Positions 1-64,000 of a stretch of 64,000 nt of DNA are shown here, in pieces. Each line of letters begins with the position of its first letter. Position 1 is the first letter of the stretch. Under the pieces are notes generated by a model. That model did not search any database and was not told the DNA's origin. It saw only the letters and a program-made list of their open reading frames with translations. Source of the stretch: Callorhinchus milii (Eukaryota); assembly GCF_018977255.1 (NCBI RefSeq), contig NW_024704742.1, positions 33,606,001-33,670,000 on the forward strand, written 5' to 3'. The position numbers were made by a program, and so were the translations under genes.

Positions 1-320
1 CAGGTCCCACCTGCCCCAGAATTGGTCCCAATGATCCAGAAACCTGAAGCCCTCTTTTCTGGACCATTTCTCCAGCCAAGCATTCATATGCTTGAACCTG
101 TCATTATGGTATTTATTTGCCCGAGGCACAGGGAGTAATCCAGAGATCACCACCTTGGATGTTCTATTCTTTAGTTTGTTCCTCAGCTTTTGATATTCTC
201 CCTGTAGCATCTCAGCCCTTTTTTTTAAAATCAATATCATGGATCCCAACGTGGACCACCACTTCTGGATGTTCCCCTTCCCCCTGAAGAACTTTATCAA
301 TCTGTTCCATGACGTCTGAG
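1..320 (-). mobile_element. CR1 LINE ORF1 fragment (esterase/SGNH-like), degenerate
   Basis: The minus strand translates to VVVHVG..., KVVISGLLPVPRA and MNAWLEKWSRKEGFRFLDHWDQFWGRWDL, typical of the vertebrate CR1 ORF1 esterase domain. Confidence 0.75.
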
Positions 321-525
321 TTACTTCACCAGCACAAGCTCAAATCATTGATTCAGAAAACATTTTGCCATCTGTCCTTAAGTACCTCTTGAGTGATAAA
401 GACATGACAACATCAATGGACTGAATAAGATACTCACTGAGAGATCAGCCTGTCAAAACCTTGGAGAGCAGATTTACGCTGTCTGACAAGGTATGGGATT
501 ACAAGTTAAAAAATCAAGATAAAAA

Positions 526-970
526 CAACTTGCATTTATATAGCACCCTTCATGCAGAGTAGCATCCTGGAGTGCTTGATAAGAACCACTCCAGCATTAT
601 CTTCTCAATCTATCAGGTCACTGGAACTGGGGTTAGACAGGGTGGGTGATGGACCATAATGGGTAATAGTTGAGTCGGGTGGTCCGAGCAAGACAAGCAG
701 CAGGAAGCTTGTTAGACAGTGCTCTCAATGACAAATTGAGGTTTTAGCTGTTTTAACTTCAGCAGTACATCAACACATACTCTGGACTTCCCAAACCTAA
801 TATTCTGTGGAATTAGTTAAGCAAGGTGCATCCCTCTCTCCAAAGAGAGGGTGCGTATGGCATTTCAGACACAGGGAAATTTCCATGTGTAGATGGCATA
901 TATATGTCATGTTTGGTTACTTTTAAGCATGGTGATAGGTTCTGCATGTTAGACACTCAGCTGACCAAAA
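526..970 (-). repeat. Old dispersed repeat of unassigned class (family X)
   Basis: Reverse complement of the TTTTGGTCAGCTGGGTGTCTGACACATG...AAACCCATCACCATGCTTAAGAGTATCCAAAC motif also seen at about 21925, 29375, 32885, 44610 and 47640. Confidence 0.6.
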
Positions 971-3900
971 CATAATTGGGAAGGGTGATAGAGCCCAGGT
1001 CATTGGGGTCATTTCAGAAAGATTTTAATATAATAAGAAAATAGGATGACTATTCTGCATATGTGCTGCAGAGTTTTCTTCATCCAAATCTCCCTTGTGA
1101 TCTTAAGACAGCACGTCACTCTAAGCAATGATATCCACCTTGAAGTGTTCCTTAATGTCAGTAGTTTGGGAGGGAATTGATAAAAGGGAGACCATTTTCA
1201 TGTTTAGAAACATGAGCTTTGAGTAAGAAAATATTGTACTCCAATAATTTGAACTTCCTGATCTAGGCATCAGGCTGATCTATTTCCGGTGGGAAGAGAA
1301 TTTGGTAACAGTCATGCCAATGATCAAAGCCTTGGGTGTAAAGGGTACAGAAACCAGGAGGGTCAATTGAACAGACACTAGCAGAGCAAGTTGCCTGAGT
1401 GTTGTGATCTGAAGTCAGCGTATCAATAAAACAATGGCAGTGGGAACTCTCCTGTCTGTACTGGGAGGGTGTCTTGCCTGTAATTGGAGGTCAGAAAGCA
1501 GAGGAATGAGATCGCACATTTGTTTCAGCCCAGCCACACTGGAATGTAGTCTCAGCAGATTCTGATTCGTCCTTCAAAATTCATCAAAAGCATGCACCGG
1601 GGATTCAATATTTATGTTGGCAGCTTGTTAGCAGAATATTAAAGATTCTACAAAGAGGAATAAGAAATCCTGCTCCTCTGGAGAGACAATCTGATCAAAT
1701 AACATTCCTATTTAGAAAAGGGGTTCAATAGATTTATTTTCTGATTCCAAATGTAATTTATGATTGTTTTCAACTATGTGCTACACATCTGTCTCAAATT
1801 AGTGAGAGAAGTGCACATCCACCAACAATGCTCCAGATGTTTTCGATGCAGATGTGACATTTTCAACTCAGTTTCTCTTCGTTATGAATGATTTCCACTC
1901 AAAACTATTTCACAATAGCATACGGCTCACAATTCTCAAACAAAGTCTCTGTTACCCTCCCTGAATGAACAGGAACTCTGCTTGGTCAGTTTACACATCA
2001 GAAATGCCATCTGTCCTTAGCCAAATTCCAAACCATTTTTTCCTTAAATTTAAAAAATGCACCGAATTGTCCAAAATTCTTAAAATTCAGTCTTCATTTT
2101 CAAGCTTTTTTTTGCTGTTCTCAAAATGAGCCAAATTGAGATGGAATTGAAGAATTTTTCACTGCACTGAGCTGGCTGATTTCAGCTGGGGTACAAATTG
2201 GAGGATGTTATCATTGACATCAGTGCTGGGGAGGTGTGTGTGTAGGTGGTGGGGTTGCAATTGGCCAGATTCCAGCTATTGTTTGCCACGTAGTGACTCC
2301 TGCTGGAAAGTATCTATGTGTGTATGGTAGGATCAGGCTTAAATGTAATGTTCCTTCCCCTCCATGGTATAAAACCTTGTTGGCAAATATTGTCTGGGTT
2401 CACACTTGGAAAATCCAAACGTGGATGAGGTATTGGGAGATAACTGTTGTATGTGGACCCATATCCCATTCTTGTCTTCAGGGGGAAAGAGGGAAAAAGA
2501 GTTAAAAAAAAACAACTTTTAACAACGAAGATATTGCCTGTCCATTTTGAAGCCAATTTGAACTGACAAGGACTACAGCAGACGCCTTGAGATATCTGTA
2601 GTGATTAAGATAAAAAAAATGTTTTACTATATTGTAAGAACTCAGCAATAGGATTCACCTGTCTGTAGATCGATTGAGAGCAGCTGGAATGTCTCACCCA
2701 GTTGAATGAGATTCGAGGTGTTGAATAATACTGACATCGAAAGTCAAGTTTAACATTTTCAAATTTCAAACTCAGCGGTTGTCAAAGTTTGTAACACTGA
2801 TTAATACTGGATATGTTTAGATCATGGCCATAAGAGTCAGCAAGATTCATAAAAAGGATCGTGATTCTTTTATTACTATATGTATTGCTATATGTGATGT
2901 TAGTAGCAATATTTAGCCAAATATGGCACAAGTTCAGCTTCTGTTTGATAACACATTTTTAGCACATTCGCCCACTCGTCTGCTGAACCAGAATGTATGG
3001 TTTGTGAAGAAATTGTTATTGGAACTGACTCTTACCACAATTTAACTGTTCCTTGCTCAAGCTGCTGATGATTATAATAATGGTATTAATAATAATCCTT
3101 GCATTTGATATAGCACGGATAACAACCAAACATTTGAAAGCACTTTACAGGTAATTACTATCAAATGTAGTGACTATGTATTTGCGGCAGCCAAGGCTAC
3201 AAGTCCTGACACAAACTGATTCACTCTGGTTACCTAAAATCATCACATCTGTCATCCTTCACCTTCATACCTTTCTATCTCTTAAAATGTCAGCACTAGG
3301 ATTGGGGAAACAAGCAACGTTTGTTATCCACTATAACACTGTAATTAAGCACTCCGGGACAAGACCCAGCATTATAAATCCAAGTTGTCGTTGTTGTATA
3401 ATTAGAGAATATTCTTTGCGTATGTGCACTTTTCACTTCTATTTTATATAATTAACCACAAAAAATGCATGAAACCCTTTGAGTGGGTGTTGTACTGAAG
3501 AAAAGAGCATGCATATCTTGAAAGATGAAAACTACAAGATAACAAGGGGTTAGATGACAGTCGATAAATGAGTGTTCTTTTGTGGGGAGGGGAATGGTGG
3601 GAAAAGCAAGCAGTAAAGCTAATTTGGAACTTTGCCAAATCAAAATGAACCATATAAGCCCTACAAATTTGTCTATTCTACTCTTACGACAAGCAACAGA
3701 GAACAAATTAAAGTGCCTGAAATCAGGCCATTGTATATAGCCTGATATGGATCTTCATTGATGCTGTGCCCAGCTGCTAGAACATGCTGGATTTATCAGA
3801 TAGCAACACAATACCATCTGATGCCTGCACTGGTCAGAGGACAATGAGCTACATTTTCATCATCCTTTCTTCTCATTACTCTATTACAAGGACTTTGCCT

Positions 3901-4766
3901 CCTCCCTTCCTTTCATGACCACCATATCGTATTTTCTATCGAAGTAAAAATTTAAGAATGAAATTCAAAATTTTATTGGCTGATATTTTCAAGATTAGTT
4001 TCCTGGTACAAATAGTGGGACTACGCTTAAAATGATAGGGGAGAAATTTGTGACATTTATGACACAATTATCACAGGAGCACAACTATTTCAGCAATTTT
4101 TTTTCCATAAGAGAATGTCTTACAGCACTTTATAGAGATGGAGTGGAGCCCAACAAGGGTGGGACTCCCAGTGTGGGAAATAGGTGGGGGGAGGGAATGG
4201 CATAGGAGCGAATGGGCTAAAACACAGACAAGAAGTTATCATTGAAACAATAGAAAATTGTATTTGTATAGCACCTTTCACGTTAAGAGGATGTCCCAAA
4301 GCACTGGAAACAACACAAATTTTACCCATGAAGCATTCAGTTACTTTTGAACATTAATTTGAACAAATCTACAATATATTTGGTAAGGTTTAATAAACCA
4401 TATATCATTTATATCTGAGACCATGACTGGCCAATAGCTATAAACAGCTTTGCCTTGAGTTAATGTTGGGGCTGTTAGTTACTGTAGTTACTGTTATTTT
4501 TAAATAGTTTACCCAAAAATTATGGGGACTGTTAGGACAGCAGGTTTTCCAGCACTGGGAGTAACTTTTGAAATACTCCTTTAAATTACCAATTTCTAAA
4601 GATTACTTTGTTTTCAGATTCTTTGTAGGTGGTGGTGGGGTGGAGGGGGGTTGGAGGGGTAGATGCACCAAAGCAGAATCACAGTTAAACCCAATAAATT
4701 CCTTGTGACTTCCAGGATTCCCCTCCAGACACCACAATCCTGACCAGCCTGGTAGCTCACTACATC

Positions 4767-5340
4767 CAACAACATCAACAAAATTACATTTGTAAAACGC
4801 CTTTCACGTCGGGAGGATGTCCCAAGGTTCTGGACATACAGAGTTACGGACCCGAGCTGGGGGTCGGGGTCGGAGAGGGGGGGAGCGGGAGGGGGGGGGG
4901 AAATCGAAAGCAGTCGAAGAGGAGGGTCTTGAGATGGGTCTTGAAGGTGGCAAGGGAGGGGGCAAGACGGAGGGACTGCGGGATGGAGTTCCAGAGGGTG
5001 GGGGCAGAGTGGCGGAAGGCCCGCCAACCAATAGTGGCAGGGGACGTCAAGCAGGCCCGCTGAGCAAAGGGAGGGAACAGGATGGTAGGAGGTTAGGAGG
5101 TCGCAGAGGTGAGGGGAAGCAAGACAGTGGAGGGCTTTGAAGGTGAGGACCAGGATCTTGAACTGTATTCTGTCAGGACAACAGTGGTCCTGGAGTCGAT
5201 GGTGGAGGCAGAGAAAAAGAGTTGGGTGTCATCCCCATACATGTGGAAGTTGACCCCATGTCTGCGGATGATGTCACCAAGAGGGAGCATATAGATATTG
5301 AAGAGGAGGGAACCAAGGACAGAGCCCTGAGGAACACTGC
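4767..5340 (-). mobile_element. L2-clade LINE 3' fragment with internal deletion
   Basis: RT motifs [16 protein letters not shown] and [10 protein letters not shown] are joined to the 3' end (RAFRHSAPTLWNSIP...FKTHLKTLLFD) and a TTG-type tail. Confidence 0.85.
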
Positions 5341-5512
5341 ATAAGGGGGCTAGAGAAGCCGTTTGTGGAGATGAAGAACGATGGCGCAGAACATGTAAGC
5401 AGCTATCCCCATTTAAGTTTGCTATGATAAATCTTGTTGCCACCAGAGGTGGGATGAAGAACCATTTGAGGAGGTGATAGTAACTACTTCTCGAGGCAAC
5501 AGTGCTGCCTAG

Positions 5513-5839
5513 TTATTTTACAGTTAACATTTGACAGGTCTCAAAGCACTTCACACAATATACTGTATTGAATATAATTTGTGGGCAAAACATGGCAGCC
5601 AATTGTGCACAGCGGCGTCCCACAGTCATGGATTGAGCGACCAATTTTTTTTTTGAAGGGATTATTACCCACGCAAAGCGATCTGCCAATTGACTAACAA
5701 TAAGGTTCCTACTCACTGATAGGTAAACAGAGGCATGTGGAATAAAGAAACTTGTCTAAGATTTTGCCCCGCCCGAAATCAAACCCAGGTCATCTTGCTT
5801 GTGAAGTGAGTGCACGGACGACTAAGATACAGGACTCCA
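5513..5839 (-). mobile_element. tRNA-derived DeuSINE-like SINE, diverged copy
   Basis: tRNA-like head GGAGTCCTGTATCTTAGT on the minus strand and the GCTGTGCACAATTGGCTGCC core. Confidence 0.75.
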
Positions 5840-6357
5840 TCTCTTAATAATCTTCATTTGACATTACTGGTTATCCAGGGAGCTGGTTGAGGCATGGACG
5901 ATGAACTGCGTGATACCGTACGGGAAAACAGTACCTTGGGTATCCTGGAAAGATAAGAAAAAATGGACCAAAGCAACTCCTTGTGATCTATTCCTCTTTT
6001 TTTCTCTTATTTACTGCACAAGTTGTACAGCTAGCAAAAAACGTGCAATCAGACAGAAAGAGTAGGCAAAAATGACGTTTAGCAAGCTCAAAAATAGCAA
6101 AGTACCTGCCTGGAGAGGCAGCAGTCTTAAATGTACACTTATGGTTGGATGGTGACAAACTCTGTTCGGGGCAGTGATTTCCCTGTTGATTTGCTTAATA
6201 AAGTCAGTTTCTTCACAAAACCCAAAATGTTTTTACCTTAAGATAAATATATTGGGGCATTAGGCTGTAAAGACCAGGAAGCTCAGAAATCACTTTGTGC
6301 TCTAGCAGCTCCCTACCTCCCAACCTGCTTACGCCCTATTCATCTGTGGAGTCATGT

Positions 6358-6652
6358 GGAGTCCTGTAGCTTAGTGGTTAGAGCACTCGCCTCGCAAGCG
6401 AGAGACCTAGGTTCGATTCCCGGCAGGATGAAACCTTGGGCAAGTTTCCTTACTCCACATGCCTGTTAATAATCCCTCAAGAAAAAAAAATAGTCACTTC
6501 AATTCACGACTGTTTATGGGACATTGCTGTGCGCAATTGGCTGCTGCATTTCGCCCACAAATATACAGTCAGTTCACTTTACAGCATATTCTCTGAAACG
6601 CTTTGAGACGTGAAAAGCGCTATATCAAATGCAAGGATTATTATTATTACTA
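6358..6652 (+). mobile_element. tRNA(Ala)-derived DeuSINE-like SINE
   Basis: A box TAGCTTAGTGG, B box GGTTCGATTCC, core GCTGTGCGCAATTGGCTGC, tail GCGCTATATCAAATGCAAGG(ATT)n. Confidence 0.85.
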
Positions 6653-9600
6653 CTGGCTCAATTCGGTCAGCTGGCTCAGGTTTTCTGCCCATCCCTGCAC
6701 TTCATCATCAATGGCTGTGCTTTCAGCCACTATGGCCCAAACATCTGGAATTCACTGCCCCAATCCCTCCACCTTGCCCCTCCCCCACTTGCCCATCTTC
6801 AGATCCCAACCTGAAGACAATTCTCTTGACCGTACCTATGGAATCTTCCCTTTCTCCTCAGCTCAGCGTCAAACTACACCATTGCCAATCGCTCCAAGAC
6901 ACTACCTGTATAAATGCAAGTTTTGTTGGAATCAGTGTTAATCCCATTATTGCTTGATATAGCGGCTTTCACATCGGAAGGATATGTCTAAGTGGTTCAC
7001 AGGACATACTACTGTATAAAGCGTGATGGTAGGATCAGCTCAGCTTCCATCCACCTATCTATTCTGCCAACCATTCCTGCTGACAGTAACGGGAGAGAAG
7101 CATACATTGAGGAGAACTGGTGAAGTGCAGAGATGGCTTTGTACCCAGCCCCAGGGTGAATCAGCTCCTTCAGGAACAAGGGGAAAGCATAGTGTTATGA
7201 AAAAAATCAAATGTGCAAATTTATGAATCCCATCCTCTGGTTAACTACACCATTTTCTTTCCACACTAAACCATTATTCAAGATCATATCATCACAAATT
7301 GCTAAAAGCTTGTTGATGTGCAGCTTCCTCTTCAGCACTGCACAGGGTCTAATCAATAGGATTCTCCATTACGCTAATGGAATTCTGCTCCCTCTCACCC
7401 AAGCCCCATGCAACTGGATACAAAGATGCAAAGTGCCTGCATTATCTCAGTTACATTGCAGTTTGCCAGGCTTTTAATCACTCTTGTTTCTGGAAAGTAG
7501 GAGTAGATATACCAGGGTTAGCTCCTGAGAGACAAAAACAATATTATCTCTATCCACTTTATAATTATCTAAATATAATTCCACATTTAGGTGGATGTTA
7601 AAGATCCCATAGCACTGTTCGAAAAGTGCAGGGAGTTTCTGCCAGTATCCTAACAATACCTAAATAAAATTTGTCATTCATGGCTACAAACATGGCTTTG
7701 CTGTGCGCAAATTGGCTTCTGCATTCATCTACAAAATACACAGTCACTACACTTTGCAGTATATCCTGTGAAGCACTTTGAGACATCCTCATGATGTGAA
7801 AGGATCTATATGAAATGCAAGGATTATTATTTTTATAATTCTACTACTTTTAAATTCTGACAAAACCTCCCTCCAACATAACAGAATATGCATTGCAATA
7901 CTGATTCAGGTATTGATCAATATTTCTAAGTATTTTGAGTTTTTATTTCAGTTTCCAGCATTCACATTTTTTTAAAACAAATTTCCAATGTAGGAATTGA
8001 GCACCAAGACTGCAATCTTCAATGCTGCATTTTAGCAGAACATAGAAATATATTTGATCTTTTATATATTGATCTGTTAATCATGAAGAAGTCACTGCCA
8101 GTCAGATTTATATTTACAAGATTATTTGAATAATTTGTAACTTTGCTATTAAACATTAGTGCCTGGATACATTGACAACAATTGTTTACCACCTAAAAAA
8201 AGTAACAATGAACAAAAATATTTTCTCTCATAACAAATCTCCACAATGTATCTGAAGCACTTCAGTTTCTTTAAATTATGTTTAGTTTTTACAGATTTGT
8301 CATGCAAGTTTTTTTAAAAAAAGATACTTGTATTCGATTTTAAACACATATCAGCTTCTTATAAAAATGGTACTGCTACACAACAGAGTGAGAGGAGGGA
8401 AATCTGTACAGGGGTTAAACCTGCACTTAAGCAGGAACTAGTCTTACCAGTATATGTTGTTGTACATCAAAATATAACCTATGCTGCAAGATAAAGAAAT
8501 CAATACTCAGACTTGGATGATCCTGTAAGAAGTGTAATACAGCAGTAGCCTTACGTCAATATAACAAATTATAACACAATTTTATCAATTTTATTGTGGG
8601 TGTTAATATGCTATGCAAACACGAGTTTGTGGTGGCATCAGTGTTGCTTTCAACACAGGTGCAGTCAGAAGACAGGAAGATGCCAGCCAGTGCTTGGAAC
8701 ATTATTTTGTTGCAAACCTTGTTGAAACTGACAACATTTCCTTTTTATTACACAAAATGCTTTATGAAGCATGGCAAATTTTTTAAATTTCATTTAATGA
8801 TCATTAATATTTCCCGCTATTTTTGTTGCACGTTATTCAGCTATTGATGTTGTGATTTTTACATTGTCCTCTTCCTGCATCATATATAATAGTGTTCAGC
8901 AGAATGAACTATGAACAGACTGTGCCTGTGGAACCTTTCTTTTCTCCTCGTGAACAGACAACAAACTGAGGATGAATGCGAATGCTTTCCCAGAGGGAAA
9001 GGAAGAGGCGATTTAAGTTTAAGATATCCTTGGTCATTCTCTGCACCAAATCACCAGCTACAAATGAACTTTGGTGAAGGACTCAGAGCCTCTCCCTATG
9101 GGGAAAATACAGAGAGCAGGGAGATAAGGAACAAAACGATAATGTTGTGTTTATACTGTACTTTTTGTGCCACATCTGTGAAACTGGAATATAAACATGG
9201 GCACAATTCAGACCCAAACCACACTGGAGCCGCAATGCTAATATCACCTTGAGGATATGATTTTACTGTACTTGGATAGCAGATTGATTTACACCGAAGC
9301 CTTCTTAAAAAAAGGATAGCTTAAAGGAGCATTTTAACATAGATTTGTGCAAATGCAATACTCTACATGTTATATTATTATTACAATATTTAAACAATTA
9401 TGTAATAATGCCTCCAGTTTGCCTTCAGGTCATATATTTACCAAAATGACAGAGGTAATTGGAGCTTATTGCATCTGCCAGTCTATGATGCACTGACTGC
9501 CTGGATCACAAGATCAGGCTCCAGATGGCTGGGAGCACACAGCTGTAGTTCCCAAATCACACTAACAGCTTGAATGAAATATCAGCAGTGAAACATGGAA

Positions 9601-10249
9601 ACAGCAGTAGGCCATTCAGCCCCTTTAGCCTGTTCCGCCATTCTATAAGATTGTGGCTGATCTGTACCTCAAGTCCATCAACAAATTCATGATATGGAGT
9701 AAATGGAGCACAATAATTTCCTTATACTGTACTGAATTTCTTTATTAAGGAAAGTTTATTAAAGCAGATGAAAACTAAGAGTAATCAATTCCAAATAACT
9801 TATTAGGAACATCTGTATCAACTCCCTTATTTCTACAATAAATATCAATCGATATTTTTCAAAATATGTTTATTAAAACTCTTTCTCCGGGTTTTACTTA
9901 TATGCATATAAAATGACACATTTCAAAATGCAATAAAGATGTTTAATAGTTTCAAAGAAATTCCATTTATCTCCAGTTTTAAACTAATTTTCTTTCCTTT
10001 AATTATGGCTGTCTTACGCCAAGACCGGAGCCAGGCAGGTCCACAGTGCTCCAGGGGGTTGCTGATGGACCGACCAGCTTGACTCATCAGCACCATTTGG
10101 AGGAGCAGGCTTATCAGTGAGGGCTGGCATTCATCCCATTTGGCTCTTTATATTCCTGTACGGATAGGATAAACAGTGGGAAGCTTAACTGGGCTCTGCA
10201 CTGGCGAATTTTAGCCGGTTAAACTCCAGCAGTTCCCCAATGTAACCGC

Positions 10250-10540
10250 TGGTATCACCAGGCTTTGGCAAGTGAGAGGACATGGGTTCAATTCCCAGCA
10301 GGGCGAAACATTGGGCAAGTTTTCTTACTCCACGCATCTCCGTTTACCTAGCAGTAAGTAGAAACCCGGTTGTTAGGCGATTGGTGAATCGCTTTCCAGG
10401 GGTAATAATCCCTTCAAAGCTTTTTTTTTAAAAAAATTATAATTTGGCCTGTCAATCCACGACACTGCGGTGCGCAATTGGCTTCCGGGTTTCGCCCACA
10501 CAGTCAATTCACTTTATAGTATATTCTGTGAAGCGCTTTA
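10250..10540 (+). mobile_element. Diverged SINE of the same family
   Basis: GGGTTCAATTCC B box, GGGCAAGTTTTCTTACTCCAC and the GCGCAATTGGC core. Confidence 0.7.
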
Positions 10541-12265
10541 TCTGCATCTAAATTCTCCAGGATTGGGTAAATAGAGTCCATCCATCTGGGAAGAAAGTAT
10601 CCACTCTATACAAGACAAATAGAAACCATACATATGTGCAATTTTCAATTGTTTGGTTACTCTTATGCATGATGATGGGTTCCGTGTATGTCAGTCACCC
10701 AGCTGACCAAAAAAAATCTCCAACAGGTCATGTCTACACCATACTTGATAATTGTCAGGGAACCAATTCATTTTGATGTAAAAAGGTACTTCTTAAAACG
10801 CTAATTCCTTCTTTTATAATTTACAACAGCAGGTGCAGAAAAAAGATTCAAGAAACTGCGGTAACTTGCCTTATCAGTTGAGTCATTTGTTTGGTCAACA
10901 ACAACAAGATTACATTTGTATAGCGCCTTTCACGTCGGGAGGACATCCCAAGGCGCTATAATTCAATAAAGGATCATACGATATTATATTTATTCAAAAT
11001 AAAAATAAACTATGAGTGGCAAAATTAGCTTTGCCAAAGGCACTTTGAATGAGCACATCTGAACTTTCAGCACTTTCTAATTGGATTTTTTTTTAAACAT
11101 CCGAACAACGCAAAATTTTCATTTAGTGAAAATAATACATCTATGAAAGACTCCTTGCTCTCTCCACCATGGCTCATACGTGAAATATACTTGGGCAGTC
11201 ACAATACAGTTCACAGTGGCTATGAGTCCAAAACACAAAACTCCCAAGTAATTTGATGCAATTTGGCAATCTGTCTGATAGAGGTCACATGAGGTTGGCT
11301 GGCATAGGACATGGAAAGGTTCACACTGCTGCAGTAGCAAGTGTTTTTCAGGCATTGGAATTAAACCACATCGGAGGAGGAAGGGGGCAGAGTACCCCAG
11401 AGTTTACACTACGTCGGGAGGACGTCTCATAACTGATGTGAGAATCTATGCTGCCAGCTTCGAGCTGTCAGCACTGAGACCCTTTTATCTTAGAAACACA
11501 ATAAAACATTACAAAATACAATTTAAAACACACACCGGCAGGATTTTTTACTCCATGAACACAAACACTTTGTGGGAAAAAAATAGTCGCTTTCAAAATT
11601 TTCTTTCCAACTCGATACTTTTGCAGCAACTCTTAAAAAAGTTTGAGGTCTCCCCCCTCTCCCCCACCAAAAAATGGATGAAAGACCAGTACCAGGACTA
11701 CCTACATGTGATCAGTGAAGAAGTATTTCTCTTCACTGATCACACACATGTAGGTAGTCCTAGTACTGATCGCATGTGAATCGCCCTAGTACTGATAACA
11801 TATGGATCACATGCATTTCACCTGAAACACAGTCAATTCACTTAACAGTATACTCTATGAAGTGCTTTGAGGCGTCTTTATGACGTAATAAGGCTCCATA
11901 TCAAATGCAAGGATTATTTTTATTATGGTCATGACACTGATAGCATATGAATAGCCCTAATACTGTAGCTTGTATCACTGCAATCAGCTGTTCTCATGGC
12001 CTGCACCATCCTTATTATTTCTGGAGTTTGCAGTGTGCCAGTCACTCAACCTATACGGGGAAAAGGGACAGAGGATTGATGACCACAGAAGCTGATCAGA
12101 GAGCGCCGCAACAAGCCTCTGCATGAATAAGCAGCAGAAGATGCGGTGGAAAGGTGGGACACAATTGCTCTCAGCAGCTTAGGTGGTACCAGGATGCAAG
12201 AGTCAGGAGCCTCCCCACTACAGCTGCATAGTTTCTGGTGATTTATAGAAGCAGCAATACAATAG

Positions 12266-12470
12266 AATAATAACAATAATCCTTTTCACGTCGGGAGGAC
12301 GTCCCAAAGCGCTTCACAGAACACACTGTAAAGTGAATTGACTGTATATTTGTGGGCGAACGCGGCAGCCAATGGCGCACAGCAATGTCCCACAAACAGT
12401 CGTAGATTGAAAATGACCAATTTATTATTGTTTTTGGTTTTGGAGGGATTATTATTATTAGGCGTGTGGA
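12266..12470 (-). mobile_element. 5'-truncated young SINE copy
   Basis: Nearly identical to the corresponding parts of the copies at 18077, 41804, 43285 and 52545. Confidence 0.8.
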
Positions 12471-13506
12471 GAAGGGGAAAGTGAATGACTCAGGGTACAC
12501 ATATTATTTGTTGAGCTGTTGGGTCAGGTGTTATTTAACGTTTGCACCCACTATATACACATAGGCTGGGCCCATGTGATACTCCTTATGGAGTCAATAG
12601 TGTCATTTATTATTAATAATAATAAAAATAATCCTTGCATTCGACAAAAAAAGGTCTTTCAAATCGGGAGGACGTCTCAAACGCTTCACAGAATTTACTG
12701 GAAAGTGTGATGACTGTGCATTTTTGTAGATGACATTTAAAAGGCACATTTAAGAGCAATTTTTTTTTTGAGGTGCCTGGGCAGGAAACCTGCTAACGTT
12801 CACCCCATTCATTTCGACCGTTCACCAATATCAACCAACAGCAAACAAAACACTGAAAAGGGCACAGAAGAAAATGTTTTGAGCAAAGTGTTGCTTTTTG
12901 CAGCATCGATAACGCTGCAGCAATAAGCAAACTGATGCAATTGAATCCATCTTCAGCCCTGACATTTGCAGCTGCAGCATTTGGTTTTTCTTTAAAGTAC
13001 AGTATTCCTGAATTCCAGACACGAAGATCGCCACAGGCAAATATTACACCATCCTGCAGTGCCTTAAAACCAGAATCAATGTCATGCAACTGCCCATGGT
13101 TTGTGCATTATTTTCATTCCAGTTCCCCCCCCACCTTCAAAAAAAAAGCCCCAGGACCATAGAATAGAATTGTTCAATTTGCAACGTGATTTTTTTTTAT
13201 TCAGGGGAAGAGGATAGGAAATCAGAGCACCTGCTTCAGGAGGCGACAACACCAGTTTATGCAGATAGCTGCACCCAGACTGCTATCTTGCAGGTGGCAA
13301 AAGCAATAAAATTGCAGGAAAAAGAGCCCATTGGAATATAACGACCAGTCAGGGTCTGCAGCCATCTCTGGGCTCTGCCCACCCCCACCCAGCACAGCGA
13401 TGGAGGGCTCCCAAAGATGTTTTGGTAACCTGGACAACGCCTTGAGTGTCAGCCTCCTTCACAGCAGAGAGGGAGACACACAGAGGAGAGAGGGGACCCC
13501 AGTGTA

Positions 13507-13584
13507 GGGCAAAGCATTTTCTCTGTGCAATGGGGCAAAGCATTTTCTCTGTGCAATGGGGCAAAGCGTTTTCTCTGTGCAATG
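13507..13584. repeat. 26-bp tandem repeat, three copies, at the start of ANK2 intron 1
   Basis: GGGCAAAGCATTTTCTCTGTGCAATG occurs three times with one substitution. Confidence 0.9.
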
Positions 13585-13737
13585 AACTGGTGTTGCTTTC
13601 CCTTCCCGTACGACGTGCACCGAAAGAAACACAACTCTAAGCCCTCTTAAAAAAAAAAAAAAATTTTTTTACCCCCCAACCCCCCACCCCACCATCCCCC
13701 CCAAAAAAAAACCTTTGCAATATATCGTGGGACCCAC

Positions 13738-13815
13738 CTGGCGAATGCGGTCGGGAGGGTTTGGAGAGGTCCCGCCTCCCTGCGGGGAGGAGGGGGAGGA
13801 GGAGGAAGAAGCCAT
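13738..13815 (-). CDS. ANK2: Ankyrin-2 (ankyrin-B) alternative first coding exon
   Basis: AAG-ATG-G start, 26 codons MASSSSSPSSPQGGGTSPNPPDRIRQ, then a phase-0 donor CAG|GTGGGT. Resembles the mammalian ANK2 N-terminal variant as I recall it (MASPTSP...PQNPPRIRQ). Same strand as and downstream of LARP7, as in mammals. Confidence 0.8.
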
Positions 13816-14700
13816 CTTCTGGAAATCTGCGACTGGTTGTGAAATGCAATCCTCTTGAAGCTGCCCCCGGGGGCTGCTCCCTCACCCCGGGGCCGCCACA
13901 GGGGAGACGCAGGAGAAGGGGGTCCAGGGATTGGCTTCACACGTCCGCTGCTGCCACACTCTGCATTGCTCTCTGCATCTCCTCCCCAACCCTCACTCTC
14001 TCTCTCTCTCTCTGTGTGTCGTGTGTGTGTGTGTGTGTGTAGTGGTAGTGTGTGTCTCTCTGGGTCTGGGTCTCACTGACTGAATGAAACTGGTCTGAAA
14101 GAGAGGAGCTGGGATTGTGTCCTGGGCTGTGGCTCCAGCACTGACCTTGTGTGTGTGTGTGTGTGTGAGTGAGTGAGTGGTGTGTGTGTGTGTGAGTGCT
14201 AATGCGGCACTGAACTGAACTGTCTCCTCTCACTCACTGTGTCTCTCTCTTTCGAGTGCAAGACTGGAGAGAGAGAGAGAGAGAGAGAGACTCTGTGGCT
14301 CGCAGCAGCTCCCAGACTGGAGGAGAGCCCTGGCGTCAGTCCTCAGGCACAGCACAGCTCTCACCCACTCTCTGATGAGATCACGTCCAGTGCAATGCAA
14401 TGAATGCACTCGGCGAACAGCTCCCGAGTCCCATCTCACTGCTGCTCAGAGAGAGAGAGAGAGAGAGACTCACAGCAAAAGGTGGGGCCAGCCATTGCCT
14501 TTCACTTAACATCACCCCTCCACGGGGTCAGATGGCGATCGTTACTTGGAATTATTATTTGCAGCCACGATTCGGACCGATATAACTTGTCCGGTGATTG
14601 CTAATTGCAGCACCACCTCTCTCCCTCTCCCCCTCTCTCTCCCCCCACCATCACCACTACTCCCCTCCCTTCAATACCAGCAACTGCAACGATTTAATCC
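13816..14700 (-). promoter_or_regulatory. ANK2: Probable ANK2 5' UTR and promoter region rich in (CA)n/(GA)n microsatellites
   Basis: GC-elevated region free of the common TEs directly upstream of the ATG. Microsatellites at about 13996-14060, 14147-14195, 14268-14290 and 14448-14468. The TSS cannot be determined. Confidence 0.5.
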
Positions 14701-15999
14701 CGACTCTTGTGCACTGATCGTGCAGCACAGGGTCCCTCGGGCAGGAACAGCATCAACACACGTTAGATCGAGGGTACGAGGCGTTGTAGCAAATGTATGC
14801 GTGTGTGTGTGTGTCCAAAAGATCTACTGCATTGAAAAAAAACACACCAGATCCTTTACCAGCACCAACACCCCCCTCCTCCTCCTCCTCCCCCCAAAAA
14901 AATACACACACGAAATGTTGCAGATTCATCCACAACAAAGGGATGGGAGGAACCGATATCTCTGTCTGCACATCAAAGTCAAATCTTGGTCAGTAAATGT
15001 GAATAATAATAATAATAATAATAATTCCTGGTTGATAATGTTTCTTTCACATTCCTGTAGGAAAATGACGTGGCCTGCCATTGAAGGAACACGAAGAAAC
15101 ATAGGAAATAACTGGACATAACAGCAAAGAGAAGACAATAATACCATATGCATAATAGATTGCAAAGGTGAAATAAAATGAGCAGCTTTTGCTTGCCCTA
15201 TCCATTTATTTTTGTATTTCAATGCCTGGCAGCAAATCTTTGACTGCATAACAAAATGACTGTTTATCGAAATGATGTTGCAGAAATTAACTTACAAAAT
15301 ATAAAGGGTATGAATGACTTGAGCAATTTGAAGGTTTGCTGGACTGGGTGTGGCCACTTCGACTTGTGTGGCTTAATATTTTAGTTGAGGGGTTGGTAGC
15401 TGATTCAAAGAGCCAAAGACAGAGTAATAATACAAAATATGTATTTCTGGCACAAAGTGTTTGCCTGAAGTAAGATTTAGGAGAGCTATCTTTAGTTCCG
15501 ATGTAGGACCACTAAAAAGAAATGAGTTTGTGGTAAATCAGTTAGGACTGATGATTATGGAGCAAAATGGGATGTCAAAATGTTATATTGAACAATCCTG
15601 TTGCCCACAATTTGTACAATTCAAATACTCAAACTAGGAAAAAACAGTATGAATCACTAAATGGTTTCCTGAACAGAGACATATATATATATAAAACACA
15701 TATCACTCTATATTGAAGGGTTTTGGGGGAGGGGTGCTGTAGAAATCTTGTCCAGTCCCCCAAGAATACAATGTATCCTGTGAAGCGCATTGAGACATCC
15801 TCCCGAAGATAAAGGCGCTTTACCAAATGCAAGGATTAATAATATTATAATAGTATTATAGAAGAGGGTTTGGAGTGGTGGCAGCTGGTGGGCCCTTTTG
15901 ACAGGTGAGGGTTATGGGTTTCCTTCCTTATGGGTTTGCCTAACCCAGCTATCGTGTTACCATAGCAACAGGCCCTTCGTGAAGAGGACAAAATACAAG

Positions 16000-17035
16000 C
16001 GGTACAAGGGAACCTATAAATTAGCCAAAGAGAAGAACTACATGGATTTAATATAAATTAAACAATGGTAATGGAGAAAATAATGGGATTAAAGATAGAC
16101 AAATCTCCAGGATTTGATAGATTCCACCCCAGGGTATTAAAAGAAGTAGGAGAGGAAATTGCAGATACATTAGTTATAATTTTCCAAAGCTCTCTATGTT
16201 CAGGAATTGTGCCCTTGGATTGGAGAGATGCAAATGTCACTTCATTATTTAAGAAGTGAGGGAGGGAGAAACCAGGCAATTACAGACCAGTGAGCTTAAC
16301 TTCAGTTGTGGGTAAGTTACTGGAATCTCTCATCAGGGACAGAGTGACTGATGGCTTGGGCAAGTATGAGCTAACCAAAGAGAATCGGCATGGATTTGTG
16401 AAGGGTAGGTCATGTTTGACGAATCTAATTGAATTTTTTGAGGAGGTCTCTAACATGGTGGATAAGAGAGTGTCTTGGGATGTCGTTTATATGGACTTCC
16501 AGAAGACATTTGATAAGGTTTGGCGCCAGAGGTTATTAGCAAAAATCAAAGAGTTTGGAATCGGAGGTAACCTTCCAATGTGGCTTGATAATTGGGAGGC
16601 AGGAAAGAGAGAGTAGGGATAGAAGGAACATTGTCTGATTGTCAGGATGTGACAAGTGGTGCTCCCCAGTGTTCTGTACTGGGGCATCAGCTTCTACTCA
16701 TATCAATGACTTGGATGAAGGAATAGAGAGTTTTATATCCAAATTTGCAGATGACACAAAGTTAGGAGACACAGTAAATTGTACAGATGGGAGCAGAAAG
16801 AATCAAAGGGACTTAGATGGATTAAGTGAGTGGGCAAAACTGTGGCAGATGGAATTCAATATGGGAATGTGTGAGGTCATCCACTATGGATCTAAAAATA
16901 GCAAAACAGAATATTTTCTAAATGGTGAGAAACTAAGAACTGTAGAAGAGCAATGGGACGTGGGTGTTCATGTACAGATATCAATAAGAACAAGCTCACA
17001 AGTACAAAAAGTTATCAAAACGGCTAAAGGGATAT
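16000..17035 (+). mobile_element. CR1 LINE ORF2 reverse-transcriptase fragment, disrupted
   Basis: DKSPGFDRFHPRVLKE, SLTSVVGKLLES, HGFVKGRSCLTNL and ISKFADDTKLG spread over frameshifted ORFs. Confidence 0.9.
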
Positions 17036-18076
17036 TTTATTCCTCAATTTAAAACTAGATTTTGGCTTTGGCAGAGACTTGAGAAATGATTGACTGCCAG
17101 CACTGTTAGAATCATGGAAAGTTGTAGCATAGAAACAGATCATTCATACCATTCAGTATACTCTGGTGTTTTTTTCACATGAAGCATCGCTGCCCACCAA
17201 TTGGTCATAGGAAGAGCTTGAAGACATTACAGTGAAATTGAAAATGTATTCTTTTTATCTAGTTCCTTTCAAAACTTAGTACATGTTACTCTCACACTAG
17301 TATCATTGTCTAAAACAGGAAACAAATGACAGAAAGGCATCAAAAGTAGGTTTGGTGGATCAGATTTTTTTTTCATTTTTAATGAATGCATATTTTAAAA
17401 ATTCTTGAAAAAGTCTTGAAAATGATTTTAAATCTCAATGGTTACAACATAATATATTAGTTGGATAATCAGTCCAAATTGTGTATCTTATCTATTGTGC
17501 TCTGTGACTTTGAATTCTGATATCAATAGTCTGCAATTTCACTTTCAGGATAATCACTGCTAGGACTGGTGAGGTTCACTCTGTCAGGTCTCGAAGATCC
17601 TCTCCCATAGGGTTGGTTTCATACAGAGAATTCTCCATTCCTTTCATCCTTCTCCTCCTCAGACAATTAAATGACAGCCACAATTGGAACAATTGTTATA
17701 GTCAAACCTCTCGGCATACTCTGACAAAACTGCAGTAATCTGCATACTGTTCATGGACTTTACATTTAAACCATGACTGAATATGCCATGATGAGTTAGC
17801 CTCAGAAGCTGTGCTGCCTTCATTGGCTCCCAGCATCAATTAAATATCTTAATTGCTTATTGAACAATGCATTCTAAAACTACCAGTCACTTACGCTGCA
17901 ACATGGAAAATTGTAACTTCCATTTTGCACAAACTAAATGTCTGGGTCACTGAAACTCCAATAATAATAATAATAATAACAACAATAATAATAAAAATAA
18001 CAACAATCATTGCATTTGGTATGCAGCTTAGACTTTCTACTGTTGAGTTATTCAATATTTTTGCATTATAATCTAC

Positions 18077-18486
18077 AGTCCTGCAGCTCAGTGGTTAGAG
18101 CACTCGCTTTGCAAGCGAGAGACCTGAGTTCAATTCCAGGCAGAGGGCGAAACCTTGGACAAGTTTCCTTACTCCACACACCTAATAATAATCCCTCCAA
18201 AACCAAAAACAATAATAAATTGGTCATTTTCAATCTACGACTGTTTGTGGGACATTGCTGTGCGCAATTGGCTGCCGCGTTCGCCCACAAATATACAGTC
18301 AATTCATTTTACAGTGTGTTCTGTGAAGCGCTTTGGGACGTCCTTCCGACGTGAAAAGCGCTATATCAAATGCAAGGATTATTATTATTATTATTTTACA
18401 GTGTGTTCTGTGAAGCGCTTTGGGACGTCCTCTCGATGTGAAAAGCGCTATATCAAATGCAAGGATTATTATTATTATTATTATTA
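18077..18486 (+). mobile_element. Young tRNA(Ala)-derived DeuSINE-like SINE with duplicated 3' tail
   Basis: Full head (CTTTGCAAG anticodon-like loop) and core, followed by two successive TTTTACAGTGTGTTCTG...AAATGCAAGG(ATT)n tails. Confidence 0.9.
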
Positions 18487-20899
18487 TGGCCTGAAGGGGG
18501 CAAAATACTACATGATTAATGGTAGTTTCATTAACTTATTAGTTAAGACCTTGCAGTTATTTTTACAATTAGTCTTGAATTGATCCGTTTTTCCGTAGTC
18601 TGGATTTGAAAATTAAGGTGTAGAGCGTGCAAGCATTTAGAAATGGCAATTAGAAATGCTTCTGAACTGATTGGTTCAACGGTCAAAATATAACCAGCTT
18701 CCGGGTAAATAGAAGTTGTTATTGCCCAGGTTAGAAAGGGAGAAATATGTCATCTAGTGTTCCTGCTTTTTGACCAGTATTTATAGGCCCCTGTCCATGT
18801 GTGGATCCTGATCCACTAAACCATACTTTTGATGGCTTTATGTCATTTGTTTCCTGTTTTACGCAATAACATGTACTAGATAAAGGAACTGGATAAAAAA
18901 GAAGCATTTTCAATTTTACTGTAATGTCCTCAAGCTCTTCCTGTGACCAATTGGTGGGCAGCGAGCAGTAGAGAGGGATTAGATGCTTTTCTGTTAGAAA
19001 TTAATATCTCAGGATACAATATATAGATTGGGACATGACATGTCAAGCAACTGTCAGGATGGTGGAAGGCAATCTGGGTGGACCTTGGTCTTCTTTCGCC
19101 TAGCAAATTCTTAATTTCACAAGATCAGAAGATTGGTTTGGATGAAGATGTCCTTTGGTCCATTTGGTCCTTCTGAATAACCACCCTATCTTCTTGTCAT
19201 CACAGCATCCATTCATATTTGAGCCCCACTAATGTGAGGTAAAGACAGAATTAAGCTTGGCAGTGATGTTCTCTCTGCTTACGAATGAAAACTGTCGTCG
19301 GGCAAGGTATGGGGGGGACAGCTGACAGTGCTTTAATCATAAGATGTAAGAATATTGGAGAGCAGAAAAATGGAAAAGGAAAATGTGCATAGGAGAGGCC
19401 AAGGCCGAACTAATTTTTGCTTTTCATTAAATAAAAGGCAAGTATCAGAAAACACCTAACATTCCAAATTTGATTAAAAGCACGATCTTTGGAATTATAG
19501 GCCTGTTAGCTAGATGCCTGCAATGTAGAAAACATTAAAGGAAGCACTTTAAGAGCACTTAACAAGAGGAAAAGGTAATAATTCCAAGTCAATGCGGATT
19601 TATGAAGGCTGTTCCTGAGAAAATTTATTGGAATTTTTTGAGGATGGAACAGAAATGGGAGGTGATGGTGGGTGTTATACATAGTTGACAAGAGACCTCA
19701 CCTGATACACGTGGTTCAAGTGAAAGATTTTAAATTAGATAACAGATTGGAGACAAAGAGTAATGATCAATGACAGTAGGTCTAATGGAACAGCTGCGCT
19801 GTGCAGAGCACCCAAGGGTAAGTCTTCAGACCTCTGCTTATCATGAAGTACATAAATTATCTTGCTGAACATGTTAAAATTAGAATGTCTAAGTTTCCAG
19901 AATATATGCTTTTGAGTGATAGCGTACATTGCTTCAAGGAAGGGAATAAAATTCAAAGCGATCCACAGAGGCTTAACAACTGGGAAGATTAATTGCAAAT
20001 GGAATTTAGCATTGTGAAATGCAAAGCAATATACAGCATAATAGCAAATATGATTACAAAATCAAAGAGATAGTTAAAGTAATATTTCAAAAAAGGTTCA
20101 CAAAAGTTTTATTTGTGAACCGTAAACAAGCTGCAAGCTTGCCTAGATTTATGGCAATTTTCAGTGTAATGGATGTACTATGCAGTTGAGCGTTTGGCAT
20201 TATTTGAAAAGAGAAAGGAGTTTCTCTCAATATCCCAGTGTCCTGGCCAACAATCCCCCAGATAAAATTGGTCATTCAATTCATGGCTGTTTTTAAGACA
20301 TTACTGTGTCCAAATTAGTGCTGCATTTACCTACAATTACACAGCCACTACACTTTACAGTAAAATCCTGTGAAGCATTTTGAGACATCTTGACGACATG
20401 ATAGGGTACTATATAAAATCCACGATTTAGTTATTATTTGAATCATTTTATTTAGAAATGCTGATTTGAACTCCACTTAAGAGAGCCAGCTTGGGACAGA
20501 TTGGAGAAAGTTTATGAGGGTAGGACTGAGAGCAACCATCTTGATTCAACATTGCATATTTTATTCTGGAGCATATCTGTGTTTATGCCAGTGGAAACTT
20601 TAATTTATTAACATTATCAAATAACTAGTGACTTTATTTTGCCCACAAAATATACAGTTAGATCACTTTACAGTATATTTTGTGAAGCGCTTTGAGACAT
20701 CTCGAAGATGTGATAAGGAGCTATATCAAATGCAAGGATTATTATTATTATTTTGAAATGTCAGATCTAAGCCATGCTGTTCTCACATGACATCCACACA
20801 TTTACACATACATATGCTTTCCAGCAGGGGGCGGCTTGTGGCAATTTACCGTGGCTTATTTTTCTCCAAAGGTTAGAGTGACAGGAACGCTTTTGAAAG

Positions 20900-21560
20900 G
20901 TGTTCTTCCATCAAAGAGCAAGCAAGACATAAGGGCACTGCAATCTTCCAAGAGATTGAAGATCGAGCAAATTGACGAACGGCTAGCAGAAAAGGAGGAG
21001 AGGATTACAACATTAGAGTCTTGAGTCTTCTCTAAAGAATAAATGTTGCATTAAAGGATGAACAAAAATAAATAGGGATTTTGGAGCTTTTGTGAGAACT
21101 TTTTGAGGTACAAGATTCACCAGGACTTTATATAAGAAACACAGCCATGGCATCTAAATTGGAGAGTTTCAACAGTAGAAGCAGAAATAACAACCTGAGA
21201 ATTTTTCAATTTCCAAAGCAACTTGAATGCAGTTAAATTAATGAAAAAGATGTTAAGTGACTGTACACACAATAGACAGTTCATTTGATACAAAACTGCC
21301 CCCCTCCCCACCAACCCACGAAACATGTACACACACATTCCCATTGGCTCCCATTTATTAGACCCAACAGTGGTGAGTCCATTAATTTCAATTAAAAGGA
21401 ATGATTAGGTCCTGAATTCATGTTATGTAAGAACTTTCATTCAAAAGCCTCTGTATTTCTATTCACACAGACTTCTCTCCAGAGTTGATGGCAAAATTCA
21501 GAGAATTCAAGAGAATGACAAGAGCCATCTGATCAAAGAACATTCATTATCATCTCCTCA
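20900..21560 (+). mobile_element. Degenerate L1/Tx1-type ORF1 remnant
   Basis: Coiled-coil IEQIDERLAEKEERITTLES, then LESFNSRSRNNNLRIFQFP (RSRRNNLRI motif) at about 21159, and IHTDFSPELMAKFREF at about 21461. Confidence 0.65.
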
Positions 21561-21924
21561 ACTGACTTAAGATTTCAAAGGAGGAGCTCCACCTCTTTTT
21601 ACACCAGTCAATAAAGCCGAAAGGGGCCATATGGAACCAGATAAAGCAAGTCCCTCCTTTGTCCCTCCAGAGTGGCAAAGGAAAGAAGGGAAAAGATCTA
21701 CAAATTATCAATCCAGATGCCACTGGGGCCCACCACAAAAGATGAGCATAGCCACTGAAAAGACTTTAGAACAAATCCCTTTCTGCAGGGCTAACATGAT
21801 AATTACTCTATAGTGCTTCATTATCAATTTGAATGTTCATCACTGGGTTTTGTTGAATTCTTGTTATGTATTGTCTTTATTTTTAACTATCCAAAGAGTT
21901 ATTGTTATTTTTATTGGTTTTTTT

Positions 21925-22270
21925 TTTGGCCGGGTGTCTAACATATATGGAAGCCCATCATCATGCTTAAAAGTATCCAAACCAAACTGAGAGTTCCATG
22001 CATCCCACCTACATCAAAATTCCTGTGCTTGGAATGGAAGGCACATTCTCTCCCTGGAGGGACACATCCTGCTTACCTAAATTCTGGATAATATTAGGCC
22101 CAGGTTGGCAGGAGCCAAGGCTTAAGGTCCCCATTATAAGCACTGTTTGGCAATTTTCCGGCTGTGTGCCCAGCTAGGACCACCCTCCTCATTAAGGCTT
22201 TAGGTTGCAGGTTTAACAGGAGCTGAGTGGTAATAAACCCTGTCCCCAATCTGCCCTCCAAATGATTCTG
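21925..22270 (+). repeat. Family X dispersed repeat
   Basis: Colinear with the copies at 44610 and 47640. Confidence 0.65.
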
Positions 22271-25200
22271 ATGAGTCATACAATACAATATTGCTTTTGT
22301 ATAGTGCCTTTCACATCAGGAGGACGTCCCAAGGTGCTGAGTCATGCTGGGTGGTAACCATCACCTTGGAGTACCCTGGACCCTCCTGGCTCAGGAATTG
22401 GGCTACTGAGACCCCCACAGAGGGTTGATTTGATAATCAGGAATTCTCTGCGAGCATCCCGGTGGGCAGCACAGTTCAGCATGAAATGCATGAGAGAATT
22501 GCCTCAGCTCAAATGTATATGACTACCCATTGAGCAATTGTTCCACAAGTCGGAGGTGTGGAGCTTGAGCAGCAGCTGCTAACCTCTCTCCATACCAGTC
22601 AAGGTGGATTCCAAACCTTTTTTTGCACTTCCTATTTCATAAGGTTAATTTTCACATCAGAACATTTATAGTTTATCATTGTTGATGGCCTGGGGCAATG
22701 ATCCCATCCCCACCTCCCACCCCATGTAAGGAAAAATAGATCTCATGTACGCCCAGAGATGTAAATGTATTAACACATCAGGGACAGGTGGGTCCCGCAA
22801 AGGCTCATCACTCTGTAAAGAGTGGGCTTTTGCCCTTGTTATAAGGCTACTTCCAACCAAATCAACTGTCTTGTGGGTTGAATATTGGGGTTAGAGAGGT
22901 TAGGATTAAAGGGAAATCAATGTGCTTGATTTGAATGCATTTCTCATGTTCTTAAGTTAAAGAGTTGGATTTCCAGATAGTAAATCTGGAATTTTATTGC
23001 TGTGTTTATATATGGCTGTTAAGATTTCAAGGGCACTGTTCACCTTTTGGTATCTTGCCAAAATGGCTATTATTCACTGTGAGCTTTAAAAGCAGTGACT
23101 GTTTGACTTTGGGAATCCTGACCTTATTCTCATCAGACTTCCACACACACATCAGCTCCCCACAAGAACTACTGGTTTGCAATTGGGAGCAGAAAGTCTG
23201 GTTGTCATTTGTCTCACTAAAACTTGGGTGCTGAGACCAATTATAGATGAAGACTGAAGGCTTCATACTCAAAAAAGTTTGGGTAAAGATCCTCTGCTTG
23301 AGGTGAGGCAGATTCTTGCTCATGCAGATGAACTATACTTACGATCCATAGAAAGAGGGTGACCACTCTATAATCATCAATAACTTGCATAGATATATAG
23401 CACTCTTCACACGCGTAGCATCTCAGGCTACGTATTAGCGGTGTGGCTTGACATCAAGGTGGAAGGAGAGGGAAGGTAATCAAAGGCAGGGTCAAAGAAG
23501 AAAGTCTTCAGGTGTGATTTGAAGATAGGCAAAGAGGAAGCAGATTGAGGCAGAGTTCCAGAAATTCAGATCATAGTGTCTAATAGTTGCCAATGGTGGA
23601 ACAGGAGTAATGAGAGACATGCAGATGACCTGAGCCTGCTGGGCGAAGGCGGTGGATAGTGAGAAGTGCGTGAGCAGTACCCACTGCTGTATAGTGTCTG
23701 AAAGAGTAAAGCATTTTGACCAATGTAAATTTAGCTATGCAAGTTTCTTAACATATAACATTACTAAAAGACGGAATAACAATTTTGCAGTTTTGTATCA
23801 CCATTCACATAGAATATGTCTCAAAATTTTTTAAAGAGTTGTAGCGGATGTATCCTGCTGCTTATCTGGCCAGAACTACTTTATAATAATAATAATAATC
23901 CTTGCATTTGATATAATGTTTTATCACATCATTGAGATTTCTCAAAGCGCTTCACAGAATATACTGTGAAGTGGATTGACTGCATATCATGTGGACGAAT
24001 GTACATTTACTTAACTTTACTATTAACTTTGGTTTGCAGGGTTAAAGTGAAAGAATCCCTGCCTATAGTGACTGATTTTCCCCTATAGGTCCTGCTGACA
24101 AACCAGAATGGCTTCTCAGTCAATGCCTTGGGGCACCGACACATGAATTGGACTACCAAGCCTGCCAGAGAGATTGATTCAATTCCAATATTCTATTTCC
24201 AGGCATGATCCCTAGGAGTAAACCCAGCCCCATTTATCTCCCCACTCCCAACGGGGATAGAAGCTGGTTGGCAGTCAAGAGTGAATGGCCAAGCAAGAAA
24301 GGATTGTGTATGAGAATGTTGATTGAAAGCATGTGCAAAGAGATGACATTAGGAAGCATTTGAAGGCAGGGAGAGAGAACATAAGTCAAAAGAGGATTTT
24401 GAAGAGAATTCCAAGGGTTCCAAGTCAAAGACTGGATGTAGGATTTGAAAGAGAGCTGAAGATCCAACAAAATAGCAAGGAGTTACACTGGCTTGGTTAA
24501 TAATATATAATAATAAGCCTTGCATTTGATATAGCGCCTTATCACGTCTTCACAGAATATACTGTAAAGTGAATTGACTGTATTTTGTGGGCCAAATTTT
24601 GTGTTTAGCTGGAGTGAGCAACTGGAGTTGAAGAGAGTTAAAAATCTCAGCTGGGCGGGCTGTAGAAGTGCTGCAATTGTGTCGACAAGTTAAGAATCAG
24701 AAAAATCTTCTGTTTTTTTCTGCTCGTCACTGATGATCCCTACGGGAAAGTATGTGTGACAGAAAGAGAGCGATGAAGACAATACATGTCAATTAAGGTG
24801 GTTGAGGCAGAATCCATTGTGGGTTTCAAGAAGGAAGGAGTCAGGTATATAAAAATTAGAAGCTTTAAGTGGTATGGGGATATTGCAAGGCAGTGGGATT
24901 GAAAGAATAACTGGTCGGGGAGCCTGTGCAGCCTCAATGGGTTAAAGAGCCTTCTTCTATGCTGTAAATTTCTATGATTCTAAAGGGGAAATATGGGTGG
25001 AAGGAAATCAAAAAGACAGTCAGAGGTAGATTTCTAGATGGGTTTTGAAAGCAGAGAGAGTACGTCTGAGGTGGAGACCCAGTAATATATGTTCCCTCAA
25101 ATTCACCTAAAATACATGTTAAAAAAATGATGATTGGAAATGCTTTCAAAGGAAATTAGATTTTTTTCCTCCACAAGAGGGTGCTATTCTATTCTTTACT

Positions 25201-26682
25201 GCAGGATTAGTGAGCGTTGGCCGAGTTTGTAGCACAACACTGATAACTGCAGGAAATCGGTTTCTTCACATTAATTCTCGTGTCTTTTGATTCATGCTCA
25301 TAAAAAGCATCAATAACAATTACTTTATTTATCTGTTAGTAAATTATGGTTACAAGATTCTGGGGTATCTGTCCAATCGTTTCACACACAAAATATAGTC
25401 AATTCACTTTACAGTAAATTCTGTGAAGCGCTTTGAGACGTCTCGAAGATGTGATAAGGCACTATATCAAATGCAAGGATTGTTATCATAGTTGTTGATT
25501 AGCAATATCTGGGCGATTTCTAGACAATCTCCAGTTAATAGAAAGAAAGAATATTTTTAATATGCCAGAAATTCTCATAGTGCTTTACAGTAATCACTGT
25601 CAAGTGTAGTAACTGTTTTTTATAGGCAAACACAGAAGTTATGTTGGGTGCAGCAGGATCCCACAAACCGCCAAGGGAAGAATAACCTATTTATCTGAAA
25701 AACAAGATACACCCGGCTTCCAGTGCTGGCTTCCGACAAAAAAAAAGCCGGCTTCCAGGTTGTCAGGTCACTGCTAACATCATGTCCTGCACATTGTGTT
25801 CGTGCGCGGGAAGCATCGCTGATGTTATTTCACAGTGGTGCCAGCTTCCCGCATATTCACCGTGAGCAGGGAGGGAGGGAGGAAGGGAGGGAGGGATGGG
25901 TGTTAGTGGTGATGGGTTTTCACACGTGTCAGACACCTGACTGATCAAAAAAAGAGAGAAGGGGAAGGAAGTAATAGTAGTTAAAAAATTAAAACAACAT
26001 TGCCAGAACCACAGGTGCTGCTCTTTCTTTTGAAAGGCTTCTGGAGTTTTCCTCCAGGTAATCTTTGTCAGATACATCTGTCATTGACGAATAAAGGCTT
26101 TTGATAATGTACTTCTTGATAACATTGTCTCAAAAGCTTTCTGGCTTGAACTGACCCATTGCCAGAATTCTCAAGAAGCAGGCCCACATCCCCTCAAAAA
26201 AAATGTTGTTTAAGGCAGATACCGAGAACAGGAAATGCAAATATTTGAAGGAGAAAATCAACATTAGGCACAAATCTCTAAATACAATGGGATTTGTTTC
26301 AAACAAATAAGAAGAGATAGGGTCAAATGTGAGACAATGAGTTTGAAACAGTCTTATTTTTTTTAGCATTCCTGTGAGTGGAAGTCTAGACATTACGGTT
26401 GTGTAGCTGCAACCCATTATACACTGATTGTTAAAAATAGTGATCTTTTCATTTCTTGTTTATTTTATATTATTTCTATCCTCCTCCTCCTCCACTGAAG
26501 ACATTTGATTCCTTCTAGTGGAGTACAGTTTTTATAAGTGCCCTCAAGTACCTCATTCAAGTAGGTTTTGATGACTACTTGTTCGACTTTAAACTCCATA
26601 TCTGTGCCTTGACCTATTCCCACCTCCATCCACAACATTGCCCAAATCTGCCAAGACGTTTCCTCTCAGGCTGCTCAGACCT

Positions 26683-27232
26683 TACTTGTCGGCCTCCCCA
26701 ACTCTTCCCTCCATAAACTGCAGATCATCCAGAACTCTACAGCCCGTGTCCTCTCCCGCAACAGGCTCCGTGACCCTATCACCATCCTCGCCCAACTCCA
26801 CTGGCTTTCCATCACACAGAGGATACAGTTCAAGATCCTGGTCCTCACATTCAAAGCCCTCCATGGCCTTGCTCCCTCCCTACCTCTGAGACCTCCTAAT
26901 CCCCTTACCATCCTGCTCGCTCCCTCTGCTCCCTCTGGCCTGCTTCACGTCCCCCGCTTTGCCCGCCCCACCATTGGCGGGCGGGCCTTCTGCCACTCTA
27001 CCCCCTACCCTCTAGAACTCCATCCCGCAGTCCCTCCGCCTCATCCCCTCCCTTGCCTCCTTCAAGACCCATCTCAAGATTCTCCACTTCGACCATGCTT
27101 TTGATCACCCTGCTTCCCCCCTTGCCCTCCACCCTGCCCAATGACGACCCCTAGCTCGGGTTCGAAGCACTAACTGTCCAGCGACTTGGGACGTCCTCCC
27201 AACATGAAAGGCGCTTTACAAATGTTGTTGTT
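26683..27232 (+). mobile_element. L2-clade LINE 3' fragment
   Basis: LHKLQIIQNS...LHWLS...[17 protein letters not shown] coding end plus a GGCGCTTTACAAATGTTGTTG tail. Confidence 0.85.
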
Positions 27233-27529
27233 GTCCACGCATTCATCACATCTAGGATATGCCAACACCCTGCTTGCCGGACTTTTTCATCCAACTATTC
27301 CAACCATGAGCTGCATACCATCCTGAATTCTGCAGCTCATGTCCTCTCCTGCACTGGCTCCACCTGCCTATCACCCCTGTCCCCGATTGGCACCCCATCC
27401 CCAGAGGATAGAGTTCAAGATCCTCGGTCTCAATTTTAAATCCCTCTATGGTCTGCCTTTGCCATCTTCTTAAACCTTACCAACCCACCTGTTCCCTCCG
27501 CTCAGCAGGCAGTGGCCTGCTTCATGTTA

Positions 27530-28540
27530 GATCATAATATGTAGGAGCAGGAGTAGGCCATTTGGCCCCTCAAGCCTGCCCCAGCATTTAATAAGATCAT
27601 GGCTGATCTAACCTAATTCCATTTACCTGCCCTATCCCCATATCCCTCAATCCCTCTATCCTTTAGAAATCTATCAATGTCAGTCTTGAATATGTTCAAG
27701 GACTGAGCATCCACAGCCTTCTGGGGTAGAGAATTCCACAAATTCACTACCGTTTGAGTGAGGAAATGTTTCCTCAACTCAGTTCGAAAAGGCTGACCCT
27801 TAATCTTGAGACTATGACCCCTATGTTTTAGATTCTCCAACCGGGGAAACAGTCTCATGGCATCTACCCTATCAAGATCCTTAAGAATCTTATAGGTTAA
27901 TTCTTCTAATTCTATGCTCTAGAGAATGTAGGTCTAGTTTACTCAATCTATTCTCATAGGTCAACCCCCTCATCCCAGGAACCAACCTAGTGAACCTACG
28001 CTGCACCCCCTCTAAGGTGACTATGTCCTTTCTTAAATAAAGAGACCAAAGCTGCACACAATATTCTAGGTGCAGTCTCACCAAGGCCTTATACAACTGC
28101 AGAAAGACTTCCCTACTCTTGTACTCTAAACCTTTTGCAATGAACGCCAACATGGCATTAGCCTTCCTAGTTGCTTGCTATACCTGAATACTAACGTTTT
28201 TGTAACCTGTTCACAAGGACTCCCAAATCCCTCTGAACACTAACACTACCTAGTCTCTCCCCCTCTAGAAAATAATCTGCTTTTCTATTTTTACTACCGA
28301 GGTGAATAACTTCACACTTCCCCACATTATACTTCACCTGCCACCTTCCTGCCCACACACCTAGCCTGTCAATTTCCCTTTGAATTCTTTGTGTGTCATC
28401 CTCACAGCTTACTCTCCCACCTATCTTTGTATTGTCCATGAATTTAGATATGTTAAATTCTATTTCCTCATCTAAATCATTGATATAGATTGTAAATAAT
28501 TGAGGCTCAAGCACTGATCCTTGTGGCACTCCACTAGTCA
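27530..28540 (-). mobile_element. CR1 LINE 3' fragment
   Basis: TSGVPQGSVLEPQLFTIYINDLD, LYKALVRLHLEYCVQLW and VVNLWNSLPQKAV, then the CR1 3' UTR. Confidence 0.9.
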
Positions 28541-29510
28541 TATCCTGCCACGTTCTCCCGCCCTGCCCGCCCCACCATCGGTAGTTGGGCTTTCAGTCTA
28601 TCTGCTCCCACTCTCCGGAACTCCATGCCAGAGACCCTTTGCTTCACCCCTTTCCTCGCCTACTTCAATCCTAATCTCAAGATCTTTCTTTTTGACAGTA
28701 CCTTCAGTCATCTTTCTACCCTACTCTACCCTGGCTTGGCCCCTACCCCTCACGAATCCAACCCACAGCTTGGGTACAAACCTTCGACTGTGCATTGCCC
28801 TGGGACATCATCCGGATGTGAAAGGCACTACATAAATACAACTTGAGCCTGTGGGTTCCTCTCCCAGTGAGCTCATAATCTAGTATGACACTGTGGGAGA
28901 GCTGCATTACCAGAGGTGCTATCCTTGGATGAGATGTTATACCGATGTCTCATCTCCCTCACTGGCAGCGTTAGTTAGGCACATTCAACCCATATAATTG
29001 CATAGAGCCCGAGGCAGCAAGAGAGCCACTGCCGTTGTGAAAACTCATTGAAATTGTCTTCTCGCCAACCTAACCTGCTGGGGGGAGGGGGTGCTCGGGG
29101 TGAAGGACACCTCACCACAGCCACTCTGTGGCCACTAGCCAACACCGCCCACTAAGTTCAGTCGCCTGGGGACCCACGAGCAACATTGGTTGGGTCCCTG
29201 GAATCCAGCCAGCCCAGGAGACTGACTTGGTGGTGGATGGGGGGGGGGAGGATTAAGCTGGGTCTCCTTAGACACCTGAGCCAGACTGGGTCCAAGGTGA
29301 CATGTTTGGCAACTGAATGTCGCAATTGAGCCCGGCCTCTGTGGAGGTCTCGGTACTCCAGTTTCTGATTCATTTTTGATCAGCCGGGTGTCTGACACCT
29401 CACCATGTGTTATGTTCATCACCGTGTGTCAAAAATGGCCTGAACAAAAATAAATCAGAAACCCATCACCATGCTTATCAATATCCAAACCAGACAGAAT
29501 GTTCCATGTA

Positions 29511-29680
29511 ATAAAAACAGAAGTCGCTGGGAACACTGAGCAGGTCAGGCAGCATCTACGGAGAGAGGAAAGTGAGTTAATGTTTCAGGTTGATGCTGGC
29601 TGACCTGCTGAGTGTTCCCAGCGACTTCTGTTTTTATTTCAGATTTCCAGCATCTGCAGTATTTTGCCTTTTGTAGATTA
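29511..29680. mobile_element. Penelope-like terminal-repeat fold-back inserted into a family X copy
   Basis: Inverted arms AATAAAAACAGAAGTCGCTGGGAACACT..GCAGGTCAG and CTGACCTGC..AGTGTTCCCAGCGACTTCTGTTTTTATT, flanked by the direct repeat TTCCATGTA at 29502-29510 and 29681-29689. Confidence 0.6.
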
Positions 29681-30489
29681 TTCCATGTACGCCACCTACA
29701 TGTGGAAAATCCCAAGTTTGAATGAAATGCACACTCTCTTCCCTGGAGGGAAGCATCCTGCTTCCCTGATTCCGGAGAGAATTAGGTTGACAAGATCCAA
29801 GGCTTAGAGACCCAGAGGCTTGGGGTACTGCTGGAGTTTAACCAGCTGAAACCGCAGAGGGAATAATTGAGTACTGTATGGCAAACTTCCTGCTGCTTAT
29901 CAAGTGAGGAGCACCCTACCCATTAGAGCATTAACCCATTAGTAGCCAATTGCGCAACATCTCCCCGAGCCAGTCACTGTCTCTCCTCCCTTCTGCCTAC
30001 CTTAGCAACACAGTGGCCTGACAACAAGGCAGGGAGGGAAGGGATTAGTGATGGCCAGATTTATTGTCAAGAAGAGAAAGCGGTACATACAGAACGAGTG
30101 ACAGAAAAAAGTCAGTGGCTCACACTGATACCAAGAGAGAGACAGAGACAGAGAGACAGACACACACATACCCAGTTGGTAATATATATAGGGAATAATA
30201 TACAAAGGAAGACATTAAACAGGATGGCTGAAAAAGTGTTAATGGCACAAACAGAGGGGAGAGAGAGAGATACGTACAGAGATAGAGAGACTCTCACAGA
30301 GAAACTGAACGAGAGCCATTGGCACATGTAGAGGAAGAGGGAGAAAGAATGCCAAATCCAGAGTGAGAGATGGAGAGTGAGACAGTGATACACATGAGAG
30401 AGACTGACAGAAATCGCAAAATGAAACACCAAAAGTGAAACAGATATCAACAACTTGGACTTGGATGGCATCTCGGAGGGCAGATGAAC

Positions 30490-31180
30490 ATAACAACAAA
30501 AACAACAACAAAATTACATTTGTATAGCGCTTTTCACATCAGGAGGATGTCCCAAGGTGCTGGACAGACCTGAGCTGGGGGCTGGGGTTGGGGAGGGTGG
30601 AGGGTGGGGGAGAAGCAGGGAGATCGAAAGCATGGTCGAAGAGGAGGGTCTTGAAGGTGGCAAAAGAGGGGGCGAGGCGAGGGACCTCGGGATGGAGTTC
30701 CAAAGGGTGGGGGCAGAGTGGCGGAAGGCCCGCCTGCCAATAATGGGGCGGGTGAGGCAGGGGACATGAAGCAGGCTGGAGCTCGCTGAGCGGAGGGAGC
30801 GAGGAGGATGGTAGGGGGTTAGGAGGTTGCAGAGATAGTGGGGAGCAAAACTGTGGAGGGCTTTGAAAGTGAGGACCAGGATCTTGAACTCTATCCTCTG
30901 TGTGATAGGAAGCTAGTGGAGTTGGGCAAGGATGGGGGTGATAGGGTCACGAAGCCTAGTGCGGGAGAGGACACGGGCTGCAGAGTTCTGGATGATCTGC
31001 AGCCTGTGGAGGGAGGAGTTGCGAAGGCCAACAACCAATGAGTTTGCATAGTCGAACCTCGATGTAATGAAAGCGTGCATGAGGGTTTCGACGGCTTGTG
31101 GTGTGAGACAGTGTCGGAGCCGGGTGACGTTGCGGAGGTGGGGGAGGGCAGAGTGGGTCATGGTGCAGATGTGGGGTAGA
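30490..31180 (-). mobile_element. L2-clade LINE 3' fragment
   Basis: HAFITSRFDYANSLVVGL..LHRLQIIQNSAARVLSRTR followed by the L2 tail. Confidence 0.85.
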
Positions 31181-33034
31181 AAGGGTTTAACACTAATAGG
31201 AACACTAACCTGAGATATTTTGTGTGTGTTTACTGGGATGAGATAGACAAGAAAGAGACAAAGGAAAAGCACATTAATGGACAGAAAGCAACTTTGCTGT
31301 TGTTTTTAATATTTTTTGATATAATCCCCACATCCCAGGATACTCTTCTATAAATCCTGGGATTTTGGGAGCATCATTAGCGTATGGGATCCCAGGATCT
31401 GGATTCTCAGGATTTCAACCCCTGGATAAAACATTAATCCGAGGCCTACTAAAAATTCCATGATACCATTCAAAAGAGAAGGGAGAGTTTATCCCAGTGT
31501 CTTGGCCAATAATCTGCCAGCTAAAATTGGTCATTTCATGGCTGTTTGTGCGAAATTGCTGTGCAGAAATTGGCTGCCACATTTGCCTACAATTGTTATG
31601 CTTTATAGTAAATCCTGTGAAGCTCTTTGAGCTATTTCAATGGAATGATAAAAGGCGGTGCATTTTCCAATGCATAGGTTCTTCTTATTATTTTTAAACT
31701 AAGGACCTGGCTATGTGTTCAGGTGGATGTTAAAGATTCCAAGACAATAGGTGGAAAGAGAAGGGAGTTTCTCCTGGTGTCCTGACAGGCAATACTCCAG
31801 ATGAAATTAATCATTCTCTTCATGGCTGTCATGCCTGTTTGTGGGACAAATTGGCTCTTGTGTTCCCTACAAATGTAGCCACTACATGTACAGCAATTAC
31901 CTTTGAGACATTATTGCACCAAAGAATGATTCTGGAGACTTGTAGTTTAGTGATTAGAGCGCTAGCCTCACAAGCAAGAGGACCTGGGTTCAATTTCCAG
32001 TAAAACAAAACATTGGGCAAGTTTCCTTACTCCACGCGCCTCTGTTTACCAAGCAGAAGGTAGGAACTCGGTTGTTAGTCGATTGGTGGATCGGTTTTCC
32101 GGGGATAATAATCCCTTCAAAAAAAATTACCTCTGAGTCAGAAAATTGTGGGTTCAAGCCCCACACCGGACTTGGAACTCATATCATCTAAGATGATGCT
32201 CACTAAATGGCTGTTGTGGGACATTGCTGTGCACAACTGGCTGCTGCATTTCACTCACAAAATACAAAGTATATTATTGTTATTATTATTGGAACCAAAC
32301 TGACACTTTAACCTCAGCTCTGCTTAAAACCTTGATAACTGATATTTCTGTGCTTCCTTTATCAATTCATAGCCTAGGAATTTAGTTATCCCGAGGCCAA
32401 AGCAACTGACATACGACTATCTCGGTTTATGCATGTTTCATGTCAGGAATGTGTGGAATGCCTTTAAATTCAATTGACTTTGGCACAATGCACAATGCTA
32501 ATTAGATTGAACTAATCCCATCTCTGGGTAGATGATGGACACTTAAGTCTCGCATACATCGTGCATTTTTCTAATGGGACTCAAATGGGTAAAGGAACTG
32601 CTTGTATGCATCCTCATTAACAAAACAGCAGTATCTTTCAGTGTCATCTCCTTTCTGCTGCCCTATATTTACTATGTAAATACCATTCTCTCCTACTTTT
32701 ATATTAACTTGATTCAATTCAGTCTATCCAACAAGTCTAGGTTTTAACTTATTTATTACTCATTTGTCAACATATCTGAATGGATTAAATTCCAAAATTC
32801 CAAAGAGCAAGCTGGTGATATTGAGTCCAGAGTCCTCTCACATCACATAATTGGCCGGCCAAAATATGCAGATACCTCAATTTTATTTGGTTAGCTAGGT
32901 ATCTGACACATGTGAAACCCATCACCAAGCTTAAGAGTATCTAAACCAGAGTTCTACATTTGTATACTACCTACAAGTGTCTAGAATGGAATACACTCTA
33001 CTTACCTAATTCCAGAGGGCATCACACATTTTGT

Positions 33035-33390
33035 GTCCTGTATCTTAGTGGTGAGGGCACTCGCCTCGCAAGCGAGAGGAGCTGGGTTCGATTCCTGGCA
33101 GGACGAAACGTTGGGCAAGTTTCCTTACTCCGCACGCCTCTGTTTACCTAGCAGTTAGTAGGAACCCGCTTGTTTGTTGACTGGTGGATCGCTTTTCCGA
33201 GGGTAATAATCCGTTTTTAAAAAAAATGTGGTCACTCAATCAACGACTGTTTCTGGGACATTACTGTGTTGAATTGGTTGTAGCGTTTCACCCACAAAAT
33301 GTAGCCAATTCACTTACAATATAGTCCGTGAAGTGCTTTGGAACGTCTCAAAGATATAAGGCGCTACATCAAATGAAATTATTATTATTA
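33035..33390 (+). mobile_element. tRNA-derived SINE inserted in a family X copy
   Basis: Head with GGGTTCGATTCC and an (ATT)n tail. Family X sequence lies on both sides (32885-33020 and 33390-33520). Confidence 0.75.
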
Positions 33391-35619
33391 TGTTGGCAAG
33401 AACCAAGGCAGGAGAACCCAGAGTGTGTATTGTGGTACCACTGAAATGTAACCAGCTAAAAGCACACAGCTTGTGATTGAGCATTGTCTGGCAAGTTTCC
33501 CACTGCTAGAACTATTCTATTAGTTAGGGCTTTGATGTTCAGGACTAACATTTGTCAAAAACCTTAAGCATGGCATTATGTTTCCACATGTGTCAGACAT
33601 TCAGCGGTCAAAGAAAATGTAAGCAGTCAGAAACGTATTCTTAGAGTTTCTTTTTATTGAGAAACCTAGGTGATGGGCGATGGCCCATTCAATATGTAGG
33701 GCACCATCAAGGCTTAAAGGTAACAAATAACAAGGCGACTTTCACGTTCGGAGGACATAATAAAGTGTTGCATACAGTCTGAGTTGGCAGTGGGGAGCAG
33801 TGTAGCGAGAAGCGGGAGAAGAAAGGTGGCCGAAAGCAGTCAGAGAATTTTTATGGCAGGTTTTAAGTAGATGGGCAGGGAGTAAGATGGAAGCACTGTA
33901 AACCTCAATCTCTCCTCCTTGCACCCTATCTACCCTCTTTCAAGTTCTGCCTGTAGACTTTCCTGTTCAACCGTGCTTACAGCCACCTCCCCCCGGCTCG
34001 GAGTCAGGCTCTGCCACTGTTAAGCGCTCTGAGACGCTACCCTGCGTGGAGGGTGCTATATAAGTCCAAGTTGTTGTTGTTGTTGTAAAGAGTGGGGACA
34101 GAATGGCTTAAGCCTTGCTCACAAATGGGCACGGTGCAGATGGTGAATGCAAAGCAGATTTTTCGTAAGTGGAGGAAATTGCTGGAGTAGTCACTGATGG
34201 GTCAGTGATCTTGTTAAATACAATATATTGTAATATTATTATATAAATACAAGACTTGCCTGTGATATTTATTCACAAAGTTTCAAATGTGAAATGTCTG
34301 CATTCCCTCTTTAATTTTTTAAATTAATATAACATTCTCGGTTAACAACTCCCAGTTAGTTGATTGGTGGATCGCTTTTCCGGGGGTAATAATTCCTTCA
34401 GAAAAAAATTGGGCACTCAATCCACGACTGTTTGTGGGACACTGCTGTGCAAAATTGGCTGCCGCGTTTCACCCACAAAATATACAGTCAATTCACTTTA
34501 CAGTATGTTCTGTAAAGGGCTTTGAGACGTCTCAAAGACGTGATAAGCCACTATATCAAATGCAAGGATTATTATTCATTGAATCTTGTAAAATTTGCAA
34601 ATTACCACCTTCCACTACCCAATTCATCATAACTTGAATTATGAAATTGTGACTGTAATCTTTTTACAAAGGATGCTAAGAACGTGAAAAATCATTTTTT
34701 TAAAAAAATAACTCAATGGGCAGCAGTTTTATTAGGATTTTTCCTATTATTAGGATTTAACAACATAACAGTAACTCAAAAGAATGAACAAATATGGATC
34801 ACAAATAGTATGCGAGGCAAATACAATTTTTCTTTTCTATAAAATTTGTCTCGTACATTGTTTTTCTCAAATCTGTGCTGCAGCGTTTAATTGAAGAACC
34901 AGTGTTCATTTTAATGGTCAAACTGAACCCTGACAGATGCCTAGTCAGACCCATGTAATTGGAACTCATTATAAAATGCACCCATCATCTGGGTAACCCA
35001 AGCACTGTATCAGTCTGCTCATTCGTACTTATTAAAGTATTTTTCTTTATCCCCAGGTAAGAGAATAGCCATAAATCATTTTTATTACTTTCAACTGTTA
35101 AGAATATTTTTGCAACGCAATGGAAAGTGTCCAAATTAAGAATGAATTTAAGACGATTTCATTTCCACAATTTTAAAACAATCCTGCAGGCTAAAACGAG
35201 GTGGAATGATTCGCCTTTTGATGGCTCAATAATCATAATATGGCCTCAGCTTCCCCCTCCACCTAAATCTGGAGGTCCAAGGACTACGGACATGAACTTT
35301 CACTCCACCAATACACAAACCAAACATTGCGAAACACCGAGGCGAGTACTCAAGATAGCTTCAGCAAGACTGAGAAAGCTAGAGATTGTCGTGGTGCCTG
35401 TGGTGCTTTCAGCTTTCTAAATTATGGTGAATAGTTTCTCAGCATTAATAACTAACAACATAACAACATAAACAACAACAACATAAAAACACTTTCGTGG
35501 AATTCTAAAAAAATCCTCATGTTAGTTACAAAATAAAATCAACTGTAAAAAAGCATATTTCAGCACCCACCTCTACCGCTATGGGTAAAGGTACAACCTG
35601 AGACAGCAAGACACACAAG

Positions 35620-35950
35620 CTAGCAGGTCATAGGCTTGAATTCCTCAGAATCTGTGCTGAGTTTATTCATTTTAGCTGAAGTGCCGCTACAATTGTCCAC
35701 AGCGTTTTGTGATTTGGAAGGGAACATTAGTGAGGGCTCTCGTTCCGGAGAACTCTGCTGGAAGGAGCAAGTCTGAGGCTGTGGATGTGAACACGATTGG
35801 GCTCAGCTGTGATAATCCTGTGCTCAAAAAGCCTGACAACACTCATAGGCTTACACGTGAATAACGTCCATTTGGATGAGATAGCGGAGGGGAATTGGCT
35901 CCTATGAACCCATATTAGGTAGAAGGAAATATGATTCACTCAGTTTGGGA
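35620..35950 (+). repeat. Old SINE-like dispersed repeat (second family)
   Basis: TCTGTGCTGAGTT...CTACAATTG...CTGCTGGAA...CTCAGCTGTGAT motifs recur in diverged form at about 2160, 20760 (minus), 39310 (minus) and 54600. Confidence 0.45.
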
Positions 35951-36631
35951 GGGGGGGGGGGGAAGTGAGTAGAGAATTAGAGCTGTACATAAAAATACAT
36001 GAGAAAATGTTTATCGGGAGCAAAACTCAAGAGGTAATAATAATAATCCTTGCATTTGATATAGCGCGGTATCACGTCAATGAGACGTTTCAAAGCGCTT
36101 CACAGGACATATTGTAAAGTGAATTGACTGTATTTTGTGGGTAAAATGGTAGATGCACACTCATTCATGGAAGCCGCTATTTGTTCATCATTAAAAAAAT
36201 ACAATGTAAAATTTAGTTCTCAAAGTGTGTATTCTACAAGGTACTGTATTTTGGCTTTGCAGTGCCAAACATTTTGTGTGGGTGTGGAGTAAAGCAAAAT
36301 GCAGTAATTTTATAATAATTATTCACAGCACCTGGTTATTCTTTCCTTGCGATTTACAACTTCAACCTGGCAAACGATTTCATGCAAAATATATATCTAC
36401 CTTCAATGGTGGAAGCTGAAGGGGGGGGGGGGGGGTTTGGGGGTGGAAGTGGGGAAACTGAGGAAAAAAAGGAAGTACTCAACTGTGAATGACCCAGTGA
36501 ATACTAAACACATTTACCCACCTCCTGAGGATCAGGAGAGAATGACATTCCAATAGATTTAAGAGTTAAGTATCCCTTGAAAGCAGATTCCTTTCTGTAG
36601 GAGCAGTGGTCTTCATTCATCAAATTAAGGC

Positions 36632-36709
36632 CCACCACATGCAGTGAGTCAATCCCTGCATATTAAAAGTCTCCACCACATGCAGTGTCAATCCTTGCAT
36701 ATTAAAAGC
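36632..36709. repeat. About 40-bp tandem duplication
   Basis: CCACCACATGCAGTG(AG)TCAATCCYTGCATATTAAAAG occurs twice. Confidence 0.85.
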
Positions 36710-38238
36710 CCACAGGAAAGCACAGGAATCTACCTCCTTGAATGTCCATATCAGAACATCCCACCCCTTCATATGCAATAGATTCAGCTTCCCCTACTGT
36801 TCTCCCTCTCTCCACAGGCTCCATTCACCCTGAGCACTATTCAACCAGTTGCCTATTTCCCCTCCCCCATCACAAGATCTGGGGGTGGGGGGGAGAGAAG
36901 AGAAAGATTGTTGGCAGATGATTCCAACTTACTTTATCCAAGGGTTCTGTACTGAGTAGGAAAGTAAAGGCTGTAAATAAAAACCTCATCTGTAGAGGAT
37001 CCAATGCTGTCCATAAACATAGGTAGATTGTTGAAGCTTGTGAAAATATGATGAATATGGGGGGGGAAATGTTCCACATGGAGTGACAATCAGCTCCAGG
37101 AGGGCAGTGTTGGCTAGTTTACATTCAGTCATTTCACAAACCATCAAGAAAATAAACAGAATTGGGTGTATTTTTTAATACATTTAAAAAATGTGTTAAT
37201 TTTAACACTTAAAGGCACAAGTTCCCCACACAGACATCCGCAAAGACACCTGGAAATGGGGGAGAACTCAAAACAACACTCTGTATCAGCAGCACAGGCC
37301 TGTATGGTCTCAGTATCTAACAGGGAGGGAGGTTTTTACATCGCTTCAGTAGAGCATATACCATAGCCAGTTAAATATAAACAATGCATTTTTTTAAAAA
37401 AACACATGTTTATTAGGGTAATAATAAAACGTGTTTTTTAAAAAAAATCATATTCAACTCTCACCCCCATGAATTTCCTGTCAATGTGGCTCAATACTGA
37501 ATCTAGAAAAAGATTCAGACCTGATTTTCTGAATATTTGTGTAGATCTATCACTGTTAACAAAGCAGCACACAAATGCAGTTATGCATGTTCTTCACACA
37601 TGCCTGCTTGCAAACAGGCATTTACAATTAAACACTATTCAGCAAAGTGAATCTTAGGGGAATGGATTTAAATCACAAGTTTAAAATGATTATTTTAAGG
37701 CTGTGCCTTCAGCCACTATGCCCCAATGCTCTGGAACTCCCTTCCTCACTCCCTTCGCCTCGCCCCCTCTCTTCCTATTTTCAGGTCTCGGGTGAAGACT
37801 TTCTTTTCGACCACGCCTTTGGTCATCTTCCTCCCCCTCCCCCCGGCTCGGCCCCGGGATCCGTTACTATGAAGCGCTCTGAGACGCCGGTCCGGCGTGG
37901 AGGGTGCTATATAAATCCAAGTTGTTGTATTATTCAACCTAATTTTCCATTGTAACATGTCTAATATACCTACAGCTGTTTTAAAAAAAACGTAAACGAT
38001 CATTGGAATCGATTTATGCCTTTATGTCAAAGAATGTACAACAGATCCAATCTCACACAACTCAGAGAAGTATAACAACTCAGTCAATTTTTTTTTCAAA
38101 TGTGGCTGTGAACAGCTTCTGCACAACAATATTTGCATGTACAGTAACACGACAATCATTTAGAAACTCCCTGAAGTACAGTTTGCAAAGTAAAAAAATA
38201 ATCATTTTGACTGAAAGAAGACATTAGAAACTGTGTGT

Positions 38239-38319
38239 TCAGTCTTCCTGGGAAAAACGAATATGTTTCCCAGTTTTCTGTGTCCTGGCAGCAATTATTT
38301 TTTCCGCCTTGACAATCAA
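38239..38319 (-). CDS. LARP7: LARP7 last coding exon
   Basis: Acceptor TTGCAG|, phase 0, LIVKAEKIIAARTQKTGKHIRFSQED* (human [26 protein letters not shown]). Confidence 0.93.
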   Translation of the reverse strand: MIVKAEKIIAARTQKTGKHIRFSQED

Positions 38320-38811
38320 CTGCAACAGAAAAACATTTTAAAGTTTATTTTTTTCACCCCTACTTTTAAAAAAAAGTTTGAAAGCAAATGGCATATTCTT
38401 TATATTGAAGATTTTTCTTTCACAAGTTAAAAAGATTGATATTTGTGCAGCCAGATTGCCCTAGCTGTTCTTTTTTTTGGTTTGCAGGACTGAGGACAGG
38501 TCACCACCGACTTTACCATGGATTACTACTATGCATCTGTCTACCCTTGACAGGTAAGTTATAACGTGGGATGTACTTTCACGTGGGAGTTGCTATACAA
38601 ATGTAATTTTGAATTGTATCTGATAGGGGGGAGCCTATCAACTCCTCCAAAGAGTAACTCTGTATGGATATGATACTCAACCTCAAAAGGGTGAAGCCGT
38701 GTGGACCTAGGGGATTCAAATCAAAACCTTCCACTCTCAAATCTGATGGATCTACCCAGCATGGTCAGGCCTTTGATAGCAACAATAATGCTGTAAATTC
38801 TTTACAACTAC

Positions 38812-38903
38812 CTTCTCCATGCCTCTTTTTTTGTCCCGTGGTCGGTTTAGCTTTGCTTGTCTATCCACCAAAATCTTCTGCCAGTAACGTTGTTCCCCAT
38901 CAC
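38812..38903 (-). CDS. LARP7: LARP7 exon (xRRM C-terminal helix)
   Basis: TAG|...|GTAGTT, 92 nt, (G)[30 protein letters not shown]. Confidence 0.95.
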
Positions 38904-40135
38904 CTAGTTAGACGAAACAAGACAATGAATAAAGCAAACAGAAGAGGCAGCATTCTTTTACCTTGCGGAAAATAAACCAAGTTTGATCCCTGGTTGTGGC
39001 AGGATGTTTTAATTCAGGACCAGATTTACTTATTTTATCTTATACTTTGCAAAATAAAATTCTACACCTATAGTTATTTGGATCACTGTGCAAACTGTGT
39101 TTGAACATAAGAAATAGGAGCAGGAGTAGGCCATTCGGCCCCTCGAACCTGCCTTGCCAGTTAATAAGATCATAGCTGATCTTCTAAGCTAAGTCCATTT
39201 ACCCGCCCCATCCCAATTATGAAATATGAAATTTTTGTAAATATGAAAACCTTTAGCACACCAACCCATTATTTTGCTTGCCCTATTCTTTCTCTTTCGC
39301 TCTAGGTGCTTAACTCATTTGTTGTTCAGCTGGGATACAGTTCCACAGGGACTGGTCACCTCCTGATAACTCTTGACAACTCAAAGTGTCCACTATTCAT
39401 AACTGAGCCTTGATCATGATCAGTGGCAGGCTATTGAACTGCAATAATGTCACAGCTGAAACTAGTCCTGTATTTCCTTAATCAATATCCACACATAAAC
39501 ATGCCATCAGCAGGGAGATGTGCATATAATAATCCTTACATTTGATATAATGCCTTTCGGGTCGGTATTTCACAGAATTTAAGAATAGTGACTGAGAATG
39601 CAGGTTCATATCCTATTCATAAGAACATAAGAATTTGCTCGTCAAAAAAAGACCAAGGTTCATTTAGTTTGCCCTCCACAATCCTGGCAGTCGCTTGACA
39701 TTCTCAGCCACTGGGTTCCGTTTTGCTCGGAACATGACAAGAGACTGCAATGACTTCCACAAATGCTCTATTTCCTCTCAGCCTGCCTTATAGGGAGTTG
39801 TTGAACCTGCACCTGGCAACACACTGCAGTGGTCCTGCTAAGTGTGGTAAAAGTGAGCCCCCATCCCACAAGGCACCGAGAGGTGTTGGCGCTACAGTGC
39901 AATGCTTTATTCATTACATTTTTATCATTATGTAATTATAGAATGAGAAATTAGATATTTTACCACAGCTCTTCCAATGTACATGTGATAAATGAATTGC
40001 ATCAGGGCCTAAACTAAATGATAATAATAATAATCCTTATATTTGATATAGTGCCTTTAATATGAGGAGGACACCTCAAAGCAGTTCACAGGAGTATATT
40101 ATAAAGTACTATAAAGTGCTGTGAGTGTATTTAGT

Positions 40136-40997
40136 CCTGGATGAGAGCTAACTTTCTTCAGTTGAACGTCAACAAGACCGAGGCTCTCCTGATTGGCTCC
40201 CGTCAGCGCCTCCTCACCTCAGGCGCTGACAGCATCACCATCCATGGTTGCACACTCCACCTTACTAATCCAGTCCGGAACCTTGGGGTCTTGTTTGACC
40301 CTCAACTATCCTTTCTACCCCACATCCATGCCATGACCTGCTCTGCCTTCCCCCACCTCCACAACGTTGTCCGGCTCCGACACTGTCTCACACCGCAGGC
40401 CACCAAAACCCTCATACACGCCTTCATTACATCGAGGCTCGATTATGCAAACTCACTGCTTGTTGGTCTCCCCAACTCCTCTCTCCACAGGCTGCAGATC
40501 ATCCAGAACTCTGCAACCCGTGTCCTCTCCCGCACCAGGCTCCATGACCCTCTCATCCCCATCCTCGCCCGACTCCACTGGCTTCTCATCACACAGAGAA
40601 TACAGTTCAAGATCCTCCACGGTCTTGCTCCCACCTAACTCTCCGACTTCCTAATCCCCTATCACTCTGTTAGCTCCCTCTGCTCAGCAGGCTCCGCCTG
40701 CTTCACGTACCCCGTCTTGCTTGCCCCACTATCAGCGGGCGGCCTTCCGCCACTCTGCACCCACCCTCTGGAACTCCATCCCGCAGTCCCTCTATCTTGC
40801 CCCCTGCCTTGCTACCTTCAAGACCCCCACCTCAAGACCCTCCTCTTCAACTGTACTTTTGATCTCCCTGCTTCCCCACCTCTGCCCACCCCCCTCCCCC
40901 ACCCTGACCCTCAGCTCGGGTCCGTAACTCTGTCTGTCCAGCGCCTTGGGATGTCCTCCCGATGTGAAAGGCGCTATACAAATGTAATTTTGTTGTC
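40136..40997 (+). mobile_element. L2-clade LINE 3' fragment
   Basis: WMRANFLQLNVNKTE..VRNLGVLFD..SRLDYANSLL..LHWL plus the tail GGCGCTATACAAATGTAATTTTGTTG. Confidence 0.9.
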
Positions 40998-41238
40998 GTT
41001 TTTAAGTGATATCAATAAACACTACAAATAGCCTCAATATTGATGGACTAGGGAGAAGGGGTACAGCAATACAACAATTCTATGTATAACGCCAGATTTT
41101 TTGTAAGAAGTTCTATTCCTTAATTATAATAGAGTGGTTTGGAAAAAAACTTCTCATGGTCCAGACATACTGACATCCTCTCATACAACTTAAACCTTTG
41201 TTCACACTACAACAAATAGGATTTTGATATTTGCTGAC

Positions 41239-41398
41239 CTGTGAGAAGCTCAAGTTTCCAGTGGTACTTGTCCTGAATCTGCCGGTGTGCAGCAAGCAGA
41301 GTCTGAGCATCTTCTGGACATTTGAACCGAACATGTCCTTCAGTATCTCCCTCCAGCAGGTCCACATACAAAACCTCTGATATCTCCATCAATGCGTC
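41239..41398 (-). CDS. LARP7: LARP7 exon (xRRM)
   Basis: AAG|...CAG|GTCAGC, 160 nt, [53 protein letters not shown]. Confidence 0.95.
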
Positions 41399-41803
41399 CT
41401 TCACAAAGAAAGTTAGTTTATTATAAAATGGAAAAGTGTTTCATTTCCCAGCGAAACACACTGAAAACAAAACCTAGAATGTTAACTGATGTTTCCTCCT
41501 ATGGTACACTGGCGTAAAAGAAAATTGTAACAATATCAATAATTATTTTTACAAAACTGTACCAGGAAGAGTGGCTGAGGCCAGGACATCGGACTCATTT
41601 CAGAAAAAGTATAGTGCTGTAATAGAAGGGTGGTATGCTGAGTATTCTGGAAGAATGAGATTAAATAGGTGTTTTCTTCTTCCAAACCTCGCATGTGATC
41701 CCTGTAATACCTTATTTGTAATGAATTTTCCATACAAAAAGCTCGACACCTTCCAAGGTAAGGGGGTTCGCTTGATTTGAAGGTGAGGACGAGGATCTTA
41801 AAG

Positions 41804-42129
41804 ATAATAATAATAATAATAATCCTTGCATTTGATATAGCGCTTTTCACGTCGGGAGGACGTCCCAAAGCGCTTCACAGAACACACTGTAAAGTGAATT
41901 GACTGTATATTTGTGGGCGAACGCGGCAGCCAATTGCGCACAGCAATGTCCCACAAACAGTCGTAGATTGAAAATGACCAATTTAATTATTGTTTTTGGT
42001 TTTTTGGAGGGATTATTATTAGGCGTGTGGAGTAAGGAAACTTGCCCAAGGTTTCGCCCTCTGCCTGGAATTGAACTCAGGTCTCTCACTTGCAAAGCGA
42101 GTGCTCTAACCACTGAGCTACAGGACTCC
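41804..42129 (-). mobile_element. Young full-length tRNA-derived SINE
   Basis: Complete head, core and (ATT)n tail; near-identical to the copy at 43285. Confidence 0.9.
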
Positions 42130-42404
42130 ACAGATTGTTTGAGGGATAGAAAGCCAAGGGTGCTGGGCAAGGTTGGGGAATTGTTGGATCATGGAACCAA
42201 GTGGGGGAGAGGAAGTGGGCTGCATCGTTCTGGCTGTTGGTTGTTCTGTCACATTGAGTTTGGAGATGACAAAGGTGTGGATGAAGATTATAATAGGTTT
42301 CTGCTGTGTTAGGGTCCTCGTAATAATAATAATCCTTGCATTTGATGTAGCGCCTTATCACATCTTCCAGACGTCTCAAAGAGCTTCACAGAATATACTG
42401 GAAA

Positions 42405-42968
42405 GTGAAAATGTTCCCCAAAATCAGGCCATCCCTGGAGCTAGATATCACTGATTTGCTTTCAAACACCCTGAGACATTGTTTCATTTGTGGAGGAATA
42501 GCAGAATATGAATGTGATCAATGCCTTCTGGACCCTATTTTTAAACGAGGACTAATAAAACGGTACTGCGACATTTGCAATATGCAGGTTCATTCTCACA
42601 TGAAGCGGAAGGAGCACCAGATCAGAAAGTTCCCAAGTCCAAATAACTTCTCGGTCAAACCTCCTTTTCCACGACATAAGATGGAACTGTTTGCAGTACT
42701 TTGCATCGAAACCAGCCACTATGTTTCATTTGTGAAATATGGGCCAGGGAAACGATCGGGGGTTTTCTTTGACAGCATGGCCAACCGAATTGATAATGAG
42801 AATATTCCAGAAATAACAGATTGTCCACAAGAGGGTGATTATTTAATGATACCAGAGGACGAGCTGCTTCATACAGACCTAAAGCAGCTTGATGGATTGG
42901 CCAAAAGACACTTCTGCGATGCCTATATGTGCATGTATCAGAGCCCCAAGATGTGCTTGTATAACTAA
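42405..42968 (+). pseudogene. CYLD: 5'-truncated intronless retrocopy of a CYLD-like deubiquitinase (C-terminal USP domain with B-box)
   Basis: Open 187-codon frame with PSLELDITDLL, CxxC zinc ligands, MELFAVLCIETSHYVSFVKYG, FFDSMA and CDAYMCMYQSP. It is contiguous over a region that is multi-exonic in CYLD, lacks the catalytic Cys box, and its 5' end abuts a SINE tail. Probably derived from a CYLD-like paralogue. Confidence 0.85.
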
Positions 42969-43284
42969 TGTGCAACAGAAACTAACCTGATGGTAAACCA
43001 GCAGCTTCTAAGTAAATGGCAATGTGTTTTCAGAGTTTTATATTTTTGTGGAGCGTTGCATTTAAAGAAAAATTACACAGGAGTTCAAAGCTATATAGCC
43101 TTTCAGTTTTCACTCAAAAATGAATTTCATGGTTTTCACTAAATGTGTAGAAAATAGAATGTAATGTGCAAATATTAGAATGTGCAGAATAATTCTGCCA
43201 TGTTCAATACGCAAAAGCAGATGCATTTAGCCATGGCAGTGTTGACTGTTTAAGCAACAGAACGACTTGGGTAACCGCTCCAAC

Positions 43285-43608
43285 TGGAGTCCTGTAGCTC
43301 AGTGGTTAGAGCACTCGCTTTGCAAGCGAGAGACCTGAGTTCAATTCCAGGCAGAGAGAAACCTTGGGCAAGTTTCCTTACTCCACACAGAGCTCTAATA
43401 ATAATCCCTCCAAAACCAAAAACAATAATAAATTGGCCATTTTCAATCTACGACTGTTTGTGGGACATTGCTGTGCGCAATTGGCTGCCGTGTTTGCCCA
43501 CAAATATACAGTCAATTCACTTCAGTGTGTTCTGTGAAGCGCTTTGGGGCGTCCTCCTGACGTGAAAAGCGCTATATCAAATGCAAGGATTATTATTATT
43601 GTTATTAA
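43285..43608 (+). mobile_element. Young full-length tRNA-derived SINE
   Basis: GGAGTCCTGTAGCTCAGTGGTTAGAGCACTCGCTTTGCAAGCGAG head through to the (ATT)n tail. Confidence 0.9.
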
Positions 43609-43771
43609 TTGACAGCATATTTTGTGGGCGAAACAAAAATGGTGGAGGCGAGCAATGGTGCAGAAAAGTGGACTTGTTCAGAATATGGATAAAAGTTTTG
43701 TAGGAGTGTTGCACAAGATGTGGAAGTTCCATATTGGCTGCAACGGAGTGAGCAACTGTTGAGGTCAACAC

Positions 43772-43875
43772 AGTTCTGACGAAAGGTTATCGACCTGAAA
43801 CGTTAACTCATTTTCCTCTCTCCATAGATGCTGCCTGACCTGCTGCGTGTTCCCAGCCACTTCTGTTTTTATTAC
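43772..43875 (+). mobile_element. Penelope-like terminal repeat with minimal type I hammerhead motif
   Basis: AGTT-CTGACGA-AAGGTTATCGACCT-GAAAC-GTT-AACT, followed by sequence shared with the 29511 element. Confidence 0.6.
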
Positions 43876-44609
43876 GGTCTGTATTGAGGTTAGAAGCCGA
43901 ATGGGATACATTTGCTTATACAGTGCAAGTTAATAATAGTAAAAGAAAAAAATCCATCTCAATTTACTGAACACCATAACATTAATAATCTTTGCATTTG
44001 ATACAATGCCTTATTACATCGTCACGCCATCTCAAAGTGCTTCACCGGATATGCAGTAAAGTGGTGTGACTGTGTATTTTGTGGACATACGCAGCATACA
44101 TGTCTACAGTTTTCAGCTAAACTTGATAAACAATTAATAAAACAGTTACTGAGTTTTGTTACTCCAGTTTGCTGAGCAACAACTAGGCTTAGCTATGGTG
44201 AGAGGCCGGTAGAATTATATTCCCTAGATCTCAGGAGGAAAATGATTTGAGACTTTTAAAATAAAAGAAAATTGACAATTTATGTAGTAAATGACTCATC
44301 TCAAGAGGAGGAAATCGAGAGAAAGGGATTGAAACTTAAAATTAGAGCTTTACCACCCAGAAGTAAATCTAGACAAGGACTATGAGAACGTGAACTTCAC
44401 TGCCCCAGAAGGTCACAGATGCAGAATCAATTCAGGTGACGTGAGGGGGAGACAGATAGATACCTGAGAAGTAACGGTATAAAGGCATGTGAGGAAAAGG
44501 CAGGGAAACTGTATTAGATAGAAAGAGCTGCCATCTACGAATAAAATAAGACAAGGATACACAAGTTGAAAGGCTTATTTCACTTCCTAGGTTTCTCAAA
44601 CTGACCAGG

Positions 44610-45050
44610 CTTTTTTTGGTCAGCTGGGTGTCTGACACATGAGCAAACCCATCACTGTGCTTAAGAGTATTCGAACCAAACCGAGAGTTCCATGTATCCC
44701 ACCTACACATGGAAATGTCTGTGTTTCAGAATGGAATGCACTCTCTTTCCATAGACACATCCTGCTTACTTAATTCTAGAGAGAGTATTAGGCTCAGGGA
44801 TGGCAAGGGCCAGGACTTGGGGACCCCCGAGTGTGAGTTGGGGCACTGCTGGAATTCAACCAGCAAAACTTCATAGCTTGCCATTGAAAGCACTGCCTGG
44901 AAAGCTTCTCACCTCTTGTTCACCTCGGGTCCCTACCCAATTAGGTCTGGCTTGTAAGGTTAACATGAACTGAGTGGGAAGAATCCCTCCCCAAGTCTGC
45001 CCCTCCAAGTCGTGCTGATGAGCCAGGCTGGTTGGTGTCTGAAAAGAGCA
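44610..45050 (+). repeat. Family X dispersed repeat
   Basis: Long colinear match to 47640-48150. Confidence 0.7.
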
Positions 45051-46469
45051 TTCTCCTGCCATTGTGTATGGATGTTGATCAAGTATACGATCGGGCATGG
45101 GTAGGTTACCCTGCATGGTTTAACATAATGTGCAACACTTACTGTCTTGCCTCATGAATGAAAAACTGCCACTTAAGTGACAGTGGCACTGAAGGCAGCT
45201 GTTGAACAGCACCAGATCATCAACAGTTCAGGAGGAGGAGGAGGGGTGGAAAATGAAGAATCACTTTCATCTATGTACACAAAATAATGTCCTGCTGTGT
45301 TTACACTTGAGGCTTCAGCTCAAAGCCCAGTCTCACAATCCAGTGCAGTACTGGGAGAGCACTGAATTGTTGGAGGTGTAATCTTTCAGATGAGATGTTA
45401 AAGGCCTATGTGCCTGTTGTTCCTCAGGTGCCTGTTTTAAGATCCTGTGACAGTATTTGAAAAGATGAGGGGGTCTCTCCTGTTTTAACCAACAATCCTC
45501 CAAATTAAATTGGTCATTTGCCTCATAGCTGTTTTGGGGAGCTTGCTAACACAACAATTTGCCTAAAAAATACTGTGCGGCATTTTGCAACATGATAGGA
45601 CGCAATTGCAAATACAAGGATTATTTATATATATTATTTATTGCAGTGCTGCTCATGGAATACATGCAATTTATACCAGCATTGCAATAAAGTGGCCCTA
45701 TTATCTCTGGTGGTGATATCTCTCAACCTCTGAAAACAGCATTCCCTCTGCTGTTGTTCTGTTCTGGCTGGGAGTGACTAAAAAACAAATAGATTACCAT
45801 TGAAAGCACCGTCTGGCAAGCTTTCCCACAGCTTGTCCAGGACCACCCTTACCCATCAGGGCTTTGGTTGCGGGCATAATGGGAGCTGAGTGAGAAGGGT
45901 CCCTGCCCCAGTGTTTGATCTACCCTTCAAGGCCTGCTGATGAGCCAGGCTGGCTGTGCTGTCAACAGTTGAGCCCTGGAGAACTGTGGACCCACTTAAC
46001 TCAGGAACTGGACTACCGAGACCACCAGAGAGTGGACTTGATTCTGATATTCCATTGCCAAGCACGTCACCTTGCAGCCATTTCAGCTACAAGGAGATCC
46101 AGGTAACCTTCTCCCGGAGGAGGATAGCCCAGGCCTACAGGCTAGCACTGTGGTTCTGTGCACTGCTGCCTTATACAGACCTTCAATGTGGAGCAAAGTT
46201 CAGCAGCCAGACAACAAACAGAAGCAACAAGGAACAACTGCACTCATCGGTACGTTCTCAAACAGTTATTCCGACATTGGTGCCAATGCTTTAGATTTCC
46301 TCCAGGGTAAATAGGATTGAATTGAATTCTATTGGGAGGCAGACAAGGGCAGCTCTTTATTTAGTGTGTTTGAGATTGAAACATCCTGCAAGGTAAACAT
46401 GGCATGACAGGGTTAAAGCTTTTTTCTGAGAACCAGTTCTAAGAGACTGGCCTGAGGGCACATATTTAC

Positions 46470-46594
46470 CTTGATCTGTTTCCTGCCCAGCAGGGGTTCA
46501 GTGCTGGTGATCTTCACAATGACTCCACTCACAAACTGCGGCCCAAGGGTGTTAACCTTCACAGAGGGCTGGGCTCCTTCATCGTTAACCTTTC
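46470..46594 (-). CDS. LARP7: LARP7 exon (start of xRRM)
   Basis: AAG|...AAG|GTAAAT, 125 nt, (G)[41 protein letters not shown]. Confidence 0.93.
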
Positions 46595-46838
46595 CTTCAA
46601 TGGAAGAGAACAATATGGCCCATATCAATAGCTTTGAAATTCAGACACTTCACACTAATAAATTCATTCACAGAAATCCAGCATTTCTCTTCTCCATTTC
46701 CAACTACCTGAGGACATTTACAAAGCCTTGTTTTGTCCGTAAACTATTTGCGTGCTAATTAGACTTACATTGTGCAGCATCAGATTTGCGACTGTCCCAC
46801 AAGACTGGGGAAGAAGTGTAATCAATGTAGTGATTAAT

Positions 46839-47079
46839 AAAAATAATAATCCTTGCATTTGATATGGCGCTTTTCACGTCTTCTAAATGTCTCAAAACGC
46901 TTCACGAATATACTGTAAAGTGAATTGACTATATTTGTGGTGAAATGCGACAGCCAATTGCACACAGCAGTGTCCTACCAGAGTAAGGCAACTTGCCCAA
47001 GGTCTTGCCCTGCTGGGAATCAAACCCAGGTCTTTCGCTTACCAGGCGAGCGCTCTAACCACTGAGCTACAGGACTCCA
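46839..47079 (-). mobile_element. tRNA-derived SINE with internal deletion
   Basis: Head and tail present; middle shortened. Confidence 0.75.
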
Positions 47080-47194
47080 CATAATTTTGATGATAATTTC
47101 GTTAGGATCAAAGATAACCTCATCCCAATTTCAAAGATAAAAACTGACTGGAATGTAATTTAATTATCCAGTGTAAATAGGTGACAAGCATGTT

Positions 47195-47570
47195 GTCAGT
47201 TTAGCTCAGTCGGTAGAACTCTTGGCTTGGAGTCAAAAGGCTCTGAGTTCAAGCCCCATGGTGGGACTTTGAGCTCAAAGTCTAGCCTGACACTCCATTG
47301 CAATGATGGGGGAAGTGCTGGCCTTCAGCTGAGATCTTAAACTGAAATCCCATCTGCCTGTGCAGTTGGACATTAAAAATCCCGTTGCACTGTTCAAAAA
47401 GAGATGGGTCACCTGATGTCCTGGCCAATAATCCTCCAGATAAATTGGTCATTCACTTCATGATTGTTTGTGGGATATCACTGTGCATAAATTGGTTGAC
47501 ATACTTGACTACAAAATACAGTCACTACAATTCACAGTAAAAGCCTGTAAAGCACCTTGAGACACTTCAG
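47195..47570 (+). mobile_element. Old DeuSINE (SacSINE1/AmnSINE1-like) copy
   Basis: tRNA-like head (TAGCTCAGTCGGTAG...GAGTTCAAGCC), TTAAAAATCCC..GCACTGTTC middle and TGTGCATAAATTGG Deu-like core. Confidence 0.6.
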
Positions 47571-47639
47571 TGAGAGATGCTTGATTATCAGGCAATATTG
47601 CTCCTGAGATTTTTCTGAGATTTCTGTTTATGTACCACT

Positions 47640-48150
47640 TTTGTTTGGTCATCTGGGTGTCTGGCACATACAGAAGTCCATCATCATGCTAAGAGAAGCC
47701 AAATCAGACAGAGTTCTATGCATCCCACCTACACATCAAAATTCCAGTGTGGAATGCACACTCTTCCACCGAGGAAGGGATCCTACTTAAATAATTTCAG
47801 GGAGTATCAGGCACATGTTGGCCTGGGCAAAGGTTTAGGGACCCCAGAGTGCATGTTAGTGTACTGCTGAAATCCGACTAGCTAAAATCGCAGAGATTGT
47901 TATTGAAGGCACAGTCTGGCAAGTCGTCCTGCTGCTTGTCCAGCTGGGACCACGCTACCAGTTAGGGCTTTGGCTTGTAGGGTTAACAGGAGCTGAGTGG
48001 GAAGAATCCCTGCTGATCACATCCTAAATGCAATTTCTTGTTGTCGTTGCTGTTAATGAGCCAGGCTGGTTAGTCTGTCATCAGCAATGTCCTGAAGTAC
48101 TACAGACCGGCCTGCTCGGGCACTGGACTACCGAGACCACTGTAGAAGAT
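47640..48150 (+). repeat. Family X dispersed repeat
   Basis: Colinear with 44610-45050 and, at its 3' end, with 45790-46040. Confidence 0.7.
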
Positions 48151-49454
48151 TGACTCAATTACAATGTTTCATTACCTGTCACCCTGGCTAATAACCCTAC
48201 CTGCATAAGAAATGAACTTCACGGTGTAGTTAGGATTTGGATCTGACACTACACTATGAACTCTAGATTATTATTTTCTCCTTTTCACCTTTTCTCAAGT
48301 CTGTGGGTCGTGGATATTGGAAAAGACATTGTGTGGGGTTCATCTGGTCAGTTTCAAATTTACAATAAACATATATAAAAAACAAAGTGCCAGACAGGTA
48401 ACTTGGAATTATTGGAAAATCAAAGTATCCTACAATTCAATCAATATTCTACTCAATTCCTTCTAACGGGTTTTGCCCACAAATATACGGTCAATTCACT
48501 TTACAGCATATTCTGTGAAGCGCTTTGAGACGTCAAGAACATGTGAAAAGCGCTATATCAAATGCAAGGATTATTATTATATTATATACTATTATATATA
48601 TTAACTCTCCCAGTAAAACATTTAATTTTTCCTGTCGTACTTATAGACTTTCTTTGATTTCTCTCCACCATTCCCCCACACCCTTCCCACCCGAGATGAG
48701 ATCCCGTCTGCCTATTCAAGTGATGTTAAAGAACCCACGACATTATTCTAAAAAAGGGAGTTTTTCCATATATACAGTCCTCTAAACTGTAAAGTAATGC
48801 AAGGATTACTATATGATTTTTTCAAGTCTCTTCTCCAAAAGCAGTGATTGAAGTTAGGTATAGTTCCTTACTCTCTGGCTACGTTTACCAAATGGCTGTT
48901 CATAATGTATGAGCTTTGAAGGCAATTCAATTCAAGTGTGAAGAAAAAAAAGAGGAAAAAAATTGTACGCAAATCCGTTATGTTTTCTGCATTTGTACAT
49001 TCCTACTTATTTTTCAGCATTCCTGTGTTCCTAAAAATAGTTGGTTATGGTACAAATGTCACATATGTCAAAGCTGTAGTCAGAGTGAATTCACAAGTGT
49101 AAATAAGGGATTGTAGACTTTGCCAAGATGCCATCAGTTAGATTAAGCAGAGAATGGAGACAATGAATGCAATTTTTCTTTAAATGGGGACAGAAAGGAA
49201 GGAAAACTGACTCTATAGTTGCATCTTAAACAGTGGAGCAAAGTCAGCTAACATAGTATGCCTTGAAGCATTTAAATAACAAGTTCAGATTGATATTCGG
49301 TGTTTACATGTATTAAATTCTGTTAGGTTCTCCATGATCTATACATCCAACTTCCTAAAAGATTACTTGACACTTGTCTCATCAGGTAATAACTCTAAAT
49401 CCTTTTAATTTCCAGTAACTACAAATATATTCTACGGATGTCTAACATATTATA

Positions 49455-49797
49455 ATACTTGCATTTGATTTAGCACCTTATCACATCATCGAGACATCTC
49501 AAAGGGCTTCACAGAATATACTGTAAAGTGAATTGCCTATATTTTGTGGCCGAAACGCAGCAGTGAATTGCGCACAGCAGTATCCCACAAACAGTCGTTG
49601 ATTGAATGACCAATTTTTTTAAAGTAAGTATTACCTCCGTAAAAGTGATCCGTCAATCACTAACAACCGTATTCCTACTTACTGCTAGGCAAACAGAGGT
49701 GTGTGGTGTAAGGAAACTTGCCCAGCATTTCGCCTTACTGGGAATCAAACTCAGGTCTTGAGAGGCCCTTGCTCTTACCACCGAGCTACAGGACTCT
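49455..49797 (-). mobile_element. tRNA-derived SINE, diverged
   Basis: Head, core and tail recognisable on the minus strand. Confidence 0.75.
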
Positions 49798-52093
49798 ACA
49801 ATTCAGAAACACATCACGAACAGAACCTTGGTTTAACATTTTCTCTGAAGCACGACACCTCCAACAATTGCAGCACACCCCCAGTACTGAATTGGAGTAT
49901 CAGCCAAGACTATATGAGTTGCAAGTTCCAACATCAGGATTGAACTCACAACCTTCTGATTCAGAGACAAGAGTACCACCAACTGAGCTAGGCTGACACA
50001 CTATATTGGGTGCTATATAAATGTAAGTTGTTGTTCTTTCTGCCTACTTGGGTGCACATTAACAAACTCATGGCGCTATTCAAAAAAAGAGCATTTTTCC
50101 CAGTATCCATCAATCTCCTAAATAAAAAACATGCTCATTACTTTCATAGCGGTTTGTGGATCAATGGTGCGCACAAATTGGCTGCCACTTTCATCTACAA
50201 ATGCATGGATTATGATTATTATAAGTGCCTTGTAGTACTGTGGACTTGCCTGGTACAGGACAACCAAGAACATTGACTTGATTCTAATATCCCATTGCAG
50301 TCATCTTGGCACAAAGGAGGCTCTGTTTACCTCCTGTCAAGGATCCAGAAACTTGTTTTATTTCTTTTTGAAATCCTTCAAGCTGGCTCCAAGGTGACAC
50401 ACTTGGCAATGGTATGTCAGAATCAAGTCAATTCTGTACGCCAGTCTCGGTAGTCCAATTCCTGAACCAGGCAGGTCTGCAGTACTCTTGGGGATTGCTG
50501 ATGACAGACCAGCCAGACTCATCATTAAGCTCTAGAGGGTTCGATTTCCAGATACCTGGAGTCCACCTGGCAAGCCGGGGTTACTGTATGTGTAACTCAG
50601 TCTGGTTTAGATACTCTAGTCTAAAGCATGATAATAGGTTTCTACATGTCAGCTGATCAAGAACAATTTTTAATCATATATCTAGCACCCAAGTTTCACT
50701 CTTGATTCTGTGACCTTGAAGTGGCCACAGGATTCCCACAAAAGCGCCATTTTATTTATACTGCTTTCACTTTGTAATTTCCGAATTCAGAAACTGGCAT
50801 GAAAAAGAGGTAGTTGTTTTTATATTGCATGAAGTCTCAGTACTTCTTCAGGCCACTCCAGTAAATTTTGTTTTGTGAATTCCACTAAGTAACATTATCA
50901 GAGGCTGCAAATTATACCCCTAAAGAAAATCACACAACTTTGCTCCAACCTTCCCCTCCTCACCACATTTTCACTTGCTTTGAGATTTGCGGAGATCTCC
51001 ACTTTCTCCCACCTTGCCTTCTTCAAGTTTCATCTCAAGACTTTCCTCTTTGACCAAAACGTTAGTCATCTCCCCCCCACCGCCCTTGGAATCCACCCAT
51101 CCGAAATGCAACCATCAGATCAGGTGCGAACCCTCAATTGTCCAGCACCTTGGGATGTCCTCCCAATGTGAAAGGCGCTATATAAATGCAATATGTGGTT
51201 GTCATAAATCCTGTGAAGTGCTTTGAGACAATCTCCTCAAGTGAAAGAAAGGCACTATATCAAATACAAGGATAATTATTATTCTCTTTTTTATGTGTGT
51301 CTGTGGGTGGGTGGGGGGGGGATGGTGGGGGGGCAGAGACATAAGGTCAGATCTTACACAATTTGAAGTCAGGAAATCCAGCCATTGTACCAGTTGCCTC
51401 TTGAGACAAATTCCTTGTATAAAAAGCAGCAATATGCAGCAGCAACAGCAGCACCACAACAGCAACAGAACATAAAAAGGGCCTTTTGTATTTGATATGT
51501 CACAGAGATAAGTCAGTACCACAACTACGTTAAACCAAATGTATCAAAAGTATTAGCTCCGTGATGACATCCCAGGAAATGACAGAAAGCAAAGATTTGG
51601 TGCTTTCATCAGCATAAGCTATTATGGTACTGAATTACGACCCACAGTTCTTTTAACACCTCTCTGCCTGTCTGGAGAGATAGCAGCACCTACCTCAAGA
51701 TTCTTCACACTTTTAAATTACCTGCCATTACTTGTTGCTTCATTATGGTTGCATTTTGAATAAAGTTTTTCAACCCTCTCAGCAATTTGGTTGAAAATAT
51801 TCACAGTGAAATGTGAAATAATGGACTCTGTTTCCCTCAAGTCAAAAATAATATAATTAGTTTTCTATGGAAATGTGGGTAGAAATTAACCCGAGTCTAG
51901 ATTTACTCATGTAGCATTTTACCAAGCGTGTAGAATTTGGCAAATTGTTGAATTAGTCTTAACTTTGAAATTGGTTTTCTGAAGTTCTCAAAGGTGGCTT
52001 CAAAATTAAGGCTTTGTAAAGAATTTACCAACATTTGGGACTCTGAAATGCTAAGTAAATAGAATAAATTTAGAATAAATTTCTATTTACTCA

Positions 52094-52392
52094 TGGAGTC
52101 CTGTAGCTTAGTGGTCAGAGCACTCGCAAGCGAGGCACTTGGGTTCGATTCCCGGCAGGGCAAAACCTTGGGCAAGTTTCCTTACTCCACATGCCTGATA
52201 ATAATCCCTCAAGAAAAAAATAATAAATTGGTCACTTCAATCCACAGCTGTTTGTGGACACTTGCGCAATGGCTGCTCTGTTTTGCCCACAAGTATACAG
52301 TCAATTCACTTTACAGTATATTCTGTGAAGCGCTTTGAGACATCTAGAAGACTCGAAAAGCGCTATATCAAATGCAAGGCTTATTTATTATT
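52094..52392 (+). mobile_element. tRNA-derived SINE
   Basis: Head with GGGTTCGATTCC, core and tail. Confidence 0.8.
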
Positions 52393-52544
52393 ATAAATCT
52401 AGATCTAGGTGTCAGCCTAGCTCAGTTGGTAGCCCTCGCACCTCCAAGTCAGAAGGTTGTGGGTTCAAGTGTCATGTCCAGACTTTGAACTCAGTCCAGA
52501 CTAAAACTCTAATGCAGTGTTGTGAGTGCACTGCATTGTTGGAT

Positions 52545-52838
52545 AATAATAATAATAATCCTTGCATTTGATATAGCGCTTTTCACGTCGGGAGGACGTC
52601 CCAAAGCGCTTCACAGAACACACTGTAAAGTGAATTAACTGTATATTTGTGGGCGAACGCGGCAGCCAATTGCGCACAGCAATGTCCCACAAACAGTCGT
52701 AGATTGAAAATGACCAATTTATTATTGTTTTATTTTGGAGGGATTATTATTAGGCTCTGTGTGGAGTAAGGAAACTTGCCCAAGGTTTCGCTCTGCCTGG
52801 AATTGAACTCAGGTCTCTCGCGTGCAAAGCGAGTGCTC
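52545..52838 (-). mobile_element. Young SINE nested in an older DeuSINE (52410-52940)
   Basis: Near-identical to the 41804 copy. The old SINE head lies at 52410-52540 and its middle resumes at 52840. Confidence 0.8.
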
Positions 52839-53671
52839 CCCCATATGCTATCCTTTGGATAAGACTTTAAACCTAGGTTCCGTCTCCCTGTTCAGGTTAA
52901 TGTTAAAGATCCTATGGCACTACTTAAAACGAAGAGGGAGGGAGTTGAAAAGGTCAGGGGCCTAGGATCTGAAAGCAGCCACTGATGGAGAGAGTGGGGG
53001 CCGCACAGCAAACCTGAGTTAGCCAAGCTGAGGAATAGGGATAAATGGAGATCAGTGTAATAGAGATGTGCTAAGATATGGAGGGATTTGTAGGCGAGGG
53101 CGATGATTTTGAAAATTAAGGCCAAAGAGCTAGGATACACATTGATAGTGACCACTTGTGTGAGGTGAGGGAGAGTGACTAGCATCTATAGAATTGTATC
53201 CCAGTAAATGAAAAGAAATAAGCACCTAAAGGAGAGGAGGGGAGAAGTGAAAACATAATTTAATGCACAATAAGAGTTCGGTCCTCTTGTACAAGGCTGG
53301 CAATGCAAAAACTTGCAGAATGGAGACGATGGATGGCCAAATCTAAAATCAGTTTGCTACTTTGGCAACAGTTGTTCTTGTTTTGTGTTTGCGTAAAAGT
53401 TAGTGTTCGCCCCATTGGCATGCATTCTTCCCTGCAGTGTAAGCAGATCAAATCCACAGCACTAGCAGCCAACTGCAAAATAGAGCTAATCCTTACTAAT
53501 GTTTCACCTTGCAAGCTCATTGCACACTGGAAGCAAATGTGTGTATATCAGAATTAAATCAGAAGAGCATCCACAACCATATCTTGGGATTCACAATGCT
53601 GGCGTGCAGACATGTTGAGACACTACACATGCCTGGAATTCATTTCACTATGTACAGGGTCCGATGGCGGG

Positions 53672-54031
53672 AAATAATAATGATAATCCTTGCATTTGAT
53701 GTAGCCCTTTATCATGTAATTGAGACGTCTCAAATCGCTTCACAGGATACAGAGTGAAGTCGATTGATTGTATATTTTGTGGATGAAACAAAGCAGTCAA
53801 TTGTGCACAGCCGTGCCCCTCAAATCCTGCCCTTTGTTTCCCAATTTTTTCAGAGGGATTATTATCCCCAGAATGAAATCCGCCAATTGACTAACAACTG
53901 GGTTCCTACTTATCGCTAGGTAAACAGAAGTACGTGGACTAAGGAAACTTGCCTAAGTTTTCGCTCTAACGGGGAATCGAACCTGTGTCCTCTCGCTTGC
54001 AAGTATACTAAGTACTACACTATGGGACTCC
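53672..54031 (-). mobile_element. tRNA-derived SINE, diverged
   Basis: Head, core and tail recognisable. Confidence 0.7.
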
Positions 54032-54923
54032 ACAGCCAGAGAGCCAGCAATGCTCTTACTGTTGCAATCCTGGCACAAACCAGGCAGAAAGATGTCCTCT
54101 CTAGGAAACCTGCTGTTCTGCACAAATATTTGTCCGCAGTCCACAGCCATTTTAACCCAAGCCAAGTCTCATGTTGTGCAGACTCAAAGCAAACGGACTT
54201 TAATGAAGTAAGGAGTGTTGATGATCACAGTAAATGACCTAACACTATTCACAAAAGATTGGTCTGAAGCTGCAAATGAAATATAAAATGGGACTAAAAT
54301 GCACTCTGTGCAGCTCAGCAAAAAATTTATGTTCTCGAATTGTAATAATAATTTGATGTAGCACCTTTCACCTCAGGACGACATCTCAAAGCTCTTTGTT
54401 CAACAATTTCTCTCAGATGGCAAGGGGATAATCAGTAACTCACCACATGAAAAAGCATCCCATTGTTCTTTGGCACAATGCATGTACTGTTGCAAATACA
54501 CATTGGAAAATCAGGTTTCTCATGAGATAAAGTGCTTGTTGGATAGGTTCCTCCATGGCTCCGTGAGTTTATTTAGCGAGTAGTTGACCTGCACAGAATG
54601 TGGAAGGTTCCAGGGTGCTACAATTCAAAAAAAATCAGCTAGACTATACATACACTGTTCGTTATCTAGTAACCCCTGCTGAGGGCAAGGATCAACCTTG
54701 GTTGGGACCCCCACTCCTGCTTTCATCAAAACACATACAAATATACATGGTCAAGCTCACATCTTGGGCAAGATAATGGAGCGTATTGATGGAATCAACC
54801 GTGGTAGTTGGGAGCGGTTTGTCAAATGCCTTCATGAGAGAGGTACAGAAAAAAAAGAGGAAAAAGAAATGGTTGCGAACAGTTTGGGTAAAACTCACAG
54901 GGGATGGATTCAAAGATACTGAC

Positions 54924-55078
54924 CTTTACCATTTTCAAGTTCCTGTTTGACTTTGTCTGTCACCTCCATTGTTTCACCCTCATTTTGCTGTTTGATTTGT
55001 AACATTGTTTTCTTGAGATTGGACATGCTGGCCTTCTGTAGTTTTAAGTATTCCTGCTTCAAATCTATCCACTCTTTC
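54924..55078 (-). CDS. LARP7: LARP7 exon
   Basis: CACAG|...AAAG|GTCAGT, 155 nt, [29 protein letters not shown]... (human [29 protein letters not shown]). An in-frame alternative donor lies 6 nt earlier. Confidence 0.93.
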
Positions 55079-55729
55079 CTGTGAAAAAAATACATAAAAA
55101 GGATTATTCGTATCATCACAAAAAATATCTATAATTCTATGTTGTGGTGTCAATAGATTGGCAGGAATTTTCAATTCTTCTGTGAAGTTTCTTCCCGTAC
55201 ACTTTTTCCCCCTGAAACGATGGTGGGATGTGGGAGAGTCAAAGGCCTTCAAGGAAGATATGGAAAAATTGGCACAAAGTATAACAAGATTAGAGCTTGT
55301 GAACACTTCACCCTGTGTTGGACTTTTCGACACTCCAGTGTAGTGATGTAATACAAAATTAGATTCATCTTTTTGTTCCACACCACAATGTGCTTAACAC
55401 CTGTACAATATATATAAATGCAGGTTGTTGTTATTGCATTTAACGCTAACATGTGCAACTGAGAAGTTCAGACAGGATCATCCTCGAGTCATTTTAAAGC
55501 AGAGCATTTTCTACTGTTTTAGTTTCAGAATACAGCATTCCACACCAATAAACATTTTATCCAAAGTACACGAAACAACGATTTGTCAAATAATGGATTG
55601 CAACCGAGGAGTTTCTCTCTGAAACGTTTCAAACTAACGGTTTCTGGGAGGAAGCCAGTTTGCAAGTGAATTTTCACCCTTGAAAAACAGTTTAATAGTT
55701 AACTGGAAATGTTCAGAATAATAGCTAAC

Positions 55730-55993
55730 TGTGCCACATTGTCTACAAAAAATTGTGTGTTAATGTATCATTGTGCAGACTATCTAATGCCATTGAACAA
55801 AAGCAGGAATTGAGAAAGGCCCTGGGTCTTCTTGTGATGGCTCTAAGTTCTGCCATTTACAGCTTGTTAACATGCTAGCACCACCCATTGAGGCAAACAG
55901 ATTTAGATACACCAACTAGACAATGGAAATGCAAATGACCGTCCCCTTAAGAAAAGGTGCCTAATTAAAATCAGAGGATGAAAGATATATAAA
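55730..55993 (+). promoter_or_regulatory. Putative promoter of the miRNA cluster: Sox motifs, octamer and TATA box
   Basis: ACAATGG at 55920-55926 next to a perfect ATGCAAAT at 55929-55936, several CATTGT/CATTGA/AACAAAAG motifs at 55735-55895, and TATATAAA at 55986-55993, about 220 bp upstream of the first hairpin. Confidence 0.6.
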
Positions 55994-56211
55994 TATCAGT
56001 GACTGAGAAGTCACAGGGAACAGTAGCCTCGAAGACCAGATGGATCGACAAGGATGACGTAAGTGCAAGCATGTAGCAAGCGTTACTTGTATTTTTAGGT
56101 TGTGTGTTTACCTTGGGGTTTATACAGTTGGGAGTTTGTAACTGTGATCCATGGAACCAGAGTTTGGATTTCATCATTAACTAGAAGGAGCAAAATCTTT
56201 TTGTGTGTCGC

Positions 56212-56278
56212 CTGCTACGTCAACATAGAAGCCTTTCTGTGATATAATTGAGTAAGTGCTTTTATGTTGAAGTGGCAG
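56212..56278 (+). ncRNA. MIR302: miR-302-family pre-miRNA copy 1 (3p UAAGUGCUUUUAUGUUGAAGUGG from 56253)
   Basis: The 5' arm CTGCTACGTCAACATAGAAGCCTTTCT pairs with the 3' arm. Seed AAGUGCU; both arms resemble tetrapod miR-302. Confidence 0.9.
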
Positions 56279-56744
56279 TGGGTGCTTGATTCTTCATTTT
56301 AAAACCTTCGCTAGTGCCAACATGTGTTTCTTGTCTTGTTATTTTTCCACAAATTCTTGGGGGAAACTTTTAGCAAGCAAATGCCCTTGTGTATTTATTT
56401 CAGTGCTTTTCTTAAAGTAACATTAACATGGTGCTTAAAATTTCAGGTTTACGCCAATGCAGAAAAGGAGAAAAAAAGGATGTACTAAAAGTTGGACCAC
56501 CGTTTTAGCCAGGCATTTCTGTTAAGCGAAATTTCAGCAAGTGTTTTATTTTATGCGATGCTGTGTTTCTATATTCTGCAATTTTAATTTTGAGGTATTT
56601 AATTCTAACTTGGATGCTTTTCCAAGTGGGGTGACTGCTTGGAAACCCAATGTGGAGTTAGAAGCAACAAGTAGATTGCTTATTCTGCTACATATATACT
56701 TTAAGAGCAAAAATATGAATTGTTCTTTCACCATAGCACCTATG

Positions 56745-56815
56745 GTGTACCACCACTGCGATCGTGCAATGCTGTTTCTCTGTTCTGGTATTGCACTTCA
56801 GCAATGGTGATGCAC
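56745..56815 (+). ncRNA. MIR367: miR-367 pre-miRNA (3p UAUUGCACUUCAGCAAUGGUGA, 56789-56810)
   Basis: Two differences from human AAUUGCACUUUAGCAAUGGUGA; the 5' arm CACCACTGCGATCGTGCAATGC is complementary. Confidence 0.92.
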
Positions 56816-56942
56816 TGTACAGTACCTTCATTCTCCAATGCAACACTGGTGTGTCATTTTGTGAAAAATAATCTGGATTGTTGGTAAAGGAAATTGTACT
56901 ATTTTCTCTGCTCCCTTTTTCCCTCCCAAACCTTAAAAAGCC

Positions 56943-57002
56943 ACCTTTTACAACGTTATTGATGGCAAGTGGCTAGTTGCCATCAATAACGTTGTAAAAG
57001 GT
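56943..57002. repeat. Perfect 26-bp inverted repeat with 8-nt loop
   Basis: ACCTTTTACAACGTTATTGATGGCAA-GTGGCTAG-TTGCCATCAATAACGTTGTAAAAGGT. Confidence 0.95.
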
Positions 57003-57230
57003 ACATGAGCATGTATAGAATACTGGAATTTTGCATGTAATATAATTTCTTCTAAATGTTCTCTTATTTTAATGAGCTTTCCAACCTTACTGCCTTGTTA
57101 CGTATCGATACAGCAGTTTTAATGAGAATGTTTTTCACTGTAAATTTGAGAGCCTATTGATCTGGATGGTTTTAGTATGATGCATTTAACCAAAAGGTGT
57201 GATGGCCATAATGCAAAATTCAGTGCTGTT

Positions 57231-57299
57231 ACTAGTTACTCTCAACAAATGAGACTTGCTGTTGAGTCACGTAAGTACTCGTATGTTCGGTTCTCTAGT
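57231..57299 (+). ncRNA. miR-302/430-family pre-miRNA copy 2, seed variant (3p UAAGUACUCGUAUGUUCGGUUC from 57272)
   Basis: AACAAATGAGACTTGC pairs with GTAAGTACTCGTATGTT; basal pairing ACTAG/CTAGT. Confidence 0.7.
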
Positions 57300-57348
57300 T
57301 TACAGGTTTGGTATGCACACCCAAGAAATGTTTTGAATTTGTGTTCTC

Positions 57349-57415
57349 CAGCTCGCCTAACAGTAAAGCCTTCCTTTATAAGGATCTAGTAAGTGCTTTT
57401 CTGTTAGGGAAACTG
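57349..57415 (+). ncRNA. miR-302/430-family pre-miRNA copy 3 (3p UAAGUGCUUUUCUGUUAGGGAA from 57390)
   Basis: CCTAACAGTAAAGCCTTCCT pairs with AGTAAGTGCTTTTCTGTTAGG. Confidence 0.85.
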
Positions 57416-57781
57416 TAGAATGCATTCTCATCCTGGGAAGCCTTTTCAAGTGTGTACAATACTCGGCAAGTTTAGCTTTTATTTTCTTAAAATCCTTTCG
57501 TAAGATGCAAGCGCTGTCCTGGTAAATTAGCCAAAGCACAATGCTCGGTTCAATGTTGGTGCTAATTTTAAACTCAATTCTGAGGTGGGATGCTTTCTGT
57601 TTATTCTCTGTAAATAATACTGACCTTTTATGTGTCTTTTCAGACGTTGACATTACTGGTGTTCCTACTGTGCAGATTTACTTCACGCAGAACCTGGTGT
57701 GTTCTGTGCACCTTTATACGAATTCCAGTATACAACTCTACTACAATTCTTCCTCAATTTTAACGTCAATGACCTGTGACC

Positions 57782-57851
57782 TAGTGATCCCGATATGCAA
57801 GTACTTGCTGTATCCAAGATGAAGTAAGTGCTTATCATATTGGGATTTCTA
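57782..57851 (+). ncRNA. miR-302/430-family pre-miRNA copy 4 (3p UAAGUGCUUAUCAUAUUGGGAUU from 57825)
   Basis: GATCCCGATATGCAAGTACTTGCT pairs with AGTAAGTGCTTATCATATTGGGATT. Confidence 0.88.
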
Positions 57852-57921
57852 TTGTAGAACAAATGACCCATTGGTAATTCAGAAAAATCCTGGATCGTGT
57901 TGCCGGATGTTTTGAGCTGTG

Positions 57922-57992
57922 CCAAGAGCTCCCAACATGCTAGCACATGCTGTGTATTGCTCTAGTAAGTGCTTTTATGTTGGGATTTCTGG
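57922..57992 (+). ncRNA. miR-302/430-family pre-miRNA copy 5 (3p UAAGUGCUUUUAUGUUGGGAUU from 57966)
   Basis: TCCCAACATGCTAGCACATGCT pairs with AGTAAGTGCTTTTATGTTGGGA. Confidence 0.88.
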
Positions 57993-58041
57993 AGTCAGAT
58001 GAACTTATTGTGCACCATAAAACGCCGTTTTGTCACGTCCT

Positions 58042-58118
58042 GTGTTTTAGAGCCTCTAACATGTGAGTTCTTGCAACCTTACTAAGTAAGTGCTCCCATG
58101 TTGGGATTTCTAGAGCAT
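58042..58118 (+). ncRNA. miR-302/430-family pre-miRNA copy 6 (3p UAAGUGCUCCCAUGUUGGGAUU from 58087)
   Basis: GTGTTTTAGAG..CTCTAACATGTGAGTTCTTGC pairs with GTAAGTGCTCCCATGTTGGGA..TTCTAGAGCAT. Confidence 0.85.
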
Positions 58119-58370
58119 AGACAAATTGTAAAACTTCTTCCCAACAGAATTTGTAAACTTGTACCTGGTTTGCTTCTTAAGCACTAAAACCTTGTTATTT
58201 AATGCTTTTTGCAATAAAATGTTCTTGTGCTCCAATATAGTTTCTAAATAAAGTCTTAATGCTGCAGAGCCTCTTGTGAAAACTTGCTGCTCTCAGGATT
58301 TCTCCTCTCAGGATTTCTACAGAAGAATCTACAGATGTACAAAGAATTTCATCTTAGGAGCAGCAATAGT

Positions 58371-58448
58371 GTAATTTGGAAGCACCAAGATGGAAGGCTT
58401 GCTGTTTTTATCTTCCAGTAAGTGCTTCATATTGGTGTTCTTAAATGC
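58371..58448 (+). ncRNA. miR-302/430-family pre-miRNA copy 7 (3p UAAGUGCUUCAUAUUGGUGUUC from 58419)
   Basis: AGCACCAAGATGGAAGGCTTGCTG pairs with CAGTAAGTGCTTCATATTGGTGTT. Confidence 0.85.
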
Positions 58449-58545
58449 ACAAATAAGAAGTTATTGGCAAGAAGCCAATCTTTTCATTCTTGTCCTGTAA
58501 ACTGATGATGGAAAGCTGTTGCTTTGTTTCTTGTCGGATTTTAAA

Positions 58546-58551
58546 AATAAA
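58546..58551 (+). terminator. Candidate poly(A) signal for the miRNA host transcript
   Basis: AATAAA about 100 nt after the last hairpin, followed by the T/GT-rich tract TTTTGTTTTTACTTGT. Other AATAAA at 58213 and 58247. Confidence 0.4.
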
Positions 58552-59149
58552 TGGATTTACAACTACGATTTTGTTTTTACTTGTCCACTTTTCACATCAG
58601 ACACTTTTAAAACTTCCCAAGGCGCTTAAATTAGGGAGGTGTTTCAACCCTCTGCAACCAGCAGAGGCCATGCTGTAAATGGGTTCATACTTGTGGTGGG
58701 GTGGAGTGTGTTGGTGGGCGGGGGGGGGGGGAAGGAAAGTGAGGAAGTCAATTGTCCGAAGAGGCCAGGCCTCAGAAGGCACATGCGACAATATTGTCCG
58801 AAGGGAAGGTTCAGCACGAAAAAAGTTTGGGAGCTGCTTGAGCTGCTGGAGGATTGTTAAACCAGGTCTTTTGGATTCTGGTTCGCCATCTTATTTCTAG
58901 TTCTAATTGCACTTCAGCCTTCTACTTCTATGAACTCTTGCATTTTTACTTCTAGACTATATTCTTATAGATCTCGTGGGAGACGTACGGTGAGGTTTAC
59001 TGCCCTGGAAATGATCTGGGGTCTGATAATAAAACACATGTAATCGGTTTTAAAAAATTACACTCACAATTGTTTTGCTGAAATTTTCACATTGCATCCA
59101 AAGCAATAAAAGGATTTACTGTAAAGTGATTCTGGCACAACGTCCCTCC

Positions 59150-59770
59150 GGCCTGCGGGCTGACCACCTAGCTCCCGGTCTCTGCGTGCGCATTGAACCC
59201 TGACCAGAAATGCGCCCTCCCACCCCCGCAGAAATGCTCCCCCTTCTCGGTCCTTCTCTCCCACCACCCTCCTCTCCTGAACCCCATCACTGGCCATCCT
59301 CTGCTCCGGCTTGGCCAATCCTCCACTAGGCCTTGGCACTCACTCTTCTCCCCTAGAGCCAGTTTCCCACTTGCTGACTTTCTCTTCAAAATGTCTTAAA
59401 GCCCTCCTGATCCATGACTCATCCTGAAGGGGAACATGGACATTCTTGGACTCACTGAGATCTGGCTGTCCCCCGGTGATTCTGTCCCTTGATTGAAGCC
59501 CCCACTCTGGATACACCTTTCACTTCCTCAACCTCTGCCCAAACTTCCCCTGGCTCTACTATTCCTCCGGCTCCTTCCCATCTTTTGAACACTTAACCCT
59601 GTACCATTCACCCCCTCTGCTTCAAAATCCTCATTTATTGTCTTCCCAAACCGCCTGGTTTCTTCATCTCTGACATTTTCTCCCTCTGCACTGAACTGAA
59701 CCCCTGATCATAATGGGTGATTTCAACCTTTACCTAAACTCCCCTTGCCCCATTTCCTCTGACTGCCTAT
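59150..59770 (+). mobile_element. Degenerate L2-like fragments (3' end and endonuclease remnant)
   Basis: DILGLTEIWL at about 59440 and GDFN at about 59716 (APE motifs); L2 3'-end-like sequence before that. Confidence 0.55.
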
Positions 59771-60837
59771 GATCACCTCCCCCCTCCCTGATGTTTGCTC
59801 AGCCACTGTCAGTGCTCTGGGACACTACCCTGCATGAGGGGCACTGTAGAGCTGCAAGTTGTTGCTGAAATGATTACCAATTTTTTTGCAGGATACTGGG
59901 AGAAACTCTTTTATGATCGAATAATGCAATGGGATCTTTAACTTCCACAGGCAGACAAGACAGTACCTTGGTTTAACGTCCCGTCCAAAGGATGAACATC
60001 TCTGACAACACAGCACAATGCAGCACCTCACTGGAGTGTCAGCCCAGACTGTATAAATTGAAAGTTCCGACATAGGGCGAGGAGTTCAAAACTACAATCA
60101 TTTTTGTCCTTTCTGTCAATTTCCGACCTTGCAACCTCCCTACCCCCAGCCCTGCATTGTAGTGTCATCTTAGACGATGTGTTCCCATTCAATGAATCCA
60201 TGATCCATGTAAATTCCCGAAATTCACCTTCTCTTCTAGAATTAAAATGAAGATTCAGCTAAACAAGGAACCCAAATTACCTACATCTGAAGGTTTGATT
60301 CTCTTGCCTGTGGGTCCGTTTGATTTACAGGAACTAGCAATGGCTCTGGGGAAAGCAACCATATGTGGTTCACTCAAACATGTTACCATTATCAAACACT
60401 ATAAAAACCCCTGTATTCAGAAATTAAATGAAGATGAATGACATCATAAGCGACACCCAATTGTTCCCCCTACATTGTTCCACCCCGAGGTGGAAACAAT
60501 CGTTTTATTGCCAGTAGATTAACACTGAATTTAGGAGGTTCCCTTTTCAACATTACAGGATAGCTGTAGACTTTACCGTTTCCCAAATAATACTAATTTA
60601 ATTTAGTGCTACAATGGGATATATGAGACCTGTAAAGGTCAAATCTTGATTCCATCAAGTGATACCCTTTCTCCATGGTGAAAAATATGCATGTGGGCAT
60701 CTAATGAAACAAAATTCTCAGGTCGACGATATTCATAGGTGAACAAATGATACATTAAAGCAGTTACCCTGCAGTCTGGGAGGGGTAATTACATTTGACT
60801 AAATTCCCCCCTTAATTGTATGATTAATTTAACTTAC

Positions 60838-60976
60838 TTGGAAAATACTCTGAGAGGAATGACTTCTTCTTCCAGCTTGTGTCTATCCTTGTGTTTCTTC
60901 TTCCGCTTCCTCTTGCTCTTAGACATGGACTCGTCCTTCTTATCTCCAGAACCTCGCTCATCTTCTGTCGAAGCAT
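60838..60976 (-). CDS. LARP7: LARP7 exon
   Basis: CCAAG|...CAA|GTAAGT, 139 nt, [47 protein letters not shown] (human ...[21 protein letters not shown]). Confidence 0.95.
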
Positions 60977-62404
60977 CTTGGAAATAAAATGATCATTTCA
61001 TTTCAAATTTGAGCATCTTCTTAGTTGGCTTAGCCAACAAGTGGTAGAACTGCCAACTTTCTGTTCCAGTAAAAACAACTCTCAGAACTAAACCTCATTC
61101 TTGATTTCGAGTGATTTCTAAACCCTCTCCATGGCTCTGACATCCTTCCTAAAATAGAGTGCGCAAAACGTAGAAATATCCAACAAGCCTAACAAAAATC
61201 CCAACAGGCCTAACCAATGATTTGTACACGTTTAGTACTTATCTCTTAATGAGGGAGATAAAAATAGAGGACTAAGGGGCAAGGATAAGAAGTGGAGGGG
61301 AAAAAAGGAGGACTGATACCTGACCGGGCATAAATACTTGCACAAACATAATAATCATCACATTTTGCAATAGCTGGGCCAAATTGCCTAGTTCAGTGCT
61401 GTGTGATATGAAATTCTTTGCTTCTGTGCACTCGTGCTTCGTTTATAAAATCTAAGACCCCAATTCAATCCACAACTGTTTGTGGGACACTGTTGTGCCA
61501 ATTGGCTGCTGTGTTTCGCCCACAAAATATACAGTCAATTCACTTTACAGTATATTCTGTGAAGGACTTTAGAGATGTCTCGAAGACGTGATAAGGAGCT
61601 ATATCAAATACAAGGATTGTTATAATAGATTTCTTAGTTTAGTCAACTTGCTGTCCCACATTTAAATATTTGAGCATCTGAGCCCCTAGATTTCTTCCAA
61701 ATTTCCTATCATTCCAAAATATTTTTCTGCATTAAAACTTCATCTGCCATCTATCTGCTCTATGAATTGACTCGTCAGCAGCAACTTGCACTTATAGTGC
61801 TTTTCAGGTTGATCAGTATCTCAAAAGTACTTTACAGAACCAGGGGAAACTAGATTAAGTGGGGGTAAGGAAGGAGGTTGCCGAAGGCAAGGTTTAAGTG
61901 GTAAGTATTTAGAAAAGATTGAAAGCAGAGAGGGGAGGTGCAAGGCAAAGGGATTTGGGGAGAGATTTCCAAATTAGGGGAATAGTGGTTTCAAGCTTGG
62001 CCACGAATGGTGGTATTACACTGAAATCAGTTTGAGATGCTCCTTATTTCTGTGTCACCTACAAATATTCGTGTTGTGCCCCTACACCTCCACCTATAAA
62101 ATTTTATGACGGATTTAGGACAAGTCTGAAATGGTCTTTGGATCTGTGATGCATCAAAAAATAATAATTGGGTCACTCGATCGATGACTGTTTGTGGGAC
62201 ACTGCTATGCACAATTCGCTGCTGCGTTTCGCCTACAAAATGCACAGTCACTACACTCCACAGTATACCCTGTGAAGGGCTTTGAAACATCTCTAAGATG
62301 TGATAAGGTGCTGTATCAAATGCAAGGAGTATTATTATTAGCAGAGATGCATCAGTCACCATTATCCATTAGCGATCCATACAGTTTAGAGAAAGAAAAT
62401 TCAC

Positions 62405-62779
62405 CTTTAGTCTCCTTTTCTCGTGCTGCTTTCTTTTCCTTTTCTCGGCGGGAGCTGCCCTTGTCACTTGTTTTCCTCACTTTTGCAGACACTCCGTCTT
62501 GTTTTTCAGGACTTCTCTTTCGCTTCCTCGCTCTGCTCTCTTCACAGGATTCGGTGCTTGCAGATTTATCCCTTTTCCTTGACTCCCCTTTTGACGAAAT
62601 GTTCCTGTGCCCATCGGTTTCTGAGCAGTCTGAAGTGGCTCTGCTCCCTTTCCCTTTCTCCTTTTCCAAGACTTCGGTGCTTGTTTCTCTATGGGAATGT
62701 TCCATTGCCTCTGCTGCAGACCGGCTGGGGTTTTCAGTCTTGCTCCGTGATTTCTTTTTCTTTTTTTTCTTCTTCTCAT
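62405..62779 (-). CDS. LARP7: LARP7 exon (Lys/Ser/Glu-rich linker); upstream exons lie beyond the window
   Basis: TTTCAG|...AAAG|GTGAAT, 375 nt open frame DEKKKKKKKSRSK...RARKRKRS..., phase-compatible with the next exon. Confidence 0.85.
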
Positions 62780-63499
62780 CTGAAACGCAGATCAAAATGA
62801 TACTTAAAAATAAGAACTCTGGCAAAGCAGTGATGTAATTGTTTCCTCAAATAATAAGATGGAAATAGAATGTGTCAGGCCAGGTGCAACACTTCTGCAG
62901 TGTTTGAAATCACAAAATGATTTATAAGGTGGATATTAATAGACTGTTTCACCTTGTTGGTGAATCCAAACCAAGGGGGGAGGGGATATAAATAATAAAT
63001 AGCTAGTAGAAATTAAATAAATTAAATAGTCCACAAGAGTGAGCCTTGTGGCTCTTAAACTCGATCCTCTGGAGAAATGGGGAGCTAGCGAACCTGGGGA
63101 AGGTCATAGTGCGGGAGAGGACACGAGCTGCAGAATTCTGAATAATCTGCAGCTTGTGGAGGGAAGAGTTGAGAAGTCTGGTGAGCAGAGAGTTAGCATA
63201 GTCAAGCCTGGACATAATTAAAGCATGGATGAGAATTCACTTTACAGTGTGTTCTGTGAAGCGCTTTGGGACGTCCTCCTGACGTGAAAAGCGCTATATC
63301 AAATGCAAGGATTATTATTATTATTATTGGTAACCTAAGGGGAGAGGTGGTGGTGGAGGTGGACAATATTACGGAGGTGGGGGAACGCAGGACGGGTCAT
63401 GCCATGGATATGAAAGGCATTTTAAGTGCAAATTGTTGCTGTTAATGGCTCTTTAGTGACCCCTGCTGGAATAACGTATGCCATTAAATGGATTTAAAT

Positions 63500-63872
63500 T
63501 ATAATAATAAATATAATCGTTGCATTTGATATAGCGCCTTATCTCAAAGCACTTCATAGAATATACTGTTAAGTGAATAGAGTGTATATTTTGTGGACGA
63601 AACGTGACAGCCAATTGCGCACAACAGTGTCCCACAAACAGTCGTGGATTGAGTGACCAAGTTATTAATATTTATTTATTTATTTTGAAGGGATTATTAC
63701 CCCTGGAAAAGCGATCCGCTACTCGACTAACAACCGGGTTCCTAATTCCCTCTAGGTAAACAGAGGCGTGTGATGTAAGGAAGCTTCTCCAATGTTTCGC
63801 CCTGCCTGGTAATCCAACCCAGGTCCTCTCGCTTGTGAGGTAAGAGCTCTAACCACTAAACTACAGGAGTCC
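63500..63872 (-). mobile_element. tRNA-derived SINE, diverged
   Basis: Head, core and tail on the minus strand. Confidence 0.8.
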
Positions 63873-64000
63873 AAAATACTGTAGTTAAATTCACTTTACT
63901 TAACTATTTCACTCCTCTTTTATGCCAAAACAAATGTCATAGAAGGGAAAGAGTATAAAATAATTTTAAAATAGTGAGCAACTTAAAATACAATCAAGTT

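Follow-up and report, generated by a model that had tools for sequence, protein, structure and literature searches.

The miR-302/367 cluster is a central locus of mammalian pluripotency and reprogramming, and published dates for its origin disagree. In human and mouse, miR-302b/c/a/d-367 lie in the first intron of a non-coding miR-302 host gene, antisense to LARP7 within its intron 8 (bioRxiv 10.1101/497131; PMC4703056), whereas accounts of Xenopus tropicalis report just two microRNAs, miR-302 and miR-367, in a LARP7 intron (PMC4703056; PMC7564603). Two reviews date the cluster to tetrapods: Gao et al. 2015 (PMC4703056) outright, and Haig and Mainieri 2020 (PMC7564603) by giving it as absent from LARP7 of lamprey, coelacanth and ray-finned fish. 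The relation of miR-302/367 to the miR-430/427 arrays, which act in maternal mRNA clearance in fish and frogs, is likewise inconsistently stated. MirGeneDB requires read support for its entries, and the human genes it names Mir-430-P1 to P4 are presumably mir-302a-d. Supplementary File 3 of Peterson et al. 2022 (MBE, PMC8789304; MirGeneDB 2.1) counts four genes, Mir-430-P1 to P4, in Callorhinchus milii, with four each also in the gnathostome ancestor, coelacanth and human. The 64-kb stretch of DNA analysed here (the window) comes from a cartilaginous fish and supports the older date directly at the sequence level, as it carries a cluster that is embedded in LARP7 and accompanied by miR-367.

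A motif search of the window for GTAAGTRCT returned seven exact matches, all on the + strand between 56252 and 58426 (at 56252, 57271, 57389, 57824, 57965, 58086 and 58418); the rest of the 64 kb contained no further match. Shuffles of the window contained 0.71 ± 0.81 such motifs and none of 100 reached seven; when one mismatch was allowed, the motif was not enriched in the 64 kb (31 found, 22.9 expected). Upon folding, each of the seven matches proved to mark the start of the 3′ arm of a hairpin on the + strand, with 16–20 of 22 3′-arm bases paired and 13–18 nt between the arms. The hairpins are W1 (56212–56278, 3′ arm from 56253; folding z −5.3, 19/22 bases paired), W2 (57241–57293; z −2.4, 16/22), W3 (57353–57411; z −5.0, 17/22), W4 (57782–57851; z −7.4, 20/22), W5 (57926–57989; z −3.6, 18/22), W6 (58052–58108; z −6.3, 18/22) and W7 (58377–58443; z −4.6, 18/22). 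None of the 200 shuffles made for each hairpin folded as well as the original, except for W2, which was equalled by three. The sequence-only reading, which had described seven hairpins with 3′ arms beginning GUAAGU(G/A)CU and had proposed folding each as a check, is thereby confirmed.

The seed AAGUGCU (3′-arm positions 2–8) is present in six of the seven hairpins and is replaced by AAGUACU in W2, and a UGU opening the apical loop is kept in six of the eight hairpins that include the miR-367-type hairpin described below, W3 being one that lacks it. When the seven paralogous hairpins are aligned, 90.2% of cells are paired and 10 of 22 pairs have changed on both sides, compared with 4.1 ± 1.4 in shuffles (none of 500 reaching 10) and 0–3 in slid controls; the stem structure is maintained between paralogues by compensatory changes. 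A scan of the intron for further stable hairpins, with a filter of −26 kcal/mol that W2 itself did not pass, found only 56603–56682, 56943–57002 and a G-rich segment at 58648–58727 besides those called. The second of these, which lies between the miR-367-type hairpin and W2, is a perfect inverted repeat of 26 bp around a loop of 8 nt (−41.1 kcal/mol, z −10.4), and no second copy of it exists in the genome.

Comparison with Rfam separates the hairpins into stronger and weaker members. W1 scores 48 bits against mir-302 (E 7.7e-8) and is the top mir-302 match genome-wide, followed by W4 (32 bits, E 0.0016), W5 (27.5 bits, E 0.025) and W6 (22.4 bits, E 0.57); these four scores are significant or nearly so, and for all four hairpins mir-302 is the best-scoring model within clan CL00096, above miR-430. 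Some 470 nt beyond W1, the hairpin at 56747–56813 (also + strand; 3′ arm from 56789; z −4.9) matches mir-367 (RF00735) at E 2.6e-4 with 33 bits, short of the 54-bit cut-off. It is the top mir-367 match in the genome, where two of 67 candidates scored had E ≤ 10, and 23 of the last 26 3′-arm consensus positions of the Rfam mir-367 alignment are identical, in agreement with its earlier identification as a miR-367 hairpin. W3 reaches only 15 bits against mir-302 (E 3) in a 206-base search, and W7, in a 91-base search, scores 16.7 bits against mir-302, 17.7 against mir-427 and 16.9 against mir-373; W2 has no clan match, even in the 206-base search. The Rfam gathering scores of 55 bits for mir-302 (RF00668) and 54 bits for mir-367 are reached by none of the hairpins (best 48 and 33 bits, respectively), and a scan of the 64-kb window at gathering thresholds returned no microRNA among its eight matches, all of them tRNA-like (SINE-type). 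Since such cut-offs are set on the known members of a family, a lower score in a cartilaginous fish remains compatible with homology. We regard W1, W4, W5, W6 and the miR-367-type hairpin as the secure core of the cluster and W3 and W7 as probable members, while W2 may be decaying or newly seeded. The larger copy number proposed from the sequence stands in part, with four clear 302-type hairpins alongside two weak ones and a doubtful one.

The host gene lies on the − strand and includes exons for the La-motif and the xRRM (RRM_3); the xRRM exon matches human LARP7 chains only among PDB entries (3/3 matches), and among proteins the gene best matches 'la-related protein 7 [Callorhinchus milii]' (98%), identifying the organism as a chondrichthyan (holocephalan). 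By tblastn, the C. milii LARP7 protein (P0001) maps in 12 coding exons. Coding exon 7 (60838–60979) and coding exon 8 (54923–55078), both placed by tblastn and RNA contigs, flank an intron at 55079–60837 that is 5759 nt long, bounded by GT..AG and in phase 1, splitting the codon of K393 in the 595-aa protein, where the sequence reads ...RVFSK|KEW.... This is the seventh intron counted from the start-codon exon; a non-coding first exon, if present, would make it intron 8. The splice joint 55077/8 to 60837/8 is present in contigs of all three RNA-type runs (X1, X2 and X7; one study) and absent from the DNA run X3. The spliced joint indicates that X1, X2 and X7 contain RNA, and the contigs spanning 55079–60837 establish that the cluster is intronic and antisense to LARP7, as had been claimed for a 2.2-kb portion of the intron on the strand opposite the gene. 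The surrounding sequence is single-copy: 55400–58640 matches itself alone in the 991.5-Mb genome, bar its own internal inverted repeat, and the depth of X3 is flat at 9.6–9.8 over 55644–58597, compared with 1939 at 59653–59863. This agrees with the description of the hairpins as lying in a stretch free of transposable elements; the single-copy region around the cluster measures 3.2 kb.

The arrangement shares several elements with the clusters of human and mouse, namely hairpins with an AAGUGCU 3′-arm seed together with one miR-367 hairpin on a single strand, and an antisense position within an intron of the C-terminal half of LARP7. From what is described for mammals, the next LARP7 exon lies within 1–2 kb upstream of the first hairpin, and LARP7 exon 9 immediately precedes the microRNA promoter; in C. 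milii, coding exon 8 precedes W1 by ~1.1 kb on the microRNA strand, as in mouse. The differences concern number, order and extent. Seven 302-type hairpins (three of them weak) are present instead of four, and the order is W1, miR-367, W2–W7 rather than the 302b-302c-302a-302d-367 given for tetrapods. The human hairpins span ~0.7 kb. The C. milii cluster occupies 2.2 kb, compared with 1974 nt given for the whole human primary transcript. In Xenopus tropicalis, as reported, a 302-type hairpin is followed by miR-367, like W1 and its neighbour, and a large array with the same seed (miR-427) is found in the same genome; C. milii differs in having six more 302-type hairpins downstream of miR-367. 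The order 302b-c-a-d-367 defines the amniote form, not the family.

A large array also exists in C. milii. About 451 hairpins with the AAGTGCT seed are found at a 142-nt period in C1:39.10–39.19 Mb, on the same contig as the LARP7 cluster and 5.4 Mb from it; 11 of 66 scored matches pass the Rfam miR-430 cut-off, and a C. milii miR-430 array is described at scaffold level in PMC10417697. This proximity raises an alternative in which copies from the array moved or were duplicated into the LARP7 intron within the chimaera lineage, the likeness to tetrapods being coincidental. W4–W6 would fit such a history in two respects, as their ends (...UGUUGGGAUUU) resemble UGUUGGGG of the Rfam miR-430 consensus and their spacing of 121–141 nt is close to the period of the array. 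The LARP7 cluster shares the AAGUGCU seed, its location on the 3′ arm and clan CL00096 with the miR-430 arrays of zebrafish and C. milii and the Xenopus miR-427 array, but such arrays consist of hundreds of near-identical units, whereas the LARP7 cluster comprises seven diverged, unevenly spaced hairpins and miR-367. The intronic cluster lacks the tandem-array features that the C1 array displays, and is better fitted by mir-302 than by miR-430: this holds for W1, W4, W5 and W6, while in a 3-kb piece of the array 18 of 19 clan matches are to miR-430. The predicted RNAs also differ, those of the array reading UAAGUGCUA(C/A)... and those of the intron UAAGUGCU(U/C)...AUGUU, like the mir-302 consensus. 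Moreover, an independent origin would have to account for the adjacent miR-367-type hairpin, which parallels the tetrapod arrangement and outscores any other mir-367 match in the genome, and for the same host gene and the same antisense strand; four simultaneous coincidences are unlikely, and we consider this origin highly improbable. The locus is instead very probably the C. milii orthologue of the tetrapod miR-302/367 polycistronic cluster, antisense within the LARP7 intron that follows coding exon 7. The proposal of an orthologous locus in a probable chondrichthyan is thus supported by the C. milii LARP7 host, the antisense intronic hairpins, and the combination of hairpins fitting mir-302 best with a miR-367 partner.

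By analogy with the human and mouse cluster, on which our mechanistic model is based (bioRxiv 10.1101/497131; PMC4703056, as far as these describe it), the orthologous cluster would be transcribed from a Pol II promoter within the intron to yield a + strand non-coding primary transcript. The sequence offers a putative promoter and first exon at 55929–56058 (+ strand), including a TATA-like element TATATAAATA at 55986–55995 and a GT donor (GAC|GTAAGT) after 56058. Transcription is predicted to start near 56015, and an AATAAA is present at 58546–58551. The TATA-like box is roughly 200 nt upstream of W1, comparable to the human transcript start given as 153 nt upstream (PMC4703056), and an RNA contig of X1 (55712–56058) ends exactly at the donor, which had been predicted before the read comparison. 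An octamer, ATGCAAAT, at 55929–55936 (+ strand) was also considered as a promoter clue and was dropped, as its four occurrences in the window against 5.65 expected carry no statistical weight; because the octamer is not enriched, the promoter and first exon keep their putative status. Drosha/DGCR8 would then excise the hairpins and Dicer would trim them, so that the 3′ arms would give rise to ~22-nt RNAs with the seed AAGUGCU (from six hairpins) and to an RNA of the miR-367 type whose seed is 92/367-like. All of them would be expected to repress mRNAs carrying GCACUU-type 3′-UTR sites in early embryonic or undifferentiated cells. In this model, the promoter, processing, stage of expression and targets are all drawn from the mammalian precedent, whereas the hairpins themselves, their family resemblance, strand, intronic place, single-copy status and compensatory changes are observed directly.

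A different possibility is that the cluster is orthologous but a relic, producing no microRNAs in C. milii or having just one or two hairpins processed, with the miR-430 array supplying the AAGUGCU function. The changed seed and weak fold of W2 would be consistent with decay. In addition, neither 'mir-302' nor 'mir-430', nor 'mir-367' as a whole word, occurs in the supplement text of the miRNA table from the C. milii genome paper (2014), which describes small RNA sequencing of 16 adult tissues; however, a microRNA of the early embryo should not be sought in adult tissues, and MirGeneDB 2.1 does count its four genes in this species according to the supplement cited above. Sequence variation is compatible with either view. 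The DNA of a second individual (X3) differs from the window by 14 substitutions and 2 indels over 55286–58636, and two of these 16 variants lie within hairpins (position 57816, W4 loop; position 58384, W7 5′ arm), where ~2.4 would be expected given that hairpins make up ~15% of the sequence; there is no signal of depletion either way. Although this lack of depletion would suit a relic, none of the 16 variants lies inside any of the eight 3′ arms, the stems have been kept by compensatory changes, and the UGU that opens the apical loop persists in most hairpins. Parts of the cluster are covered at low depth (2.6–5.5) by RNA contigs of X1 and X2, which are unstranded, thin, from one study and selected for containing this stretch; X7, which has the highest LARP7 depth (70), shows no intron coverage, and uncovered parts of the intron, including those of X7, constitute no evidence on expression. 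Taken together, we judge the relic interpretation to be very unlikely. That a single genome carries the cluster in LARP7 as well as a large array of miR-430 type implies that neither substitutes for the other.

With orthology as the preferred reading, host gene, position and family elements all hold, and it follows that the jawed-vertebrate ancestor already had this cluster within LARP7, the arrangement being older than the split between cartilaginous and bony vertebrates. The sequence-only reading had reached this view, which is supported here but is not new, as the catalogue counts of Peterson et al. 2022 already imply it. Judging from those counts, Mir-430-P1 to P4 of C. milii in MirGeneDB 2.1 are probably the same locus and belong to one paralogon with the four human genes, although four genes are tabulated compared with the seven 302-type hairpins counted here. 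In the portion of the PMC8789304 lists covered here, the name Mir-367 is absent, the Mir-92 entries comprise only P1a-d and P2a-d, and miR-367 does not appear among the 254 ancestral microRNAs. The 23-nt 3′ arm of W1 was not found in the portion of the NEXUS matrix covered, which has no bearing on its identity with the published genes. Our literature search found no text describing the cluster at this locus in cartilaginous fishes. The tetrapod dating, as stated in both reviews (PMC4703056; PMC7564603), is contradicted by the elephant-shark locus. Possible novelties are as many as three additional hairpins, a counterpart of miR-367 that stands second in order and not last, and the array of ~450 hairpins of miR-430 type at a distance of 5.4 Mb along the contig. 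The practical value lies in an annotation that is corrected and refined, not in a new kind of system.

More tentatively, C. milii may retain the ancestral jawed-vertebrate state as a whole, with a LARP7-antisense cluster including miR-367 situated on one chromosome with, and only 5.4 Mb from, a miR-430 array of ~450 hairpins; we offer this as a conceivable scenario, somewhat less probable than its contrary. If it is true, W4–W6, whose 5′ arm is mir-302-like and whose 3′ end is miR-430-like, would be intermediates, and miR-367 would date back to the origin of jawed vertebrates. Haig and Mainieri 2020 (PMC7564603), as far as their account goes, leave open whether miR-302 and miR-430 are related by paralogy or convergence; under this scenario, the two would be linked paralogues derived from local duplication and not convergent look-alikes.

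Profile searches identify the gene that hosts the hairpins. A Pfam La search of the genome returned two − strand exons of contig NW_024704742.1 immediately right of the window, and an RRM_3 (xRRM) search returned two − strand exons within it. The three PDB matches of the xRRM exon are all human LARP7 chains, with nothing else matched; its closest protein is the 595-aa 'la-related protein 7 [Callorhinchus milii]' (98% identical), and the remaining 15 of its 16 protein matches are LARP7 of sharks and rays. By tblastn, this protein maps to the − strand in 12 coding exons. The microRNA intron follows the seventh of them, which makes it intron 7 when counting begins at the start-codon exon; it would be intron 8 if a non-coding first exon exists. 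Contigs of three RNA-type runs from one study (X1, X2 and X7) connect 55077/8 with 60837/8 and leave out the 5759 nt between, which carry GT..AG on the − strand; the joint is absent from the DNA-type run X3. The spliced joint therefore defines the LARP7 intron as 55079–60837, which is phase 1 and splits the K393 codon in ...RVFSK/KEW.... The microRNA cluster (56212–58443) lies within this intron on the opposite strand, as the sequence-only reading had placed it. The stretch 55400–58640 is single-copy in the genome, with flat X3 depth (9.6–9.8) across the cluster. Elsewhere in the intron, 59653–59863 is a very high-copy repeat (X3 depth 1939 versus ~9.8 in single-copy neighbours), and many contigs break at 59811–59845.

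The − strand text at the hairpins reads AAGCACTTAC, the hairpins themselves being on the + strand. There, the word GTAAGTRCT has seven exact matches (starts at 56252, 57271, 57389, 57824, 57965, 58086 and 58418) and none elsewhere on either strand of the 64-kb window, versus 0.71 ± 0.81 expected from dinucleotide-preserving shuffles (0 of 100 reach seven); with one mismatch allowed, the word shows no enrichment in the window (31 observed versus 22.9 expected). On folding, each word starts the 3′ arm of a hairpin (W1–W7, numbered 5′ to 3′), bearing out the seven proposed hairpins with GUAAGU(G/A)CU 3′ arms. Fold z-scores for W1 to W7 are −5.29, −2.40, −5.03, −7.38, −3.64, −6.25 and −4.60, with 19, 16, 17, 20, 18, 18 and 18 of 22 3′-arm bases paired, respectively; the miR-367-like hairpin between W1 and W2 (56747–56813, +) has a z-score of −4.90 and 18 of 22 paired. 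All fold, W2 being the weakest, with an equally good fold in 3 of 200 shuffles versus 0 of 200 for every other hairpin. The arm-to-arm gap is 13–18 nt, a UGU opens the apical loop in six of the eight hairpins, and a CNNC lies 16–18 nt downstream in three. RNAalifold predicts 22 pairs in the W1–W7 alignment, ten of which carry two-sided changes with pairing kept (shuffles 4.1 ± 1.4; 0 of 500 reach ten), and a control with a slid partner column leaves only 0–3 such pairs. These compensatory changes, with 90.2% of alignment cells paired, show that the stems were kept while the paralogous copies diverged.

Between 55286 and 58636 (3.35 kb), X3 departs from the window by ~0.4% (14 substitutions and 2 indels). 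The 3′ arms of the microRNAs are free of these variants, two of which lie elsewhere in hairpins, at 57816 (W4 loop) and 58384 (W7 5′ arm). Two further structures were observed among the hairpins. Between the miR-367-like hairpin and W2, 56943–57002 is a perfect inverted repeat of 26 bp around an 8-nt loop (−41 kcal/mol, z −10.4; unique in the genome); it could have arisen recently by palindromic duplication, or be a young hairpin RNA within the same transcript. Between W1 and the miR-367-like hairpin, 56603–56682 (+) forms a hairpin of moderate stability (−27 kcal/mol for an 80-nt frame), with neither an AAGUGC seed nor an Rfam match.

At Rfam gathering thresholds the whole window gives no microRNA match. 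Its sole matches are eight tRNA-like ones (6360–6431, 18081–18144, 31936–32008, 33034–33106, 42061–42123, 43292–43354, 47005–47076 and 52097–52163; 37–62 bits, mutually alike), probably the heads of SINEs from one tRNA-derived family dispersed over LARP7 introns and flank. A sub-threshold search of a 3.7-kb stretch with E-value reporting scored W1 at 48 bits (E 7.7e-8) and W4, W5 and W6 at 32, 27.5 and 22.4 bits against mir-302 (RF00668), and the miR-367-like hairpin at 33 bits (E 2.6e-4) against mir-367 (RF00735); every LARP7-cluster hairpin scores below the respective cut-offs of 55 and 54 bits. Because the output keeps only the best family per clan, and mir-302 and miR-430 both belong to CL00096, mir-302 is a better fit than miR-430 for W1, W4, W5 and W6. 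When very short stretches were searched, W3 and W7 scored 15 and 16.7 bits for mir-302, and W2 gave no score. Across the 991.5-Mb genome, W1 is the top mir-302 match (65 candidates scored) and the miR-367-like hairpin the top mir-367 match (67 scored), which upholds the miR-367 member claimed for the cluster. Likeness to the Rfam consensus extends past the seed in the printed alignments: GUACUUGCUGU is common to the W4 5′ arm and the mir-302 consensus, and the miR-367-like hairpin is identical to the mir-367 consensus at 23 of the final 26 positions of the consensus 3′ arm. The analysis supports the interpretation that this elephant-shark locus is orthologous to the miR-302/367 cluster and lies antisense within a LARP7 intron.

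The layout parallels that of mammalian miR-302/367, with a LARP7 exon shortly upstream of the first hairpin: LARP7 coding exon 8 (54923–55078) lies ~1.1 kb upstream of W1, and Larp7 exon 9 falls within the 2.1-kb upstream region described for the mammalian cluster (bioRxiv 10.1101/497131); in human, the transcript starts 153 nt before the first microRNA (PMC4703056). Low-depth contigs of X1 and X2 (2.6–5.5) cover parts of the cluster, a cover that amounts to a hint of transcription since the contigs are strandless and the runs were picked for containing this stretch. A putative + strand splice donor, GAC/GTAAGT at 56058/56059, was noted from sequence before the RNA contigs were compared; one X1 contig (55712–56058) stops exactly there, and an X2 contig reads through. 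Upstream of it lie a TATA-like TATATAAATA (55986–55995) and an octamer ATGCAAAT (55929–55936), the octamer showing no enrichment within the window. Processing, expression stage and targets of the LARP7-cluster microRNAs we would infer, by analogy, from mammalian, frog and fish systems.

The same contig carries, 5.4 Mb from LARP7, a dense tandem array on the − strand (about 39,100,000–39,190,000) with about 451 hairpins bearing AAGTGCT seeds. The seeds are most often 142 nt apart, and this basic period is overlaid by higher-order units of ~2.3 kb; the array's size may be understated because N runs (25 N and 1 N) stand at its two edges in the assembly. In one 3-kb piece, 18 of 19 clan matches are to miR-430 (RF01413) and one to mir-302, and all 66 miR-430 matches scored genome-wide fall inside the array, 11 passing the cut-off of 47.3 bits. 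A C. milii miR-430 array is known at scaffold level from PMC10417697, in which miR-302 and LARP7 have no occurrences. With the LARP7 cluster and a miR-430-type array in one genome, C. milii therefore has both systems, as does Xenopus (PMC7564603). The 3′ arms read UAAGUGCUA(C/A)... in the array and UAAGUGCU(U/C)...AUGUU in the LARP7 hairpins.

In MirGeneDB naming, human Mir-430-P1 to -P4 correspond to mir-302a–d. The 254 microRNAs that Peterson et al. reconstruct for the jawed-vertebrate ancestor include Mir-430-P1 to -P4 (bioRxiv 10.1101/2021.09.01.458616; PMC8789304), and their supplement (MBE 2022) counts four in that ancestor and four each in C. milii, coelacanth and human. The proposed ancestry of the cluster to jawed vertebrates is already built into a curated catalogue and the 2022 paper, and the locus is therefore a correct re-discovery. 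The accessible portion of the supplement has no 'Mir-367', its Mir-92 entries being P1a–d and P2a–d only. Supp. Files 3 and 4 assign Mir-430-P1–P4 to chordate linkage group Q and, in the frog gene table, larp7 to group B; if the microRNAs lie within LARP7 in all these species, the group Q or B assignment needs rechecking.

The microRNA table in the supplement of the C. milii genome paper (PMC3964593) lists no mir-302, mir-430 or whole-word mir-367, and literature searches returned no text describing the LARP7-intron locus in cartilaginous fishes. Possibly new are as many as three additional hairpins (W3, W7 and the doubtful W2), the miR-367 counterpart in second place in the cluster, and the physical linkage of the LARP7 cluster to the miR-430 array. 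A tetrapod origin of the miR-302/367 cluster was inferred in two reviews, PMC4703056 (Gao et al. 2015, surveying lamprey, zebrafish, Xenopus, platypus, human, armadillo and chicken) and PMC7564603, which does not decide between paralogy and convergence for miR-302 and miR-430/427; the accessible portions of both name no cartilaginous fish among their species. The LARP7 cluster of C. milii, a holocephalan cartilaginous fish, contradicts these two reviews.

What the first reader, a model, noticed from the sequence alone, without database searches (positions are those of the whole stretch)
56745..58448. miR-367 lies second, with six seed-family hairpins downstream of it
Seen: the order is 302-like, 367, then six more family members. 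Known: in mammals miR-367 is the last hairpin (302b-c-a-d-367). Inference: either amniotes expanded the upstream copy and lost a downstream block, or this lineage expanded independently downstream of 367.
Basis: partly seen in the sequence, partly recalled or inferred. Interest (0 to 1): 0.7.

Follow-up and report, generated by a model that had tools for sequence, protein, structure and literature searches.

The report
Reordered miR-302/367 cluster in elephant shark
The elephant shark carries the small-RNA gene cluster best known from human embryonic stem cells, in the same host gene but with its parts in a different order and with extra copies; this shows the cluster is older than land vertebrates, and a curated database already records part of it.

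Summary
The window is Callorhinchus milii DNA. Antisense in a LARP7 intron lie one miR-302-type hairpin (A), miR-367 and six more homologous hairpins; five have the AAGUGCU seed, one has AAGUACU. An independent contig bridges miR-367 to the fifth downstream copy, so misassembly is unlikely. Two downstream copies were called from small-RNA reads in 2014. The order is not wholly new: MirGeneDB 2.1 lists Mir-430-P1, Mir-92-P2a (inferred = miR-367), P2, P3, P4 in that row order, that is three downstream copies where I find six. A is by far the closest to the Rfam mir-302 model (48 bits against 32 or less). The downstream copies are old (50-66% identical, spacers do not align). Best guess: old tandem expansion downstream of a fixed miR-367 in cartilaginous fishes. 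I could not obtain other vertebrate sequences, so orthology is untested. The scan had noted only this same stretch, no other DNA.

The parts
55078..60836 (-). Host intron of LARP7 (5759 nt); the cluster lies on the opposite strand
   Evidence: Splice joint 55077/60837 with GT..AG ends on the - strand in contigs of 3 of 3 runs guessed to be RNA, absent from the fourth run; flanking exons match C. milii LARP7 P0001
60837..60979 (-). LARP7 exon upstream of the intron (ends at the residue aligned to gorilla LARP7 residue 381)
54923..55077 (-). LARP7 exon downstream of the intron
55920..55936 (+). Candidate Sox-type site next to a perfect octamer (putative Oct/Sox promoter element; inferred)
   Evidence: Only such composite in the window; the octamer alone is at chance level, 4 found against 5.65 expected
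55986..55994 (+). TATA-like box about 220 nt upstream of hairpin A (putative start of the primary transcript; inferred)
   Evidence: motif scan
56212..56278 (+). Hairpin A, miR-302 type, seed AAGUGCU, 3p arm from 56253
   Evidence: Rfam mir-302 48 bits, E 1e-7; z -5.8; basal UG, apical UGU/GUG and CNNC motifs present
56368..56424 (+). r1: possible decayed 302-like copy, inside published conserved element scaffold_50.2267 (window about 56323-56433); weak
   Evidence: 7.8 bits, E 2.4 with own model; does not fold (z +1.2); for the element
56506..56565 (+). r2: possible decayed A-like copy, inside published conserved element scaffold_50.2266 (window about 56491-56601); weak
   Evidence: best local match to A in the gap, p 0.02-0.07 against shuffles; not found by Rfam or own model
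56598..56670 (+). r3: stable hairpin without the family seed; relation to the family not shown
   Evidence: z -3.2, window chosen by eye; no significant likeness to A (545 of 1370 background windows score as high)
56747..56813 (+). miR-367 hairpin (miR-92-type seed AUUGCAC), 3p arm from 56789
   Evidence: Rfam mir-367 33 bits, E 3.5e-4; z -3.8
56943..57002 (.). Perfect 26-bp inverted repeat with an 8-nt loop, unique in the window; function not shown
   Evidence: (z -11)
57227..57308 (+). Hairpin B, seed variant AAGUACU, 3p arm from 57272
57342..57426 (+). Hairpin C, seed AAGUGCU, 5' arm most like A
   Evidence: (73% over 70 nt to A)
57775..57861 (+). Hairpin D, seed AAGUGCU
   Evidence: Rfam mir-302 32 bits; z -7.6
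57917..58001 (+). Hairpin E, seed AAGUGCU; equals miRDeep call scaffold50_18338 of 2014
58041..58123 (+). Hairpin F, seed AAGUGCU
   Evidence: Rfam mir-302 22.4 bits; z -6.5
58370..58455 (+). Hairpin G, seed AAGUGCU; equals miRDeep call scaffold50_18336 of 2014
58546..58551 (+). First AATAAA after hairpin G, followed by a T-rich stretch (candidate polyadenylation signal; inferred). Two more lie before G (58213, 58247)
   Evidence: common hexamer, weak

Best explanation
This is the elephant shark orthologue of the miR-302/367 cluster. Shown: eight hairpins on one strand, antisense in a LARP7 intron, of which two (E, G) are known to yield small RNAs. Inferred: one polymerase II transcript of about 2.5 kb, from a TATA box near 55990 under an Oct/Sox element to a poly(A) signal near 58546, is cut by Drosha and Dicer into six 3p RNAs with seed AAGUGCU, one with AAGUACU and miR-367; they repress AGCACUU-bearing mRNAs, most likely in the early embryo, and the extra copies raise the dose of one seed rather than add targets (about 0.9 for identity and basic mechanism, about 0.6 for promoter and embryonic role). 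History (inferred, about 0.5): miR-367 did not move. The jawed-vertebrate ancestor had miR-302 upstream of miR-367. An upstream copy was duplicated to the far side of miR-367 long ago in the cartilaginous-fish line and expanded in tandem (C close to A; B, D-G a second group), while further upstream copies may have decayed (r1, r2). The four amniote copies are upstream copies, kept or multiplied separately.
For: Host gene, strand and species. Hairpins and seeds beyond chance. Covariation across the 7 paralogues: 10 of 22 consensus pairs have a change on both sides. Processing: the 2014 miRDeep windows map exactly onto E and G, and their start plus 70 nt falls on the predicted 3p first base in 2 of 2 (the 70-nt excision rule is recalled). 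A is the most miR-302-like and stands upstream of miR-367, and Xenopus tropicalis has just one miR-302 plus miR-367 in the LARP7 intron (PMC4703056; that text does not give their order). A groups with C apart from B, D-G in 5 of 6 trees (94%), so duplication crossed miR-367. The only 2 published shark-bony-vertebrate conserved elements in this intron lie between A and miR-367; none is listed in the downstream block. Promoter logic in mammals (Oct3/4, Sox2, TATA, poly(A)): PMC4703056.
Against: No other vertebrate sequence was obtained, so lineage-specific origin of the downstream block is untested. The copies are deeply diverged (44-66% identity, no alignable spacers), which fits an origin before the bony/cartilaginous split as well. 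The catshark Scyliorhinus torazame also has Mir-430-P1 to P4 and Mir-92-P2a (order not given), and MirGeneDB counts four copies in the jawed-vertebrate ancestor, coelacanth and human. Tree support for the A+C split ranges from 54 to 97% and one of 6 trees lacks it. r1 and r2 are not found by Rfam or by my own covariance model, and their p of 0.01-0.08 is after the fact, in 1 of 6 gaps tested. Annotated miRNAs may have been filtered from the conserved-element table (its methods were not seen), so absence downstream is weak. The Rfam model is built on the amniote copies together, so it cannot assign single orthologues. Differences between individuals are not significantly depleted in the arms (1 of 24 against 2.7 expected, P 0.23).
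Confidence: 0.55

Rival explanations
1. Ancestral two-sided cluster: the jawed-vertebrate ancestor already had copies on both sides of miR-367; tetrapods deleted the downstream block, the chimaera let upstream copies decay.
For: Deep divergence of B-G with no spacer homology in a slowly evolving genome (rate recalled); catshark has at least four family members plus Mir-92-P2a; conserved elements and weak remnants between A and miR-367.
Against: Downstream copies score 15-32 bits against 48 for A; no published conserved element in the downstream block; no report of downstream copies in tetrapods in the papers read.
Confidence: 0.22
2. Simple relocation: A equals the first amniote copy and three of the downstream copies equal the other three; only miR-367 changed place. 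This is what MirGeneDB's names P1-P4 suggest.
For: MirGeneDB 2.1 gives C. milii and human the same names P1-P4. The window's hairpins fall into two 5'-arm types (CTTTCT/CTTCCT in A and C; C(T/A)TGC in B, D-G); I recall, without a check, that the first human copy differs from the other three at the same position.
Against: The paralogue numbers are positional, P1 being 5' of P2 (PMC8789304, passage), not the result of a tree. There are six downstream copies, not three. The 468-nt gap between A and miR-367 is conserved with bony vertebrates and holds weak 302-like traces where the amniote copies would lie. The arm type rests on one base.
Confidence: 0.17
3. The second hairpin is an independent miR-92-family insertion and the cluster is convergent with the tetrapod one.
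For: Rfam score below the gathering cut-off (33 against 54) and a first base of miR-92 type; reviews infer a tetrapod origin and absence in coelacanth and ray-finned fish.
Against: 20 of 22 letters of the 3' arm match the mir-367 consensus, in the same host gene, on the antisense strand, downstream of a miR-302 hairpin; MirGeneDB treats Mir-92-P2a as shared by C. milii and human and lost in coelacanth and ray-finned fish.
Confidence: 0.04
4. Assembly artefact or chance hairpins.
For: None found. In run X1 hairpins A and G are joined to the main contig by overlaps shorter than 31 letters.
Against: One contig of run X1 covers 56259-58336 in order with 13 other letters and 1 gap; contigs of X6 (56207-56388) and X5 (58178-58673) cross the two weak joins. 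Intron length and E-G spacing agree with the 2014 tables (5753 against 5759; 454 against 453). Copies are too diverged to be false duplicates.
Confidence: 0.01

Closest known systems
Tetrapod miR-302/367 cluster (human miR-302b, c, a, d, 367; MirGeneDB Mir-430-P1-P4 with Mir-92-P2a, the latter equation inferred)
   Same: Antisense in a LARP7 intron; AAGUGCU seed at positions 2-8 of 3p arms; one miR-367; TATA, Oct/Sox-like and poly(A) motifs around it.
   Different: miR-367 second instead of last; seven 302-type hairpins instead of four (one in Xenopus per PMC4703056); copies only 44-66% identical; one seed variant; a perfect palindrome and possible decayed copies inside the cluster.
MirGeneDB 2.1 annotation of C. 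milii (Cmi-Mir-430-P1, Cmi-Mir-92-P2a, Cmi-Mir-430-P2, P3, P4)
   Same: Consecutive rows P4, P3, P2, Mir-92-P2a, P1 in a sheet that follows genomic order for other clusters: most likely this locus, with miR-367 second. Coordinates were not shown, so the match is inferred.
   Different: Three downstream genes listed, six found here; which three is unknown; no mention of order, remnants or history in the texts read.
miR-430 (fish) and miR-427 (Xenopus) tandem arrays
   Same: Same AAGUGCU seed, 3p arm, same family in MirGeneDB.
   Different: Those are high-copy repeats of a unit, over 6 kb; here single diverged copies with unrelated spacers. C. milii is reported to have such an array as well (PMC10417697, passages), and Cmi-Mir-430-o36 is listed apart.
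miR-290-295 / miR-371-373
   Same: Seed family; E and G were labelled 'mir-290' in 2014.
   Different: That cluster lies next to NLRP12 in mammals; this one lies in LARP7. The 2014 label reflects the seed only.

Membership tests
miR-302/367 cluster | Antisense within an intron of LARP7 | tested here: met
miR-302/367 cluster | The very same intron as in mammals | tested here: inconclusive
   Exon end aligns with gorilla LARP7 residue 381; that the mammalian cluster lies in this intron is recalled, the papers read say only 'an intron'
miR-302/367 cluster | Hairpins with AAGUGCU at positions 2-8 of the 3p arm | tested here: met
   6 of 7 (A, C-G); B has AAGUACU
miR-302/367 cluster | A linked miR-367 hairpin | tested here: met
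   Rfam mir-367 E 3.5e-4, 20 of 22 3'-arm letters
miR-302/367 cluster | Own Pol II unit with Oct4/Sox2 sites, TATA box and poly(A) signal | tested here: inconclusive
   Motifs present at fitting places but the octamer is at chance frequency; no transcript ends seen
miR-302/367 cluster | Expression in epiblast or pluripotent cells | not testable with these tools
   Only contigs were available
miR-302/367 cluster, amniote form (a description of one lineage, not a family-defining trait) | Four miR-302 followed by miR-367 last | tested here: not met
   Order 1 + 367 + 6; Xenopus also departs from four
Rfam RF00668 mir-302 and RF00735 mir-367 as curated sets | Score at or above the gathering cut-off (55; 54) | tested here: not met
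   Best 48 and 33 bits; divergent homologues, not formal Rfam hits
bona fide miRNA genes | Read stacks showing Drosha/Dicer processing | tested here: inconclusive
   Published miRDeep calls map to 2 of 8 hairpins (E, G); the reads themselves were not seen; MirGeneDB lists 5 genes that probably belong here
miR-430/miR-427 tandem array | Many near-identical repeat units including spacers | tested here: not met
   44-66% identity, no spacer matches in the self-comparison
miR-290-295/371-373 | Located next to NLRP12, mammals | tested here: not met
   LARP7 intron of a cartilaginous fish

The most novel reading that the evidence does not exclude
The cluster, with its Oct/Sox promoter, predates the split of cartilaginous and bony fishes and once had miR-302 copies on both sides of a fixed miR-367. 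The two lineages kept opposite halves: amniotes the upstream set, which survives in the chimaera only as hairpin A and decayed traces, and the chimaera a six-hairpin downstream set that tetrapods deleted. The perfect palindrome and r3 would be newly born hairpins in the same transcript.
Probability: 0.2. Interest if true: 0.6.

Novelty: new variant of a known kind. Interest (0 to 1): 0.38.

Why it matters
Two reviews state that miR-302/367 arose in tetrapods (PMC4703056, PMC7564603). This locus shows that it existed before cartilaginous and bony fishes split, and so was lost in ray-finned fishes; MirGeneDB's tables already imply this, but I found no text that says it. The eight-member layout questions the one-to-one names P1-P4 between shark and human and the view that ancient vertebrate miRNAs rarely duplicate in tandem (PMC8789304). 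It makes the history testable with existing shark, lungfish and amphibian genomes. It is a matter of evolutionary bookkeeping for a well-known family, not a new mechanism.

Tried and rejected
No whole genome is held for this window, so other family loci in this species could not be searched. A scan for the miR-367 3' arm gave 1 locus in metagenome contigs and 0 in viral contigs; the one locus, L001, has no hairpin, no LARP7 exon and no miR-302 seed and looks like plant retroelement DNA: chance, rejected. Search of earlier findings by sequence: 0 windows. Sequencing runs: no RNA holder listed on record; low patchy intronic cover in two runs guessed to be RNA cannot show strand and fits LARP7 pre-mRNA: not used as evidence of expression. 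One such contig ends at 56058, just before a GTAAGT: one contig, no overhang, not used. Further family copies: own covariance model over the intron and over all 64 kb finds only the 7 training hairpins and their reverse strands; next best 15.5 bits, E 0.27. Other near-seed sites (55844, 56060, 56400, 57220, 59809, and a second ATTGCACT at 58906) do not fold. Rfam on the A-367 gap: 3 matches, none a miRNA. Depletion of polymorphism in the arms: not significant (only run X1 differences within 55568-58721 were counted). The supplement of PMC8789304 lists alignment coordinates for Mir-430-P1-P4 but no sequences were found in the held text. The bacterial promoter scan does not apply to a vertebrate and one search was uninformative; both ignored. 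A search for recalled human coordinates returned one listing only, so the human spacing stays recalled.

Full report
What the DNA is. A 60-residue exon at 41228-41407 (-) is 98% identical to Callorhinchus milii LARP7 and 71-77% to shark and ray LARP7 (Pfam RRM_3). Seven exons of that protein map to the - strand from 62783 to 38242, with mismatches only at exon edges. Contigs of 3 runs guessed to be RNA join 55077 to 60837 with canonical ends. The finding thus lies antisense in a 5759-nt LARP7 intron of the elephant shark, a holocephalan.

The observation. On the + strand the 3p arms start at 56253 (A), 56789 (miR-367-like), 57272 (B), 57390 (C), 57825 (D), 57966 (E), 58087 (F) and 58419 (G). 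A and C-G carry AAGTGCT; B carries AAGTACT. Six of the window's 23 AAGTGCT sites fall here (expected 0.31, P 9e-7), all 6 on the 3' arm of hairpins with z -3.9 to -6.3, against 16 of 17 other sites above -2. In leave-one-out profiles 7 of 7 hairpins, B included, outscore all 1370 background windows. The consensus fold has 22 pairs, 10 with compensatory changes. Rfam gives mir-302 scores of 48.0 (A), 32.0 (D), 27.5 (E), 22.4 (F), 16.7 (G), 15.0 (C), none for B, and mir-367 33 bits for the second hairpin with 20 of 22 3'-arm letters matching; none reaches the gathering score. A model built from the seven finds no eighth intact copy in 64 kb.

Assembly. One contig of run X1 covers 56259-58336 in order; contigs of X6 and X5 cross the joins to A and to G. 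The 2014 genome tables (PMC3964593; passages, supplement searches and part 187 seen, Supplementary Notes not held) give an intron of 5753 nt holding two miRDeep calls labelled mir-290. One offset maps the intron end and both calls onto the window: they are E and G, and start plus 70 nt equals the predicted first base of each 3p arm (excision rule recalled). So the order is real and 2 of 8 hairpins are known to be processed.

How it most likely works. Shown: eight same-strand hairpins within 2.25 kb. Inferred from the mammalian cluster (PMC4703056, section 3 parts 1-2; PMC4741278 and PMC9162946, passages): a separate polymerase II transcript antisense to LARP7. A Sox-type site beside a perfect octamer (55920-55936), a TATA-like box (55986) and an AATAAA after G (58546) frame the cluster; the octamer alone is at chance frequency, so this is a fit of position, not proof. 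Drosha and Dicer would release six RNAs with one seed, one with a variant seed, and miR-367. The likely effect is a high dose of repression on AGCACUU sites in the early embryo. Only A has all three Drosha helper motifs tested; miR-367 and C have two, B, D, E and G one, F none.

History. The copies are old: 44-66% identical, with no spacer homology. A and C group apart from B and D-G in 5 of 6 trees (support 54-97%), so at least one duplication crossed miR-367. A, the only intact upstream copy, is much the closest to tetrapod miR-302, and Xenopus tropicalis has one miR-302 plus miR-367. [quoted passage not shown] Each contains one of the two best local matches to A in that gap (r1, r2). Against shuffles their summed score has p 0.010, 0.020 and 0.078 under three scoring schemes, the lowest of 6 gaps each time; they no longer fold and neither Rfam nor my model detects them. 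I rate them as dead copies at about even odds. If real, the ancestor had several upstream copies and 'amniotes expanded the upstream copy' is only partly right. My odds: old expansion downstream of a fixed miR-367 in cartilaginous fishes 0.55; two-sided ancestor with loss in tetrapods 0.22; relocation of miR-367 with one-to-one orthologues 0.17; convergence or artefact 0.05. No outgroup sequence could be had, so these odds are soft.

What is known. PMC4703056 and PMC7564603 (passages) infer a tetrapod origin; neither passage reports a cartilaginous fish. MirGeneDB 2.1 (PMC8728216; passages, section 3 part 2, supplement searches and parts 69-70) lists for C. milii the consecutive rows Mir-430-P4, P3, P2, Mir-92-P2a, P1, in a sheet that follows genomic order for other clusters. 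Read on the minus strand this is '302-like, 367, three more'. That Mir-92-P2a is miR-367 is my inference: it sits amid these rows, human is counted with seven genes for a cluster I recall as having six, and it is scored as lost in coelacanth and ray-finned fish (PMC8789304, supplement parts 4-5), as published for miR-302/367. The same tables count four Mir-430 genes in the jawed-vertebrate ancestor, and numbering is by 5'-3' position (preprint 10.1101/2021.09.01.458616, passages). The catshark has the same five names, order not given. PMC10417697 (passages, part 2, tables) treats a tandem miR-430 array of C. milii without miR-302 or 367. Nine topical searches showed no paper on the order in cartilaginous fishes; the library lacks most subscription papers, among them the cluster-evolution paper cited as [44], and MirGeneDB's own pages could not be read, so later releases may list more copies.

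Verdict. Real, orthologous to a well-known cluster, and partly on record. New as far as I can see: six downstream copies rather than three, a seed variant, the deep split among copies, possible dead upstream copies, and the explicit conflict with the tetrapod-origin statement. New variant of a known kind; interest 0.38.

Noticed in passing
window 42351-42965 (+): An intronless 205-codon open frame matching the C-terminal half of the deubiquitinase CYLD (E 1e-56 to PDB 2vhf), antisense inside another LARP7 intron; probably a retrocopy or an element-borne copy.
   Followed up: partly
window 56943-57002: Perfect 26-bp inverted repeat with 8-nt loop between miR-367 and B, unique in the window, unchanged in run X1, z -11. 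Possible young hairpin RNA or local inverted duplication; not among the 2014 calls.
   Followed up: partly
window 56059 and the seven 3p arms: All 8 GTAAGT hexamers on the + strand of this intron are the seven 3p-arm starts plus 56059. Each arm begins in a perfect splice-donor consensus; 56059 may be the donor of a short first exon or the relic of a 3p arm (best match to E, p 0.01-0.03).
   Followed up: partly
window 56598-56670 (+): Stable hairpin r3 just upstream of miR-367 without the family seed (z -3.2).
   Followed up: partly
window 13672-13881 (-): GC-rich region with a short frame resembling an alternative first exon of ankyrin-2, the neighbour of LARP7 in mammals (both recalled; Pfam gives nothing).
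   Followed up: no
window, 8 places (e.g. 6360-6431, 47005-47076): The Rfam tRNA matches look like heads of abundant tRNA-derived SINEs with AT-rich tails (repeat families); CR1- and L2-like reading-frame fragments are also frequent (by eye).
   Followed up: no
window 56251-56518 (+): Weak Rfam match to MESTIT1_2 (E 0.17) over the A-367 gap; taken as chance.
   Followed up: no
L001 3204-3224: Exact match to the miR-367 3'-arm pattern in retroelement-like, apparently plant DNA without a hairpin; chance.
   Followed up: yes
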